From an uncultured delta proteobacterium (GTDB lineage: Bacteria > Desulfobacterota > Syntrophia > Syntrophales > UBA2185), in NCBI GenBank assembly GCA_963729715.1, contig CAVSPA010000004.1, positions 320,001-384,000 of the forward strand: a stretch of 64,000 nucleotides of DNA, read 5' to 3'. Under the pieces are notes generated by a model that was not told the origin of the DNA, made no database searches, and was given only the letters and a program-made list of their open reading frames with translations. Both the position numbers and the translations under genes were made by a program. Positions within the stretch are counted from its first letter, which is position 1, and every line of letters starts with the position of its first letter. Below, piece after piece: positions 1 through 64,000 of this stretch.

Positions 1-243
1 GGCGTGTGACGTGCCGGAAAAGTGATGGCATATAAGAATGACGTTATCTCTGTTCTTGTTTAGAGTCCCGTAGGTTTCATATCCGACACGAACCGGTGCT
101 ATTTTCTGTCCGGAAACAGTCGTGTAGGCCTTCATTTCAAATACCTTTTTTACCACCAACTGATCATAGGCGAATAAAACATTAGGACATCCAATAAGAA
201 ATATAGCAATAAAGAGCATCGCAACTGTTCCTTTCTTTTTCAT
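1..243 (-). CDS. MetX-like (homoserine O-acetyltransferase family) alpha/beta hydrolase with signal peptide; 3' end runs off window
   Basis: Hand translation from ATG 243: MKKKGTVAMLFIAIFLIG...VRVGYETYGTLNKNRDNVILICHHFSGTSHA, typical MetX-family N-terminus; GGAGG RBS upstream. Confidence 0.8.
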   Translation of the reverse strand, partial: MKKKGTVAMLFIAIFLIGCPNVLFAYDQLVVKKVFEMKAYTTVSGQKIAPVRVGYETYGTLNKNRDNVILICHHFSGTSHA

Positions 244-699
244 GGTTCCCTCCCTTTATGAGAATTTGATAAGAGTTCCTTTTATATTAGGCGGAATATA
301 TGGAAAAATGTTTCTGCATGTCAAGACAATTCGACCACAAAATATAGTGTGTGCCGCTGTTTGATTTAGTGGGCATAGTTAGGAGATATTCTTAGGGGTT
401 AATGAAGGAGTTTAATGAGAATTTATTTACCGGTATTACTATGGGCAGTAGCCATTTTTTAGTAATAAACTGGGCACACCTTCGTACGCCCAATTGTTAT
501 TCTTTCAGGATTATGACTGATATAGGCATCCTAGGATTAATCGGGGTCTCACAATAACCATGAGCATTGCGCATCGAAATCATGTATCCATGCAAGAAAG
601 GCAGTTCTATTGAGTACAGGAATAAGCGGAGCGCTTCTCTCAACTGCAACCACACAACTATCAGTTTTAAGGTGGGGTGAGGATTGCCATCTGATAATT

Positions 700-2064
700 C
701 TACGGATTGCACGCTTTCGACTGATGGCTCAATCTAATAAGTTTCCTCCGCACCAAATCAACGTGCTCTTGAAGCTTATAAGCCTCCTCAAAAAAAGCGA
801 GAGGCACCGGTATTATATTGATCGATGCCTCGATCCGGTCAATCTCTTCATGATAACGCGCTATCTCTTCCGGTTCGGAACTTTCCATCACTTCCAATTC
901 CAGATTTTTGAGTTCTCTATACCAGTGATAGAATTTACGCCGGTGCCGCCAGGAGTACAACCAGGGTATGCTTCTGATTAAAGGGATAAGGATTATGGCC
1001 ACCGGGACCATGATTAAAATCGTGCGGTCAACAAACGCAGCTATCCCAAAGGGAAGATAGTCTAGCAGGAAAGGCCGTCCCGATTTATAAAATTTCTCCG
1101 CATATTTGGACGCGGGGAAACTCAGATCTCTTGGCGAAGGGAATTCCCCCTTCTTATGCACCCAGCCTGCGCTGCTGTGAATCTCCACGGCAGCGTCGAG
1201 CAGCAGATACACTAAAGCAGGATTCAGGTCTTTGCGAACGACGAGGCTTGTCGTCACAGCCAAAAGATGAACATCCTGTGAGGGTGTCCTCTTTGAAATG
1301 TCCAGTATACCTTGGGGTAACACAACATGCGATAAGGCGGGGATAAGCCGGGTGTAAGCCTCAGCCTGCCGGAAAGTCATCAACTTCAGATTCGGGTTAT
1401 ACAGAAGTTCCTTAACCAGGGGATTATCCTCTGTGCCGATTATCACTACGGCATCTACCCTCCCTTCCAATAAAGCTTTATTAGCAGGAGCGCCGGCAAG
1501 GTCAAGCAGCACGGTTGGTGGAGCTGCACTATGATTCAGTTTAAGCAATTTGGTCGCAAATATGCGCACCCCGCTCCCTTCCGGTCCGATCGCAATTCTC
1601 TTTCCCTTAAGTTCGGATAGGTAATCAAAGGTCTCGTAGCTTCGATAAAAGACCCAAAGAGGCAAGTAGCCTATGGCGCCGAGGGAAACAATATCCTTTG
1701 CCTCTGCGGGCGAACTCATTCCATCCTGGACAAAACCCGCATCCACCCGGTGCGATTTATCGTTAAGGCGCTTGAGGTTTTCTACGGAACCTGAGGAGGG
1801 AAGTAACTCAAGACGAATCCTGTCACGCGCCAGTATCTCCCGGTAGCGCTCACCAAAGATTTGGTAAGACCCGCTTTCAAAACCGGTGGTCATAATTAAA
1901 TGGTCGGGAGCCTTGAAATGATAGGCGATTATAATCGATATCAGTACGACCAGTAGAACCGAGGCGAGGATCGCCAGAAGGCTGTGGTTAGCTATTGAAG
2001 AAAGGATTCTGCGTCTAATATTTGTTTCCTGAAACATTCTATCACTCGTGGAGGCGGACCTCAT
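700..2064 (-). CDS. TAXI-family TRAP transporter solute-binding protein with C-terminal membrane extension
   Basis: TG..SGSY, SSGSVENL, LKGKRIAIGPEGSG motifs; C-terminal hydrophobic segment. Confidence 0.8.
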   Translation of the reverse strand: MRSASTSDRMFQETNIRRRILSSIANHSLLAILASVLLVVLISIIIAYHFKAPDHLIMTTGFESGSYQIFGERYREILARDRIRLELLPSSGSVENLKRLNDKSHRVDAGFVQDGMSSPAEAKDIVSLGAIGYLPLWVFYRSYETFDYLSELKGKRIAIGPEGSGVRIFATKLLKLNHSAAPPTVLLDLAGAPANKALLEGRVDAVVIIGTEDNPLVKELLYNPNLKLMTFRQAEAYTRLIPALSHVVLPQGILDISKRTPSQDVHLLAVTTSLVVRKDLNPALVYLLLDAAVEIHSSAGWVHKKGEFPSPRDLSFPASKYAEKFYKSGRPFLLDYLPFGIAAFVDRTILIMVPVAIILIPLIRSIPWLYSWRHRRKFYHWYRELKNLELEVMESSEPEEIARYHEEIDRIEASINIIPVPLAFFEEAYKLQEHVDLVRRKLIRLSHQSKACNP

Positions 2065-2321
2065 GAAATATCAAAGAAATATCTATGTCAAGCGAAATGA
2101 ATTAATCGAATATGGTCGGAGACCTTAAGCTCATATCGCATGTTTTACAGAGCATGCCTACCCGCAGTCACCAATCAGATTTTCCGAAGTCAATAATAAT
2201 AGTTTGAGTACGCACAAATCAGTATATGACCGATTGCAAATAGATGAGCCAACTCTATATTCTGATATCAAACTTGGTTTAATTTGCGTAGGATAATAAT
2301 TAACTACCATATAGGAGGTCT

Positions 2322-2948
2322 ATGTCCATGATAAAATATTTAAAACTCTTTGCTTTGGCCATCGTAATCGTGACCATTTCCGCGTCGCTTTGCGCCGCCG
2401 CCGAGGTAGCTTCCAAAGAATCGGTGGAGCAGAACTTTCAGAAGGCGCGGCAGGATTATCTGCAGAAAGACATGAAGGCCGCTGCCGATGAAGTTCGTAA
2501 GGGGGCCGCCTATGTCAAGTCCGAGGCCTCTGCCGCCAAGGGCAAAGCCAAGGAAGCTCTGACGGCATCCTACCATGAGCTTGTGAAGCTGTCAGGGGAA
2601 TTAGAAAAAGGAACTGTGAAGTCTGTAAAAAAAATGGAGACGGCCTTTGCCCGCACCTACAAGGCCCTCGCAACGAATTCGCATGTGAAGTCAACGGAAG
2701 CATGGTCGAAGAAGGAATTCAAGAATGCGGGAGATGACCTTGAGGCTGCCGTTGACGAGTTGGAAAAAGGATTTGCCTGGGCTGGGCAGAAAGCACAAGC
2801 CGGCACACAGAAGGCGATCAGTGAATCGAGGGAGCTATCCAAAAAGCTGAAGGAAGGTGCCAGCTCGGCCTCCGCAGAAGCTAAGAAGGCCATGAAAGGC
2901 ATGGGGGATGAGATCAAGACATTCGGTCAAAAAATCTCCTCAAAATAG
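2322..2948 (+). CDS. Secreted Ala/Lys-rich helical hypothetical protein
   Basis: AGGAGG RBS, Sec-type signal peptide, 208 aa. Confidence 0.75.
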   Translation: MSMIKYLKLFALAIVIVTISASLCAAAEVASKESVEQNFQKARQDYLQKDMKAAADEVRKGAAYVKSEASAAKGKAKEALTASYHELVKLSGELEKGTVKSVKKMETAFARTYKALATNSHVKSTEAWSKKEFKNAGDDLEAAVDELEKGFAWAGQKAQAGTQKAISESRELSKKLKEGASSASAEAKKAMKGMGDEIKTFGQKISSK

Positions 2949-3083
2949 TAATAGATGACGAGTCGTCCGGGACAGCGATATCCTCGGTATTCGCTTCAGG
3001 GTTTGATAAGCAATAAAGGAGCGGCATAATGCTGTTAACGAGTATACCTATAAGTCCCACATCATCAAGATAAGTTGGAATAA

Positions 3084-3121
3084 ACAGAAAAGCAGGATTA
3101 TTTCTACCCCTGCTTCCTGTT
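3084..3121 (-). terminator. Intrinsic terminator-like hairpin downstream of TAA at 3160
   Basis: Minus strand AACAGGAAGCAGG-loop-CCTGCTTTTCTGTT followed by T-rich bases. Confidence 0.55.
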
Positions 3122-3159
3122 GTCGATAAGGGAATGTGGTTTTGCCTGAATAGTTGTTC

Positions 3160-3645
3160 TTATTTCTTTTTCATGTCCCACGTTCCATTGCAGATCTCTT
3201 CATCGTGTACGCTGGTATAAGTACCTTTCCCGGCCCACTCGCCACCTTTCATACACAGAATCCCCTGGTATTTCGTTTCCTATCCGGCTCTCTTCATCAC
3301 GCCCTGGATATTGCAACATCCTCCCGGACCCGGTGTCACAGTACCCGTAAATTCCTGGCTGCCTCCCGGCGCAGCGGCTTTTGCATCCGTTACCTTCCCC
3401 CATATCTTCGAATCACATCCTGGCCCCTGGTTAATCTCCATAATTGACGTTTTACCTTTGTCCGGTTTCGGGCAGGTCTTTGATGCCACTGAGCTGTGAA
3501 ACACCTCATAGGTCCCGGCAACGCAGCAGGCCTTTGATGGTTTTCTCGGCGGCTGCTTTACCTGGGCGAACGCAAACCCAACATACATAAACACGGACAA
3601 AAGAATAGCCAAACCTATAAATGCTAATAATCTCTCATGCATCAC
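3160..3645 (-). CDS. Cys-rich secreted protein interrupted by in-frame TAG (3280-3282); pseudogene or amber readthrough
   Basis: Signal peptide and RBS; frame continues past TAG as ETKYQGILCMKGGEWAGKGTYTSVHDEEICNGTWDMKKK-TAA. Confidence 0.65.
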
Positions 3646-3971
3646 ACCTCCTTCTTTTTACATGGATTGATAATTGAGTTGATAAGAAGCCCTTGTTGAG
3701 TGTGTGAAGTATGGGGAAAAATGCATCATGATGTCAAGGCAATTAGACTGCATGATGTGTGGACACTATTTAATACATAAACCAGTAAGGAAGTACAATA
3801 TGCGTTGTATCCACGGACGGAAACAACGACACTCTCTTACAGTAAGGGCTAAATAAAAAATTCGTTTGCCGATTTTCCAAGATCGCCAAACGGGTAAAAT
3901 CTTAGACTACGAATCAATGATTTTCATGTTGGTATTGGAGTGAGTATTACTGTTTGAAATCGAGATAAGGA

Positions 3972-6900
3972 TTAATTGCCTCCCGGATCACCAACGATAA
4001 TAAACGGCGCCCAGAACAGAGGATGAGCATAGCTGGCAATGATCTTGCCTGACGCTTCATTCTTCAAATTTGCTTCATCAATGATGTTAAGGATAGATTG
4101 GCGCAAGGCCTGCGCACGGGATAATGTTTTATCCCCCTCCTGTTTTTGAAATATTCCGGTTACCAGTTTTTGCGCAGAGGTTGTCTCCACCGGCCACATG
4201 GTAACTAACAGGGCTCTCGTTCCGGCGTAAAAGAACGATTTACCAATGCCGGAAATTGCTTCCGCGCCCTGGCCTTCTGCAGCGCCGGTATTGCAGGCGG
4301 AAAGAACAACCCAGTCGGCATTGAGCTTCAGTTTTAAAATTTCTTCCATTGTGATGAGTCCGTCTCCTACCTCGCCGATAACAGCGGGAGAGGAGGCGGC
4401 AAGCGCCGGTTGATCCAGACCGTCCAGATCACCGGGAATCAAGGCATGTGTCGCAAAGGCAATAACTTTTCTATCCGATAGATTCATAGTTTTGACGCGG
4501 GATTCGGAAAATGCTTTGCCCAGGAAGACGTCTTCACTTGGATTGGCGCCCAGGACTTTCGCGATGTTGTTGAGTTCTTCAGATGTGTCCGGAAGCCTCT
4601 CCAACTTATCCAATTGCATCGAAGAAAGATTGCTGTCATCTAATTTGCCTTTAGATGTTATGCGCACTCCCCGCACCTGAATGTTGCCCTCCCTGCCAGC
4701 AAGTTGGGTTTTTCCCGCCGTAATTTCTTTTTCCTTTTTGGCTAACTGTTCCAGATTAAAGATCGGGTCGCCAAAACCGACAAAGGCTTTTCTTTTCACA
4801 TCTCCTTCCGGCAGTGAACGCAATGTTACAAGGGCGCTCGCGGCGGGTAGCATAGTGATGGAGACTTTTCTAATGAGCCAGGGAACCTTCCGGTAATTGG
4901 CAAAGAGCTCTCCTTTTTCATTTGCCAGTGTAACCGGCTGAGTGGGAAGCAGTGAAAAGGGCAACTGTCCTAAAGGTCCGTGAATTGTCACCAGGAGATC
5001 TTTTGTCTTGCTCCATGCCGACTCGGCAGGTTTAAAAAGCATGCTGTATAATTTATAAGCGGCAGCCAAATCAAACTCCGGAATATCACCAAATGTGTTG
5101 GGACTGGGATCGAGCGCTTGCCGCAGATGATTGACAATCGCGGCCTGTTCTTTTTTCCCAAGAGGTGCAGTAATGAATCTTATTTCCCCCTGTTGGGGTA
5201 TTACCCAAACGTACGTTTTTTCATCCGTTGTAAAAATGGACACCAGCGCCTCGCCTCGGTGGAGATTGTTTTGCAATTTCTCTGCGGTTATTGGCTGGGG
5301 ACGAGTAAAATTAGCGTACTTGGGAAAACGCTTGACGATTTCATCTAAGATGGAGTTTCTCGCCTTCGTCAGTGACTCTATGCTTGCTCTCATTGTTTTT
5401 ATGGCATTGGCGTTTTGCTGGTCTGCCGGAGCCATGAGCGCGTTGGATAACACTGCCTGTATCGCGGTAATTTGCTTATTAGCGTCCTGCTCTTTCCTCG
5501 CTAAATCGGCTAATTCCGGGTCATATGCTGCGGCTGCGCGGACGCTGCTTTCACCAATTGCGGTCTGGATGGTTTGCCCTCCCAAGTAACTGGCTATGCG
5601 GAAGGATTCGGCCAGAGCGTTGACGCCAAATTCTTTTTCCTGAGGCGTGTTGTAAATGCTGCCTAAAAAATCAATGTAAGCTTCCAGGATGATGTGCTGA
5701 AATTTATTGGCAACTTCGCTATCTTTAATTCCCCGTCCAATGAGGGCCGGCGCAGCGGCTGCAAAATTATAATAGGCCCCTTTGTTGTTACCACTCATCA
5801 CATTAGCCATACCGAGCAATCCTAATGTCCGAATAGTTGCCAAATGTTTTTCACCAAACCGCTTGCGATTCATATTGTAAGTATCCGAGATAATCTTTAT
5901 TGCTTCATCTTTCCGGCCGGTTTTCAGAAGGGTTAGCATCAAATTGATATTGCGGATAAATTTGGTTTCGTAAAGATAGCGGTTTTCTTTCATCCCGGCC
6001 CGCGCCAGATCATACTGCTTCAGTGCGCCAGCGTAATCTCCCTTTTGGCTGAGAACATCACCCAGGAACATTCCGGCATTGCACACTAAATTGGAATCAG
6101 GTGAAACTCCTGAAGCTTCCAGAATACGAAGGCCGGCACGTGCGAGTTGCTCAGCGTCGCTAAGGCGTCCTTGGGCAAGCATCAATCTGGCCAGATTTTC
6201 AACCGCCTTTCCGGTTATATCCGACTCTACTCCTGCATGTCCCAATGCTTCGAGCAGTGCCTCACGTGCTTCAATTTCCGCTTCCATGCGCCTTCCCTGG
6301 TTAGATAAATTTTTAGAGAGACTGATCCGACCGTTTATTTCCCCGCGAGGGAAGTCTTTCAGCGAATGATAGAGAGCGAGTGCGCTCCGTTCGTGAGGTT
6401 CTGCTTCCACATATTTGCCTTGCGCCTCCAGAACGAGGTATATGATCCTTTCCATATTAGCGTCCCGGGAGATATTTTTATTTTTCTTCGTTTTATACCG
6501 GAAGGCACTCTCACGACTGATTTTTTCAGCCTTTTCGAAATCGCCCAACTGGAGATAGGCATTAATCAGGTGATCATCGGTGCCAAATGTATCTCTGATT
6601 TCGCGAGCCCTGTTTAACATATCAAGAGCTGTTTGAAAATTACCGGCATTCTGCTCAACAATGGCCAGATGACGTAAAACGTCGTCGTTTTCCGAGCCTG
6701 CTTTCCGGTAATACGCGAGTGCCTTGCGCAGATCGTCAATTGCCTGCTTTATTTGGCCAAGCTGCCGAGCTGCTTCTCCCCGATCATGGTAGAATACAGC
6801 CATAGTACGGTCATCTGCTTTGACCGGAGGAAGCGCCGCCGCCCTGGCTTTAAACTGCTCCGTGATTTTAGCATCAAATTGTCCCGGCTGATTAAGCACT

Positions 6901-7070
6901 TCCAAAATATCACTTATCCGGCGAGATGGTTTGGTGAATGTTTTATCATCCATGGCAATGGAAACTCTTTTCGCTTCCTCCAGGGACATTTTTGTTGCGC
7001 AGCATGGAAAGAAGATCAGTGTCACAAGGGCAAAAATGAAAATGTTCAGCTCATTCTTGCTTTTAGCCAT
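3972..7070 (-). CDS. TPR + CHAT domain (caspase-like) protease, exported
   Basis: TPR-like helices; FATHA and LSACNTG His/Cys dyad; HPLFWAPF C-terminal CHAT motif. Confidence 0.9.
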   Translation of the reverse strand: MAKSKNELNIFIFALVTLIFFPCCATKMSLEEAKRVSIAMDDKTFTKPSRRISDILEVLNQPGQFDAKITEQFKARAAALPPVKADDRTMAVFYHDRGEAARQLGQIKQAIDDLRKALAYYRKAGSENDDVLRHLAIVEQNAGNFQTALDMLNRAREIRDTFGTDDHLINAYLQLGDFEKAEKISRESAFRYKTKKNKNISRDANMERIIYLVLEAQGKYVEAEPHERSALALYHSLKDFPRGEINGRISLSKNLSNQGRRMEAEIEAREALLEALGHAGVESDITGKAVENLARLMLAQGRLSDAEQLARAGLRILEASGVSPDSNLVCNAGMFLGDVLSQKGDYAGALKQYDLARAGMKENRYLYETKFIRNINLMLTLLKTGRKDEAIKIISDTYNMNRKRFGEKHLATIRTLGLLGMANVMSGNNKGAYYNFAAAAPALIGRGIKDSEVANKFQHIILEAYIDFLGSIYNTPQEKEFGVNALAESFRIASYLGGQTIQTAIGESSVRAAAAYDPELADLARKEQDANKQITAIQAVLSNALMAPADQQNANAIKTMRASIESLTKARNSILDEIVKRFPKYANFTRPQPITAEKLQNNLHRGEALVSIFTTDEKTYVWVIPQQGEIRFITAPLGKKEQAAIVNHLRQALDPSPNTFGDIPEFDLAAAYKLYSMLFKPAESAWSKTKDLLVTIHGPLGQLPFSLLPTQPVTLANEKGELFANYRKVPWLIRKVSITMLPAASALVTLRSLPEGDVKRKAFVGFGDPIFNLEQLAKKEKEITAGKTQLAGREGNIQVRGVRITSKGKLDDSNLSSMQLDKLERLPDTSEELNNIAKVLGANPSEDVFLGKAFSESRVKTMNLSDRKVIAFATHALIPGDLDGLDQPALAASSPAVIGEVGDGLITMEEILKLKLNADWVVLSACNTGAAEGQGAEAISGIGKSFFYAGTRALLVTMWPVETTSAQKLVTGIFQKQEGDKTLSRAQALRQSILNIIDEANLKNEASGKIIASYAHPLFWAPFIIVGDPGGN

Positions 7071-7340
7071 TTGTGATCCTCCAATGAGATTTTTTGTCTT
7101 TACCTCGAAAAATTATATTGGCTCAATCAAGTGTGGTTAATTATATCACATTTTAAATCGAAGTTCCCTTTAATATACTATACATTATTGCAGATTATTT
7201 TTTGGCAGAAAATGTTTTGTCTATTTACAATTGAAATCTTGTATGGACGAGCGAAATTGGGGAAACAACAAGGAAGAAGCAAATGTTTATCAACCTACGA
7301 ACCATCTCCGCCGCTCTATAGCGAAAGAAGAAGCAATCAG

Positions 7341-9674
7341 TTACTTCGCATTTCCCGTGAGCTGAAATGAGGCCCAGTAATAAGGATGGGTGTATTTCTT
7401 CTTAGTCTCTAACTGGGCTGTTCTCAAGGCTTCACGCTTATCAGTCCTGTCCATCTCCTTGTAGAAGCGTGTCATCAGTTGTGCCGTGGCAACGTCGTCC
7501 ACCTTCCAGAGGCTGGCTACGATTGAGCTGGAACCGGCATAAAGAAATCCCCTCGTGAGCCCGACGAGATCATCACCGTTGGCGATCTTGCTCAATCCTG
7601 TTTCACAGGCGCTCAAGGTCACCATCTCCGCAGTCAGGTTTAGTGAATAGATTTTATTCACTGAAAGCATCCCATTGTAGTGGGAATCGGGAGTCAGGAG
7701 CAGCGCCGATTGCAATGGGAATTCCGGATTGAACTGGCCATGCGTGGCGAAATGCAGGTAAGTGTAGTCGCTGCCATACTTGCGGAGTGCCTCTTCTGTC
7801 GCCTCCTTGCGGATGAATACTTTGGACCGAGGCCGGATACCGGCAATATCTCTCGCCTCCTGTTCGGCATATGAGAGATCAAGCTTGGCGTCGCCAAGGT
7901 CCGGATTGCCGAAAATCAATACTCCTCCACCCTTCCCCGCCTTCCTCTTCCTCAGGTACCTCAGGGCGCTCGCGCTGGGCATCATGCTTATACTGTAACG
8001 GTCGATGATATAACTCTGACCATCATTCAGGGCATTCATAGGCACGTAGTGCAATACCCCGTGGGGGACGATGATAAGAGAATGTTTGCCGATTGAGCCT
8101 TCGATTGGCTGGAAGAGTCGTTCATAAAGTTTTCGCGAAGCATCCATAAACCCAGGAGAGCCCGGCGTCTCTATGAGCTGACGGAAGGCCGTGACGTCAT
8201 CTATGAGACCCGCACCATTCAGTTTAACGGTCTGGAGCTTGCCGTCGGCAAGCACAAAAGCATACATGTCGCTGTCGCGGTAATAGTATTCGATTAAGGC
8301 TTCATTCGCCGCGATCTCCGACAACAGCTCGGAGACAGGCTGGTAAGTTACTGTGACAAGCGAAGCCAGCTCCGGAGCCTTATTCCTCAAGTCTTCCCTG
8401 ACTTTGACCTGCACGCTCCGGGTCTTTGCACCGTTAGTCGATGCAATCTGCATGGCAATTCTTCTTTCCGTGGAATCCTGAGCGGCAAGGAGTGTGCGGA
8501 TTTCCTTTTCATCCCCGCCTCTGAATGCAAAGTCTTCTTTCGAAGCGAGAAGATCGACCAGCGCCCGGGACTTCGAGCGCTCGACATATTCAAAAGCCTT
8601 TTCGTATTGTCTGTCTTCATATAAGACCCTTATCAAATCATGGTAGACGGCCTGCTTGTCGCCAACAAAACCTATTTTGCTCCCCTCAGAAGAGATGCTC
8701 TTTCTCTGATTCTCAATGATCTCCGTAGCTTGTTCTAAATACTTAATGCTTTCCTTCAATCTGCCTTCTTTCATATATATCAAAGCCAGGTCGGCCAGCG
8801 ATGTCCAATGGAGACGTTCGTAATTTGCGGCCATCTTCTGAGAGAGAAGTTTTTCATAGCCGCTTTTTGCCTCGTCAAGACTCCCCGTTTCAAACAGAAT
8901 CTTTGCTACCATAAACTCACTTAAGAACGTGCCGCGTTCTGTCCACGCACCGATGCTCGTATCTGTCCCAACGTCCGCGTAATGCACGAGCATTGGGAAA
9001 ACCATCATTACCTCGACGGCCTGGGCGAAAGCATAAAAGGCGCTTCCCGAGTATTCCTGGATAACTCTCTTGGCATTTGCATAGTCCTTCATTATGAAAT
9101 AAATTCCGGCTACGGCGGCGTTCTTGATCGGCCGAAGCTGAAATTCAGCCATCGATGTGACTGTCTTGATCTTGCCGATGTAATCCAATGCAGTTTTCTT
9201 ATCCCCCCTTATTGCTGCAAAAATGCCAGCGGTTTCATAGACATGGATTTCAGCAATCTTGTAACCGTTATGAAAATTCGGTGACGCCTTTTTCAGGAGG
9301 AGAACTGAATAATCAACTTCCTTTTCTATATCGTCGGGATCGGCGCCGAGATCGATCATGTTCCTCGCCTTGAAGGAATGGATCTCCGCAAGTAAAGCAT
9401 CCCGGGAGGTTCTGTTGATTGTGTCAGCCTTTCCCGTTCTTGCAAAAAAAGCATCATGGCAGTTGGCGAATTTTTCATAATTTTTTATCTCATATAGAGA
9501 TAGGCAATAGTAATACAAATCGTTGAGATCGGCTTTGTCGGTAGACATGTTCTTCTCAAAATATTGTGTCGACTGGTGGAACTGGCTGTTCAACCAATAT
9601 TTTTGCATCGGGGTTGTGCAACCTGAGAAAGCCAATGCCAAAAGAAGAATGACCAAGGCGGATGTTTTTCGCAT
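7341..9674 (-). CDS. TPR + CHAT lipoprotein
   Basis: Likely start 9674 (MRKTSALVILLLALAFSGC lipobox); HFATHG, LSACETG, HPYYWASF. Confidence 0.9.
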   Translation of the reverse strand: MRKTSALVILLLALAFSGCTTPMQKYWLNSQFHQSTQYFEKNMSTDKADLNDLYYYCLSLYEIKNYEKFANCHDAFFARTGKADTINRTSRDALLAEIHSFKARNMIDLGADPDDIEKEVDYSVLLLKKASPNFHNGYKIAEIHVYETAGIFAAIRGDKKTALDYIGKIKTVTSMAEFQLRPIKNAAVAGIYFIMKDYANAKRVIQEYSGSAFYAFAQAVEVMMVFPMLVHYADVGTDTSIGAWTERGTFLSEFMVAKILFETGSLDEAKSGYEKLLSQKMAANYERLHWTSLADLALIYMKEGRLKESIKYLEQATEIIENQRKSISSEGSKIGFVGDKQAVYHDLIRVLYEDRQYEKAFEYVERSKSRALVDLLASKEDFAFRGGDEKEIRTLLAAQDSTERRIAMQIASTNGAKTRSVQVKVREDLRNKAPELASLVTVTYQPVSELLSEIAANEALIEYYYRDSDMYAFVLADGKLQTVKLNGAGLIDDVTAFRQLIETPGSPGFMDASRKLYERLFQPIEGSIGKHSLIIVPHGVLHYVPMNALNDGQSYIIDRYSISMMPSASALRYLRKRKAGKGGGVLIFGNPDLGDAKLDLSYAEQEARDIAGIRPRSKVFIRKEATEEALRKYGSDYTYLHFATHGQFNPEFPLQSALLLTPDSHYNGMLSVNKIYSLNLTAEMVTLSACETGLSKIANGDDLVGLTRGFLYAGSSSIVASLWKVDDVATAQLMTRFYKEMDRTDKREALRTAQLETKKKYTHPYYWASFQLTGNAK

Positions 9675-9815
9675 AGAGTAATATCCTTTTCTAAGAAATT
9701 GGTCTTGACGATCTTCCATGACTATTCGATAGAGAATATCTCTACCATATTTTAAATGGTGTTTCTATCTGTTCCACGCATCAATGCTGTTTATGCCATT
9801 TGCGAGAGCTGCCCC

Positions 9816-9855
9816 AAAAATAAAAAGGCGATTGAAGAATGGCTCCAACCGCCTC
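9816..9855 (-). terminator. Intrinsic terminator after M20 peptidase
   Basis: Minus strand GAGGCGGTTGGAG-ccatt-CTTCAATCGCCTT then TTTATTTTT. Confidence 0.7.
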
Positions 9856-9931
9856 AACAAGCCAAGGCTCAAGGGAAATAGCAGCGCAGAAAGAAATTAA
9901 GTGAGAGATCGTGAAATACCATAGCTCAATA

Positions 9932-11146
9932 TTAAATCAAGAATCGGCCAGCGGTCAGTGTATATATCTTTACCGCTTGAACCAGTTTTTCAATTACAAT
10001 ATTTTCATTCGGCTGGTGGGCAAGCTTGGGATCACCCGGGCCGCAAATAATCATCGGCGCCTTAAATGCCGGTGCGAGTGCAGTCGCGTCCGTATAGTAC
10101 TTGACGCCTTTTGGCGTAGGACGCTCCCCGAGCACCTCCCCGACAACACCGGCAAAGAGTCCAACAACAGCCTCTTTAGGCGATGTCTCAACAGGAGGGC
10201 GGTCATTCGTTACCTTTACCGATGCCCTGAAAGTCTGATTCCGTCGACTCAATCCCGCAATCATTTCCTTTATCCGCATGAGGATTGCTTCGTGACTCTG
10301 CCCCGGCACCGTACGCATGTCCACCGTCACCACACAGCCATCGGGAACTACATTCGTCTTCATGCCGCCTTGTATCGTGTTCACACTCATACTGAAGCCG
10401 CCCAGCATGGCATGTTCTTTAAACGGGATTTGCAGCTTCCGCAGTTCAGTTATAAGGTCTACCATCATCAGGACGGCATTTTCACCGAGCTCCGGCATCG
10501 CCCCGTGAGCAGTCTTTCCGTGGGTGCTCAACTCCAACCACAGAGCCCCTTTCTCCGCGATATAGATATCGTTGTCACTGGGTTCGGGTATAATCACCGC
10601 CTGAGCAGGCCCCAGTTCCGTCCGCGATGCAATGACAGTCGCGCCGAGCGAATCAACTTCTTCTCCGGCAGTGAGCGCGAGAATGAGATCTCCCCTCAAT
10701 TGCAACCCGGAGCGTGCCAGCTCTGTTGCTGCAACGATCAGAGCGGCCATCCCTCCTTTCATATCAGCGGCGCCCCGGCCCCATATCCTTCCTTCCGAAA
10801 TAACCGCGTCGAATGGTTCATGAATCCACTTTTCAACGCCTAACGGAACTGTGTCGAGATGTGCGCTATATAGGAGCGGTGGAATCTTGCGGCTGCCCTT
10901 TAGTACCGCAAGCAGACTCGCCCTCCCGGGATCGTGAGGGATGATTTCTACCTCCAAACCTGCCTTGACGAGGATCCCCCCCACGTATTCGGCGATCCGG
11001 AGTTCGTCTCCGGGAGGGTTTACACTTATGATTCTTATCAGCTCCTGACATAGAGCTACGACCTCTGCCTCTCGTATCGAGTCAACAACTTTTCTGATAT
11101 CCATGATCTTTTTCCTCTGAGGTATTGTGCGGTCATTCATAGGCAA
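9932..11146 (-). CDS. M20 family metallo-amidohydrolase (ArgE/DapE-like)
   Basis: HLDTVP, GRGAADMKGG, GEE, AHQPNE motifs. Confidence 0.9.
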   Translation of the reverse strand: MPMNDRTIPQRKKIMDIRKVVDSIREAEVVALCQELIRIISVNPPGDELRIAEYVGGILVKAGLEVEIIPHDPGRASLLAVLKGSRKIPPLLYSAHLDTVPLGVEKWIHEPFDAVISEGRIWGRGAADMKGGMAALIVAATELARSGLQLRGDLILALTAGEEVDSLGATVIASRTELGPAQAVIIPEPSDNDIYIAEKGALWLELSTHGKTAHGAMPELGENAVLMMVDLITELRKLQIPFKEHAMLGGFSMSVNTIQGGMKTNVVPDGCVVTVDMRTVPGQSHEAILMRIKEMIAGLSRRNQTFRASVKVTNDRPPVETSPKEAVVGLFAGVVGEVLGERPTPKGVKYYTDATALAPAFKAPMIICGPGDPKLAHQPNENIVIEKLVQAVKIYTLTAGRFLI

Positions 11147-11191
11147 TTGCGTTCATGGCCGCGCGGAGAATAGCATAAAAAAATTGAAAAT

Positions 11192-11240
11192 GGAAAAAGG
11201 ATCCGCAGTCCCTTTGCAACGAACCGCAAATCCTTTTTCC
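11192..11240 (-). terminator. Stem-loop/terminator after MFS gene
   Basis: GGAAAAAGGAT...ATCCTTTTTCC inverted repeat followed on the minus strand by T-rich run. Confidence 0.6.
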
Positions 11241-11293
11241 TGTTTGCCAATGAATCCCGGAGCCTTGTATTATCCTCCCGGTTTCACCGAATG

Positions 11294-12628
11294 TTATTTC
11301 TTCTCCATTGCGCCGCCTTTCTGCGACTCGAAGCTGCCGAAGTCGACGATCGATTGCTCTCTGAGGAAAGTGATCGCGATCGCGCCTACAAAGGCAAGCA
11401 TTGACCAGAACAGGAACACGTTGCCGAAATCGTATGTATTATCCGGAAGTGTAACAACCAGATATCCGGCAATCATGGGAGAAACAAAGGCGCCGAATTG
11501 TCCCACGCCATTCGATACACCAACAGCCCGGCCGACAAGTTCCTTGGGATAGCGCAGAGACGGGAAGGAATACATCATACCCCAGCACAGGTTGACAAAG
11601 AATCCGCCGACCGCCAACCCCAGCAGAAGCATATTAGTATCGCCCTTGGAAACATGCCCGATGAAATAAAGGGCCGGGATGCAACCGATGAAAGATATGA
11701 TCGTGACAACCTTGGGTCTGCCGTGAAACCATTTGTCTGCCATCCATCCGCCTATGTACATCGCAAAGAAGGCCACTACATAAGGCAGGGATGCATAAAA
11801 TCCCATGGTCTTCAGATTCATGCCGTGCTGCTTGACGAGGAAGGTGCTGATCCATGTGGTCATCCCCCAGTAAATCATCAACATGATTACGAGGCCGATT
11901 GTGTAAAGATAGAATTGAATATCCGTCGCATACATTTTGCTGCTGTATGTCTTTCCATGCTCACTTGATTGCACATCTATAGAAGATACGATCATGTCAT
12001 GCTCTTCTTTTGACACTTTCCCCATTTCAAACATCGCCTTTGGGGAATCGTGCACATATTTTTTCAGCAACCAGATGCACAGAAAACCCGGGACTGCCAG
12101 GATGAAGAATACGGGACGCCAGGCACCGTCGAAGAAGCCTGCCGCCAGTTGGGTAACAAGAATGGGAACTATGGCAGGGGCCACAGCCCATGTGGTTGAG
12201 AAGAATCCCGTCGCCCTTCCTTTTTCGCTCCGCGGGAACCAGTTTGCAATCATCCGCATGGAGGGCGCAAAATGCTGCCCTTCGCCGACGGCAAGGCTGA
12301 GACGGAGGATAATAAATTGCCAGAAATTCTGTACGACTCCCGTTATTCCCGTGACGATCGTGAAGACCCAGACGGCAACGTTCATCGTTTTCTTGGGACC
12401 GATCCTGTCCGCCAAGTACCCCGCGAGAAACTGGGCCAGAGAGTAGCCAAAGAAAAATATGGAACCCAGCCATCCGAGTTGAACGGCCGTCAACATAAGA
12501 TCCTTCTGGATGAACGGTAGGAATGTTAATACAGAAATCCGGTCAAAGTAATTAATAAGGTAAATAAACCAGATGATAATCAATATCACGTGGCGATATC
12601 CCCATGCCTTTTTTACACCGTTAGTCAT
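11294..12628 (-). CDS. MFS transporter, anion:cation symporter (ACS)-like
   Basis: INYFDR, GYLADRIGPK, NWFPRSEKGRA motifs; about 12 hydrophobic segments. Confidence 0.9.
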   Translation of the reverse strand: MTNGVKKAWGYRHVILIIIWFIYLINYFDRISVLTFLPFIQKDLMLTAVQLGWLGSIFFFGYSLAQFLAGYLADRIGPKKTMNVAVWVFTIVTGITGVVQNFWQFIILRLSLAVGEGQHFAPSMRMIANWFPRSEKGRATGFFSTTWAVAPAIVPILVTQLAAGFFDGAWRPVFFILAVPGFLCIWLLKKYVHDSPKAMFEMGKVSKEEHDMIVSSIDVQSSEHGKTYSSKMYATDIQFYLYTIGLVIMLMIYWGMTTWISTFLVKQHGMNLKTMGFYASLPYVVAFFAMYIGGWMADKWFHGRPKVVTIISFIGCIPALYFIGHVSKGDTNMLLLGLAVGGFFVNLCWGMMYSFPSLRYPKELVGRAVGVSNGVGQFGAFVSPMIAGYLVVTLPDNTYDFGNVFLFWSMLAFVGAIAITFLREQSIVDFGSFESQKGGAMEKK

Positions 12629-12852
12629 TATTGTTTATACCCCCTTTATTTTTTCTTTATCACCCCAACATAGCGACATGTGCAAGGATCATATCCGGCG
12701 CCCATCGATACAGCCGGCATTGCTACTCTGTATACGTTCACCTGATCTTATCAGCCCCGACATCCCCCCTCTCCCCTCAAGTATAATTTTAGCTGCAGTA
12801 ATTCCTAAAATTACCTGCCCTGCTCAATTCGTACAGGCATTAAGGGCAGACC

Positions 12853-14307
12853 TTATTCGTCGATCTTGGCGATCTTTTTCGCCATCTTCATTTTCTGGCC
12901 CAATTTTCCGAGCCGCTGATACATAATTCTCTGGCTCTGCGGCGAACCCGCGCCGTGCATGCTTTCCACGAGTGCAGTGCCACCGGTCATGTTCTCGAGG
13001 AGTCTCACGATCTTCATTCTTGTCTCCGTGGAAACGCCCTCGACGCCTTTCATATACTTTTCGACGTACTTGCCCACCACCGGACTCCTTAGATCCTTGT
13101 CGAAGGGAAGCGTCGCCATGATGCCCCCACCGATGTCATGAGCAAGCCTCGAGATATCGTAAATAAACCGGGTGATATTGTGCTTCGTGCAGTTTGCGAG
13201 GAGCGGATCAGGATAGTATGCCCCGCTTTTCGTTTTCGAACCCATTGCTGAACAGGCTACGGAGCCCGAATAAACGGTCTCCGCCAGATGCAGCATCTCG
13301 ACAAGCTTATCTTTGATATGTGACGCATCCAATGTTCCTTGATATTGCGCCGCGAGCGCGCTTGCGCCGATGACGATATCTGAAACGCCTCCCTTGCATC
13401 CTCCGTAATTCTGGCGATGCAAAGTGGCAAACCGCTCGACAAGCATTCCCGTAAAATCAATTTCACCGCACATGAAGACTCTCTCCCACGGAACAAATAC
13501 GTCTTCGAATACGACGAGCGCTTCCCCTCCGACCATTCCGAATTCACAATTGCCGGCATCTATACCGCATTCAAATTTCCTTTCTTCGTTGGTCTGACGG
13601 CCAAAGATCAAAGTAACACCCTTGGCGTCAAGAGGAATCGCGGCGACTATGGCATAAGCCTCGTCTCCTTCCCCCATGGCCTGAGTAGGCATGATCATAA
13701 TCTCGTGACTGTTGACGGCGCCCGTCTGATGCGCTTTGGCACCCCTTACCACCACGCCGTCCTTGCGTTTCTCAACGACGCGCGTGAATACGTCGGGATC
13801 TGCCTGCTGGCTGGGCCGCTTGGAGCGATCCCCTTTCGGATCGGTCATCCCGCCCACAAGCATAAAGTTTTCTTCCTGGATCTTCTTGAGGTATTCCACA
13901 AACCGTTCGAAATATTTCGTCTTGTGCTTCTCGTCGATTTCATACGTCGTCATGTAAAGCGAATTCAAGGCGTCAAATCCGACGCAGCGCTGAAAGCAGC
14001 TCGCAGTTTCGTGTGCAATAAGCCTCAGCATCTGAACCTTTTTTATCAGATCATCCACAGACTGATGGATATGCGTGAACCGGTTTATTTTTTTCCCCGT
14101 GACGTTGCTCGTAGCAGTTAAGAGGTCCTCGTTTTCCGGGAGCAGGGCCAGTTCATAGGTTTTTGCAGCAGAATTTATGTGGGGGACAAAAGCCGGAAAG
14201 GTTGTACGATCTTCAACCAACTCACCTTTATAATATATGACTACTTTTTGATCTTTGAGACTCTTTATATAATCTTCCTTAGTTCTAATCATCATTTCTT
14301 TCCTCAC
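12853..14307 (-). CDS. abfD: 4-hydroxybutyryl-CoA dehydratase (AbfD) family, FAD/[4Fe-4S]
   Basis: CFQRC, MTDPKGDRS, GGEAL, HRQNYGGCK, ESMHGAGSPQ motifs all present. Confidence 0.85.
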   Translation of the reverse strand: MRKEMMIRTKEDYIKSLKDQKVVIYYKGELVEDRTTFPAFVPHINSAAKTYELALLPENEDLLTATSNVTGKKINRFTHIHQSVDDLIKKVQMLRLIAHETASCFQRCVGFDALNSLYMTTYEIDEKHKTKYFERFVEYLKKIQEENFMLVGGMTDPKGDRSKRPSQQADPDVFTRVVEKRKDGVVVRGAKAHQTGAVNSHEIMIMPTQAMGEGDEAYAIVAAIPLDAKGVTLIFGRQTNEERKFECGIDAGNCEFGMVGGEALVVFEDVFVPWERVFMCGEIDFTGMLVERFATLHRQNYGGCKGGVSDIVIGASALAAQYQGTLDASHIKDKLVEMLHLAETVYSGSVACSAMGSKTKSGAYYPDPLLANCTKHNITRFIYDISRLAHDIGGGIMATLPFDKDLRSPVVGKYVEKYMKGVEGVSTETRMKIVRLLENMTGGTALVESMHGAGSPQSQRIMYQRLGKLGQKMKMAKKIAKIDE

Positions 14308-14644
14308 TTTCCAACAGAATTTTCACTAAATCCTTCGGAGATACTTTGTCATTCTTAATGGCTACGGTTTGCTTGTACTTACCGAAATCAACGCTCCGCA
14401 GCGGGCAGGCCGTCTCGCAGCCAACCACCAGCAAGACAGCATCGAATCTCTTGTCATCAAGTGTAACCCATTCTACATCAGGACCCGCCGCCGATTTTAT
14501 CTTCCCTACGTAAGCTACGCGGTCGTAACCCGGATTGCATCCTCCGCAATATTTCAACGCCACTTTCTTGATGCGTGTCTTAGCTCCGTTTTTCAGATTT
14601 CTCTTGTCCACAATGAGGCCATTGCCGGCCCGCCGCCTACGCAT
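14285..14644 (-). CDS. Small Cys-motif hypothetical protein (KYCGGCNP...GCETAC); start uncertain
   Basis: Fills the gap between thiolase and abfD, overlaps abfD start; four Cys in two motifs. Confidence 0.7.
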   Translation of the reverse strand: MRRRRAGNGLIVDKRNLKNGAKTRIKKVALKYCGGCNPGYDRVAYVGKIKSAAGPDVEWVTLDDKRFDAVLLVVGCETACPLRSVDFGKYKQTVAIKNDKVSPKDLVKILLESEERNDD

Positions 14645-15798
14645 AAGGAGGCTCCGCCGAGCGTCAAACCTAATCTCTCCATCTCATAATACATCGTAAC
14701 GATGATGCGGAGACCCGTGCTCCCCACAGGATGCCCGAGCGCGATGCCCGAACCGTTGTGATTGATCTTCTCAATATCGAGCACCATCCCGAAATCTTCC
14801 TTCAGCTTCCTCCCTGCACCCAGCCACTGCGCTGCAAAGGCCTCATGAAATTCCCAGTATTCGATGTCCTCGAATTTCATTCCCGCCTGCTTGAGACACT
14901 TGGGAGTGGCAACGGCAGGACCGAGACCCATAACCACCGGGTCTACTCCCTCGCCGCAGATATTGATCAGCTTCATGAGGGGCTTGATACCTAGTTCCGC
15001 CGCCTTTTCCTTAGACATGATTACCGCGGCGGAGGCACCATCATTGATGCCGGAGGCATTGGCGGCGGTGACGACACCGCCTTTCTTGAAAACCGTGGGC
15101 AGCTGAGCCATGGTTTCCATGCTGGCATTCCTTATGGGATGCTCGTCCGTAGCGAAGACCTTAACGCCTTTCCTGGTCTTTATCTCCACAGGAACGACCT
15201 CCCGATTAAACCTCCCCTCGTCAATCGCCTGGACAGCACGCGTATGACTCAACAAGGCATGTTCATCGCATTCCCTGCGCGTGAGCCCATATTTCTCCGC
15301 AACATTCTCTGCTGTCACACCCATGTGACCCGGAACAAGCTCATCTACTAAACCGTCATGCAGCATGCTGTCCTCAATAGTCCCCTGGCCCATGCGATAA
15401 CCCATCCTCGCCTTCGGTATCAGATACGGCGCATTTGTCATACTCTCGACACCCACGGCGAGGCCGACCTCCGTTTTCCCAAGCATGATATTGTGGCAGG
15501 CAATCTCCAACGCCCGCATCGCGGAAGTGCAGTTCTGATTAACAGTCACGGCGCCGCTTCTGTGTGGAAGACCTATCCTCATACCCACCTGCCTCGCAGG
15601 CAAAGACCCCTGCATTCCCGTATAAAGCTGGCCCATGCAGATCTCGTCTATGATGTCTGCAGAGATCCCCGCCCTCTCTATCGCCGCCTTCCCCGCCGTA
15701 ATCGCCAAATGACGGGCCGGCACATCCTTCAGCGCACCAAGAAAATCGCCGATCGCCGTCCTACACGCACTTACCATCACTACATCTTTCATTTTCAT
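14593..15798 (-). CDS. Thiolase (acetyl-CoA C-acyltransferase)
   Basis: NQNCTS catalytic Cys, HEAF, GHPVG, SLCVGGG. Confidence 0.95.
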   Translation of the reverse strand: MKMKDVVMVSACRTAIGDFLGALKDVPARHLAITAGKAAIERAGISADIIDEICMGQLYTGMQGSLPARQVGMRIGLPHRSGAVTVNQNCTSAMRALEIACHNIMLGKTEVGLAVGVESMTNAPYLIPKARMGYRMGQGTIEDSMLHDGLVDELVPGHMGVTAENVAEKYGLTRRECDEHALLSHTRAVQAIDEGRFNREVVPVEIKTRKGVKVFATDEHPIRNASMETMAQLPTVFKKGGVVTAANASGINDGASAAVIMSKEKAAELGIKPLMKLINICGEGVDPVVMGLGPAVATPKCLKQAGMKFEDIEYWEFHEAFAAQWLGAGRKLKEDFGMVLDIEKINHNGSGIALGHPVGSTGLRIIVTMYYEMERLGLTLGGASLCVGGGPAMASLWTREI

Positions 15799-15831
15799 TT
15801 TACTCCCTAACGTTAATTTATGCGTTAAATG

Positions 15832-16611
15832 TTAAACAATCGTATGGCCGCCATCGATGTAAATTTCCGTTCCCGTCATGAAGGAAGGGCAGGTGGCCAT
15901 GTAAAGCGCTGTTGACTGTAATTCATCCAACCGCCCTACCCGGTTCAAAGGAATCATCTTCTTGACAAGCCCCTTCCCCACGTCCGAATCGAAGAAATTA
16001 CGATTAAAGTCGGTCAGGATATATCCGGGACAGAGGGCATTGACCTGCACGTTATCGCGCATCAACTCCAGGGCCATCACCCTGGTTAATTGGATGACCG
16101 CAGCCTTGCTCGCACAATATCCCGCCATGTTGCGGGCGGAAATTTTTCCCAGAATAGAGGCAACATTGATAATCCTGCCGCTCTTTTGCTTCACCATTAC
16201 TTGTCCCACAGCTCTCGAAACCAGGAACGTTCCCCGAAAATCAACACCCATGACCTCATCCATATCCTCATCGGTCATTCTCAAAACAGGTTTTTCGCTT
16301 CCCGGAATTCCGGCGCTGTTTACGAGGATATCAATACGGCCAAATTCGGTGAAAATTTCCTGGATCACCCGGTCAACCGATTTCGAGTGGCGGACGTCCA
16401 TAGATTTACCGGCCGTCTTGACATCGAATTTCTTTTTTATTTTTTCCGCTGTCTCCTGGCATGCGGATAGATTTCGTGCAACCAATACGACATTTGCCCC
16501 CGCTTCGGCATAGGTTTCCGCGATCGCCAGACCTATCCCCCTGTATCCACCGGTAACAACGGCCGTCTTCCCATTTATAGAAAAAAGTCTTTCAACCAGG
16601 TCTTTCGTCAT
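15832..16611 (-). CDS. Short-chain dehydrogenase/reductase
   Basis: TGGYRGIG, NSAG, YCASK. Confidence 0.95.
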   Translation of the reverse strand: MTKDLVERLFSINGKTAVVTGGYRGIGLAIAETYAEAGANVVLVARNLSACQETAEKIKKKFDVKTAGKSMDVRHSKSVDRVIQEIFTEFGRIDILVNSAGIPGSEKPVLRMTDEDMDEVMGVDFRGTFLVSRAVGQVMVKQKSGRIINVASILGKISARNMAGYCASKAAVIQLTRVMALELMRDNVQVNALCPGYILTDFNRNFFDSDVGKGLVKKMIPLNRVGRLDELQSTALYMATCPSFMTGTEIYIDGGHTIV

Positions 16612-16677
16612 ATAGATATTGTCTCCTGTGCCTTTATAGTCTTAATCACTTCACTGCGTGCCAGTCCAACGGCAATA

Positions 16678-17550
16678 TCACCCGAACATCCTTTTGATCT
16701 TCGCATGCGAAGAATTCAGCATCTTGATGTAGTTCTCGAATGTAAGACCTTTCAATCCGCCTCCGGTGTAAAGCTTTAGGGAGTCCAGTGTCCGGATTAT
16801 ATCTGCCTCCTCCTTTGTCGGCGGCGGGGTCGTCTTCAAGTCGGGCGACACTCTCAGGTCCCATGAAACTTCCTTCCTTACCGCCTCAGCAGTTACTCCC
16901 GGATGCACGGAATCAAGGTAAGCCTCTTTCGTATTTTCATCAAATCTGAAGATCGCCATGTTCGAAATGATGACGGCGGGACCGCCTCCCGGATATCCGT
17001 ATTTCTCACGACAACCGGGACCATCCAGATAACCCGGCGAGGTAATAAAATCCACCTTCTCCAGGAAGCGGCGTTTCTGCTGGTTCATCATGATCAACGT
17101 TCTCTTGGCAGAAATCGCAATATCATTGGCACCGCCGCTTCCCGGTAGACGCGTCTTGGGCTTCTCATAAGTGCCGGCGCCAAATATCGCGGTACTGTTT
17201 AAGTTGCCGTATTTATCAACCTGCGCGCCGCCCAGCATGCCCATGTCGAAATATCCACGTTGCTGATCGGAGAATGCCCTCCACAGGGAAGTTACACAGA
17301 TTGCGTTTTCCCCACATGCATTGTCTCCTATTCCGAGCATCAAACGGTAAGGTGTCGGACCGATGCATCCCGACTCAACTGCCAGGATGACATCTGGTGC
17401 ATGCGTCAACTTGGCGACGAGCGCTCCCAGGCACGGTATGCCTACTCCAACGAAGACGACCTCCCTGTCCCTGATCTCTCTTCCGGCTGCGGCGACCAGC
17501 AATTCCTGAAGAGTATAATCCTCAGCATATTTCTTTTCAGTTGTGCTCAT
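16678..17550 (-). CDS. Family I CoA-transferase subunit B (glutaconate CoA-transferase-like)
   Basis: FVGVG, VESG catalytic Glu, GGAQVDKYGNLN, RLPGSGGAND. Confidence 0.9.
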   Translation of the reverse strand: MSTTEKKYAEDYTLQELLVAAAGREIRDREVVFVGVGIPCLGALVAKLTHAPDVILAVESGCIGPTPYRLMLGIGDNACGENAICVTSLWRAFSDQQRGYFDMGMLGGAQVDKYGNLNSTAIFGAGTYEKPKTRLPGSGGANDIAISAKRTLIMMNQQKRRFLEKVDFITSPGYLDGPGCREKYGYPGGGPAVIISNMAIFRFDENTKEAYLDSVHPGVTAEAVRKEVSWDLRVSPDLKTTPPPTKEEADIIRTLDSLKLYTGGGLKGLTFENYIKMLNSSHAKIKRMFG

Positions 17551-17599
17551 AAATCATTCCCTTCCCCTGTTCGGATATCTTCATTTATCGGATCTGAGC

Positions 17600-18550
17600 T
17601 CACAACGTGCTCTTGCAGAACTTGCGTTCAATCTGCGCCAGCTTCTTCAAACGGGCCCATCCTACCTTCTCGCAATATTCCTCATGGTCCTTACAACCGA
17701 ACGCCCACTCATCTATCCAGCTCTTGAAACCATCTGCCGTATCTATCTCGGCCATCATCTTCATGTGAAACGGTAAATCGTACGCATATGCATAGGGCAT
17801 GTTCCACGGATGGCTGCAAAACGGGAGCTCAACAACGGCGTCCACTACATACTGTGGTACGGTCGTAAGCGTGGGAGCCTTCTTGATCTCGTCGGTTGAG
17901 ACTATTTTCTCACATGTGACGATCGTCCTCGTCGCCGCCCTGGCGATGTTTTCCGCATTTGATGAAAAACCGATGAACTGAGTATTCCCCAATAGGTCGG
18001 CCCTGTTCGCGTGCACGATTGCTACATCCGGCCTTGCGGCAGGCACCAGCGCGACTTTCTTGCCCTCGTAAGGGTCATCTATGACCTTGATCATATCGTT
18101 GTACTTTCCAACGGAGGTCCCCGCGAGGGATTTCGTCACCATGAAGGGAAGACCCATGGCGCCGGCCAGGAATCTGAGGCCCATGGTATAGTTCGAAAAT
18201 TCCCGCACCTCTATTTTATGAGGGAGACCCTCTTCCACTGCGCGCCTGTAATTCGGGCTTACACCCGCCACTGCAAAGGCGAGCCAGGCAACCTCGATTC
18301 TGTTTATCTGGCCCGTGCCAACAAGGTAATCACCGACCTCGCAGGGACTGTCTCCCATCAGTGTTAAATTCATCTGCCCCTGCCTCACGATCTCATAGGT
18401 TGGGGCGACAACCTGCTCCCCGCCCATGCCGCTGAAGGCGATTGAACATCCGTCAAATACGTACTTGGATATTGCCTCCTTAAGAGTCGTCCGCTTGTCC
18501 AATGATTTCTTCGTATCCTCTTCTTTCATCAGTGATACTCCCTCTTTCAT
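17600..18550 (-). CDS. Family I CoA-transferase subunit A
   Basis: RFLAGAMGLPF, PDVAIVHANRADLLGN motifs; adjacent to subunit B. Confidence 0.9.
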   Translation of the reverse strand: MKEGVSLMKEEDTKKSLDKRTTLKEAISKYVFDGCSIAFSGMGGEQVVAPTYEIVRQGQMNLTLMGDSPCEVGDYLVGTGQINRIEVAWLAFAVAGVSPNYRRAVEEGLPHKIEVREFSNYTMGLRFLAGAMGLPFMVTKSLAGTSVGKYNDMIKVIDDPYEGKKVALVPAARPDVAIVHANRADLLGNTQFIGFSSNAENIARAATRTIVTCEKIVSTDEIKKAPTLTTVPQYVVDAVVELPFCSHPWNMPYAYAYDLPFHMKMMAEIDTADGFKSWIDEWAFGCKDHEEYCEKVGWARLKKLAQIERKFCKSTL

Positions 18551-18577
18551 TTTATTCTGCCACTAATGCCAGCATTC

Positions 18578-20095
18578 TCATTTTTTCAGTTGTTGCCCAT
18601 CATTACTCGCCAAACTTGTCCCGAAGGTCGGCTCCAACCCCAGCGCCCTCGAATCATCGAATGTCTCATCAATGCCAGACAGGTATCTCCCGAGGCGCTT
18701 TTTCTCATCGAAATCATAATCCAGGTTAAGGGCAATCGTTTCCATGATGGGAGATCCTCCGCCATGCACGCCTGCAATTTCATACCAAGACGACATGGGT
18801 GATGCGCCGATGTTCTCAACAAATTTCCAGATTTTGAGAGATATTTCCGGAGAAAGTTTTGGATTTCTTACAATAAACTTATCAAGATATTTCTTCGTAC
18901 TTTCCGCATGGAAATCTTCTTCAAAAGGCAGCGTAACTGCAATGCCGCCGGCGATTTCCGTCAGCAGGTTATATTCGTGATAGATCAGTTCCCCCGTGAG
19001 TCTCCGGCCGACATTGGCGTAAATCTTGTTCGGGAAGAAAACGCCGCTCGATGTTTTTTCCCCGTAGATGGCGGAAGCCACGCCTGCCGCATAGGCAAGT
19101 TCGGCAGCACCGGCATAATTCGAAAGCTTCTCGCGAATGTGGGATATTTTTTGAATATTGTTTGCCTCCGCCGCGAGCATGGCGGCGCCGCAAAGCACGT
19201 CAGACATGCCGGGCTTGCAGCCGCTGTAGCTGTGGCGGTGGGAGTCCGCAAAGAGAAGGGCAAGCCGGCGCCCAAATTCCCATTCCCGGCACATAAAGAC
19301 CCTTTCTTTGGGAACGAATACATTGTCGAAAACTACAACTGAATCCGATACCCCGTATTTGCAGAAGGGCGCTGCGGCAGGGTCGTCCTTCTCGCGCAGC
19401 CACACAGGGCGTGTTATCAATGTGATCCCATCCCAATCCGCAGGGAGTGCAAAGGCCACGGCAAAGTCGCGGTCGTCTTCCATCAATGCTCTCGTGGGCA
19501 GCACGAATATCTCATCGGCATAGGCCACCTGAGTAATGGACATCTTGACACCGCTCACTACAATCCCGTCCTTACGTTCTTCCACGATGTGAACATATGC
19601 ATCAGGGTTTGGCTGTTCGCTCGGCCGTTTCGTGCGGTCTCCCTTGCTGTCTGTCTGCGCACAGCAGCCATCGCCATCCTTCATCTGGTATAGCCGAAGG
19701 TAGGTCATAAACCTTCTATAATAGTCTGTTCCCTTGGCCTCATCTATTTCTTTCGTGCAGATTGCCAATGCGCTGATAGCATCGTGTCCCATGCATCTCT
19801 GTATGCAGCCTCCGACCCGGCGTGCAACACAGCGGATCATTTTTTGTTTCTGCAAGAGATCGTAGGGATTCTGAGGCAAATGGGACCATCGGTTTATCTC
19901 CTCGCCGGTTATGGATGACATCGCTGTTATCAACCCTTGCCATTTCGACTCCCGTGCGAGATCGAAAGTTACATCGAGAACATTAATGCCTGGCCGGAGG
20001 CGATGGTCATCTCTGCCAACCTTTTCACCGCCTATGAATACGTTCGTTTTCATTTTGAAGAGATCTTCATGGTATTGCTCTTTAGTCCTCAGCAC
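18578..20095 (-). CDS. Divergent AbfD/HpaB-family flavoprotein retaining Fe-S ligands
   Basis: CIQRC, QTDSKGDR, HRHSYSGCK, VHGGGSP. Confidence 0.85.
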   Translation of the reverse strand: MLRTKEQYHEDLFKMKTNVFIGGEKVGRDDHRLRPGINVLDVTFDLARESKWQGLITAMSSITGEEINRWSHLPQNPYDLLQKQKMIRCVARRVGGCIQRCMGHDAISALAICTKEIDEAKGTDYYRRFMTYLRLYQMKDGDGCCAQTDSKGDRTKRPSEQPNPDAYVHIVEERKDGIVVSGVKMSITQVAYADEIFVLPTRALMEDDRDFAVAFALPADWDGITLITRPVWLREKDDPAAAPFCKYGVSDSVVVFDNVFVPKERVFMCREWEFGRRLALLFADSHRHSYSGCKPGMSDVLCGAAMLAAEANNIQKISHIREKLSNYAGAAELAYAAGVASAIYGEKTSSGVFFPNKIYANVGRRLTGELIYHEYNLLTEIAGGIAVTLPFEEDFHAESTKKYLDKFIVRNPKLSPEISLKIWKFVENIGASPMSSWYEIAGVHGGGSPIMETIALNLDYDFDEKKRLGRYLSGIDETFDDSRALGLEPTFGTSLASNDGQQLKK

Positions 20096-20164
20096 TGTTT
20101 GACTCCTTTTCTTTTCAATTTTAAGCCGATACTCTTTTTGCCGGTATAGCTTTCAGTACGATGA

Positions 20165-20180
20165 AGCAGACGCTGTGCCA
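20165..20180 (-). promoter_or_regulatory. Sigma54 -24/-12 promoter of the catabolic operon
   Basis: Minus strand TGGCACAGCGTCTGCT (GG-N10-GC), 70 bp upstream of the GTG at 20095; activator gene divergent. Confidence 0.8.
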
Positions 20181-20280
20181 CTCTGAAATACATTACCGAA
20201 TGAAGAGACGAACCATGCGTAATCATAGTGTATTATTAAAATAATCTTGCAATTATCAGTGAATCATGCTTTGATTTTAC

Positions 20281-20336
20281 TGTCCCATTATAGGCCACCT
20301 GGGACATTTCGGGACACAATGAGACACCGTGAGACA
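20281..20336. promoter_or_regulatory. Putative enhancer (UAS) for the sigma54 activator
   Basis: G(G/A)GACA at 20301, 20311, 20321 and 20331 (exact 10-bp period) plus inverted TGTCCC at 20281. Confidence 0.65.
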
Positions 20337-20425
20337 TTTGCATCTATCTTCAACTGACGAACGTTTCCCGGGCGGAGCTGCTCTCCCAAAGAGAAAACCA
20401 AAGAACGAGCAAGAGGAAAATATGT

Positions 20426-22381
20426 ATGGACTTTGCTGAAAAATATGATGTGCTTTATGAGGAATGGAACAAATATATACGAGGAGTGCCGGTAAGCGAG
20501 TTTATAATATCCTCTACTATACTGGATTCATGGGACAGATGCAGGGAAAAAAATGTCAACCCTCATCTGACGAGGGTTCCCGTGGTTCTTGATGATGATG
20601 AACTGGCAGAGATCTTGAAAAAAAATGAAGAGCTTATAGACATAAGTCTTCCGTTCATGAAGAACCTCTATGGTCTTGTCGTAGGGTCGGGCTTCTTAGT
20701 TGCCCTCTTTGATGCTGATGGATACATGTTGAAGCTCGTAGGGGATAATGATGTGATGGAGAGGGTGAAACGGGGAAATTTCATTGTGGGCAGTTGCTGG
20801 TCTGAAGAAGTCGCAGGGACCAATGGCGCAGGAACAGTGATAAAATTGGGAAAGCCTTTTCAAGTCTATGCCAGTGAACATTATTGCGTCAACTCCCATA
20901 AATGGACATGTTCTGGAGCCCCGGTTCATGATCTAAGCGGCAAATTGATCGGCGTCATTGATATGACAGGGCCATATCAAAAAGCCAATCCACATACGTT
21001 GGGGATGGTTGCAGCCGCGGCGCATGCGATAGAGAACGAAATACGGCTGCGAAAAGCATTGACCGAATACAGGATTGCGCACAGCTTTCAAAAGACGGTT
21101 ATCTCCTCTATTCCCGAAATTATAATGACTGTCGATAATGACGGATGTATTTCGATGATGAACAAGAACGCAAGAAAAGCTTTTGGAGAGGATGCGGACA
21201 GATTTCTCGGAAAAAATACGGCCGAAGTCTGGAGCAAATATAATAAGAACCTGCTCAATCTGATAAACAACAATAACACTCTCACCGATATGGAGGTGAG
21301 AATCGCCTGCAAGAGCGTCCATGGTGATTATACTTTATCCTGCTACCCCATAATGTCCATGGACGATATCATCGGCAAGGTTATCATTCTTGATGAGATC
21401 AAGAGGGCTCGCACGCTGGCAACAAGAATGATGGGAGCGAAGGCGAAATTTCGCTTTGAGGAGATCATCGGTCAGAATGCGAACTTTGTGGAGACAGTCA
21501 GGCAGGCCAAAATAGCATCCCAGATCAAGTCCAACGTTCTGCTCCTGGGAGAAAGCGGCACGGGGAAAGATGTTTTCGCGCAGGCCATTCACAACAGCAG
21601 CGGGCGCAGCGACGGGCCGTACGTCGCCATTAACTGTACAACAATTCCTCGGGACCTGATAACGAGTGAACTTTTTGGCTACTCCGAGGGGGCATTTACA
21701 GGATCAAGGAAAGGCGGCAGTCCGGGTAAGTTTGAGCTTGCAGACAGTGGCACAATCTTTTTGGACGAGGTAGGGGAAACCCCCCTGGAGCTGCAGACCG
21801 CACTCCTGCGGGTCATAGAAGACAAATCGATAATCAGGATCGGTGGGACCAGGGTAACAACGATAGACGTAAGGATCATAGCGGCAACCAATAAGAATCT
21901 GAAGGAAGAAGTTCGAAAGGGCAAATTCCGAGAGGATCTATATTATCGATCAAACGTATTTACTATTCGTCTCATACCGCTTAGGGAACGAAAGGACGAT
22001 ATTCCCCTCTTAGTCGATTGCTTTGTCGGCAATATTGGCAAGACGATGGGCAAGAAAATCGAGAAAATTGAACAAGAAGTTTTCGAGAGATTCATGAATT
22101 ACAACTGGCCGGGAAATGTGAGAGAATTGCAGAACGTCCTCGAAAGAATGATCAATATCGCACATACGAACATACTTACTGCTGACCTCCTGCCGTCAGA
22201 AATTACGGATTTGAGAGCAAGTGACGACATTACTAAAATTGAGCCGGTAAACAAGATAGAGCGTGAATTGATAATGAAGATGATCAAATCGAATATGCCC
22301 AAGAGAGAGATCGCAAAGAAATTGGGGATAGCCAGAAGTACATTATATCGGAAATTGAATGAAATCCCTGCAGCAGAATAA
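20426..22381 (+). CDS. Sigma54-dependent activator, GAF-PAS-AAA+-Fis HTH (AcoR-like)
   Basis: SW.RC GAF region, GESGTGKD, GAFTG, FLDEV, WPGNVREL, LGIARSTLYRKL. Confidence 0.95.
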   Translation: MDFAEKYDVLYEEWNKYIRGVPVSEFIISSTILDSWDRCREKNVNPHLTRVPVVLDDDELAEILKKNEELIDISLPFMKNLYGLVVGSGFLVALFDADGYMLKLVGDNDVMERVKRGNFIVGSCWSEEVAGTNGAGTVIKLGKPFQVYASEHYCVNSHKWTCSGAPVHDLSGKLIGVIDMTGPYQKANPHTLGMVAAAAHAIENEIRLRKALTEYRIAHSFQKTVISSIPEIIMTVDNDGCISMMNKNARKAFGEDADRFLGKNTAEVWSKYNKNLLNLINNNNTLTDMEVRIACKSVHGDYTLSCYPIMSMDDIIGKVIILDEIKRARTLATRMMGAKAKFRFEEIIGQNANFVETVRQAKIASQIKSNVLLLGESGTGKDVFAQAIHNSSGRSDGPYVAINCTTIPRDLITSELFGYSEGAFTGSRKGGSPGKFELADSGTIFLDEVGETPLELQTALLRVIEDKSIIRIGGTRVTTIDVRIIAATNKNLKEEVRKGKFREDLYYRSNVFTIRLIPLRERKDDIPLLVDCFVGNIGKTMGKKIEKIEQEVFERFMNYNWPGNVRELQNVLERMINIAHTNILTADLLPSEITDLRASDDITKIEPVNKIERELIMKMIKSNMPKREIAKKLGIARSTLYRKLNEIPAAE

Positions 22382-22497
22382 ATAATTAAAGAGACAAGAT
22401 TCCGCAATTTAGTATTTATTCCGGGCACGGATTCAGGAAACTACCCTTTTTGGAGTTCGAAGAAGGCAAGGTCTATTTTATCTCATTTCGACAAGAC

Positions 22498-22531
22498 TTA
22501 GCGGAAAAGCGCTCCTGTCCCTTTTCGCTAA
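22498..22531. terminator. Hairpin between convergent genes
   Basis: TTAGCGGAAAAG...CTTTTCGCTAA. Confidence 0.4.
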
Positions 22532-22614
22532 AGGGATAGTTCATGCTATACATGCGAGGAGTTTGATTGCACTCAATAATTACTTAATCTGAGTCCAGAC
22601 AACCATCCCTTGCT

Positions 22615-24138
22615 TCATTTTATTCCCGAGTATGTTTTTTTTACTTCCTCGCGGTTGATTTCGCCGCTTGCCGTCTTCGGCAGGTTCTCGACAAAAAGGA
22701 CGTGCTTCGGCTTCTTATAGCGGGCAATTTTAGAAGCCACGAATTCGATCAATTCCGCCGCATCTACCTCGTTTCCCTTTTTGAGGACACAGATAGCCTG
22801 GACGGCTTCGCCCCACTCGGAGTCGGGAACACCAATGACTACGACCTCCTCAACAGAGCCATGACTAAGAAGCACTTTTTCCACTTCCGCCGGATAGACA
22901 TTTTCACCACCCGGTTTGATGAGCTCCTTTTCCGGATTTCGCCCGCCATAATAAAGATAGCCTTCCTCATCCATCCTACCCCGGTCGCCCGTGTGATGCC
23001 AGCGGTTGCGAAAGGTGTAGGCTGTATCTGCTTCCAGATTCCAATAGCCGAGGAACACAGAAGGTGAACGGACACATATCTCACCCTGCCCTCCCAGGGG
23101 AACTTCCCGATCCAGATCGTCAAGGATTGCCACGCGCGTCATGATTGCCGGCACCCCTATGCTCCGCTCTTTTTCCGCAATATCGCAGCCTGAGACCGGC
23201 ATCGCCTCGGTTTGACCGTAGAGACTGTAAAAGGCGGCCTGAGGATTATTCTTTAAAAATCGTTGAATCGTCTCCGGGCTGTCCATCCCCGTGACCACCC
23301 TTAAGCTCGATGTATCAACGGGCTGTTTATCCTCGGCATCCAGAATAGCTGCCAGCATCGGCGGAAATGCACCGAAAAATGTGCCGTGTTCCTTGTCAGT
23401 CAATTTCAGAACAAGCAGGGGATCGAAACGGTCCATTATCACATTCTTTCCTCCCTGATGCATCATTGCTATGGAAAAGGAAAATCCGCCGATATGGAAG
23501 AGGGGCAATGTGCCTATGTGGCAGTCACTGCTCATAAGTTTAAACATGTGGGCCATCTGAAGGCCTACAGCCAGCATATTCGCCTGGCTCAATACGCAGC
23601 CCCGTGGCTTTCCGCCCACCGCGGCGGTGTGAATGATCATGTATGCGTGGCTACCCGAGACCACTCCTGACTCTGTTACTTTCCCGTTGAGCAGAAGTGT
23701 ACCAAACGGGATGAAATCACCCTCTTTCTTATCTGCCTTAAAGACGTAGTGCTTCCGGATAGAGCCCACTGACAGCGAGGCTTCACGGGCCAGATCCGTA
23801 TATTCCCTGCTGATGAAGATATATTTCGGTCCCGAATCCTTGAGGATGTATTCGACCTCTCCCTGGCCCAGCCTGTAATTCACAGGAACCACAACGGCGC
23901 CAATTTTGGCTGCGGCGCCGCAGAGTGTCAGAAAGTCGTCATTGTTGCTCGATAAGACGGCAATCCGGTCACCAAAGTCAATGCCCTCCTTCATGAGGCC
24001 GGCTGCACATTGATCGCACAGGTTTTGATAGGCACTGAAAGATATCCGGTTATGACCGTACACGATCGCGCTTTTTTCCGGATATAAAACGGCATTGCGG
24101 GCAATCATATCGTAAATCGTGAAATCGCAGCAATACAT
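22615..24138 (-). CDS. AMP-binding acyl-CoA ligase
   Basis: HTAAVGGKPRG (atypical A3), YGQTE, HTGD, GGENVYPAEVE, PKTASG. Confidence 0.9.
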   Translation of the reverse strand: MYCCDFTIYDMIARNAVLYPEKSAIVYGHNRISFSAYQNLCDQCAAGLMKEGIDFGDRIAVLSSNNDDFLTLCGAAAKIGAVVVPVNYRLGQGEVEYILKDSGPKYIFISREYTDLAREASLSVGSIRKHYVFKADKKEGDFIPFGTLLLNGKVTESGVVSGSHAYMIIHTAAVGGKPRGCVLSQANMLAVGLQMAHMFKLMSSDCHIGTLPLFHIGGFSFSIAMMHQGGKNVIMDRFDPLLVLKLTDKEHGTFFGAFPPMLAAILDAEDKQPVDTSSLRVVTGMDSPETIQRFLKNNPQAAFYSLYGQTEAMPVSGCDIAEKERSIGVPAIMTRVAILDDLDREVPLGGQGEICVRSPSVFLGYWNLEADTAYTFRNRWHHTGDRGRMDEEGYLYYGGRNPEKELIKPGGENVYPAEVEKVLLSHGSVEEVVVIGVPDSEWGEAVQAICVLKKGNEVDAAELIEFVASKIARYKKPKHVLFVENLPKTASGEINREEVKKTYSGIK

Positions 24139-24186
24139 GGTTCCACCTCGCAAGGATCAATGTTGAAAAAATGTGGCCTTCCTTTC

Positions 24187-24981
24187 TTACAGCCAGCGTT
24201 TGCGTCGCTTATAATGCTTGATATCGCGATAGCTCTTCCTCTTACCGATCGTCGACATTCCCAGGTAAAATTCTTTGATATCTTCATTTTCACTAAGCTG
24301 CTCCGCTGTCCCATCAAGGACGACACGTCCATTTTCAATCACATACCCGTAACTGGCCACGGATAATGCAGCCCTTGCATTCTGCTCCACCAATAGCACC
24401 GAGGTCTTCTGGACTTCATTGATCTTTTTTATGATCTCAAAAATCGTATTGACCAAAATGGGCGCCAGCCCCAGGGAGGGCTCATCTAGCAATATCAGTT
24501 TCGGATGCGCCATCAGGGCGCGGCCGATACCGAGCATCTGTCGTTCTCCTCCCGAAATATATCCGCTGGTTGCCTTGCGCAGCATTTTCAGCTTCGGGAA
24601 ATAGCCATAAACCACATCCAAATCCTGTTTCATTATCTTGCGGGATGGAATTACGGCCGCCCCGGCCATCAAATTCTCTTCAACAGTCAGGTGTTCCAGA
24701 GAGCGGCCACTTTCCATCACCTGAATGATTCCTTTGCGGGCGATGTTTTCCGGATTCATTCTATGAATCAGCTCCCCGTTAAATTCAATCTCACCGTCTG
24801 TTACTTCGCCTTCCTCCGTCTTCAGCAAACCGGAGATCGCTTTCAGAGTGGTGGTCTTGCCTGCACCGTTGCCGCCAAGCATCGCTATAATCGATCCGTC
24901 GGGAACTTCCAGGCTGATTCCTTTTAGTACCAGAATAACTCTCGAATACCTGACCTCTATATTATTCAGCTTTAGCATCAC
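24187..24981 (-). CDS. HAAT-type ABC transporter ATP-binding subunit (LivF-like)
   Basis: GGNGAGKTT, ISGGERQM, LLDEPSLGLAP. Confidence 0.95.
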   Translation of the reverse strand: MMLKLNNIEVRYSRVILVLKGISLEVPDGSIIAMLGGNGAGKTTTLKAISGLLKTEEGEVTDGEIEFNGELIHRMNPENIARKGIIQVMESGRSLEHLTVEENLMAGAAVIPSRKIMKQDLDVVYGYFPKLKMLRKATSGYISGGERQMLGIGRALMAHPKLILLDEPSLGLAPILVNTIFEIIKKINEVQKTSVLLVEQNARAALSVASYGYVIENGRVVLDGTAEQLSENEDIKEFYLGMSTIGKRKSYRDIKHYKRRKRWL

Positions 24982-25210
24982 TCTTCTCTTTTCATGTACT
25001 ATATTGGCACCATGTCTCCGTGATATTCGCTATACAGCATGAGTCGCCGCGCCACGGGATCCTTGGGCCCTAAGCCACCCCTCGAGATACTATATGCTCT
25101 CGCGGGGATAGCCACTACTTGTACCCCTTTATAACTCTCGCCTGCCCGATCGCTGCACCCAGCCAAACATTCATCCTATCAAGGAAAAAGCCGGCTTGTG
25201 CAGTTGCGTG

Positions 25211-27139
25211 CTACACTTTCAACCCTGCCCGGAATCCGCTTTCAACGGCTTCAGCAATTCTGCAAACCTTATCGCAGTCTCCTACAGCCTCGACGGATAC
25301 GCCTGCCTTCCCTTCAATTTCCCTGAGCAGTTTGTTGTATGATTCATAGCCTACGGCAATGACCACAGTGTCTGCCTCGAAGGTTTCGGCAGCTCCGCCG
25401 CAGACGCTCTTTACACCTTTGGCAGTTATCTCCGAGACCCTTGCGTTTGTCTCTATTCTTATCTTGAACTCATTAAGACGTTTGCGGACGACCCACCTTA
25501 AGGTAGGGCCAACGTCTATGGCTACCTTGGGCAGCATCTCAAGAATGGCTATGTCGGTCTTGCCCTTTTCCTCGTGAAGGAAGTCGGCCACCTCGCAGCC
25601 CACCATCCCGCCGCCCACGATGACGATCTTCTTACCGACGGATTTCTTGCCGGTCAGGACGTCTGCAGCGAACACAACATTCTTGCCGGTGACGCCGGGA
25701 ATGTCAGGGATGATGGGAGTCGCGCCCACCGCCACGATCACTGCATCGGGATGTTCCTTCTCTATGATGGCGTTGTCAACTTCGGTATTGAGTCTTACCT
25801 TAATGCCTTCCTTCTTCATCTGCTTGATCAGGTAATCACGGAAATATACGATGCCGTCTTTCACTGAGGGAGCGCCGGCCGCACTGAGGGCGCCGCCGAG
25901 CTTGTCAGATTTTTCAAACAATGTTACTTCGTGCCCTCTCAGTCCGGCGACCCTTGCGGCTTCCATGCCTCCGGGCCCGCCACCTACTACAAAAACCTTT
26001 TTGGGCTTCTTGGCCGGCACGATATTAAGCTCAAGCTCCCTCCCCGCCCGGGCATTTACCTGGCAGTATATCGGCTCCGTTCTCGACCACGCGTCAAAAC
26101 ACAGGCAGCATGAAGTACAGGGAACTATATCGTCGAATCTGCCTTCTGTTGCTTTGTTCACCAAATCCGCATCGGCAATCAGCGGCCTGGCTAAATAGAT
26201 CATGTCGGCCCTGCCGTCACCGATTATCTTATCAGCCATTATCGGATCAACAATTCTGGTGCCCACGATGACCGGAATATTGATACCCTTTTTTATACGC
26301 TCTCCCATGAATATCCAGTTCGCCTTCGGCACGAAATACTGAATGAAAGGTTGGCCTGAATCATGCCAGCCCGTTGTAACATTTATCACCTGAACTCCCT
26401 GCTTTTCCAGCCACTGCGCTATCTTCACGGAATCCTCTAAGGTGTTCCCGCCGGGCATGAAATCCTGACCTCCCATCCTCCAGGATATGATCGCGTCTTT
26501 CCCCGCCTTCTTCTTCATCGACTGAATAATCTCGGCATGGAGACGCAGCCTCTTCTCGAAACTCCCGCCGTATTTGTCAGTACGCCTGTTGGTGAGCGGT
26601 GAAGCAAACTGCGCTATCGGATAACCGGCAGAACCAAGGATATGGATCAAATCGAATCCCCCTTCTATGGCCCTCCGCGCCGCTTCGCCAAACTGCTCCA
26701 CGATCTCCTCAACCTCAGCGGTTGTAAGGGGACGCGGTCTTTGCTTTCCTGCCCTCGTCGCAACATCAGAAGGACCGATATATTCAAACGGCCCGCCGCG
26801 CTTCTTGGCATAATTCTCCTCAAACGCGAGCTCTACGCCCACCTTCGCGCCATAGGCATGACATGCATCCGTAAGTTTACGGATCCCAGGAATGAACTTG
26901 TCATCATACATTCCGATCCCGAGGGGGTTGTGGGGATAGTTCACGGTAAAGTACCCTATATTTATTAAACCTACGCCTCCCTTTGCACGCTCCTCATAAA
27001 ACTTAATCATGCGGTCGGTAACATAATCGTCAATACCGAAATTGTCCGTGACAGGGGCAAATTCCACCCGGTTCTTGAGCTCCATCCTTCCTATCTTGAT
27101 AGGACTGAGAAGATGTTTTAACTTTGGCATATATGACAT
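25211..27139 (-). CDS. OYE-family FMN/FAD/[4Fe-4S] oxidoreductase (2,4-dienoyl-CoA reductase-like)
   Basis: LKNR, NRRTDKYGGS, CTSCCLC...C cluster, GGGPGG and GGGMVG dinucleotide motifs. Confidence 0.9.
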   Translation of the reverse strand: MSYMPKLKHLLSPIKIGRMELKNRVEFAPVTDNFGIDDYVTDRMIKFYEERAKGGVGLINIGYFTVNYPHNPLGIGMYDDKFIPGIRKLTDACHAYGAKVGVELAFEENYAKKRGGPFEYIGPSDVATRAGKQRPRPLTTAEVEEIVEQFGEAARRAIEGGFDLIHILGSAGYPIAQFASPLTNRRTDKYGGSFEKRLRLHAEIIQSMKKKAGKDAIISWRMGGQDFMPGGNTLEDSVKIAQWLEKQGVQVINVTTGWHDSGQPFIQYFVPKANWIFMGERIKKGINIPVIVGTRIVDPIMADKIIGDGRADMIYLARPLIADADLVNKATEGRFDDIVPCTSCCLCFDAWSRTEPIYCQVNARAGRELELNIVPAKKPKKVFVVGGGPGGMEAARVAGLRGHEVTLFEKSDKLGGALSAAGAPSVKDGIVYFRDYLIKQMKKEGIKVRLNTEVDNAIIEKEHPDAVIVAVGATPIIPDIPGVTGKNVVFAADVLTGKKSVGKKIVIVGGGMVGCEVADFLHEEKGKTDIAILEMLPKVAIDVGPTLRWVVRKRLNEFKIRIETNARVSEITAKGVKSVCGGAAETFEADTVVIAVGYESYNKLLREIEGKAGVSVEAVGDCDKVCRIAEAVESGFRAGLKV

Positions 27140-27193
27140 TGACCTCCTAAGTTTTCTTGTTTATGCTCGTTCACAACCGTGGCTTGAAATATC

Positions 27194-27216
27194 CTGGGGG
27201 GCACATTGCCCCCCAG
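27194..27216. other. GC-rich hairpin between MaoC gene and OYE
   Basis: CTGGGGGGCA-CAT-TGCCCCCCAG perfect 10-bp stem. Confidence 0.5.
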
Positions 27217-27235
27217 TAACAGCGACAAATATCTT

Positions 27236-27835
27236 TCAGTCATTAAGTGCCCTGATACCTTTCAGGAACTTTCTAATTTCATCTCTGGTCCGGGGCAAAA
27301 TCAACGCCAAAATCCACGTAGCCTTCAACACATTCTTCTCATTGTAGTAATCAATGGCATATTTAAGATAATATTTTCCCCTCTTCTCGTAACGGTCATA
27401 GGGCCGAAGCTTTATGTGAATGGTCTCTCCGACTTTGAAATTTTCATATATCTCGATTTGCTGTCCGGGATTGCGCGCCCCCGGAGTTCGTATCCAGTTG
27501 CCTCTGCCCTTCACCCCTATGCACCAGAATCCCAGAGTCGTTACGAATATCGGATGAGGCACGAGCCCGCCATAGGGCGATTTCTTCGCAAATTCCTCGT
27601 CCGTCATATAGGGATTGTCATCCAGACAACCCTCAGCATAAAATTTCAAATCCTCGGCCTTTATCGTAAACGTGTTTTCTCCATCCGCCTCTTTCAGATT
27701 AGCAAAGTCAACCTCGTCCCACACCTCGTAACTTTCGGCATCGATATAGAAGTCCGTATCAAACTGATGGTGCTTCTCCGTGGTAAAGTATTTTGCCAAA
27801 TTTTTATGATACGGTGGTAAAGTTTTTTGAGCCAT
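27236..27835 (-). CDS. MaoC/hotdog-fold dehydratase-like protein
   Basis: DDNPYMTDEEFAKKSPYGGLVPHP hotdog signature. Confidence 0.8.
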   Translation of the reverse strand: MAQKTLPPYHKNLAKYFTTEKHHQFDTDFYIDAESYEVWDEVDFANLKEADGENTFTIKAEDLKFYAEGCLDDNPYMTDEEFAKKSPYGGLVPHPIFVTTLGFWCIGVKGRGNWIRTPGARNPGQQIEIYENFKVGETIHIKLRPYDRYEKRGKYYLKYAIDYYNEKNVLKATWILALILPRTRDEIRKFLKGIRALND

Positions 27836-27887
27836 ATCTATTTCTCCTCACTTATGAAATGTTATGATGTACATCAATCATATTTGA

Positions 27888-28325
27888 TCAATCCGGAAAT
27901 ACAACTTCTACCTGGCACAATGCCACAAGCTCTTTCTTCTGATTTTCCGCCTTTAGATCAACCACGACAAAATTCTTCCCCTTCTCAATGTGATGCTTCT
28001 CCGAGATTACCCCGGTACATGTTATCGTCCACTCCTGTTCAACCGGCTTTGTAAATTTCGCCGTGATCTTTGAAACTCGCAGCATGGCCGGAACGGCCCA
28101 ATTGGTGACTACGGATGTCATAAACGACATCGTCATCATTCCATGGCCAACCGTCTTGGGAATCTTGAAAGGCATGGCTGTCTTTACCCACTCCGGATCA
28201 TTGTGAACCGGATTGTAATCAAAAGAAGCAACAGAATTCTTCCAGAAGGTTTCCTGATTGACCTTGTGAACTACAGGGGCCAGAGTTGTCCCTGTTTTCA
28301 CAGATGCAAAACTGATCTTTTCCAT
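27888..28325 (-). CDS. MaoC-family (R)-hydratase/dehydratase
   Basis: DYNPVHND and GHGM hydratase-2 motifs. Confidence 0.9.
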   Translation of the reverse strand: MEKISFASVKTGTTLAPVVHKVNQETFWKNSVASFDYNPVHNDPEWVKTAMPFKIPKTVGHGMMTMSFMTSVVTNWAVPAMLRVSKITAKFTKPVEQEWTITCTGVISEKHHIEKGKNFVVVDLKAENQKKELVALCQVEVVFPD

Positions 28326-28424
28326 ACTTTCTCCCTCTTCATTTTATTTTTGCAATTGCGTCCTATTAATCTCCATATCACGAGATCAGACTTCGCCCGT
28401 TATCTCTCCGAACGGCGACCTCGG

Positions 28425-29636
28425 CTATTTGCCCTCTTTCGCCTTAAGTTTCAGATTATGCGGGGCCTCCATCCAGCCCGTCACATTTGATATACTTCCA
28501 TCGTTGTTGAATTTACATATCTTCAACCATTTCGATCCGCGGGCATCGTCCGGATAGAAAGACATTTCTTTATAGATCCCCATCGCCGTGAAATTTCTGA
28601 TCTGCATATATCCATCGTATATTGCCTGGCCATCGAGCTTTTCATATCCTACTTTATTAATGGCATTTTTAACGGCTTCCACCCAAGCCATAACTCCACC
28701 AAGAGAAAAGATATATGTCGAGTTGGGAATGGGACCGCGGTGTTTATATAACTTATATGCAAATTTCACCCCCGGGACGTCCTTTTCCCACCAGGAAGCA
28801 CTGCACTGTAGACCCATGTAACCAGCATAGGCCTCAAGGGGCACCGTCGCTTTGATCAAATCGGAGTTGAAGATGAAATTGGCCTGAGGGATCTTTATTC
28901 CCAGCCTGTAGCGGTCTCTTAGAACAACCTTTATCTGATCAGGCATCATTGTATCGTAAACGAAGTCCGGCTTCTTGTCCCTCATGCGAACCAACAGGTC
29001 GCTCGTGTCCGTCGGCAGCATGGGAACGTATTCGACAGAAACAATGTCAATGCCTATTTTTTCACAGTACCATTTGGCCTGCTCAGGCGACCGTCCTGAT
29101 GCATAATCCCCAAGGAGTAACGCCAGGCGCGGCTTACGCTTTTCTTTCCAATTTGCCTTGATCCAGTTTGCATAAGTTGCCAATGTGTCGTCGTAAGGAG
29201 GCATACAAGCCATTACCCATCCCGGCGGATAGAGTGCAGGCCCATGACCGGTATACATTGACACTGGTATCTTGTCCTTTATGAACTGTGCTTTCAAAGC
29301 TTCGATCCCGCCAGACAATGCATCAAACGATATGGTCGTGTACTTCCTGTCTTTGTTTCTCGCATACGCGGTTCTAATGAGCGGCAGTTGATATTTCGTA
29401 TCAATGACTTCTATGGTGAGCGGATGGCCGCTTATTCCTCCATTCTTGTTGAGCCAATTAATATAATCCTCAGCAGCCCATCCTTCAGGTGCAACCTGCG
29501 AGTGAACCGGTCCTGTTAGGTCCGTAAGCATCACAAAGTGGATAGGCCCCTTTTCAGCAGCCAGCACGTTGCCGCACCAAAAGACCAGTGCCAGAAGCGA
29601 TAATGCAACAACACCTGCCAATTTCTTTGCCTTCAT
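28425..29636 (-). CDS. ABC transporter substrate-binding protein (HAAT type), copy 2
   Basis: Signal peptide, DLTGP, NKNGGI; paralog of 29778-30989. Confidence 0.9.
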   Translation of the reverse strand: MKAKKLAGVVALSLLALVFWCGNVLAAEKGPIHFVMLTDLTGPVHSQVAPEGWAAEDYINWLNKNGGISGHPLTIEVIDTKYQLPLIRTAYARNKDRKYTTISFDALSGGIEALKAQFIKDKIPVSMYTGHGPALYPPGWVMACMPPYDDTLATYANWIKANWKEKRKPRLALLLGDYASGRSPEQAKWYCEKIGIDIVSVEYVPMLPTDTSDLLVRMRDKKPDFVYDTMMPDQIKVVLRDRYRLGIKIPQANFIFNSDLIKATVPLEAYAGYMGLQCSASWWEKDVPGVKFAYKLYKHRGPIPNSTYIFSLGGVMAWVEAVKNAINKVGYEKLDGQAIYDGYMQIRNFTAMGIYKEMSFYPDDARGSKWLKICKFNNDGSISNVTGWMEAPHNLKLKAKEGK

Positions 29637-29777
29637 AAGATGCCTCCTTTTTTTCCCATACTTTCAGTCATTAAGTGTCCTTTCTCCTTCTTCGTTGTAT
29701 TTTTACAAATGCGTCCTATTAATCTCCATATCACGAGATCAGGCTTCGCCCATTATCTCTCCGAACGGCGACCTCGA

Positions 29778-30989
29778 CTACTTGCCCTCCTTGGCCTTAA
29801 GTTTCAGATTATGCGGGGCCTCCATCCAGCCTGTCACATTTGATATACTTCCATCTTTGTTGAATTTACATATCTTCAACCATTTCGATCCACGCAAATC
29901 GTCCGGATAGTAAGCTACTTCCTTTAAGAGTCCCATGGCCGTAAAATTCTTGATCTGCAAATACCCATCGCGTATTGCCGGTCCGTCAAGGTTGTCATAT
30001 CCCACTTTGTTGAGGGCATTCTTCACGGCTTCCACCCAGACCATAACTCCACTCATGCCCCAGACATACATATAGTTGGGAATTGGTCCCCGGTGCTGGT
30101 ACAATTTGTACGCGAGTTTGACCCCCGGGACATCCTTTTCCCACCAGGAAGCAGAACACTGAAACCCCATATAACCGGCATAGGCCTCAAGGGGCACCGT
30201 CGCTTTGATCAAATCGGAGTTGAAGACAAAATTGACTTGAGGGATCTTTATTCCGAGCTTATGGCGGTCTTTCAAAACTACCTTCACCTGATCCGGCATT
30301 AGCGTATCGAAAACAAAGTCAGGCTTCTTGTCCCTCATGCGAGCCAACAGGTCGCTTGTGTCGGTCGGCAGCACAGGAACATATTCGACAGAAACGATTT
30401 CCACGCCTATTTTTTCACAGTACCATTTGGCCTGCTCGGGTGCCCGTCCCGATGCATAATCCCCAAGGAGTAACGCCAGGCGCGGCTTACGCTTTTCTTT
30501 CCAATTTGCCTTGATCCAGTTTGCATAAGTGCACAGGGTGTCGTCATACGGCGGCAGAGTGGCAAAGACCCATGAAGACGGATAAAGCGCCGGTCCATGG
30601 CCGGTATTCATCGCCACGGGAATCTTATCTATCGCAAACTGACCTTTCATCGCTTCAATGCCGCCGGAAAAACAGTCAAACGACATGGTCATTGCCTTTC
30701 TCCCCTTATTTCTTGCATATGCGGTTCTTGCGAGAGGCAGTTGGTATTTCGTATCAATGATTTCTATGGTGAGCGGATGGCCGTTTATTCCTCCATTCTT
30801 GTTGAGCCACTTGATGTAGTCTTCAGCAGCCCATCCGTTCGGAGCGACCTGTGCGTGAGCAGGTCCTGTTAGATCAGTAAGCATTACAAAGTGTATAGGC
30901 CCCTTTTCAGCAGCCAGCACGTTGCCGCAGCAAAAGGCCATTGCCAGAAGCCATAATGCAATAACACCTGCCAATTTCTTTGCCTTCAT
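29778..30989 (-). CDS. ABC transporter substrate-binding protein (HAAT type), copy 1
   Basis: Same motifs; identical C-terminus VTGWMEAPHNLKLKAKEGK. Confidence 0.9.
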   Translation of the reverse strand: MKAKKLAGVIALWLLAMAFCCGNVLAAEKGPIHFVMLTDLTGPAHAQVAPNGWAAEDYIKWLNKNGGINGHPLTIEIIDTKYQLPLARTAYARNKGRKAMTMSFDCFSGGIEAMKGQFAIDKIPVAMNTGHGPALYPSSWVFATLPPYDDTLCTYANWIKANWKEKRKPRLALLLGDYASGRAPEQAKWYCEKIGVEIVSVEYVPVLPTDTSDLLARMRDKKPDFVFDTLMPDQVKVVLKDRHKLGIKIPQVNFVFNSDLIKATVPLEAYAGYMGFQCSASWWEKDVPGVKLAYKLYQHRGPIPNYMYVWGMSGVMVWVEAVKNALNKVGYDNLDGPAIRDGYLQIKNFTAMGLLKEVAYYPDDLRGSKWLKICKFNKDGSISNVTGWMEAPHNLKLKAKEGK

Positions 30990-31015
30990 AAGATGCCTCC
31001 TTTAATTTTCTTGCT

Positions 31016-32071
31016 TCAGTATGAGAAAGGCCACAGACGATAAGACTCTTTCAATATCTCCCATCTGTGGCTTATGCCACGCGGTTCAAATACCAGGAAT
31101 AGTATAATGGCGATACCGAACGTCATTTCAACAAGCGATGCCGAAATTTGAGCTCCCATCTCAGGAACAACTGACGTGACCCATGGACCGCAGACGACGC
31201 AGATCTCGCTGAGGGCGCCTATAAAGACGGCTCCGAAAAAGGGGCCCATGGTGTTACCCAGTCCGCCGATAATCAACATCCCTATCTGCCAGATTGAACC
31301 CATGAGTGTGAAATCGTCGGGAGAAATCACGTGAACGTAGAAAGCCCATACGGAGCCGGCAATGCCGGCATAAAAGCAACCTATAAAAAATGCCAGCAAT
31401 TTATATTTGTACAGGCTGATGCCCATGGCTTCAGAAGCAATATCGTTGTCCCGAATGGCGACAAAGGCGCGGCCGAAATGGCTCCGCATAAGACTCTTGG
31501 AAAAGAATGTCATAAGGATGAGCATCATTACTATGAAATAGTAAAAGTGAGTTTCCGTACTCAGTACAAAACTGCCCAACTTTGCCTCCGGGACATTTAG
31601 AGCAATCGCGCCGCCGGTAACATCCGGAAAGGGTGTCTTGATCATGTAGATGATGAGGTACTGTGCGGCGATAGTGGTCAGCGCCAGATAATATCCCTTG
31701 ACCCGAAGTGACGGCAGGCCGAACAGCATCCCTGTGATGCCTGCCCCGAGTCCGCCGCAAGGCAAGCAGAGCCAGAATGGCAGATCGAACTGAGCCGCGA
31801 GAATAGTCGATGTGTACGCACCCACTGCCATGAATGCCGTGTGCCCGATCGATATCTGTCCGCAGTATCCGGTAAGTATGTTCAGTCCCTGGAGGGCAAT
31901 CACCGTTACGGCCGTCGAACTTATGAAAGTGAGCCAGAATTCACTGCCGTACGCAGGCAGGATTAAGAAGAAGAGAATCAATATGACCATTCCCGCGGTA
32001 TAATATCTTGTTCGAAAGATGGTCATATCCTGGATATAGGATGTGTCAAATATGCCGGAGATTCTTCTCAT
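31016..32071 (-). CDS. HAAT ABC permease (LivM-like)
   Basis: GLNILTGYCGQISIGH, GRAFVAIRDN, IIGGLG. Confidence 0.95.
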   Translation of the reverse strand: MRRISGIFDTSYIQDMTIFRTRYYTAGMVILILFFLILPAYGSEFWLTFISSTAVTVIALQGLNILTGYCGQISIGHTAFMAVGAYTSTILAAQFDLPFWLCLPCGGLGAGITGMLFGLPSLRVKGYYLALTTIAAQYLIIYMIKTPFPDVTGGAIALNVPEAKLGSFVLSTETHFYYFIVMMLILMTFFSKSLMRSHFGRAFVAIRDNDIASEAMGISLYKYKLLAFFIGCFYAGIAGSVWAFYVHVISPDDFTLMGSIWQIGMLIIGGLGNTMGPFFGAVFIGALSEICVVCGPWVTSVVPEMGAQISASLVEMTFGIAIILFLVFEPRGISHRWEILKESYRLWPFSY

Positions 32072-32075
32072 GACT

Positions 32076-32951
32076 TTAAACCCTCTCTATTTTAACCAGC
32101 CCGAAGAGACCGTATGGTTTGAAAATAAGGACGATTACCATAATGATGAAGGGAATCACTTCTTTCAGTCCGTAACCAACATAGCCGCCTGTGAATGTCT
32201 GTGCGACACCTATGATCAAGCCCCCAAATATCGCCCCCTTAAATGACTCCAGACCTCCGACCAGTGCAGCGGCTATGGCAATCAGGCCGATTTCTGTCAG
32301 TCCGAAATCAATCCCCCTGACATATCCCAGGAGAAACCCGCCGATAGTCGCAACAATGGCTGCAATCGCCCATGATTGAGCGATAGCCCTCGTCACCCTG
32401 ATACCCATGCTCTGCGCGAGTTGATGACTCTCCGCCGCAGCCCTCATGTGGAGACCGGTTCTTGAATAGTTGAAAAACAAGCTCAGGATAACCACTAGGA
32501 TTAATCCAAAAAAGAACATTCCTATGGTGACGTTCGAAATAGGAACGTCGAAAATACTGATTGTTTCTTCGGTAATAAGAGCCGGGTATTTGATGCCGAT
32601 ATTCGTCGACCAAAAGAGCAGGGCCAGGCCCTTTAAGAAAACGCCGATTCCCATTGTAATCATGATCGTGGCCAGGATAGGCTGGCCGATCATAGGTCGA
32701 AGAGGAAAGCGCTCCAATCCATAGCCGGCCAGACCGACGATAGCCATGACCAGAATGACTGCCAGCACCGGATTCATTTCCAGAGGCTCCAGAAAGTACC
32801 ACATGAGAAATGCCCCGAACATGACCATCTCACCCTGAGCAAAATTAAATATCTGAGACGATTTATATATGAGAACAAAACCTACAGCGATCAAGCCATA
32901 AATGAAGCCGACGGAAATACCGGTAACAAGAAGTTGAATGAACGTAATCAT
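32076..32951 (-). CDS. HAAT ABC permease (LivH-like)
   Basis: NFAQGE, GLHMRA, KPYGLFG. Confidence 0.95.
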   Translation of the reverse strand: MITFIQLLVTGISVGFIYGLIAVGFVLIYKSSQIFNFAQGEMVMFGAFLMWYFLEPLEMNPVLAVILVMAIVGLAGYGLERFPLRPMIGQPILATIMITMGIGVFLKGLALLFWSTNIGIKYPALITEETISIFDVPISNVTIGMFFFGLILVVILSLFFNYSRTGLHMRAAAESHQLAQSMGIRVTRAIAQSWAIAAIVATIGGFLLGYVRGIDFGLTEIGLIAIAAALVGGLESFKGAIFGGLIIGVAQTFTGGYVGYGLKEVIPFIIMVIVLIFKPYGLFGLVKIERV

Positions 32952-34852
32952 GCCTTTTCCTCCTCGGGCGTCCAGATCAATATATGAGTTTTCATGGTCG
33001 CCTGCCTGCCGTCCTGATATTTAACCTGCGTTTCAACATCGATCCCGGGCTCCACGCCGTATATTGCTTCCACCAGTTCCTTGTAGCGGTCCTCCATGAA
33101 TCCCCTTCTGATTTTTCTCGTACGCGTCAACTCCTCCTCGTCGGGATCAAATTCCTTGTGCAGGAGTACGAATTTTTTCACTTTTGTCTCGTTGGAAAAT
33201 CCTTCGTTCACCCGTCGAATATCCTTCGCGATGAGACCGGCAACTTCCTTCTTCTGTGAAAGATCAGCGAAGGTCGTATAATTGATGTGATGCTCCTCCG
33301 CCCACTTGCCGACATTATCAAAATCGATGATGATGATGATCGCGATGAACTCTCTCTTCTCGCCGAGAGACATCGCATCTTTGATGTAGGGACTGAACCG
33401 CAGTCGACCTTCGATATACTGGGGAGCATACCTTGTCCCGTTCGTAAGGGTGCTCATGTCGCTTAAGCGGTCCAGAAACACCAGGTGACCATTCTTATCA
33501 ATAAAACCGGAATCTCCTGTGTGAACCCATCCGTCCACAAGAGTCTCCTCGGTCTTCTTGTCATTTCTGAAGTACCCGGAAAATATCTGAGGACCCCTGA
33601 CCAGAATTTCTTGCTCTGCAGATATCTTGACCTCAGCAGAGGGTGAGATATTACCCAATGTTTCAAAAAATATTTCGTCAGAGCGATGTCCCGCAACAAA
33701 ACCTGCTTCCGTACTCCCGTATATCTGCTTCAGGCGCACGCCCAGAGCACTCCAAAAGCGGAAGGTGTCAACGCTCATTGCTGCGCTGCCGGTTGCGGCA
33801 ATTTTACAGTTTCTAAGACCGAAATTTTCCCTTAAGGGATAAAAGATGAGCAGATCGGCAATCTTGATGAGAAGTCGCCAAAGAAGATCACCTTTCAGTT
33901 CCTTCTCCATGAAATCGACCCTCTTGTAACCCACCTTGAGAAACAGTTTATAAAGCAATCTGTTGAGGTAGGCTGCCTCACTTATTCTGACCTGTATGGT
34001 TCTTGCCATATCCTCCCACTGCCTTGGTCCGTAGAGCACAAAAGTGGGACCGATCTCTCTCATATCCTCCCGCACTGTCTCGGGCTCCTCTGCAAAATTA
34101 AGGATGACCCCTCCCACAATATGCGCCGCTGTGGCGATCATGCCTTCTCCAATCCATGCCGCAGGCAGATATGAAAAAAGGTTATCTGTAACAGTCAACG
34201 GGTTGTATTCAAGAAAGGACTTCCCGGAACTTATCAGGGACCGGTGCGACACCATCCCTGCCTTTTGCTCACCGGAGGTGCCGGAGGTGTAATACAACGC
34301 CGCCACGTCATCGGCTGAACCCATGTTGAGATTTTTCTCAAAGGCTGCAGGATGACTCTTTTCGTAGGATTTTCCCAGTTCAATGGCTTCAGTATAGGAC
34401 ATTAGAAGGGGATCATGATAATTTCTTAAGCCTTTCGGGTCCCAATAGATGACTTTTTTCAGACGCGGAATTGTATCTCTGATCTCCAGAAACTTATCAA
34501 CCTGCTCCTGATCATTCGCAACTACGATGATGGATTCCGAATGACTGAACATAAATTCAACCTGGGAGGGCACCATATCGGTGTAGATCCCGACCAGTAT
34601 CCCCCCGGCAGCCTGCGCAGCTAATTCTGCCCAGAACCACTCGGGCTCATTTTCTCCTATGATGGCAACCTTATCGCCACGCTGGAGTCCAAGCTCAAGA
34701 AAACATAATGACAGATAGCGCACATTCTCGTAGGCATTCCGCCAGGTATATTCTTTCCATATCCCAAAATCCTTTTTCCGCATGGCCACGCTGTCGGGCA
34801 TCTTTTCATACTGGCTTACAAGAAGTTTAGGAAAGGTGTCGTAATCCCTCAT
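32948..34852 (-). CDS. Long-chain acyl-CoA synthetase
   Basis: YTSGTSG, YGSTE, HTGD, ELTRTRKIRR. Confidence 0.9.
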   Translation of the reverse strand: MRDYDTFPKLLVSQYEKMPDSVAMRKKDFGIWKEYTWRNAYENVRYLSLCFLELGLQRGDKVAIIGENEPEWFWAELAAQAAGGILVGIYTDMVPSQVEFMFSHSESIIVVANDQEQVDKFLEIRDTIPRLKKVIYWDPKGLRNYHDPLLMSYTEAIELGKSYEKSHPAAFEKNLNMGSADDVAALYYTSGTSGEQKAGMVSHRSLISSGKSFLEYNPLTVTDNLFSYLPAAWIGEGMIATAAHIVGGVILNFAEEPETVREDMREIGPTFVLYGPRQWEDMARTIQVRISEAAYLNRLLYKLFLKVGYKRVDFMEKELKGDLLWRLLIKIADLLIFYPLRENFGLRNCKIAATGSAAMSVDTFRFWSALGVRLKQIYGSTEAGFVAGHRSDEIFFETLGNISPSAEVKISAEQEILVRGPQIFSGYFRNDKKTEETLVDGWVHTGDSGFIDKNGHLVFLDRLSDMSTLTNGTRYAPQYIEGRLRFSPYIKDAMSLGEKREFIAIIIIIDFDNVGKWAEEHHINYTTFADLSQKKEVAGLIAKDIRRVNEGFSNETKVKKFVLLHKEFDPDEEELTRTRKIRRGFMEDRYKELVEAIYGVEPGIDVETQVKYQDGRQATMKTHILIWTPEEEKA

Positions 34853-34877
34853 GCTTCCTTAATCCCCCTCAAAATAT

Positions 34878-35636
34878 TTACTGTCCCAAATAAGCATTGA
34901 TAACTTTTTCACTGTGCATGATCTCTTCCGGTACTCCTTCGTCAATCTTCTTGCCAAAATCCAAGACAATGACTCGATCGGAAATATCCATCACGACTCC
35001 CATGTCGTGTGATATCAGTATTATAGGGATCTTTTTCTCTTCGAAGATGTCCACGACGAAACGAGCCATGTCTTCCTTTTCCTCAATGTTCATCCCCGAC
35101 ATGGGCTCGTCGAGCAACAGGAGCTTCGGCTCTATAGCCAGAGCCCGCCCCAGCTCTATTCTTTTTCTCATTCCATAAGGCAGGGAGCCGACAATTTTCT
35201 TTCTGGCCGGCTTGATCTCGAGGAAATCTATTATCTCTTCTACGACTTCTCTATGACAGACTTCTTCACGGAGAGCCTTGCCGTAGTAAAGCGCTGTATG
35301 CATTACACCAGTATCAAAATGAACATGACGGGCTGCCAAGATATTGTCCAACGCGGTCAAGCCGTTGAACAATTCAACGTTCTGGAATGTTCGAGCTATT
35401 CCCATTTGTGTTCTCTTGTAAATCGGCACATTTCTCAGTGTTTTGCCGTCAAAAGAAAGAGAACCCTGTTGCGGTCTGTAATACCCGCTGATGCAATTTA
35501 AGAGTGATGTTTTGCCAGCCCCATTTGGTCCTATGATCGAGAGAATTTCATTCCTTTCAAGCCCAACACTCACACCATCAAGTGCTTTCAAATCACCAAA
35601 ACTCAGACTAATATTCTCAATTATAAGCTGCGGCAT
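34878..35636 (-). CDS. HAAT ABC ATP-binding subunit (LivG-like)
   Basis: GPNGAGKT, ARTFQN, LLLDEP. Confidence 0.95.
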   Translation of the reverse strand: MPQLIIENISLSFGDLKALDGVSVGLERNEILSIIGPNGAGKTSLLNCISGYYRPQQGSLSFDGKTLRNVPIYKRTQMGIARTFQNVELFNGLTALDNILAARHVHFDTGVMHTALYYGKALREEVCHREVVEEIIDFLEIKPARKKIVGSLPYGMRKRIELGRALAIEPKLLLLDEPMSGMNIEEKEDMARFVVDIFEEKKIPIILISHDMGVVMDISDRVIVLDFGKKIDEGVPEEIMHSEKVINAYLGQ

Positions 35637-35638
35637 TG

Positions 35639-36247
35639 TTAAACCCTTCCCCCATCTTCTTTATCCAGTATTCCATGAAATATTATATCCACCATCTGAT
35701 CAATGGCGTCACTCTCGGAAAGAGAACCATTTGAATCAAACCAGTAGCCCATCCAGTGCGTCATGGAGATGATCTGAAACGATATTAAATTGATGTCTAT
35801 CCTAGTATTGAGATCTCTGATATCCTGGAGCTTACTTCTCAAGATGTGAAAGATTGCTCTCTCCTTCTCTACGAGTTTATTTCTCTCCTTTGCTGTTAGC
35901 TGGTGACGGTCCCGAAGAACTATTAGGCTACTTTTTCTATTTCTCAACAGGCATTTCGCATATGTTTTGATGAGAGCCTCTGATGATTCCCGCGGATTCA
36001 TTTTTTTCTCCTCAGCCGTTCTGAGGCACTCCCTTAATGCATTAATCACGCTGTCTGCATAAGTCAGCAACACATAGGATAATATGTCTCCTTTGGATTT
36101 GAAATAATGGTAAATTCCGGCCTTGCTTATTTTTCCTTTGCCCGAGATATCCTGCAGGGATGCGACTTTATAACCTTTGGCAACGAATACATCACGCGCT
36201 ATCTTTCCGATGTATTCCCTTTTTTGGTCGATACTCTTTGCAGACAT
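35639..36247 (-). CDS. TetR/AcrR family regulator
   Basis: Likely start 36247; FVAKGY...SKAGIYHYFKSK HTH. Confidence 0.9.
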   Translation of the reverse strand: MSAKSIDQKREYIGKIARDVFVAKGYKVASLQDISGKGKISKAGIYHYFKSKGDILSYVLLTYADSVINALRECLRTAEEKKMNPRESSEALIKTYAKCLLRNRKSSLIVLRDRHQLTAKERNKLVEKERAIFHILRSKLQDIRDLNTRIDINLISFQIISMTHWMGYWFDSNGSLSESDAIDQMVDIIFHGILDKEDGGRV

Positions 36248-36325
36248 TGCCGATTGGTTTCCCTTAGTGCAAAAAGCTTCTTTTTGAGAACAATTCTTAT
36301 TGGAGGAGCCTAATATTGAGAACCG

Positions 36326-36394
36326 CTGATCGGTCAGTTCTTCGACCGTCCGGCCGGTCGTTTTTTCTGTACTCGCATTTAAGCGTCCTGTCAA
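36326..36394 (-). promoter_or_regulatory. Sigma70-like promoter with putative TetR operators
   Basis: TTGACA (36394-36389)-N17-TACAGA, then palindrome CGACCG-N6-CGGTCG (36343-36360) and CTGA-N4-TCAG (36326-36337). Confidence 0.55.
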
Positions 36395-36947
36395 GGTCTT
36401 TCTCTCCTTTTTTGCATTTTTTCAATCAACTTCATGTCGTCCAGAGTGAGACCCGCCTGCTTCATGGCCTTTTGAATCGTATAAGCCGGAATGACGGCCA
36501 TCTCACGGGGAGTAGTAGCCGAAGCCACTACGGAAACTATTGATGCCATGGGCTTTAGACCTTTATCTTTCGCCTTCTTGGCGGTCATGATAAGAATCGA
36601 GCTAGCCCCGGCACTTATAGTGGGAGCATTTCCCGGTGTCACGGTGGGGCTGCCGTATACGGGTTAAATTTAGCGAAAGCTTCCATGCTAGTCCTCTTCG
36701 GAGATTCATCTTTTTCGATAACGATAGGATCACCTTTCTTTTGCGGAATCACGACCGGCATGAGTTCCTCGCCGATCTTGAACTTCCCTTCCGCAAAGGC
36801 CTTTACGTACCTCTCCTGGCTCCCGAGAGCCCAGGCATCCTGCATCTCCCTTGTCACGCCGTATTTCACTACAACTTCTCCCGCATCTTTAGCAAGGGCG
36901 TTGAATCCCTTTGCCGTGTAGCCGAGCTCAAAGAGATTACGGCGACA
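36391..36947 (-). pseudogene. Internal thiolase fragment
   Basis: KYGVTREMQDAWALGSQ...DESP then a 1-nt frameshift near 36660 into TPGNAP...DLIE-like segment; both ends missing. Confidence 0.85.
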
Positions 36948-37318
36948 CTAGAGGCCCGATGGCAGACTTTAAATATCAGCTCACCCACGAAGTGCTGGAG
37001 GCCAAATTCGTGATCCTGATGATTGAAAGCATCCATCAATTTGGCAGTGCACACTTCCTTTTAAACTCTAAGCCTTATGGAATATGGCCAATGGAAAGCA
37101 CATATTGCAAAGTACGAGCCTTTCCGCTAAATTAATACTTATGATGTATTACGTGATAGATATTCATTGAAATCGAGATGATCGCTTATCCCTTGGGAGT
37201 GATTAGAAATATCATTTAATGGTTCCAGTGTTTCCCTGCCCTCGCCACATATATAAATGATAGCATCTTTTCCCGGTTGTGATGAATTTTGCCCAATCCA
37301 TTCTCATTTTTGAGAGAT

Positions 37319-37900
37319 ATGAAAATGTCATTCAGCAAAGGCTATCCCGCTCAATACGAAAGCCGGCTCAAGCTTAAGGACGGGAGAGAGGTATTTGTCA
37401 GGCCTGTTCTACAGACTGACAGAGATCTTCTTGTCGATTTGTTCAATAAACTTTCCGTCGAGTCCATACGCCTGCGTTTTATGAGGCTACTCCCGGCCCT
37501 GCCGGAAGAGATGCTTTTCCAATTCACACACGTCAACTATGATACTGAATTTGCCCTTGTGGCTGTGATCCCGGAGTATGGATTGCCGCTCGGAGGACCG
37601 AAGGAAAAGCTGCTCGGGACACACAAAGAAGGGATTATTGCTGTAGCCCGCTATGCTTTTGATCCTCAAGCTAATGGCACTGATTTCGCTGTTGCGGTCC
37701 GTGATGACTGGCAGAATAGGGGCCTCGGCAAATTATTATTGGGGAAGCTCTTTGCCATCGGCAAAGAGCACGGTATTTCGCGTTTCGTGAGTGTGATTAG
37801 TCCCCAGAATAATATCATCAGACAGACCCTTGCAGGACTCGGGTACGAGGTTACGTATTCTTGGCAAGATGGAATCTTTCAAGTTCAGGTTCTCGCCTGA
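37319..37900 (+). CDS. GNAT-family acetyltransferase (similar to the GNAT domain of Pat)
   Basis: LKDGREVFVRP, AVARY, VRDDWQNRGLG. Confidence 0.85.
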   Translation: MKMSFSKGYPAQYESRLKLKDGREVFVRPVLQTDRDLLVDLFNKLSVESIRLRFMRLLPALPEEMLFQFTHVNYDTEFALVAVIPEYGLPLGGPKEKLLGTHKEGIIAVARYAFDPQANGTDFAVAVRDDWQNRGLGKLLLGKLFAIGKEHGISRFVSVISPQNNIIRQTLAGLGYEVTYSWQDGIFQVQVLA

Positions 37901-37915
37901 GATCCGAGTAAATCT

Positions 37916-38508
37916 CCATATTTGTCGGTGCGCCTGTTGGTGAGCGGTGATGCAAACTGCGCTATCGGATAACCGGCAGAACCAAGGATATGGATCAAAT
38001 CGAATCCCCCTTCTATGGCCCTCCGCCTCCTCAACCTCGGCGGTCGTAATGGGACGCGGTCTTTGCTTTCCTGCCCTCGTCGCAACATCAGAAGGACCGA
38101 TATATTCAAACGGCCCGCCGCGCTTCTTGGCATAATTCTCCTCAAACGCGAGCTCTACGCCCACCTTCGCGCCATAGGCATGACATGCATCCGTAAGTTT
38201 ACGGATCCCAGGAATGAACTTGTCATCATACATTCCGATCCCGAGGGGGTTGTGGGGATAGTTCACGGTAAAGTACCCTATATTTATTAAACCTACGCCT
38301 CCCTTTGCACGCTCCTCATAAAACTTAATCATGCGGTCGGTAACATAATCGTCAATACCGAAATTGTCCGTGACAGGGGCAAATTCCACCCGGTTCTTGA
38401 GCTCCATCCTTCCTATCTTGATAGGACTGAGAAGATGCTTTAACTTTGGCATATATGACATTGACCTCCTAAGTTTTCTTGTTTATGCTCGTTCACAACC
38501 GTGGCTTG
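37916..38508 (-). pseudogene. Truncated, frameshifted duplicate of OYE gene 5' region (about 26570-27186)
   Basis: Near-identical DNA including the 5' UTR; 26-bp internal deletion near 38026. Confidence 0.95.
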
Positions 38509-38510
38509 GA

Positions 38511-38615
38511 ATGCTTAAGGCTAACATACCAAAGATAGAGATTACAAAGAAATTGGGAATAGCGAGAAGCACACTATATCGAAAATTGAATGGAATCCAA
38601 AATTATGCGCAATAG
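38511..38615 (+). pseudogene. Orphan Fis-HTH fragment of a sigma54 activator paralog
   Basis: MLKANIPKIEITKKLGIARSTLYRKLN vs MIKSNMPKREIAKKLGIARSTLYRKLN at the end of 20426-22381. Confidence 0.8.
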
Positions 38616-38735
38616 TAAATATCTAAGCATGCACTAAGGGGAGTTGTGCAAAGAGCCATCATAAATGAATCGCTTTGCATTTATTGATGTGGCTTGCGTC
38701 ATGCTACATTTCATCAGCGTGGAATCGGTAAAAAG

Positions 38736-39641
38736 ATGGAAGAGACAAGGTTCGGCAATATAGTTTTTGTTCCGGGGACAGGTGGCGGAAGATATCCCTT
38801 TTGCAATTCTTTGTATATCGATGACGAGAAAAGGGCGATCATCGATCCTGCTTCGGACGAAACATTCCTAAAGAAGCTCGCCGGAGAAAAACGGGTCGAT
38901 ATAATAATTAATTCCCATTACCACGAGGATCATATCGCCTTTAATCACCTCTTTCCGCAAGCAGAGCTTTACGTGCACGAGGCAATAGGCGCCTGCTTCA
39001 AGTCTTATAGTTTATTTCTCGACTACTGCGGATTGCTCGGTTCCAAATACAGGGCGGAGTGGGACGATCTTTTTCTTAATAAATTTCATTTCGAGGAGCG
39101 CGCACCCTCTCTCGAGTTTGCGGACGGGGATCTTCTAATTTTCGGCGATACAAAGATGCGGGTTATCCATACCCCCGGCCACACCGCCGGACATTGCAGT
39201 TTTCATTTTCCCGATCAGGGAATACTATTCCTGGGGGATCTCGACCTTTCCCGCTTCGGTCCTTGGTACGGCGACAGGGTCTCGGACATTGATCAGACCA
39301 TACAATCCATGCGCAGATTATTGGAAATCCCCGCACACATCTATATCACCTCGCACGAAACGGGTATAATCAGGGGCGATATTACAGAGCTCGTCGAAGC
39401 GTATCTTAATGTTATTACGCAGAGGGAAGAAAGGTTATTGGAATTCCTCGAAAGGCCGAGAACTGCAGATGAGATTGTCGAGAGGTGGATCATTTTCAAA
39501 AGAGAGCTTCGCCCGCGCTATTTTTTCGAGTTCGCCGAACGGGGAATGATAGTAAAGCACCTCGAGCGATTAATCAGAAATGGCAATGTCGTGACCAAAG
39601 AAGGTAAATTCAATCTGATCTCATCTCCTGACAAAATATGA
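38736..39641 (+). CDS. MBL-fold metallo-hydrolase
   Basis: SHYHEDH, HTPGHTAGH, FLGD, TSH. Confidence 0.9.
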   Translation: MEETRFGNIVFVPGTGGGRYPFCNSLYIDDEKRAIIDPASDETFLKKLAGEKRVDIIINSHYHEDHIAFNHLFPQAELYVHEAIGACFKSYSLFLDYCGLLGSKYRAEWDDLFLNKFHFEERAPSLEFADGDLLIFGDTKMRVIHTPGHTAGHCSFHFPDQGILFLGDLDLSRFGPWYGDRVSDIDQTIQSMRRLLEIPAHIYITSHETGIIRGDITELVEAYLNVITQREERLLEFLERPRTADEIVERWIIFKRELRPRYFFEFAERGMIVKHLERLIRNGNVVTKEGKFNLISSPDKI

Positions 39642-39780
39642 CTGCATCTTCTCATAAAGTGCCTCATTACCAGCTTCGATGCTTAACTTTTCCCAATTTA
39701 CCAGTCGCAAACTTGCCATCGTTCATGTTAACGATGACTTTGAACACTTCCATATCGGAAACCTAAATAGGGAGGCAGCC

Positions 39781-42096
39781 ATGCTGAGAGAGCCCATTAT
39801 CAGAGCAATCATTATACCGATCCTGTCCATGCTGGTCGCAGGCGCCTGGGGATGTGCGGGCATGCTCGTACCGAAGGAGGACCAGTTGATGCCTGCCGCA
39901 CGTTACGCGGAACTGGAGACTTACATGGAAAGTCAGGTTAAAGACCTGCATTCGGCTTCAACGCGACAGTTGATGTACCTCTGTTACTCCTATTCAAGGC
40001 TCAAGAAATACAACAAGCTTTTCCCCTGCCTCGATCAGTTCGACGCCAATATCGATAAGGGCGATATCACTGTAAACATGTTCGATATGTCTATCATGCC
40101 TTATCTGCTTCGGGCTGAGGCCTATTTAGAATTCGGAGATTATGGAAAGGCGGTTGGAGAAGCCCAAAAGGCTTATGCCATCGTAACAAAAAAAGACCTC
40201 CACCGATACATGCGGATTCAGGCTCTAAACGTTCTTGGCCTCGCACAGGCCCTCTCCGGCAACAGAGAGAAGGCGATAGAATGCGCCAGATCTCTCGAAG
40301 ATATCGGCACTCACTATCCCTTTACGTTCTTGAAGACTGATAAGCTGAACGGCCTTTCACGGATATATATGGCCTTGGGAGATTTCCAGAAGAGCCTGGC
40401 TTACATCAGTGAAGACGAAAGCATCTCCTGGTCGCGCTCAATGGCGCAGGCCGCCGTCGTACTGACAGGCGCCATGCCGGTTGGTGATGACATATTTGCA
40501 TACAGTCAATTGCCCAAGTCATTCATCCTGAATAAAAGCCTGTATGAGACCGGTTACCTCAAGGAAGCCAAAGCGGGATACGACGCCCTCCTGAAAGAGC
40601 CCCGGACGAAAGACAATACGGACATATACTGGATGATTCTCTTCGACCGCGGAAAGATTGCCGATGCCGATGGCAGCCGCAGGGAGGCAATCGACTTCTA
40701 CAGGCGTGCGGTGGACATCGTCGAGCAGCAGCGCTCGACCATCAATACCGAGGCAAGCAAGATTGGTTTTGTAGGCGACAAGCAGAATGTTTACAGCCGC
40801 CTCATCGCCGCGCTCTATATGGACGGCCAGTACGGTGCCGCCTTTGATTACGTGGAGCGGTCGAAGTCGCGTGCTCTCGTCGATCTTCTAGCCTCGAAGC
40901 AGGACTTCGCCGTGAAGGCAGGCGAAGAACGGGACGTCCGGAATCTCCTTGATATCGACAGAAAGGCGGAAGCGGAAGTCATAGCGCAGGATCTCTCACC
41001 CGAGCGGACCAAAACCCGCAGTGTCATTGTCACCGTGAAGCAGGAACTGCAGACTAAATCGCCGGAACTCGCCTCCCTTGTGAGTGTCACATCACTTTCA
41101 GTCTCTGATATACGCGTCCTCCTACCGCCTGACGAAGCGCTCATTGAGTACTATTACAGCGAAGGCGAGATGTTCGCATTCGTCTTGACGAGAGAGAGTT
41201 TGAAATCCGTGCGTCTCAACAGCGATAAGCTCGTAGAGGACATCCGTCAGTTTCGGACTCTTCTTGAGACGCCGGGTTCCTCCGATTACCCGACGCTTGC
41301 CCGGAGTCTCTACAAGAGGCTCTTTGAGCCTTTCAAAAGCATGTTGGACAAGCGGAGCCTCGCCATTGTTCCACACGGCGCCCTCCACTACCTGCCGTTT
41401 AATGCCCTGCTGAATGACAGAGGCTACCTGATTGAACAATACAGCATCCGCATACTCCCTAGCGCCAGCGTTATCAAATACCTCCACTCGAAGAAATCCA
41501 CAAAAGCCGCAGAGATTCTTGCCTTCGGCAATCCCGACCTCGGCGACCCTCACTATGACCTCGTCTATGCCCAGGAAGAGGCACAGGCGGTTGCACGCAC
41601 ACGCCCCCAGTCACGCGTGCTTCTGCGCAGGGAGGCAACGGAGTCGGCATTGAGGAAATATGGCCGGAGCTTCACTTACATCCACTTTGCCACCCACGGG
41701 CAGTTTGATTCCGATATGCCGCTCAAGTCCGCATTACTCCTCGCCGGTGACGATTGGAGCGACGGCAGGCTGACGGTGGATAAGCTTTATTCCATGAACA
41801 TCGATGCGGATCTCGTCACATTGAGCGCCTGCGAAACGGGACTCGGAAAGGTGATGAACGGCGATGACGTGGTGGGTTTGACGCGCGGCTTCCTCTACGC
41901 CGGAAGCAATTCCATTGTGTCGAGCCTCTGGAAGGTTGACGACCAGGCTACGGGAGAGCTCATGGCGGGGTTTTATAACGCCCTTAAGAATACCGGAAAA
42001 CGCCAGGCCTTGCGGCAGGCACAATTAAGCGCCCGCAAGAGATATCCTCATCCGTATTACTGGGCTTCATTTCAATTGACAGGCAGTGCGGATTAG
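39781..42096 (+). CDS. TPR + CHAT lipoprotein (paralog of 7341-9674)
   Basis: GGAGG RBS before ATG 39781; AWGC lipobox; HFATHG, LSACETG, HPYYWASFQLTG. Confidence 0.9.
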   Translation: MLREPIIRAIIIPILSMLVAGAWGCAGMLVPKEDQLMPAARYAELETYMESQVKDLHSASTRQLMYLCYSYSRLKKYNKLFPCLDQFDANIDKGDITVNMFDMSIMPYLLRAEAYLEFGDYGKAVGEAQKAYAIVTKKDLHRYMRIQALNVLGLAQALSGNREKAIECARSLEDIGTHYPFTFLKTDKLNGLSRIYMALGDFQKSLAYISEDESISWSRSMAQAAVVLTGAMPVGDDIFAYSQLPKSFILNKSLYETGYLKEAKAGYDALLKEPRTKDNTDIYWMILFDRGKIADADGSRREAIDFYRRAVDIVEQQRSTINTEASKIGFVGDKQNVYSRLIAALYMDGQYGAAFDYVERSKSRALVDLLASKQDFAVKAGEERDVRNLLDIDRKAEAEVIAQDLSPERTKTRSVIVTVKQELQTKSPELASLVSVTSLSVSDIRVLLPPDEALIEYYYSEGEMFAFVLTRESLKSVRLNSDKLVEDIRQFRTLLETPGSSDYPTLARSLYKRLFEPFKSMLDKRSLAIVPHGALHYLPFNALLNDRGYLIEQYSIRILPSASVIKYLHSKKSTKAAEILAFGNPDLGDPHYDLVYAQEEAQAVARTRPQSRVLLRREATESALRKYGRSFTYIHFATHGQFDSDMPLKSALLLAGDDWSDGRLTVDKLYSMNIDADLVTLSACETGLGKVMNGDDVVGLTRGFLYAGSNSIVSSLWKVDDQATGELMAGFYNALKNTGKRQALRQAQLSARKRYPHPYYWASFQLTGSAD

Positions 42097-42130
42097 CGGC
42101 TGGCGCCAAAAGGGTACGGGAGACGGAATG

Positions 42131-42406
42131 CTATTTACGCACGAGTGTGCCTTCCCTGGTGCCGTTCTCCGGGGTCCAGCTCATGCGTTTGTAGAGGTTC
42201 GGGCCGATCTGTTCCAGCCAGATGATTTTGTTTACGCAAGGCGTTAGTGTGAGTTGCGAAAAGCTTGAGGAAAGCTCATCAGGATCACACCGCGTTGCAT
42301 AATAAGAAACTTTATAGTCGCCTATAATCTTCGTATCTTCCTTGAAATAATACCAGACCCCTGCAAACAATAGCAGTCCAATTATGGCGATTACCAGTGC
42401 TCTCAT
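42131..42406 (-). CDS. Small membrane-anchored hypothetical protein
   Basis: N-terminal hydrophobic helix, two Cys. Confidence 0.55.
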   Translation of the reverse strand: MRALVIAIIGLLLFAGVWYYFKEDTKIIGDYKVSYYATRCDPDELSSSFSQLTLTPCVNKIIWLEQIGPNLYKRMSWTPENGTREGTLVRK

Positions 42407-42493
42407 CGTTATATCTCTCGCAGGGTCTCCATTTAGCAGTTATTGCGACATATATTTACCTTCACAGTATTTCATATTACGCAAGATTCGTCA

Positions 42494-42522
42494 ATGCACA
42501 CTTGAAACATGCACACTTGAAA
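42494..42522. repeat. Tandem duplication with 15-bp period
   Basis: ATGCACACTTGAAA at 42494 and 42509. Confidence 0.8.
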
Positions 42523-42595
42523 AGGATGAGCCAGATTGAAGTTCACACTCGCATTTGATTTGATAAATATTTTTAGGTATTATATGGCATAATTA

Positions 42596-43230
42596 ATCCT
42601 GGGTAAACCCCCGGCTCTGCCGGGGGACTCCCAGAGTTTGACAATTCCGGGAATGTAAAGGAAACCTTCTATCCGTGAACCGTTCAAAGTTTACGGGGAA
42701 GGAGGTTTCAGTTGAACGACAGGCAGAGTTTAAGCCATACGTCATGGGAATGCAAGTACCATGTGGTATGGATACCGAAGTATCGGAGGAAAGCGATTTA
42801 CGAGCAACTGCGGAGATATTTGGGGTCAACATTCAGGGACCTCGCGATTCAGAAAGAGAGTCAGGTTATCGAGGGTCATCTTCGAGTTGATCATGTGCAT
42901 ATGTTGATCTCCATTCCGCCGAAGCATGCGGTAGCGCAAGTGGTTGGTTTCATCAAAGGCAAGAGCGCGATACATATTGCGAGAAACTTTATGGGTCATC
43001 GCAAGAATTTCACCGGTCAGCACTTTTGGGCCAGAGGTTATGAAGTTTCCACCGTTGGCAGAGATGAAGCCACCATTCGAGAATACATCAGAAAACAAGA
43101 GCAAGAAGACCGGCGTCTCGATCAGCTCAACATGTTTGAGGAGTAACCACCTTCAGGTGGTTCAGTAAATTAAATCCGCTTTGAGCGGTTCATACATTCA
43201 AGCCTCCGGCTTTGCCGGAGGTATATGACT
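42596..43230 (+). mobile_element. IS200-group element (IS200/IS605 family), tnpA only; ends approximate
   Basis: Subterminal hairpins CCCCCGGC-TCT-GCCGGGGG (42608-42626) and CCTCCGGC-TTT-GCCGGAGG (43203-43221) flank the transposase. Confidence 0.9.
42712..43146 (+). CDS. tnpA: Y1 HUH transposase
   Basis: YHVVWIPKYR, DHVH (HUH), KGKS, FWARGY, EYIRKQ. Confidence 0.95.
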   Translation: MNDRQSLSHTSWECKYHVVWIPKYRRKAIYEQLRRYLGSTFRDLAIQKESQVIEGHLRVDHVHMLISIPPKHAVAQVVGFIKGKSAIHIARNFMGHRKNFTGQHFWARGYEVSTVGRDEATIREYIRKQEQEDRRLDQLNMFEE

Positions 43231-43310
43231 CGACTGAGCGCAGAGACGGAAGTCGATTTCGGATCATGCTAAGTATCATGTGCTGACCAGGATAATGAAA
43301 ATGAGGTCTC

Positions 43311-43775
43311 ATGGATCCCTCAGAGATGGAAGAAAAAGCTGCCGTCCTTTTTGACAAGCTTTTCCACTGAAGCCAGGCCGTCCTTGCGGTCGGGCAAGAG
43401 AAACTAGGTAAGGATGTCAATGAAGATATGCTCAAAGCAATGGATGCCTTCGGCGGAGGATTGGGGGCGCACGGCGAGACATGCGGCGCTCTTATCGGAG
43501 GCCTTGCCGTAATTGGTTTACTGTACGGCAGAAGCGCAGGCGACAAATTCGCCGATTTTCGGATGTGGAAATATGCGCACGAACTCATGAAGCGGTTTAA
43601 AGGGGAAATTACAAGCGGCCGTATTCTTTGCAGGGATATAGTCAACGTAAATTGGATGGATCAGAACCAGGTTAAGGAATATCGGCAAGGCCAAAAGCAT
43701 GATAACTGCAGAAAATTGACGGGCAAAACTGCGAAGCTCGTCGGGGAAATCATCGAGCGGGCAACGGCTGCGTAA
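43311..43775 (+). CDS. C_GCAxxG_C_C family redox protein, predicted selenoprotein (TGA 43368-43370)
   Basis: MDPSEMEEKAAVLFDKLFH-U-SQAVLAVG in frame with CGALIGG, ILCRDI, NCRKL; SECIS-like hairpin follows. Confidence 0.85.
43381..43401 (+). promoter_or_regulatory. Putative bacterial SECIS
   Basis: TC-CTTGC[GGTCGG]GCAAG-A-GA; G-starting loop 18 nt after UGA. Confidence 0.7.
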
Positions 43776-43906
43776 GAATCAAGATTCATGAAGAACAAAC
43801 CCTGGATACCCCGTGCGGAAGCACGGGTTCTTTACGCGCACTCTGTTATTTCGAAAAATCGTGCCCTCTCATAATGATGGACTCCCGTCCATGTCCAGGA
43901 GGAAGA

Positions 43907-44515
43907 ATGTTAACAACTAAAGAAGCTATAGAAAAAAGGCGGAGTATAAGAAAGTTTAAATCGGACCCCATTCCTCAAGAGCACATAACGGCGCTCTTGG
44001 ATTCCGCGCGGCTCGCGCCGTCCGGTTCCAATTCACAGCCCTGGCGTTTTAAAGTCGTCCACGACAGGGACACAAGACTGCAACTGGCTCAGGCATCTTA
44101 CAAAGAACCATTCATCGCCGAAGCTCCCGTTGTATTTGTCTGCTGCATCGACTTAAAGAGTTTCATAGACGGCACCGTCTCAGGTATACAGGACCTCGGT
44201 AGGATTGGGGCAGTCCAAGGCAGGATAGTTAAGATCATAGCCGATAGGACGGAGCGCTATTCCCCCGTCGACATAGAAGAACTTACCCCGAGAATAGCAC
44301 TTAACCTCGCTATTGCTGTGGAACACATCGTGCTGAGGGCATTGGATTTCGGTCTCGGAAGCTGCTGGATAAGGCTCCTCAATGGAAAGGCTATCAAGGA
44401 AATCTTCGGATGGGGCCGGAATATTCATGTAGTCGCACTATTGCCCGTCGGTTATCCGGCTGAATCACCTGCGCCGAGAAGAAGATTGAAAATCGAGGAA
44501 ATACTTATCGACTGA
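43907..44515 (+). CDS. Nitroreductase family protein
   Basis: RRSIRKF, APSGSNSQPW, GLGSCWI, VGYP. Confidence 0.95.
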   Translation: MLTTKEAIEKRRSIRKFKSDPIPQEHITALLDSARLAPSGSNSQPWRFKVVHDRDTRLQLAQASYKEPFIAEAPVVFVCCIDLKSFIDGTVSGIQDLGRIGAVQGRIVKIIADRTERYSPVDIEELTPRIALNLAIAVEHIVLRALDFGLGSCWIRLLNGKAIKEIFGWGRNIHVVALLPVGYPAESPAPRRRLKIEEILID

Positions 44516-44534
44516 AAACAAATGGAGGAATTTG

Positions 44535-44822
44535 ATGGTTATTATCTTAGGGAAATATACGAAGCCCCTGGAGGTGATCGATGCCCTTCTCGAGGATCAT
44601 CGAAAGTTTCTCGACCAGTACTACAAGAACTCAAAGTTCATTTGTTCCGGTCCGCAAGACCCACGAGTCGGCGGTGTCATAGTGGCAAATGTAGAAAGCG
44701 TCGATGAAGCCCGGCAGATCATGAAAAGCGATCCCTTTCATATCAACGGGGCGGCAGAATATCAGTTCATCGAATTTCTTCCGCTCAAATGCGATGAGCG
44801 TTTCTCGTGCTTTATCAAATGA
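44535..44822 (+). CDS. YciI-family protein
   Basis: H..FL, SGP, GGVIV, DPF motifs. Confidence 0.85.
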   Translation: MVIILGKYTKPLEVIDALLEDHRKFLDQYYKNSKFICSGPQDPRVGGVIVANVESVDEARQIMKSDPFHINGAAEYQFIEFLPLKCDERFSCFIK

Positions 44823-44912
44823 CAGGCATAGCGGGAGCTGTGCAAGCAATTTAGCTTGATAACAAGTTAAATACACTTCGTACTTCTCGCGTCTTGCCGG
44901 AGATAGATCTGA

Positions 44913-45725
44913 TTGTCCACTACTAAAGACAAGTTTGATATCTATGCATTGAAGTGCCGCGTTTCTGCTGAATTAATCAGGCCACGTGCCAAAACGGGTG
45001 ATCGGCCCGTGCTTGTGTTTCTCCACGAAGGACTGGGCAGCATCGGTCAATGGCGCGACTTCCCTGAAAAACTATGCGAGAAAACAGGCTGCCCGGCTCT
45101 GGTCTACGACCGCTGTGGTCACGGCACTTCCGATCCTCTAACGGAATCAAGAAGACCCGACTATCTCCATGACGAGGCCCTGCTTAGCCTCCCTGAAGTC
45201 CTAAAACAATGCGTCATCGACAAACCTATTTTCATAGGCCATAGCGATGGCGGTTCCATTGCCATCATATATGCGGGAACATATCCGCAAAAGGTTACCG
45301 GTATAATAACAGAGGCGGCGCATGTCTTTGTCGAGGATGTCACTGTAGATGGCATAAAGCGCGCTGTCGAAGTCTATGAGAGCACGGATTTAAGAACGCG
45401 TCTGGCCAGATTTCATGGCAGTAATACCGAGTTGATGTTCCGGGGCTGGGCGGACATCTGGCTTTCGCCGGAGTTCCGCGATTGGAACATCGAGAATTAC
45501 CTTCCGAACGTCACCTGCCCTCTTCTTGCGGTTCAGGGAAGAGATGATGAGTATGGCACGCCTGTCCAGGTTGAAGCCATCGTGGGCAAGGTTGCGGGAC
45601 AGGCAAGAGGTTTGATGATCGAGAATTGCGGACACATCCCTCACATACAGGCGAGGGAAAAAGTATTTGCGGAAATGGTGAACTTCATCTCGGCAATAAT
45701 CAAAGAGAGAAACAAGGCATCATAG
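44913..45725 (+). CDS. Alpha/beta hydrolase
   Basis: FLHEGLG, GHSDGG nucleophile elbow, QGRDDEY, GHIPH. Confidence 0.9.
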   Translation: MSTTKDKFDIYALKCRVSAELIRPRAKTGDRPVLVFLHEGLGSIGQWRDFPEKLCEKTGCPALVYDRCGHGTSDPLTESRRPDYLHDEALLSLPEVLKQCVIDKPIFIGHSDGGSIAIIYAGTYPQKVTGIITEAAHVFVEDVTVDGIKRAVEVYESTDLRTRLARFHGSNTELMFRGWADIWLSPEFRDWNIENYLPNVTCPLLAVQGRDDEYGTPVQVEAIVGKVAGQARGLMIENCGHIPHIQAREKVFAEMVNFISAIIKERNKAS

Positions 45726-45830
45726 CTTCCGCCTCTGTCTGCTCGGTGCCACGCCGCGAGCAATTATTTATGCAAATCTTTGTACTCAGTATGGCTAACA
45801 CTTTTAGTTCTGTAGGGCAGCATACAACAG

Positions 45831-46295
45831 CTATTTCTTATAAACGCCGCACCCGACAAGAAGATTCCCCATCTTTTCGATGTACATGGATTTGGGCTCA
45901 ATTTTTTTGGTTAATGGATTGCCAAACTTATAGTCTTGCCAAAACTCCGATTTTGTCCTTGCGAGTTCCACTCTTTCTTTTACGTAATATTTTCCATCGG
46001 GATCTCTCATGTCGATCAGATCTTTTCCGACCAAAAATTTCGGATTCTGTCCATGGGCTAAACACTTTCCTTTTAAATCATAAACTACGACGTACAAATC
46101 TCTGTCAACAAACTTTCCTTTGAGATTGCTGATTTCGGCGAAGGCTTTTTCCGGCCCTACGGCCTTTATGTAAGCGACCGCTTTCTTAACCATCGCTACC
46201 GCTTCAGCCGGTGTCCCACTCTGGGCTGAATAAGCATTGCCTACAAGACCGAGCAAGAAAATACCGACAATTACTGTCACTGATATCCGCTTCAT
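45831..46295 (-). CDS. Stand-alone single Cache domain periplasmic protein
   Basis: Signal peptide; DRDLYVVV, AHG, DPDGK, VGCGVY. Confidence 0.9.
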   Translation of the reverse strand: MKRISVTVIVGIFLLGLVGNAYSAQSGTPAEAVAMVKKAVAYIKAVGPEKAFAEISNLKGKFVDRDLYVVVYDLKGKCLAHGQNPKFLVGKDLIDMRDPDGKYYVKERVELARTKSEFWQDYKFGNPLTKKIEPKSMYIEKMGNLLVGCGVYKK

Positions 46296-46574
46296 TTGTT
46301 CACCTCCTCAATATTTCTTCCCCAACATCCGATTAACCGCCTCATTATCTTTTGCCGTGAGCATTATGATGAATCCGTAGTGAAAAATCAACCCCATCTT
46401 TTATGCTTATCAAGGTAGACAACCTGCAATCCAACTCGCTCAGCCCGTCGCATCATGCTCCTAAATTTGCCGAATTTCACCCTTTTCTCAATGAATATGC
46501 CTTGGTCCCTGATGTTGAATATACTTGACATAAGAGCATCCTTTTTTTATGCTCACGCCGGATCAAGGTCAACG

Positions 46575-46814
46575 ATGAAAACAAACTTGAACGATTACAA
46601 AAAAGAAATGCAGGAACTTGAGACACGTTCTCACAGAATACAGGAGCAAGAGTATTCTGAAGTCAATCACGCACGCGCCGGGAAAAAGGAACTGCGAGTC
46701 ACAGCGCCGCTGTCCATAAAATGGGCCAGATTAATGCCGGGATTGATGGCCATCCTCATGGCCGTTCTCACACTAATCTTTCTCATTATCTCCGAGGTAC
46801 TAAAGAATCACTGA
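46575..46814 (+). CDS. Small hypothetical protein with C-terminal TM helix
   Basis: ATG with AAGG RBS; hydrophobic C-terminus. Confidence 0.5.
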   Translation: MKTNLNDYKKEMQELETRSHRIQEQEYSEVNHARAGKKELRVTAPLSIKWARLMPGLMAILMAVLTLIFLIISEVLKNH

Positions 46815-46933
46815 GCAGATATCTCTCCATCTCTACCGTACAGAGAGAATGAATCGCCTCGGTCAACGCACACAGAGAGCCCACCTGTAACTTTGCATTA
46901 AACCCGTTCAAATAAATGCAGTTCGAATCTATG

Positions 46934-47566
46934 TCATTGACACTTCGGAAATGCCTTCAGGGGCGCCGGCTTGCCGTCCGGCACGGCAGTGCGTGTGCCG
47001 TTCATAATCATGGCGAGAAAAGTGTAATAGCCGTTGATGCCGAGCATATCGATGACGCCCTGCTCGCCGAAGCGCTTCAGTGCCCGCTCATAAGTCGCAT
47101 CGGCAACACTCTTGTTAATATGGAGTTCCGTGCAGAAGTCATAAACAATTTGCTCATCCTCATTCATCCCCATGGGATAGCGCCCATCAGCGATCGCTCT
47201 CACAATCTCTGCCGTGATGCCTGATTTGATCGCGATGGGCTCATGGATAGCCCATTCCACCTGCTGCGTCCACTGGCGCGCCGTAATTAGGATGACGAGC
47301 TCGCTCAGTTTGGTCCCGATTGCACTCTTGTAGCGTAGGTATTCCCCCACGCGCTGCGCCCTGTCCATGAGCTCCGGGCTACGAATCAGCGGCACAAACG
47401 GCCCATAAAGAGCGCCGCGGGGACCTTTGACAATCTCCGCTGCGTACTTCTTCTGGAGATCGGTCATCTTTTCAAGCGGCATCGCGGGCATTCTGTCTTG
47501 TGCAAAAACACTGTTCGATTGCATGCCGATAGCAACTACAAAAACGATAAGGCAAAGCCACTCCAT
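46934..47566 (-). CDS. Carboxymuconolactone decarboxylase/AhpD-like protein with signal peptide
   Basis: GPF..L.RSPEL, ELVILITAR, EWAIH, GYY; AGGAGG RBS. Confidence 0.85.
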   Translation of the reverse strand: MEWLCLIVFVVAIGMQSNSVFAQDRMPAMPLEKMTDLQKKYAAEIVKGPRGALYGPFVPLIRSPELMDRAQRVGEYLRYKSAIGTKLSELVILITARQWTQQVEWAIHEPIAIKSGITAEIVRAIADGRYPMGMNEDEQIVYDFCTELHINKSVADATYERALKRFGEQGVIDMLGINGYYTFLAMIMNGTRTAVPDGKPAPLKAFPKCQ

Positions 47567-47718
47567 AAATTCCTCCTTTTGCTCCCCGGGAGCTTGCATT
47601 TGCCGCTATATGAATCAGTCAAGGGAATCCTGATTTACTAAAGGACAATGAATCGGAAGCAAATAAAAGAGAGGCGCCGCGTCCGTCCTGTCATCATTAT
47701 TGCCTCCTCATCAGAAAT

Positions 47719-48180
47719 CTATTTTTCGAATATTAATTCATCCTTGAGTTTAATACAACCGTTCACGCTCTGCGCAGCAGGACAGCGGGTGATATAGTTT
47801 GCGAAGCTCTCTTTGGCATCGGCCACCTTATCTTCGGGAACTTTCAGATGGTATTTGACACGGATAGTGGTGATCTTGAGTACGCCGTTGATATTCTCTA
47901 TGTCGCCTTCCACATCGGCCCAGTACAGACTTTCCGGCGTGGGAATCTTTTTTCCGGCCATCAACGTGGCCAGTGTGCCCATCATTCAACCGGCTGTCGC
48001 GGCAACGATGTGGTCGAGAGTCGCCGCATGCTCCTCTTCCGGCTGTATTTTGTAAAATTTCATGATGCCGCCGTGAACGCCGTAATAGACGGGTTCCGAG
48101 AATCCCTCTATCATGGCTCTTCTTGTCGGCCCTTTTTCCCTGACGATTTTAATTCTTGATGTGTGAACGACTTCTCCCAT
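47719..48180 (-). CDS. OsmC/Ohr-family protein, predicted selenoprotein (TGA 47986-47988)
   Basis: Two track ORFs join in frame: HIVAATAG-U-MMGTLA...CPAAQSV; AGGAGG RBS before ATG 48180. Confidence 0.85.
47954..47973 (-). promoter_or_regulatory. Putative bacterial SECIS
   Basis: CTGGCCA[CGTTGA]TGGCCGG; 19 nt between UGA and the loop. Confidence 0.7.
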
Positions 48181-48438
48181 ATCAGTCCTCCTTAACCTTT
48201 TTCTGTCTAATACCTCAACAGATTTGGTTTTACAACAAAATCCCATGTAGACACGCTTTTGACAAGCTAGGTTCATAACATTGGTTATATGCGAAGATGT
48301 GCACCGCGGTCTTGGCTGCTGATTTACCAATGCAGCAATCTTGTGAAAGGGTGGCGTGTGCAGCCAAGAACAGCTCTTGTGGTTTTGCCGATTTTGATGT
48401 ATAAAATGCCCCAGATTCTTTACGAGAGGACCATACAG

Positions 48439-50361
48439 ATGAAGGCCATTCGTTTTATAATGCTAGCATGCGTGCTTTCATTGCTGGCCTACACTCCCAT
48501 AGACGCAGCCTCCAAAGCGAAGCGCGGGGTCCAGATCACACCCATGCCCTCCCCTTCCCTCGACAGCCTATATAATCGGAGCTACGCCGTTATTGTCGGC
48601 ATCAATGCCTATGACAAATGGCCGTCCCTGGAATATGCCGTAAACGACGCCCGATCAATCGAGAAGCGACTCAAAGAGATGGGATTTGATACCATCACCC
48701 TTCTCGACAACTATGCTACAAGGGAGAACATCCTCAGAGTACTCGGTGATGAACTGCCGAAAAAGGTGGAGAAGAACGACCGGGTAATCATCTTCTTTGC
48801 CGGCCATGGCCAGACGGAGGAACTCGCGGACGGCAGCCAAATGGGTTACATCGTGCCCGTGGACAGCGATACCCGAAATATCTTCTCCACCGCCATATCC
48901 ATGGATCAGGTGCGGCAATTCTCGCGGCGTCTGCCGGCCAAGCATGTCCTCTATTTGATTGATGCCTGCTACTCAGGCCTGGGGCTTACCCGGTCAGGAG
49001 GCATACCCCCCAGCGACCGTGACTATCTGGACAAAATTACTACGCGGAAGGCGCACCAGATGCTGACGGCGGGCGGGAAAGGTGAACAGGCGCATGAAGA
49101 GGAAGGCCATGGAGTATTCACAAAATATATTCTGGAAGGACTCGCTGGTTCGGCAGACCGGGATGAAAAAGGCTATGTCACGTTCAGCGATCTTGCCTCA
49201 TATGTCAAACCAAAAGTGACGCGCATGACGCGCAATTCCCAGGTTCCGCAATACGGCAGCATTGACGGCGAAGGTGAATTTGTCTTTGTCCTGACCAAAG
49301 CAGCACCGACTGCAGCGGATATTCCGGCTAGCGGGCAGGAAGCAACCGCACGCCAACCTGAACGTATCGAGCCCGAGAAGCCAAAAGGCGTGAGAATGGG
49401 CCCTGATGTCACTTCTCTCGCTGCTACAATGAAAAACACAGTTGTCAGTATCACAACTACGCCTACGGAGGGGCAAACAAGAGAAACCAAGGGGGTTGAT
49501 GATCTTTTTGATAAATTCTTTGGTAATGCCCCTCCATCCCCAAAGCCGGGGCCAAAGGCCAAGAGCTTCGGGTCCGGTTTTATTATAAGCTCTGACGGCG
49601 ATATCTTAACAAACAATCACATTATTGAGCATGCTGAGAGCGTTCAGGTTGAACTTGCTACCGGACGTCAGTATGAGGCCAAAGTCATTGGCAAAGATAG
49701 AAGAACGGACGTTGCTCTAATAAGAATTAAGTCCGACGAAATCCTCCCCGCGGCTGGCATGGGCGATTCAGAACGACTACAAGTGGGAGAGAGGGTTCTC
49801 GCATTTGGTCATCCATGGGGACTGGAACAGACAGTAAGCTCCGGTATTGTCAGCGCCATTAGCGCCAAAGGTGATCCCGGATTCATTCAAATAGACTTCC
49901 CCATCTATCCCGGCAGCAGCGGCGGACCGCTTGTCAGCATGGAGGGCAAGGTAATCGGCATCAATACCGCGATTGAACCACAAACACCGGGAATCGGCTT
50001 TGCCATTCCCATCAATACGGTCAAGACCAGTTTATCGGATCTTAAGACGAAAGGAAAGGTAACAAGAGGATTCCTGGGTATTCAAGTTCAAGATATATCG
50101 GAAGAGACGGCGCAAAGCCTGAAACTCCAAGATAAAAGCGGCGCCCTGATTGCTCAAGTGGAAAAGGGAGGTCCGGCGGATGCCGCCGGTCTTCGCGCAG
50201 GTGATCTGCTTCTTGAGGTTAACGGAAAGAAGATTAAGGATGTCCGTCAACTTGTACTTCTTATCTCATCTCTTTCTGTGGGTGAAAAAACAATTGTCAA
50301 GGTTCTGCGCGATAGCCGGCCAATGACATTTCGCGCCATCATTGCTGAAAGAAAAGATTAA
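48439..50361 (+). CDS. Secreted caspase (C14)-HtrA/trypsin-PDZ fusion protease
   Basis: Signal peptide; FAGHG and IDACYSG; TNNH, TDVAL, PGSSGG; RGFLGI PDZ. Confidence 0.9.
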   Translation: MKAIRFIMLACVLSLLAYTPIDAASKAKRGVQITPMPSPSLDSLYNRSYAVIVGINAYDKWPSLEYAVNDARSIEKRLKEMGFDTITLLDNYATRENILRVLGDELPKKVEKNDRVIIFFAGHGQTEELADGSQMGYIVPVDSDTRNIFSTAISMDQVRQFSRRLPAKHVLYLIDACYSGLGLTRSGGIPPSDRDYLDKITTRKAHQMLTAGGKGEQAHEEEGHGVFTKYILEGLAGSADRDEKGYVTFSDLASYVKPKVTRMTRNSQVPQYGSIDGEGEFVFVLTKAAPTAADIPASGQEATARQPERIEPEKPKGVRMGPDVTSLAATMKNTVVSITTTPTEGQTRETKGVDDLFDKFFGNAPPSPKPGPKAKSFGSGFIISSDGDILTNNHIIEHAESVQVELATGRQYEAKVIGKDRRTDVALIRIKSDEILPAAGMGDSERLQVGERVLAFGHPWGLEQTVSSGIVSAISAKGDPGFIQIDFPIYPGSSGGPLVSMEGKVIGINTAIEPQTPGIGFAIPINTVKTSLSDLKTKGKVTRGFLGIQVQDISEETAQSLKLQDKSGALIAQVEKGGPADAAGLRAGDLLLEVNGKKIKDVRQLVLLISSLSVGEKTIVKVLRDSRPMTFRAIIAERKD

Positions 50362-50419
50362 TTGAACTCCCTAAGGAAATAGACGGGAAAGACCGCGGAT
50401 ACGCGGGACGCACAAATAG

Positions 50420-51043
50420 ATGGGCCTGCTCAAACTCCTCATAAACGATCCTTTTACATTCATCCTCCTTGCCATACCTCTTTTGTATTCCGTCATCCTT
50501 CACGAGCTGGCCCATGGCTGGGTGGCGTACCGCATGGGCGACTCAACGGCAAAATGGCAGGGCAGGCTCAGCCTCAATCCCTTAAAGCATCTCGATCCGA
50601 TTGGCACCATCATGCTCTTCCTCTTCGGCTTCGGCTGGGCGAAGCCCGTGCCTGTAAATTTCAGTAACTTGCGCGATGCACGCAAAGGACTGATACTCGT
50701 CTCCTCGGCGGGAATCATCACAAATATGTTTCTCGCCTTTATAGCCTTCTTTCTTAATCGCTTCTTGTCGCCGGAGCCGGGAGGGGTCTTATCCACTCTC
50801 CTCTATTACCTGGCACAGATCAACATCATACTGGCCTCGTTCAACATGATCCCCATTCCACCCCTTGACGGTTCAAAAATTCTCATGGGATTTGCGCCGG
50901 CAAGGCTTCAATACAGCCTTTCCCGTCTCGAGCCTTACGGATTCTTTATCATCATCGGACTCCTGTATTTCAGAGTATTAAACCCTCTCATCGATCTTTT
51001 CCGCTCCCTGATCTTAGTCCTCATAAGCGCCTTGCTGCCGTAA
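50420..51043 (+). CDS. Site-2 protease (M50) family
   Basis: HELAH, NMIPIPPLDG. Confidence 0.95.
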   Translation: MGLLKLLINDPFTFILLAIPLLYSVILHELAHGWVAYRMGDSTAKWQGRLSLNPLKHLDPIGTIMLFLFGFGWAKPVPVNFSNLRDARKGLILVSSAGIITNMFLAFIAFFLNRFLSPEPGGVLSTLLYYLAQINIILASFNMIPIPPLDGSKILMGFAPARLQYSLSRLEPYGFFIIIGLLYFRVLNPLIDLFRSLILVLISALLP

Positions 51044-51178
51044 GGCAGGCCATCATCACGTCTTGTCAATGATGTGAAACTCTGCCCATCATTGGCCGAG
51101 AGAGACTGACCGCCCCTTTTACCCTATGCTGCGTCCCCAAGTCGTCATGCAAAATGTTCATCGACAGACTTTTTTACC

Positions 51179-51206
51179 TTGACGTCAAATTTTTTTTATG
51201 TATAAG
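51179..51206 (+). promoter_or_regulatory. Sigma70-like promoter of the Nramp-related operon
   Basis: TTGACG-N16-TATAAG; palindrome TTGACGTCAA overlaps -35. Confidence 0.5.
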
Positions 51207-51264
51207 GGGAAAATCCGAAATGCTGATGTTGAATTTGAATTATTTTGTTGGAGTAAACCAAATT

Positions 51265-51440
51265 ATATGGAACCTCCTGGTTGTAGAGGGACTGATGACT
51301 GCCTGACCGTGGTTCCCGGTAAAACAAAATAGAAGTATCATCCCGGAAGTATTTACATCACCTATCTGTTAGCCTTTGCTCCGCAGATTTCCGGGGTATA
51401 TGTTTGCACCGGAAATCATTGCCGCTCCTCATGCCTCTAT
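51265..51440 (+). ncRNA. Candidate structured cis-regulatory leader
   Basis: GGAACC...GGTTCC closing stem enclosing CCTC/GAGG; hairpin GATTTCCGG...CCGGAAATC (51386-51417); about 320-nt leader. Confidence 0.4.
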
Positions 51441-51532
51441 TTCCCAATATTGATTAACCCGACTTTCTAAATCTTTCGATTTATTTAGTCCTAACAGGAA
51501 TAGATCGTTTTCCTTTTGATGGTGCGTGTCTT

Positions 51533-52840
51533 ATGTTCTGGGTAAGCAAGAGCATACACATCCTGAATCGCTTTCGCAGGCAGTTCATCATATTTCTCTC
51601 AGTTCTCGGCCCGGGCATTATTGTCATGGTTGCCGACAACGATGCAGGGGGAATTTCTACCTATGCCGTGACAGGTTCCAAGTATGGCTTTTCCCTGCTA
51701 TGGATGTTCATCATCCTTCTTCCCATGGCCTATTACGTTCAGGAGATGACTGTCCGTCTCGGGGCTGTTACCAAGCGCGGCCACGCAGAGGCTATCTTTG
51801 ACGGTTTCGGCCCCTTCTGGGGGTGGTTTTCCCTGATTGATCTGACTATAGTGAACTGGCTCACCCTGGTAACAGAGTATGTCGGGATGACAGCAGCCAT
51901 GAGTCTCTTCGGAGTGCCGCCATGGCTGACCGTGATTGTCGTTACAGCAATTCTCTTTACTGTGATCGTTTCCGGTCAATACTGGACCTTTGAAAGAATA
52001 ACTCTTTTTTTCTGTTGCTTTAATCTCGTTTACATCCCCGCCGCCTTGTGGGCCATGGAGACGCCTAACGCTCCCACATGGAACGCGGTATCCAAAGGAT
52101 TTTATAACCCTGATATCGGCGGATTCAACGCAGATCTCATCTTTATCATTCTGGCCAACATCGGTACAACTATTGCCCCATGGATGCTTTTTTTCCAGCA
52201 GAGCGCCGTTGTAGATAAGGGTCTGGACATCCATGATATCAAGTATGGCAAACTCGAGACTTTCGTGGGTTCGATATCAACGTGCGTTGTTGCCGTTTTC
52301 ATTATCATTGCAACTGCCGCGGTTTTTTATTTCCACAAACCTCCAATTGCCATTGAGGATGCCGCGCAGACGGCTGAGGCTATTGTGCCTTTCCTACCCG
52401 TAGGACAGGGTGATTGGGCCCGGAAACTCTTCGCTATCGGCCTTTTTGATGCCGGTTTCCTGGGAGCTCTTTGCATTTCGCTATCCACCTCCTGGGCTGT
52501 AGGAGAGGTCTTCGGCTGGGCGCACTCATTGAACAAGAAGGTCAAAGAGGCACCCTGGTTTTATTCGATTTACCTTGTTATGCTAACCACTTCGGGAGCC
52601 GTTGTTCTGATCCCCGGTGCTCCTTTAATCACGATTACTATGTTTGTGCAGGTTGTCGCGGTAACCTTGCTTCCGGCAGCGCTTGTTTTCCTGCTCCTGC
52701 TGCTTAATGATAAACCCCTTATGGGTGCGCATGTCAACACTCTCTGGGAAAACATCATGAACTGGTCCATTGTTTTTCTCGTCGTCGTCATGTCATCTTT
52801 GTTGGGCATCAGCACGATTTTTCCGGAGCTATTTAAATAA
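51533..52840 (+). CDS. Nramp-related Mg2+ transporter (NrmT-like)
   Basis: DNDAGG in place of DPGN; GTTIAPW in TM6; MgtE-N/CBS partner follows. Confidence 0.85.
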   Translation: MFWVSKSIHILNRFRRQFIIFLSVLGPGIIVMVADNDAGGISTYAVTGSKYGFSLLWMFIILLPMAYYVQEMTVRLGAVTKRGHAEAIFDGFGPFWGWFSLIDLTIVNWLTLVTEYVGMTAAMSLFGVPPWLTVIVVTAILFTVIVSGQYWTFERITLFFCCFNLVYIPAALWAMETPNAPTWNAVSKGFYNPDIGGFNADLIFIILANIGTTIAPWMLFFQQSAVVDKGLDIHDIKYGKLETFVGSISTCVVAVFIIIATAAVFYFHKPPIAIEDAAQTAEAIVPFLPVGQGDWARKLFAIGLFDAGFLGALCISLSTSWAVGEVFGWAHSLNKKVKEAPWFYSIYLVMLTTSGAVVLIPGAPLITITMFVQVVAVTLLPAALVFLLLLLNDKPLMGAHVNTLWENIMNWSIVFLVVVMSSLLGISTIFPELFK

Positions 52841-52858
52841 CGATCCAGGAGTAGAGCC

Positions 52859-54154
52859 ATGGCAGAAATGAATCAGAAATTAAAAGTTCCAGACCTGCCC
52901 CATGGAATAGGCACTTATCGGTTCATCTATTTTTCGGAGCTCTTGAAGAAACCCGTCTGCACCGGAAAGATCGGGAACCGCATCGGCAGACTTACTGATC
53001 TCGTTTTTGCTGTTGCTGAGCCTTACCCTGACGCTGTCGGCATTTATATTGAGCATGGATGGGGCAAACCCACAACATTCATCCCCTGGAGCAGAGTCCT
53101 CCGCATCGAAGATGACGCAATTTTTGTTCAACCCCCTGACGAAGGAAATGAGTACCCGCCCTTTGTCGACCAGCCCGGCTGGATACTCATGGATAAGCAT
53201 CTTATGGGCCGCACCATCGTAGACATGGATGACAGGCGCGTCGAGGTAGTCAACGACGTTCATCTCCTCGAAGCAAAGGGTCGGTTCCTCCTTGTCCATG
53301 TGGATATTTCCTTCAATGGTTTCCTGCGCCGCTGGGGACTGGGGAAGCTTAACTGGATGAAGGATGACCTTATTTCCTGGAAATACGTCCAGCCTCTCTC
53401 CGTTGAAGATGCCGTCTCTACCGATAAGGTATCGCTCTCGGTTACCCGCAGGCAGATTCATGAACTCCCCAGCGAGGATCTGGCTGATATGCTCGAAGAA
53501 CTCGGCAAAGAGGAAAAGGATGCCCTCTTTTCAGCCCTCGATTCGGAGAAGGCCGCAGAAACCCTCGCGGAAGCCGAACCACGGACACAACGTCAGATCA
53601 TCGCTGCTCTCCGCAAGGAACGAGCGAGAAATATCTTTACGGAAATGACGATCCCGCAATTGGCCGGGCTGTTTTCCATACTTCCCCACGACCATGTTTC
53701 CGATTTGATGGCGTTGCTAACGAAGGATCAGGCGGATCGCGTTCAGTCAATTCTATCTGAACGTGAAGCCACGGCCAAAGGAATGATGTCCTCCGACTTC
53801 CTCACCATGGCAAAGGAGACGACTGTCGGCGAGGCATTGGCAAAGATCAGGCAATCCTCCATGGAGCCGGAAAGTATTTCTTATATCTACGTGATAGGCG
53901 AAAACGGCCAGCCCCTCCTCGGCGTCATAGATCTGCGTGAACTCATTCTTGCTGCAAATGACATGAAGCTTGGCGATATCATGATAGCGCCCGTGGTAAC
54001 CGCAGAGGAAGATGATGTTCAGGACGACCTGTCCGAAATGTTCGCCAAGTATCACTACAGGATGATACCTGTCGTAGACAGCCAAGACAATATTTTAGGT
54101 GTCATTCGTTACAACGATATTATGAAGGGTGTGGAAACCAGAATCAAGATTTAG
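52859..54154 (+). CDS. PRC-barrel + MgtE N-terminal + CBS soluble protein
   Basis: DLADMLEEL, CBS pair, no TM domain. Confidence 0.85.
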   Translation: MAEMNQKLKVPDLPHGIGTYRFIYFSELLKKPVCTGKIGNRIGRLTDLVFAVAEPYPDAVGIYIEHGWGKPTTFIPWSRVLRIEDDAIFVQPPDEGNEYPPFVDQPGWILMDKHLMGRTIVDMDDRRVEVVNDVHLLEAKGRFLLVHVDISFNGFLRRWGLGKLNWMKDDLISWKYVQPLSVEDAVSTDKVSLSVTRRQIHELPSEDLADMLEELGKEEKDALFSALDSEKAAETLAEAEPRTQRQIIAALRKERARNIFTEMTIPQLAGLFSILPHDHVSDLMALLTKDQADRVQSILSEREATAKGMMSSDFLTMAKETTVGEALAKIRQSSMEPESISYIYVIGENGQPLLGVIDLRELILAANDMKLGDIMIAPVVTAEEDDVQDDLSEMFAKYHYRMIPVVDSQDNILGVIRYNDIMKGVETRIKI

Positions 54155-54164
54155 GGAGGATCGA

Positions 54165-54275
54165 ATGCCCCGCGTACAAATGACCAAAGCGACCAAGGTT
54201 GCGCTATACTTTTTGAGATTTTATTTAGTCTTCCTTTTGATTTTAATCTTCGTGAAATTTATAAAGAGTTTTTGA
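54165..54275 (+). CDS. 36-aa single-TM small protein
   Basis: GGAGG RBS; MPRVQMTKATKVALYFLRFYLVFLLILIFVKFIKSF. Confidence 0.75.
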   Translation: MPRVQMTKATKVALYFLRFYLVFLLILIFVKFIKSF

Positions 54276-54372
54276 TGAGCCGAAATCTTTATATCTCGCG
54301 CAACGAGCGACCATAACCGAACTTGACAGCTTAAATTCTTCCCTTTTGTATGAATCCTCATTATCCCTTTGC

Positions 54373-55086
54373 CTACCTCTCTTTTTTTCCAGCCATTTTG
54401 AGCAACGTGTCTCGATAGATGAAAATCAGCAGAAAAAATACAACAACTAATAACATAATTAAGAGAAGCACCCAGATGCGCAAGGCCCTAAAACTATCTC
54501 CGCTCACCGAAAGCAATACGGTCCCAAATAACCTGCCCACGGTCGAAACGGCCATAAATGTCCAGATATTCATGTGGCTCAGACCTACTATGTAACAGAG
54601 TGCAGCTTTAGGAAACCCTGGAATCAGAAAAAGGATGAAGCAGACTAAGGGCCCCCGCATTTCGATAACGTGATCGTATTTCTCCATAATTGAAGGCCTT
54701 ACCAGCCTTTTCACGAGCCGCAAGCCGAATGTCCGAGAGAGCAGAAAGGCTAACCATGAACCAATGCTGAGACCTATTGTCGAATAGATTGCCCCTACGA
54801 CGGGACCGTAGAGATAGCCGCCGACAAATCCGGATATTTCAGCAGGCAGTGCTCCGGCTATCAATACTTGAAAGATTTGAACAATGATGAAAACGAGATC
54901 ATCGTAAGGATGAAACGATTCGATGAAATAAACAATTTTCTGGTTGTAATAATCAATATAAGCGTAATATTTGTAGCTGAAAGCGAATTTAATACCTACG
55001 ATAACTAATATGATTAGCAGCAAAACATAGAGGATGCGGCGGTTATTCGATACGACCATCCGTTTATCTTGTTTAGCTAGAGCCAA
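54373..55086 (-). CDS. TVP38/TMEM64 (DedA superfamily) membrane protein
   Basis: GGYLYG, LFLIPGFP, YIVGLS motifs. Confidence 0.85.
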   Translation of the reverse strand: MALAKQDKRMVVSNNRRILYVLLLIILVIVGIKFAFSYKYYAYIDYYNQKIVYFIESFHPYDDLVFIIVQIFQVLIAGALPAEISGFVGGYLYGPVVGAIYSTIGLSIGSWLAFLLSRTFGLRLVKRLVRPSIMEKYDHVIEMRGPLVCFILFLIPGFPKAALCYIVGLSHMNIWTFMAVSTVGRLFGTVLLSVSGDSFRALRIWVLLLIMLLVVVFFLLIFIYRDTLLKMAGKKER

Positions 55087-55397
55087 GGCTTATGTCCTTA
55101 AAATTACCAAGATGAGTGGTTTAAGAGTATTTTTACTAAACAACAAGCACTTAGGGGAATCTTGAGACCGCAAGGACGTCTTTTTTTCTCAGATACGATT
55201 TGAGGACTCTTACAACGCATTCTCCTCAAAGTCAAATCGATATCTTTCGCCTGGAGTAGTCATTCTGCTCCCTTTCATCTCGCAGTACATATTTCATCAA
55301 ATACCAAGCGCAAGTCATTGCCAACTGAAGATGCTGATTGACTGTTTAGGCAAAATCTTATAAAATAACGAATAAAACATCATAGGAGGCAAAATAA

Positions 55398-55595
55398 ATG
55401 AGAGGTCTTCTTCAACCAATGCACATCTTGGTAATATTGGTGATTGTCCTCATAATCTTTGGTCCAGGCAAACTTCCTGAATTGGGAAGCGCTATAGGCA
55501 AAGCCATAAGGGGTTTCAAACGCTCTATGGAAGACACGAAAGAGAAGATTGAGAGTGCCGTAAACGCCGATAAAACAGAAAATAAGAAAGATTGA
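55398..55595 (+). CDS. tatA: Twin-arginine translocase TatA/E
   Basis: IIFGPGKLPELGSAIGKAIRGFK; AGGAGG RBS. Confidence 0.95.
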   Translation: MRGLLQPMHILVILVIVLIIFGPGKLPELGSAIGKAIRGFKRSMEDTKEKIESAVNADKTENKKD

Positions 55596-55831
55596 TTTTC
55601 ACTTGGCTGGTTTCCACAGCTGTGCGAATATGTAGATCCACTTCATGAACAAGCTGATACTGTCTGATAACTGATCATTCTAACGTCTGACATCGAGTGA
55701 TGCTCACGAGAACGAGAGTTAACAAATATCCGGTGAACCTATAGTTCTTTATTCAGATCCTTTCCTCATTCACAAACACAAAGCAGCCTATCAATTCCAT
55801 TCTTTATGCGCGCAGGACTCAGCAGGTAATT

Positions 55832-56326
55832 ATGGCGCAGACAGAAGGCAGGAAACTCGACAGCGGTGACTTGTTTCCGCGGATGGAGATCCGGTTTACA
55901 GACGGCACCTCCATCCACGTTCCTGATATGCTTCAAGGCTCTTGGACTGTTTTGTTAGTCTACAGGGGAGCATAGTGACCTTTCTGTCGTCAGCAGTTAG
56001 CTGAATTTCAGTCACGCATTTCTGATTACGATAGTAGGGACATTAAGGTAATTGCGGCTTCAACGGACAGCCTCGAGAATGCCCAGAAATCCGTGGAGAG
56101 AAAAAAACTGACCTTCGCCATTGCCTATGGACTCGATGCCCGGGGATTTACCGCTGCGACAGGGGCCTTTTTTGATGAAGTAAAGGATTACATACATGCA
56201 GCAGGCTTCATCCTCCGACAGGACGGCATTATTAATGAAGCCGTATACAGTACCGGACCGATTGGCCGCTTCACTCCGGCGGACGCCCTCTTCATGATCG
56301 ACTACCGTTCCAAGAAACCTTCCTAA
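55832..56326 (+). CDS. AhpC/TSA peroxiredoxin-like protein with UxxC motif; in-frame TAG directly before the Sec TGA (pseudogene or double readthrough)
   Basis: LDSGDLFP...VLLVYRGA-TAG-TGA-PFCRQQL...VIAASTD, in frame with ORF 56093-56326. Confidence 0.8.
55990..56004 (+). promoter_or_regulatory. Putative bacterial SECIS
   Basis: TCAGC[AGTTA]GCTGA; 16 nt between UGA and the loop; extendable by CTG/CAG. Confidence 0.6.
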
Positions 56327-56333
56327 TCGGGAA

Positions 56334-56777
56334 ATGACAGCGGACAAATTAAAAGCGCGTATTCTCGTCTTTATACAATTAGCCTGTATAATTTTTATCT
56401 TTGCATCCGGCACTCCTGTGGCAAACCATTTTCTGCTGCTTCTTCTCCAGATGGCGGGAATAGCAACCGGTATCTGGGCGGTCGCCACCATGGGCATTGG
56501 CAATATGAATATCTCGCCGCTCGTGAGAGACGCGGCGGCGCTCGTGACGAAAGGGCCCTACCGACTCATCAGACACCCCATGTATCTGGCTGTATTGCTG
56601 GTTATCTGGCCGCTCATCATTGACAACTTTTCCTTGCTGCGCATCGCCGCAGGACTTATTCTCACCATCGATTTGATAGTAAAGATGCTGTTCGAAGAAC
56701 GCCTTCTGAAAGAACAGTTTGCGGAATACGAGCCCTACATGAAAACCACAAAAAGGTTCATCCCTCTCCTTTTCTAA
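56334..56777 (+). CDS. Isoprenylcysteine carboxyl methyltransferase-family membrane protein
   Basis: LVTKGPYRLIRHPMY, EERLL, RFIP. Confidence 0.9.
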   Translation: MTADKLKARILVFIQLACIIFIFASGTPVANHFLLLLLQMAGIATGIWAVATMGIGNMNISPLVRDAAALVTKGPYRLIRHPMYLAVLLVIWPLIIDNFSLLRIAAGLILTIDLIVKMLFEERLLKEQFAEYEPYMKTTKRFIPLLF

Positions 56778-56855
56778 ATATGTTCCATGCACGAAGTCCC
56801 ATATAATTCCGAGCTTCCTAAATAACACCACTCTTGGCTCTCCCAAAGTAGAATA

Positions 56856-56891
56856 GTCATTTCTTATGTCATTTCTTATGTCATTTCTTAT
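56856..56891. repeat. (GTCATTTCTTAT)x3 tandem repeat
   Basis: Three perfect 12-bp units. Confidence 0.95.
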
Positions 56892-56919
56892 TGACAGACA
56901 ATCACCATTTCTTTATTAT
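56891..56919 (+). promoter_or_regulatory. Sigma70 promoter of Lon-like gene
   Basis: TTGACA-N17-TATTAT. Confidence 0.7.
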
Positions 56920-56979
56920 TTTTTATACGCATCTCACCACTTAAGGACAGTTCCCCATAATTACTTAAGGATTTACCGT

Positions 56980-59438
56980 ATGGACATGAAAACATTTGAA
57001 GTACCTGTGGAAAAGTTGCGCTGGCAGTGTGACCCGGCAATTTTTGACTTCGATTGCACGAATGATATGACCCCGTTGCGAGAGGTTATTGGACAGGACA
57101 GGACAGGGCCATCCGGGCCATACAGTTTGGCCTATCCATGGACCATGACGGCTACAATATTTTTGTCGCAGGCTTGACCGGGACAGGTAAGACCTCCATG
57201 ATTAAGACATACGTCGACCGACTTATCGCCAGTCGCGAGATAAGGCAAGGCTTCCATCCACACGACTGGGCCTATGTCTATAACTTCACGGATCCCGACC
57301 GTCCCCAGGCTATCAGCATGCCGCAAGGTGCCTGCAAGGAGTTTCGCAATAGAATTTTTAATCTGCTGAACCGCCTCAAGGAGGACCTGGCACGCGCTTT
57401 CTCCAGCGATCAGTATAAGAACAGCCACAAGAAGGTCATTGAAGATAGCCAGACAGAGCGGCAGCAGATACTCCAGGAAATCGGAGACGATACCCGCAAG
57501 CAGGGTTTTCTTCTCGAAATGACGCAGATGGGACCCGTCCTTGTCCCCCTCATCGATGGCCCTCCTATGGATAAGGCCGCATACATGAATCTCGATGAAT
57601 CTCTTCGGAGGGACCTTGATAAGCGACACGCCGAACTTCTGAAGAATGTGCAGACGACTTTCGAAAAGCTGCATGAGTTGCAGCATCATACCGTGCAAAA
57701 ACTGGCCGATGCCGATAAAGCCCTGGCGGATATGACCGTCACAAGGCTCTTCGATGCGCCTCTGGCTGATTACAAAGAACAACCCAAAATTATCCAGTAT
57801 CTGAATAATCTGAAGCAATACACCCTTGATAATCTTGATATCTTCAAGGGAGAAGAGGGAAAGGCGGCGACTCTCTTAGGCTTGCCCGGCAGCCAGATCA
57901 CGCAGGGCCGTGACCCTTATCTTCCGTTCCAGATCAATGTGTTCATTGATAACAGTGAAACCGAAGGGCCTCCCGTAATCACCGAGTCTAACCCCATCTA
58001 CCCTAACCTTTTCGGCAAGATGGAGCGAAGATTCCTTTTGGGCGGCTATCTCAGTGACCATACCATGCTGAAGCCGGGGGCAATCCATCGTGCGAACGGA
58101 GGCTACCTGCTTCTCAGCGCCGCTGAGGTTGTCACGAACATCGGCGTCTGGCCGGCACTGAAGCGCGCAATCCGTACCAAAGAAGTGGGAGTCGAGGATC
58201 CCTTTGAGCAATTCGGCTTGCTCGCTCCCCAGGGGATGAAGCCCGAGCCTATACCCATTGAAACCAAAATATTCCTCATCGGCGACCCCGTCATACATCA
58301 GTTGCTCGCGATGTACGATGACGAGTTTTGGGAACTCTTCCGAGTGAAAGCTGACTTTGACTATGAAGTGCAGAAAGCCAGGGACAACCTGATGGCCTTC
58401 GCCGCCTTCATTTCAGGTTGCTGCGAGGACTGCCAAATCCGCCACTTCGACCGCACGGGCGTGGCCAAGGTTATAGAATTTACATCGCGCATGGTGAGTG
58501 ATCAGCAGAAGCTGTCATCCCGTTTTTCCCAGATCCGGGAGCTCGTACTTGAGGCGGAACATTGGGCGCAGAAGGATGGCGCGGAACTGGTTGGCGCCAA
58601 GCATGTAGAGCAGGCTCTCGAGGAGCGACGCTTCCGTCATAACCTACCTGATGAACGGATCAAGGAAATGATGGAGCGCGGCACAATAATGATTGATACT
58701 GACGGCGACGTCGTCGGCCAGGTCAACGGATTAAGCGTCTACAGTCTCGGCGATGTCGCCTTCGGCAAACCATCGCGTATCACATGCCGCACCTTCCTCG
58801 GACGGCAGGGCATAATCAACATAGAACGCGAATCCCGGCTCAGCGGCCCGATTCACAATAAGGGCGTGTTAATACTGAACGGCTACGTGGGATCGAGATT
58901 CGCTCAGGATTTCCCGCTATCTCTTTCCGCGAGCCTCTGCTTTGAACAGTCATACGAAGGTGTCGAAGGTGACGGCGCTTCATCTACGGAGTTATATGCC
59001 CTGCTTTCGAGCCCGGCAGACGTGCCAATAGAACAACACATCGCGGTAACCGGTTCGGTGAACCAGAAGGGTGAGCTCCAGCCGATAGGCGCTGTCAATC
59101 AGAAGATCGAGGGCTTCATCGGCATCTGCAAGACAAAGGGACGCACCGGTCACCAGAGTGTGATGATACCAACCCGGAATCTAGATAATCTCATGCTGCG
59201 ACAGGAAGTCATTGATGCCGTCAAAGCCGGTCAATTCCACATCTGGGCCGTCAGCACTATAGATGAAGGAATTGAAATCCTGACCGGCATACCGATGGGA
59301 CGGCTTGTAGGCGGACCTTTCCCGGAGAATACGATAAGCTTCAGGGTGGACCGGACACTACGGCAGATGGGCATGAAGCTTAAGCAGTTTGGCGGCGCAG
59401 GCGTGGAGATGGCGGACGAGCAGAACAGGGACTCCTGA
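56980..59438 (+). pseudogene. LonC/LonB-like S16 protease, frameshifted
   Basis: N-terminus (LRWQCDP...IGQDR) out of frame by an extra GGACA unit at 57091-57105; GLTGTGKT, HRANGGYL; EGDGAS instead of EGDSAS. Confidence 0.85.
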
Positions 59439-59491
59439 TCTCTTTGGTCCAAGGGGAAAAGTTTGAAACACGGTTGTAACGGAGGCATTAT

Positions 59492-60478
59492 ATGCAAAAA
59501 CCTTATCTCATAATAGCACTGTTCGTTTTGATTTTTGTCACTGCGTGCGGGGGACCCAGAATCAAACTCTTCAGCGATGCAGGAGACCCCCTGAAAGAAT
59601 ACACCCTTGAAGGCAGAGGTTCAGATAAGATACTGCTGATTCCCGTGCACGGAATAATCACAGACACGCCGAAAGAAAGGTTTCTCGCCCAGTCGCAGAG
59701 TATGGTCGAGAATGTTCTATCGCAGTTACAGAAAGCCGAAAATGACGACCGTATTAAGGCTGTTCTGTTAGAGATCAATTCGCCCGGCGGCACGATCACC
59801 GCGAGTGATCTTCTTTATCATGAAATCTCCTCTTTCAAAGAACGGACGGGCAAGAAGATTGCTGTTTCCATGATGGATATCGCGACTTCCGGCGCCTACT
59901 ACGTGTCTCTCCCTGCAGATATCATCACGGCACACCCGACAACAGTCACGGGCTCTGTCGGGGTTCTCTTCCTTCAGCCGAAGATAGCCGGCCTTATGGA
60001 GAAAATCGGCCTTAGTGTGGACGTGAAAAAATTCGGAAAGAACAAAGATATGGGTACTCCCTTCAGAGAGAGCAGCGAGGAAGAGCAAAGACTTTTGCAA
60101 AAATTGGTAGATGATATGGGAGAGCGTTTTATACGCCTCGTACAAAAACACCGCAAGCCTGACCAACACGCACTAACTGAAATTTCTACTGCCCGCATTT
60201 TCTTGGCCGACGAGGCCCTGAAGCTGGGATTGGTGGATAAGATTTGCTATTTGAGTGATGCAGTGAGAGAGTCAAAACAATTGGCAGGACTCCCCACAGA
60301 TGCCAGAGTTGTTGTTTACAGACGGACGGAGTTCCCGGATGATAACTACTATAATACGTCGACTGCCGCGTCAGAAGGCTTACACGTCCCTGCTGTAAAC
60401 ATTGAACTGCCTGAAATATTCGTCCTTAAGACGGGTTTTTATTATCTTTGGCCAGGAGCGGTTTCCGTGGAGCAATAA
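59492..60478 (+). CDS. sppA: Signal peptide peptidase SppA (S49, short type), lipoprotein
   Basis: VTAC lipobox, INSPGG, ATSGAYY, TGSVGV. Confidence 0.9.
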   Translation: MQKPYLIIALFVLIFVTACGGPRIKLFSDAGDPLKEYTLEGRGSDKILLIPVHGIITDTPKERFLAQSQSMVENVLSQLQKAENDDRIKAVLLEINSPGGTITASDLLYHEISSFKERTGKKIAVSMMDIATSGAYYVSLPADIITAHPTTVTGSVGVLFLQPKIAGLMEKIGLSVDVKKFGKNKDMGTPFRESSEEEQRLLQKLVDDMGERFIRLVQKHRKPDQHALTEISTARIFLADEALKLGLVDKICYLSDAVRESKQLAGLPTDARVVVYRRTEFPDDNYYNTSTAASEGLHVPAVNIELPEIFVLKTGFYYLWPGAVSVEQ

Positions 60479-60545
60479 ATATCATTTAGCTGTACCGCAC
60501 GCGGTAGAGACAATCTGCATACGGAAGTTGGTTCAGGCCGACACC

Positions 60546-60761
60546 TCATGCACGCGGGTCGTCTCTCTCCCACCTCTTAAGCCCTTTGTATGAAGGGTCC
60601 TTATCAGGTCGCTCAACTTTCGCCATCTGACCTTTCTTGATCACTTCATATAATTTCTCTATGTAGGGCTCATCATTGTTTATGATAAAATAATTTCTAC
60701 CCGGTTTCATTTCTCTTATCATTTTGTCTGAAGCCCCCTCTCGATTATTGCCTGCCTTCAT
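60546..60761 (-). CDS. Small hypothetical protein, possibly a degraded fragment
   Basis: 71-aa ORF, YFIINNDEPY segment looks protein-like. Confidence 0.35.
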   Translation of the reverse strand: MKAGNNREGASDKMIREMKPGRNYFIINNDEPYIEKLYEVIKKGQMAKVERPDKDPSYKGLKRWERDDPRA

Positions 60762-61228
60762 TGTCGTTCATCGTTATGATCCATCCGACGTCTTGATCTA
60801 TAGGGCGACTGTGCCAGAATTCCCCTACATTTTGTGTTTAGCCATTTGATACTGGTCGATTGAAAGAGTAATAGATAAAGAAATACTTTTCAATGAGGGT
60901 ATAATGTTAGCACATTAGCAGGCAATGCCTGCTATATCCCGAATATCGTGCTTTTCCAAAGGGCTCGCATAACTCAGTCCAACAGGCAGGCCGTGCTCTA
61001 TTCTACTCGCAGCTAAACTCTCCTGTCCACAAAGGAGCTAGCTAAAAATAATTCTTTTTATTCTTTTCCGCATGACAAACGATATCTTTTTCGATTGAGA
61101 ATTGCGATTCCTTGTGTGAAAAAAGGTGAATATATGATAATTAATAATACACGGATTAAGATTATCTATACGCAGACGGCACTATCCCATCCTGCAGGGA
61201 AAGATTATGTTTATGGGAGGTTTGGCAA

Positions 61229-62065
61229 TTGAATAGATTTCCTTTCCTAATTTTAATGCTTTATTCTTTGTCTTACGTAGGGTGCGCGACAACCATAGAT
61301 CTGCAAGAGGTTCAGCGAGAGCTAGACACGGATATTCGCGCCCTCAAGGAAGAAAACGCCGGCATTCGCAAGGATGCACAAAATAATGATCAGACGATGA
61401 CTGAATTACGCGAGAGGATCGCCGATATTGCGGCCGACATTACCGAGATCAGAGAAGACATGGAGAGCCTAAGGGGAGATCGTGAAGTGGTGGGAAAAGG
61501 GGAGTCTGACATAAGAGCGGAGTTTCTTCGCAGAGAAACGGAATTCGGCGATATGAAGAACATGCTTGGTCAACTCTCATCCCGTATGAATGTCATAGAC
61601 AGTCTCCTGGAGATTGGAGGCAGCGCCAATCAAGCGCCACTCGGACAAACGGTCCCCGGCGAAGATATGAAGAAGGCCACGACCGCCAAGACGGAGGAAG
61701 AATTGGCATATGACTCTGCCTATGAAGCCTTCAAGGAAGAAAAGTATGCGAAGGCCCGAGAAGGGTTTCAAGATTTTCTCAAGAAATATCCAAACCAGGA
61801 GTATTCTGATAGCGCCCAATTCTGGATTGGCGAGAGTTACTATTTTGAAAGGAGATATGAACAGGCGATCCTCGAATACGAGAAAGTTATAAAAAATTAT
61901 CCGCAGGGTAGCAAGGTGCCTAACGCCTTACTCAAACAGGGGTTTTCTTTTCTGAATCTCGGCGATAAGTCAAGTGCGAAACTCCTTCTCGAGCAGGTGG
62001 CGAAAGATTATCCCAGCACAAGTCAGGCGCGAATGGCAAGGGCGAAGCTTGCGGAAATTAAGTAG
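61229..62065 (+). CDS. cpoB: Tol-Pal system YbgF/CpoB-like lipoprotein
   Basis: YVGC lipobox, coiled coil, AQFWIGESYY, KVPNALLKQG TPRs. Confidence 0.85.
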   Translation: MNRFPFLILMLYSLSYVGCATTIDLQEVQRELDTDIRALKEENAGIRKDAQNNDQTMTELRERIADIAADITEIREDMESLRGDREVVGKGESDIRAEFLRRETEFGDMKNMLGQLSSRMNVIDSLLEIGGSANQAPLGQTVPGEDMKKATTAKTEEELAYDSAYEAFKEEKYAKAREGFQDFLKKYPNQEYSDSAQFWIGESYYFERRYEQAILEYEKVIKNYPQGSKVPNALLKQGFSFLNLGDKSSAKLLLEQVAKDYPSTSQARMARAKLAEIK

Positions 62066-62375
62066 TCGGCAAAATCCGGAGTACCGTAACAGAAGTTGCG
62101 AAATTCGCCGCCGTTGGCGATGCCTCCCCGAAAGAAAAACATCGCCGGAATCGCCCCCTCATTCGCCCAAGGAGACCCGGCGCTCATCTTTAGCGTCTGC
62201 CGTGACGCATCCTGTGATGTTTTCCACTCGTCATTTCATCAATTTCTTGTCTCCTGTGCAGATAGTTCTCTCTCGAGGAATAAAAATGGCAGAAGTCTGA
62301 TGCAAAATGTGGTACAGTCGGTTGCAATGACGGAGCCGCAGACGGGCTCAAAACTGGAGAAAGGAAATACGCAAT

Positions 62376-64000
62376 ATGGTCCAGACTAATTCATCGCTTC
62401 CCTCCGATTTTATCAGGGATATCATAGAGGACGACATAAAAACCAACAAATATAAGGGACGTGTGGCCACCCGGTTCCCCCCGGAGCCCAACGGATATCC
62501 CCATATCGGGCATGCCAAGTCCATCTGCCTTAATTTTGGTATCGCCGCCCAATATAGTGGTACATGCAATCTGCGCATGGACGACACAGACCCAACCGGC
62601 GAGAGTATGGAATATGTGAATGCCATCATTCGGGATGTCAAGTGGCTGGGCTTCGACTGGGAAGATCGTCTATACTATGCATCAGACTACTATGAAAAAC
62701 TTTACCAATATGCACTGCAGCTTATAAAGATGGGCAAGGCCTTTGTTTGCAGTCTGAGTGCCGATGAGATTCGTCAGTACCGCGGCACTTTCACGGAACC
62801 GGGCAAAGAAAGCCCTTACCGAAATAGAACCATTGAAGAGAACCTGGATCTGTTCGAACGCATGCGGGCGGGAGAGTTTCCCGATGGGACCCATGTCCTG
62901 CGCGCAAAGATTGACATGGCATCGCCCAATATTACCATGCGTGACCCGGTCATGTACCGCATTAAGAAGGAGACGCATTATAGAACCGGCGATGCCTGGT
63001 GCATTTACCCCATGTATGACTTCGCTCATTGTCTTTCGGACTCCATCGAGGGAATTACACATTCTATTTGCACTCTCGAGTTTGAAAACAATCGCCCTCT
63101 TTATGATTGGTTTCTTGACGAATTGAAAGTGCAACATCAACCTCAGCAGATCGAATTCGCCCGTCTCAACCTCAGCTATACAATAATGAGTAAACGCAAG
63201 CTTCTCGAATTAGTCGAAAGAAAGCTCGTCAACGGCTGGGATGACCCCCGCATGCCTACCATAGCAGGCATGCGCAGACGGGGTTACACCCCGGAGGCCA
63301 TACGGAGCTTCTGTGAGCGCATAGGCGTTGCCAAGAATGATAGCATCGTTGATATGGCCCTCCTTGAACACTGCGTGAGGGAGGATCTGAATGAAAAGGC
63401 CCTGCGCGTCATGGCTGTTCTCAGACCGCTGCGCGTCGTAATTGACAATTACCCGGAAGGCCGGGTTGAGGAGTTTGACTGTCCCTACCATCCCAAGAAT
63501 GCCGACATGGGCTCCCGCAAAGTACCCTTCTCGCGCGAGCTCTACATCGACACTGGTGACTTTTTGGAGAATCCGCCCAAGAAGTTTTACCGCCTCTCCC
63601 CCGGCAGGGAGGTTCGTTTGCGCTACGGCTACTTTATAAAGTGTGTGCGCGTTGTTAAGGATGAACGCACGGGAGAGGTAATTGAATTGCACTGTACATA
63701 CGACCCGGAGACGCGCAGCGGATTTGCCCCCGACGGACGGAAAGTCGACGCAACCATCCACTGGGTGTCGGCGCTGCATGCCCTTCCGGCCCAAGTCCGC
63801 CTCTATGACCGTCTCTTCCGTGTCGCCGATCCTCTTGCACAAGAGTCTGACATGACTCTCTCACTAGACCAGAAATCCCTCGAGATTCTCCAATCATGCC
63901 AAGTAGAGCCAAGCATGGCGGCCGCCAACCCTGGAGGACCTTTCCAGTTTGAAAGGGTCGGCTATTTCTGCGTGGATTCCGTTGATTCTGCCGATAAAGC
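62376..64000 (+). CDS. glnS: Glutaminyl-tRNA synthetase; runs off window
   Basis: Hand translation: [47 protein letters not shown]. Confidence 0.95.

Follow-up and report, generated by a model that had tools for sequence, protein, structure and literature searches.

The gene at 55832-56326 on the forward strand of the window (the whole stretch of DNA analysed, 64,000 nucleotides from an uncultured delta proteobacterium) is very probably a nonsense pseudogene of recent origin from a known family of selenoproteins, the Prx-like UxxC proteins, in which a single G-to-A change at 55974 has turned the tryptophan codon TGG into TAG. Around the redox motif the frame reads TAC AGG GGA GCA TAG TGA CCT TTC TGT, with TAG at codon 48 (55973-55975), TGA at codon 49 (55976-55978), Cys52 (TGT, 55985-55987) intact as the second residue of UxxC, and the terminal TAA at 56324. 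These two codons are the sole internal stops in a frame that is otherwise open across 164 codons, as was recognized in a first-pass annotation of the sequence, which had read the motif as YRGA-TAG(55973)-TGA(55976)-PFC. That annotation had taken a nonsense change from TGG to TAG in a selenoprotein with UxxC as the simplest reading, and this reading has held up, since the related genomes carry TGG and the TAG, which is likely inactivating, is found in two further sequencing runs.

The read-through protein matches Pfam AhpC-TSA (PF00578) at 70.8 bits against a cut-off of 26, and its orthologs within the genus are 72-87% identical and syntenic. Its scores fall far under the cut-offs of the NCBIfam peroxiredoxin models (39 against 211 bits) and of PrxU (NF040737; 20 against 270 bits), and its best PDB match, to a true peroxiredoxin, is weak (E 2.4e-7). 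The Sec position aligns with Thr in the T-x-x-C motif of peroxiredoxins, not with the peroxidatic Cys; a true peroxiredoxin (PxxxTxxC/U) was therefore rejected in favor of a Prx-like UxxC oxidoreductase, and the earlier label 'peroxiredoxin-like' is right for the fold and wrong if taken to mean a true peroxiredoxin. According to the excerpts of two reviews, Prx-like UxxC/UxxU thiol:disulfide oxidoreductases (PF00578) are tabulated as a predicted selenoprotein family (PMC13188914, PMC9312934), and Prx-like selenoproteins are also counted in an excerpt of PMC1976440; placement in the subfamily of these reviews is by domain and motif, not by alignment to their representative accession. As the TAG at codon 48 closes the frame ahead of the Sec codon, the window copy is classed as a broken member of the family. 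In public protein sets (P0002-P0133), the family is regularly split at the Sec codon, leaving fragments of 44-48 residues named 'peroxiredoxin' or 'hypothetical'. An Rfam scan of the window returned no match, and a promoter scan remained at chance level.

The TGA at codon 49 likely encodes selenocysteine, judging from its conservation and from the selenium machinery of the genome. Both this TGA and Cys52 are present in 18 of 18 orthologs, in agreement with the earlier proposal that TGA occupies the first Cys of CPFC (UxxC) and TAG the Trp. Profile searches of the window's genome (G000) placed selA, selB, selD and tRNA-Sec all over their cut-offs; selD itself has an in-frame TGA, and the single tRNA-Sec has a UCA anticodon, the remaining RF01852 matches being ordinary tRNAs. 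An intact SECIS-like hairpin lies at 55990-56004 (+), with a 5-bp stem (55990-55994 paired with 56000-56004) and a 5-nt loop (55995-55999) located at +17 to +21 from the TGA, and it recurs in orthologs. Its stability is unremarkable in comparison with shuffled sequences (z of -1.0 for 52 nt and -1.3 for 60 nt), and RNAalifold gave no consensus structure over 132 family sequences. Of these 132 sequences, 84% can form a canonical closing pair, against 63% expected (C-G in 90 and G-C in 19), with the hairpin overlapping conserved codons, and three of the five stem pairs show two-sided change in 15 hand-picked sequences that give the same stem. The hairpin, called SECIS-like in the first-pass annotation, is probably the SECIS: its stem recurs with some covariation, but it shows neither excess stability nor a family-wide consensus.

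The Trp preceding the Sec, as judged from aligned homologs, is nearly invariant in the family. The codon pair is TGG-TGA in 17 related genomes and TAG-TGA in none of them, which leaves TAG private to G000 and Trp48 in 17 of 18 orthologs. A survey of the order (339 genomes) gave 90 family matches, of which 88 carry a single TGA and no more; the exceptions are G000 and its congener G010. A scan of the GTDB collection for the TAG-TGA pattern, which may omit the window's own and nearest genomes, gave 0 matches, while the same pattern relaxed to TRG gave at least 119 matches with TGG in every listed one (119/119). A 301-genome sample of another phylum contained TGG in 40 of 40 matches, one of them from an unpublished genome (G367). 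Moreover, with an N-terminal fragment profile that ended before the W, all 120 listed of 600 matches end in RGxW.

The selenoprotein gene looks dispensable in the genus, if its distribution among the sequenced members is a guide. Of the genus's 11 genomes, six have an intact copy and three a broken one, and in two (92% and 99% complete) none was found, the broken copies being those of G000 (TAG), G010 (two other TAGs) and G003 (frameshift). No close ortholog was found with the window gene as query in 11 genomes of the family's other genera, nor was a close compensating paralog found in G000. The private pN/pS of the G000 gene is 0.25 (0.12-0.50 in relatives), and its only other departures at conserved sites are T124A, which is shared with two relatives, and P130Q. 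This low level of decay outside codon 48, with UGA, Cys52 and hairpin preserved, would fit a young lesion and would equally fit a gene under selection. Seven nucleotides past the stop lies an open ICMT/PEMT-type methyltransferase gene (56334-56777, +), recognized by profile match and syntenic in relatives, which is likely on the same transcript. In addition, about 650 bases downstream of the selenoprotein gene, comparison with relatives revealed a Lon-like (AAA_32/LonC) gene (56980-59438, +) whose frame is shifted by duplication of 5 bp (GACAG) at 57092-57106; G005 and G008 have it intact, and in G002, G004 and G006 it is nearly all lost through deletion of the region corresponding to 57046-59472 of the window, which confirms the decaying Lon gene reported in the first-pass annotation.

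Internal stops were also counted genome-wide. Those confirmed against relatives comprise seven TAG, four TGA and one TAA, the window gene included, that is 11 distinct stops besides it, in a tally of 1331 G005 and 309 G002 orthologs whose sets partly overlap; the sequence compared amounts to 2.0 Mb of G005 (2.9 Mb in all) and some 0.4 Mb of G002. From codon usage, weighted with the substitution spectrum of the lineage, a TAG share of 47.5% is expected, and the 7 of 12 observed do not depart significantly from it (P=0.32). The other internal TAGs stand in place of Trp, Glu, Ser and Tyr codons. A first comparison had yielded five single-lesion genes that were all TAG, and this apparent excess was dropped after more orthologs, two single-lesion TGA genes among them, and the mutation-weighted expectation were brought in. 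A de novo split-gene scan counted 86 TAG, 145 TGA and 111 TAA, roughly proportional to stop usage; being noisy and having missed the window gene, it was used for leads alone. Nineteen of the 1331 orthologs appear frameshifted in G000, part of which may be assembly errors, and 65 of 1341 do so in G005 (L251-L350, a single contig), which suggests indel errors in that assembly.

Several loci met during this survey are recorded here in their own right. Two nearby genes at G000:C5:598888-602703, about 95% identical to relatives, carry GGA>TGA and TCG>TAG, respectively, and from their motifs they resemble methylmalonyl-CoA mutase subunits; a TAG gene within a few kilobases of the GGA>TGA gene is expected if the whole C5 locus is dead. 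Single nonsense codons interrupt conserved genes at C7:479765 (L232, Ser>TAG), C3:135946 (L242, Glu>TAG), C5:499699 (Trp>TAG) and C7:472492 (Ser>TAG). At C4:169808 (L231) there is a candidate TGA lesion in a sigma54-activator-like motif of G000. Within the window, on the reverse strand at 47719-48330, two abutting ORFs are joined by an in-frame TGA (...IVAATAG-TGA-MMGTL...) with both sides strongly coding, which presumably resembles an OsmC-like selenoprotein. As well, contigs C1 and C16 of G000 share duplicated sequence, and the tRNA called Ser(GCT) at G000:C16:17367-17439 measures just 73 nt, which leaves too little room for the customary long variable arm.

The window's TAG could in principle be an artifact or a codon that the cell reads, and both readings were weighed against the pseudogene. 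Logan contigs from runs of two different studies, X1 (record 3, 55830-56078) and X3 (record 9, 55876-56054), keep the TAG with 0 differing letters in a comparison with G000 within 1.5 kb; they extend more than 31 letters to either side of it, at a depth of about 3 each, and one run could share its source with the window. The TAG is present in the DNA of two runs besides the window assembly, which contradicts the sequencing error that had been offered as the other branch of the simplest reading. A sequencing or assembly error at 55974 would gain some credit from the apparent frameshift load of the G000 assembly (17/1027 and 2/304 orthologs) and from the fact that the evidence consists of contigs of other runs rather than the window's own raw reads, but both runs and the assembly would have to share one and the same error, and we regard this as extremely unlikely. 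The more exciting proposal of the first-pass annotation was adjacent recoding, with UAG read via pyrrolysine, an amber suppressor or a UAG-reading tRNA-Sec, followed by Sec at UGA. UAG-reading tRNA-Sec variants exist. No tRNA-Sec-like gene with a CUA anticodon was found in G000, where the sole tRNA-Sec is the UCA one, and a CUA anticodon was found neither among its 48 tRNAs nor by ARAGORN at -ps90 nor among the Rfam tRNA matches (at -ps80/70, ARAGORN returned more than 1600 junk matches and was uninformative). tRNA-Sec-like variants are described in an excerpt of PMC7609411, and Sec and Pyl systems occur together in some deltaproteobacteria according to excerpts of two sources (PMC1976440; bioRxiv 10.1101/2021.03.15.435355); furthermore, the G000 assembly is split into 19 contigs and may lack a tRNA gene. 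Against this, PylS (C-terminal), PylB and PylC reached 31, 67 and 32 bits, under cut-offs of 178, 348 and 248, in a search that covered these three proteins and in which, as a control, each profile passed its cut-off in 1 of 14 genomes; none of the genus's 11 genomes has a PylS match over the cut-off. RF1 is full-length with its PVT and GGQ motifs, and TAG terminates 759 of 3334 genes called with a simple gene caller (23%). Terminal stops of orthologs gave 56 TAG-TAG pairs and 19 TAG/TAA swaps against G002, and 122 and 79 against G005. TAG is an ordinary stop in G000, internal TAGs are not in excess, and no relative shares the TAG at codon 48. Pyrrolysine, an amber suppressor, a UAG-reading tRNA-Sec and TAG reassignment were accordingly rejected, the proposal having failed every test run, and dedicated double recoding is given next to no probability; in the portions of the literature that our search returned, no natural case of adjacent UAG/UGA recoding was found. 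As no UAG-reading machinery was found in the genome, the gene is likely an ordinary, recently broken one.

Two further groups of explanations grant the TAG a role without any dedicated decoding gene, and metagenome data bear on the first of them. A JGI metagenome scan with a pattern built for the TAG-TGA allele, over 241 million records, gave four matches. One (L046) is a chance match rather than a homolog, and the other three are homologs in two unrelated lineages, namely L043:1501-1527(-) with L044:1501-1527(+), which are 99.97% identical and form one lineage, and L045:1501-1527(-). Their frames are otherwise open to the contig limits, and the nearest fetched relatives of these lineages have TGG (L137 at 73% and L135 at 79% DNA identity). 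Together with the window gene, TAG-TGA at codons 48/49 thus stands in three independent lineages, all with the context TAG TGA CCT TTY, which is found at 6 of 128 TGG loci. It might be suggested from this that selection or mutation favors a TAG ahead of the Sec codon as an off-switch, for instance by sparing Sec-tRNA, and that it recurs over other nonsense changes. However, the pattern was made for exactly TAG-TGA and the metagenome collection gives neither a denominator nor a control count, the CCT link was observed post hoc, and any upstream stop would spare Sec just as well. A nonsense lesion is estimated for roughly 0.5-1% of copies (one among the 89 other matches in the order, and no convincing one in the 114 of the 119 listed GTDB loci that could be assessed), which, multiplied by 0.04 for the TGG>TAG route, gives a rough null of about one per 2,500-5,000 copies. 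This null agrees with the 0 found in GTDB beyond G000, and the metagenome recurrence roughly fits chance, so an off-switch is held to be quite unlikely. The same recurrence could also be taken for a UAG-UGA decoding device in at least three lineages, in which a SelB-SECIS complex or a leaky near-cognate tRNA would pass both codons of UAG-UGA-CCU-UUY and tune the selenoenzyme down without a suppressor gene; this we consider most improbable. A leaky but useful allele, in which near-cognate tRNAs would read UAG at a low basal level, Sec would follow at UGA, and a little enzyme would still matter, is unlikely as well. According to excerpts of the respective papers, read-through in Salmonella pseudogenes is most frequent at UAG (PMC9122581) and in-frame stops may persist under purifying selection (PMC7918605), and the remainder of the window gene looks unrelaxed in its pN/pS and conserved sites. 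The same excerpts also state that cytosine is the commonest base beside read-through stops (PMC9122581), the next base here being U, and that most such in-frame stops are assumed not to be functionally recoded (PMC7918605). Moreover, Trp48 is nearly invariant in the orthologs and fragments surveyed above, and two inefficient steps in series would yield very little product; because UAG read-through must be followed by Sec insertion at the very next codon, the full-length protein would be made only in trace amounts.

Under the preferred reading, a young nonsense pseudogene, the ancestral product would have been a thioredoxin-fold thiol:disulfide oxidoreductase with Sec49-x-x-Cys52, decoded by SelB bound to the hairpin just 3' of the UGA. 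The G-to-A change would then have turned the Trp codon ahead of the likely Sec codon into TAG, RF1 would terminate at the UAG one codon short of the UGA, and the UGA and its hairpin would rarely be reached. The expected product is a 47-residue fragment without the active site, one residue shorter than that which the intact gene would release upon failed Sec insertion, and translation restarting at GTG 56093 would yield 77 residues, again without the active site. That the genus can dispense with the gene is the likely reason for the allele's persistence. The window thus probably holds a further dead copy of a selenoprotein family that is known and widespread, and its lineage is in the course of losing several genes. 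The case also warns against reading double recoding into a TAG next to a Sec codon, even where the TAG is genuine and independently confirmed. If the recurrent UAG-UGA device were true, it would mean a natural protein made through two adjacent stops without Pyl or suppressor genes.

The closest parallels to adjacent recoding are the Olavius delta-1 symbiont and marine sediment lineages, which combine Sec and Pyl and resemble the window's organism as Sec-using anaerobes with in-frame UAG; according to excerpts of PMC1976440 and bioRxiv 10.1101/2021.03.15.435355, they possess pylT/S/B/C/D and place Pyl in methylamine methyltransferases, whereas PylS/B/C and a CUA tRNA were not found in G000. With the true peroxiredoxins (PxxxTxxC; Sec form PxxxTxxU/TxxU), the window gene shares the fold family, and the sequence matches are weak. 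With the Prx-like selenoproteins it has in common the PF00578 domain, the U-x-x-C motif, the downstream hairpin and a host carrying selA, selB, selD and tRNA-Sec, and it differs from them in having TAG at the Trp codon preceding the Sec. As in the young nonsense pseudogenes and 'pseudo-pseudogenes' described in excerpts of PMC9122581 and PMC7918605, a single in-frame stop interrupts a conserved gene; unlike in those, read-through of the window gene would also need Sec insertion directly after it.
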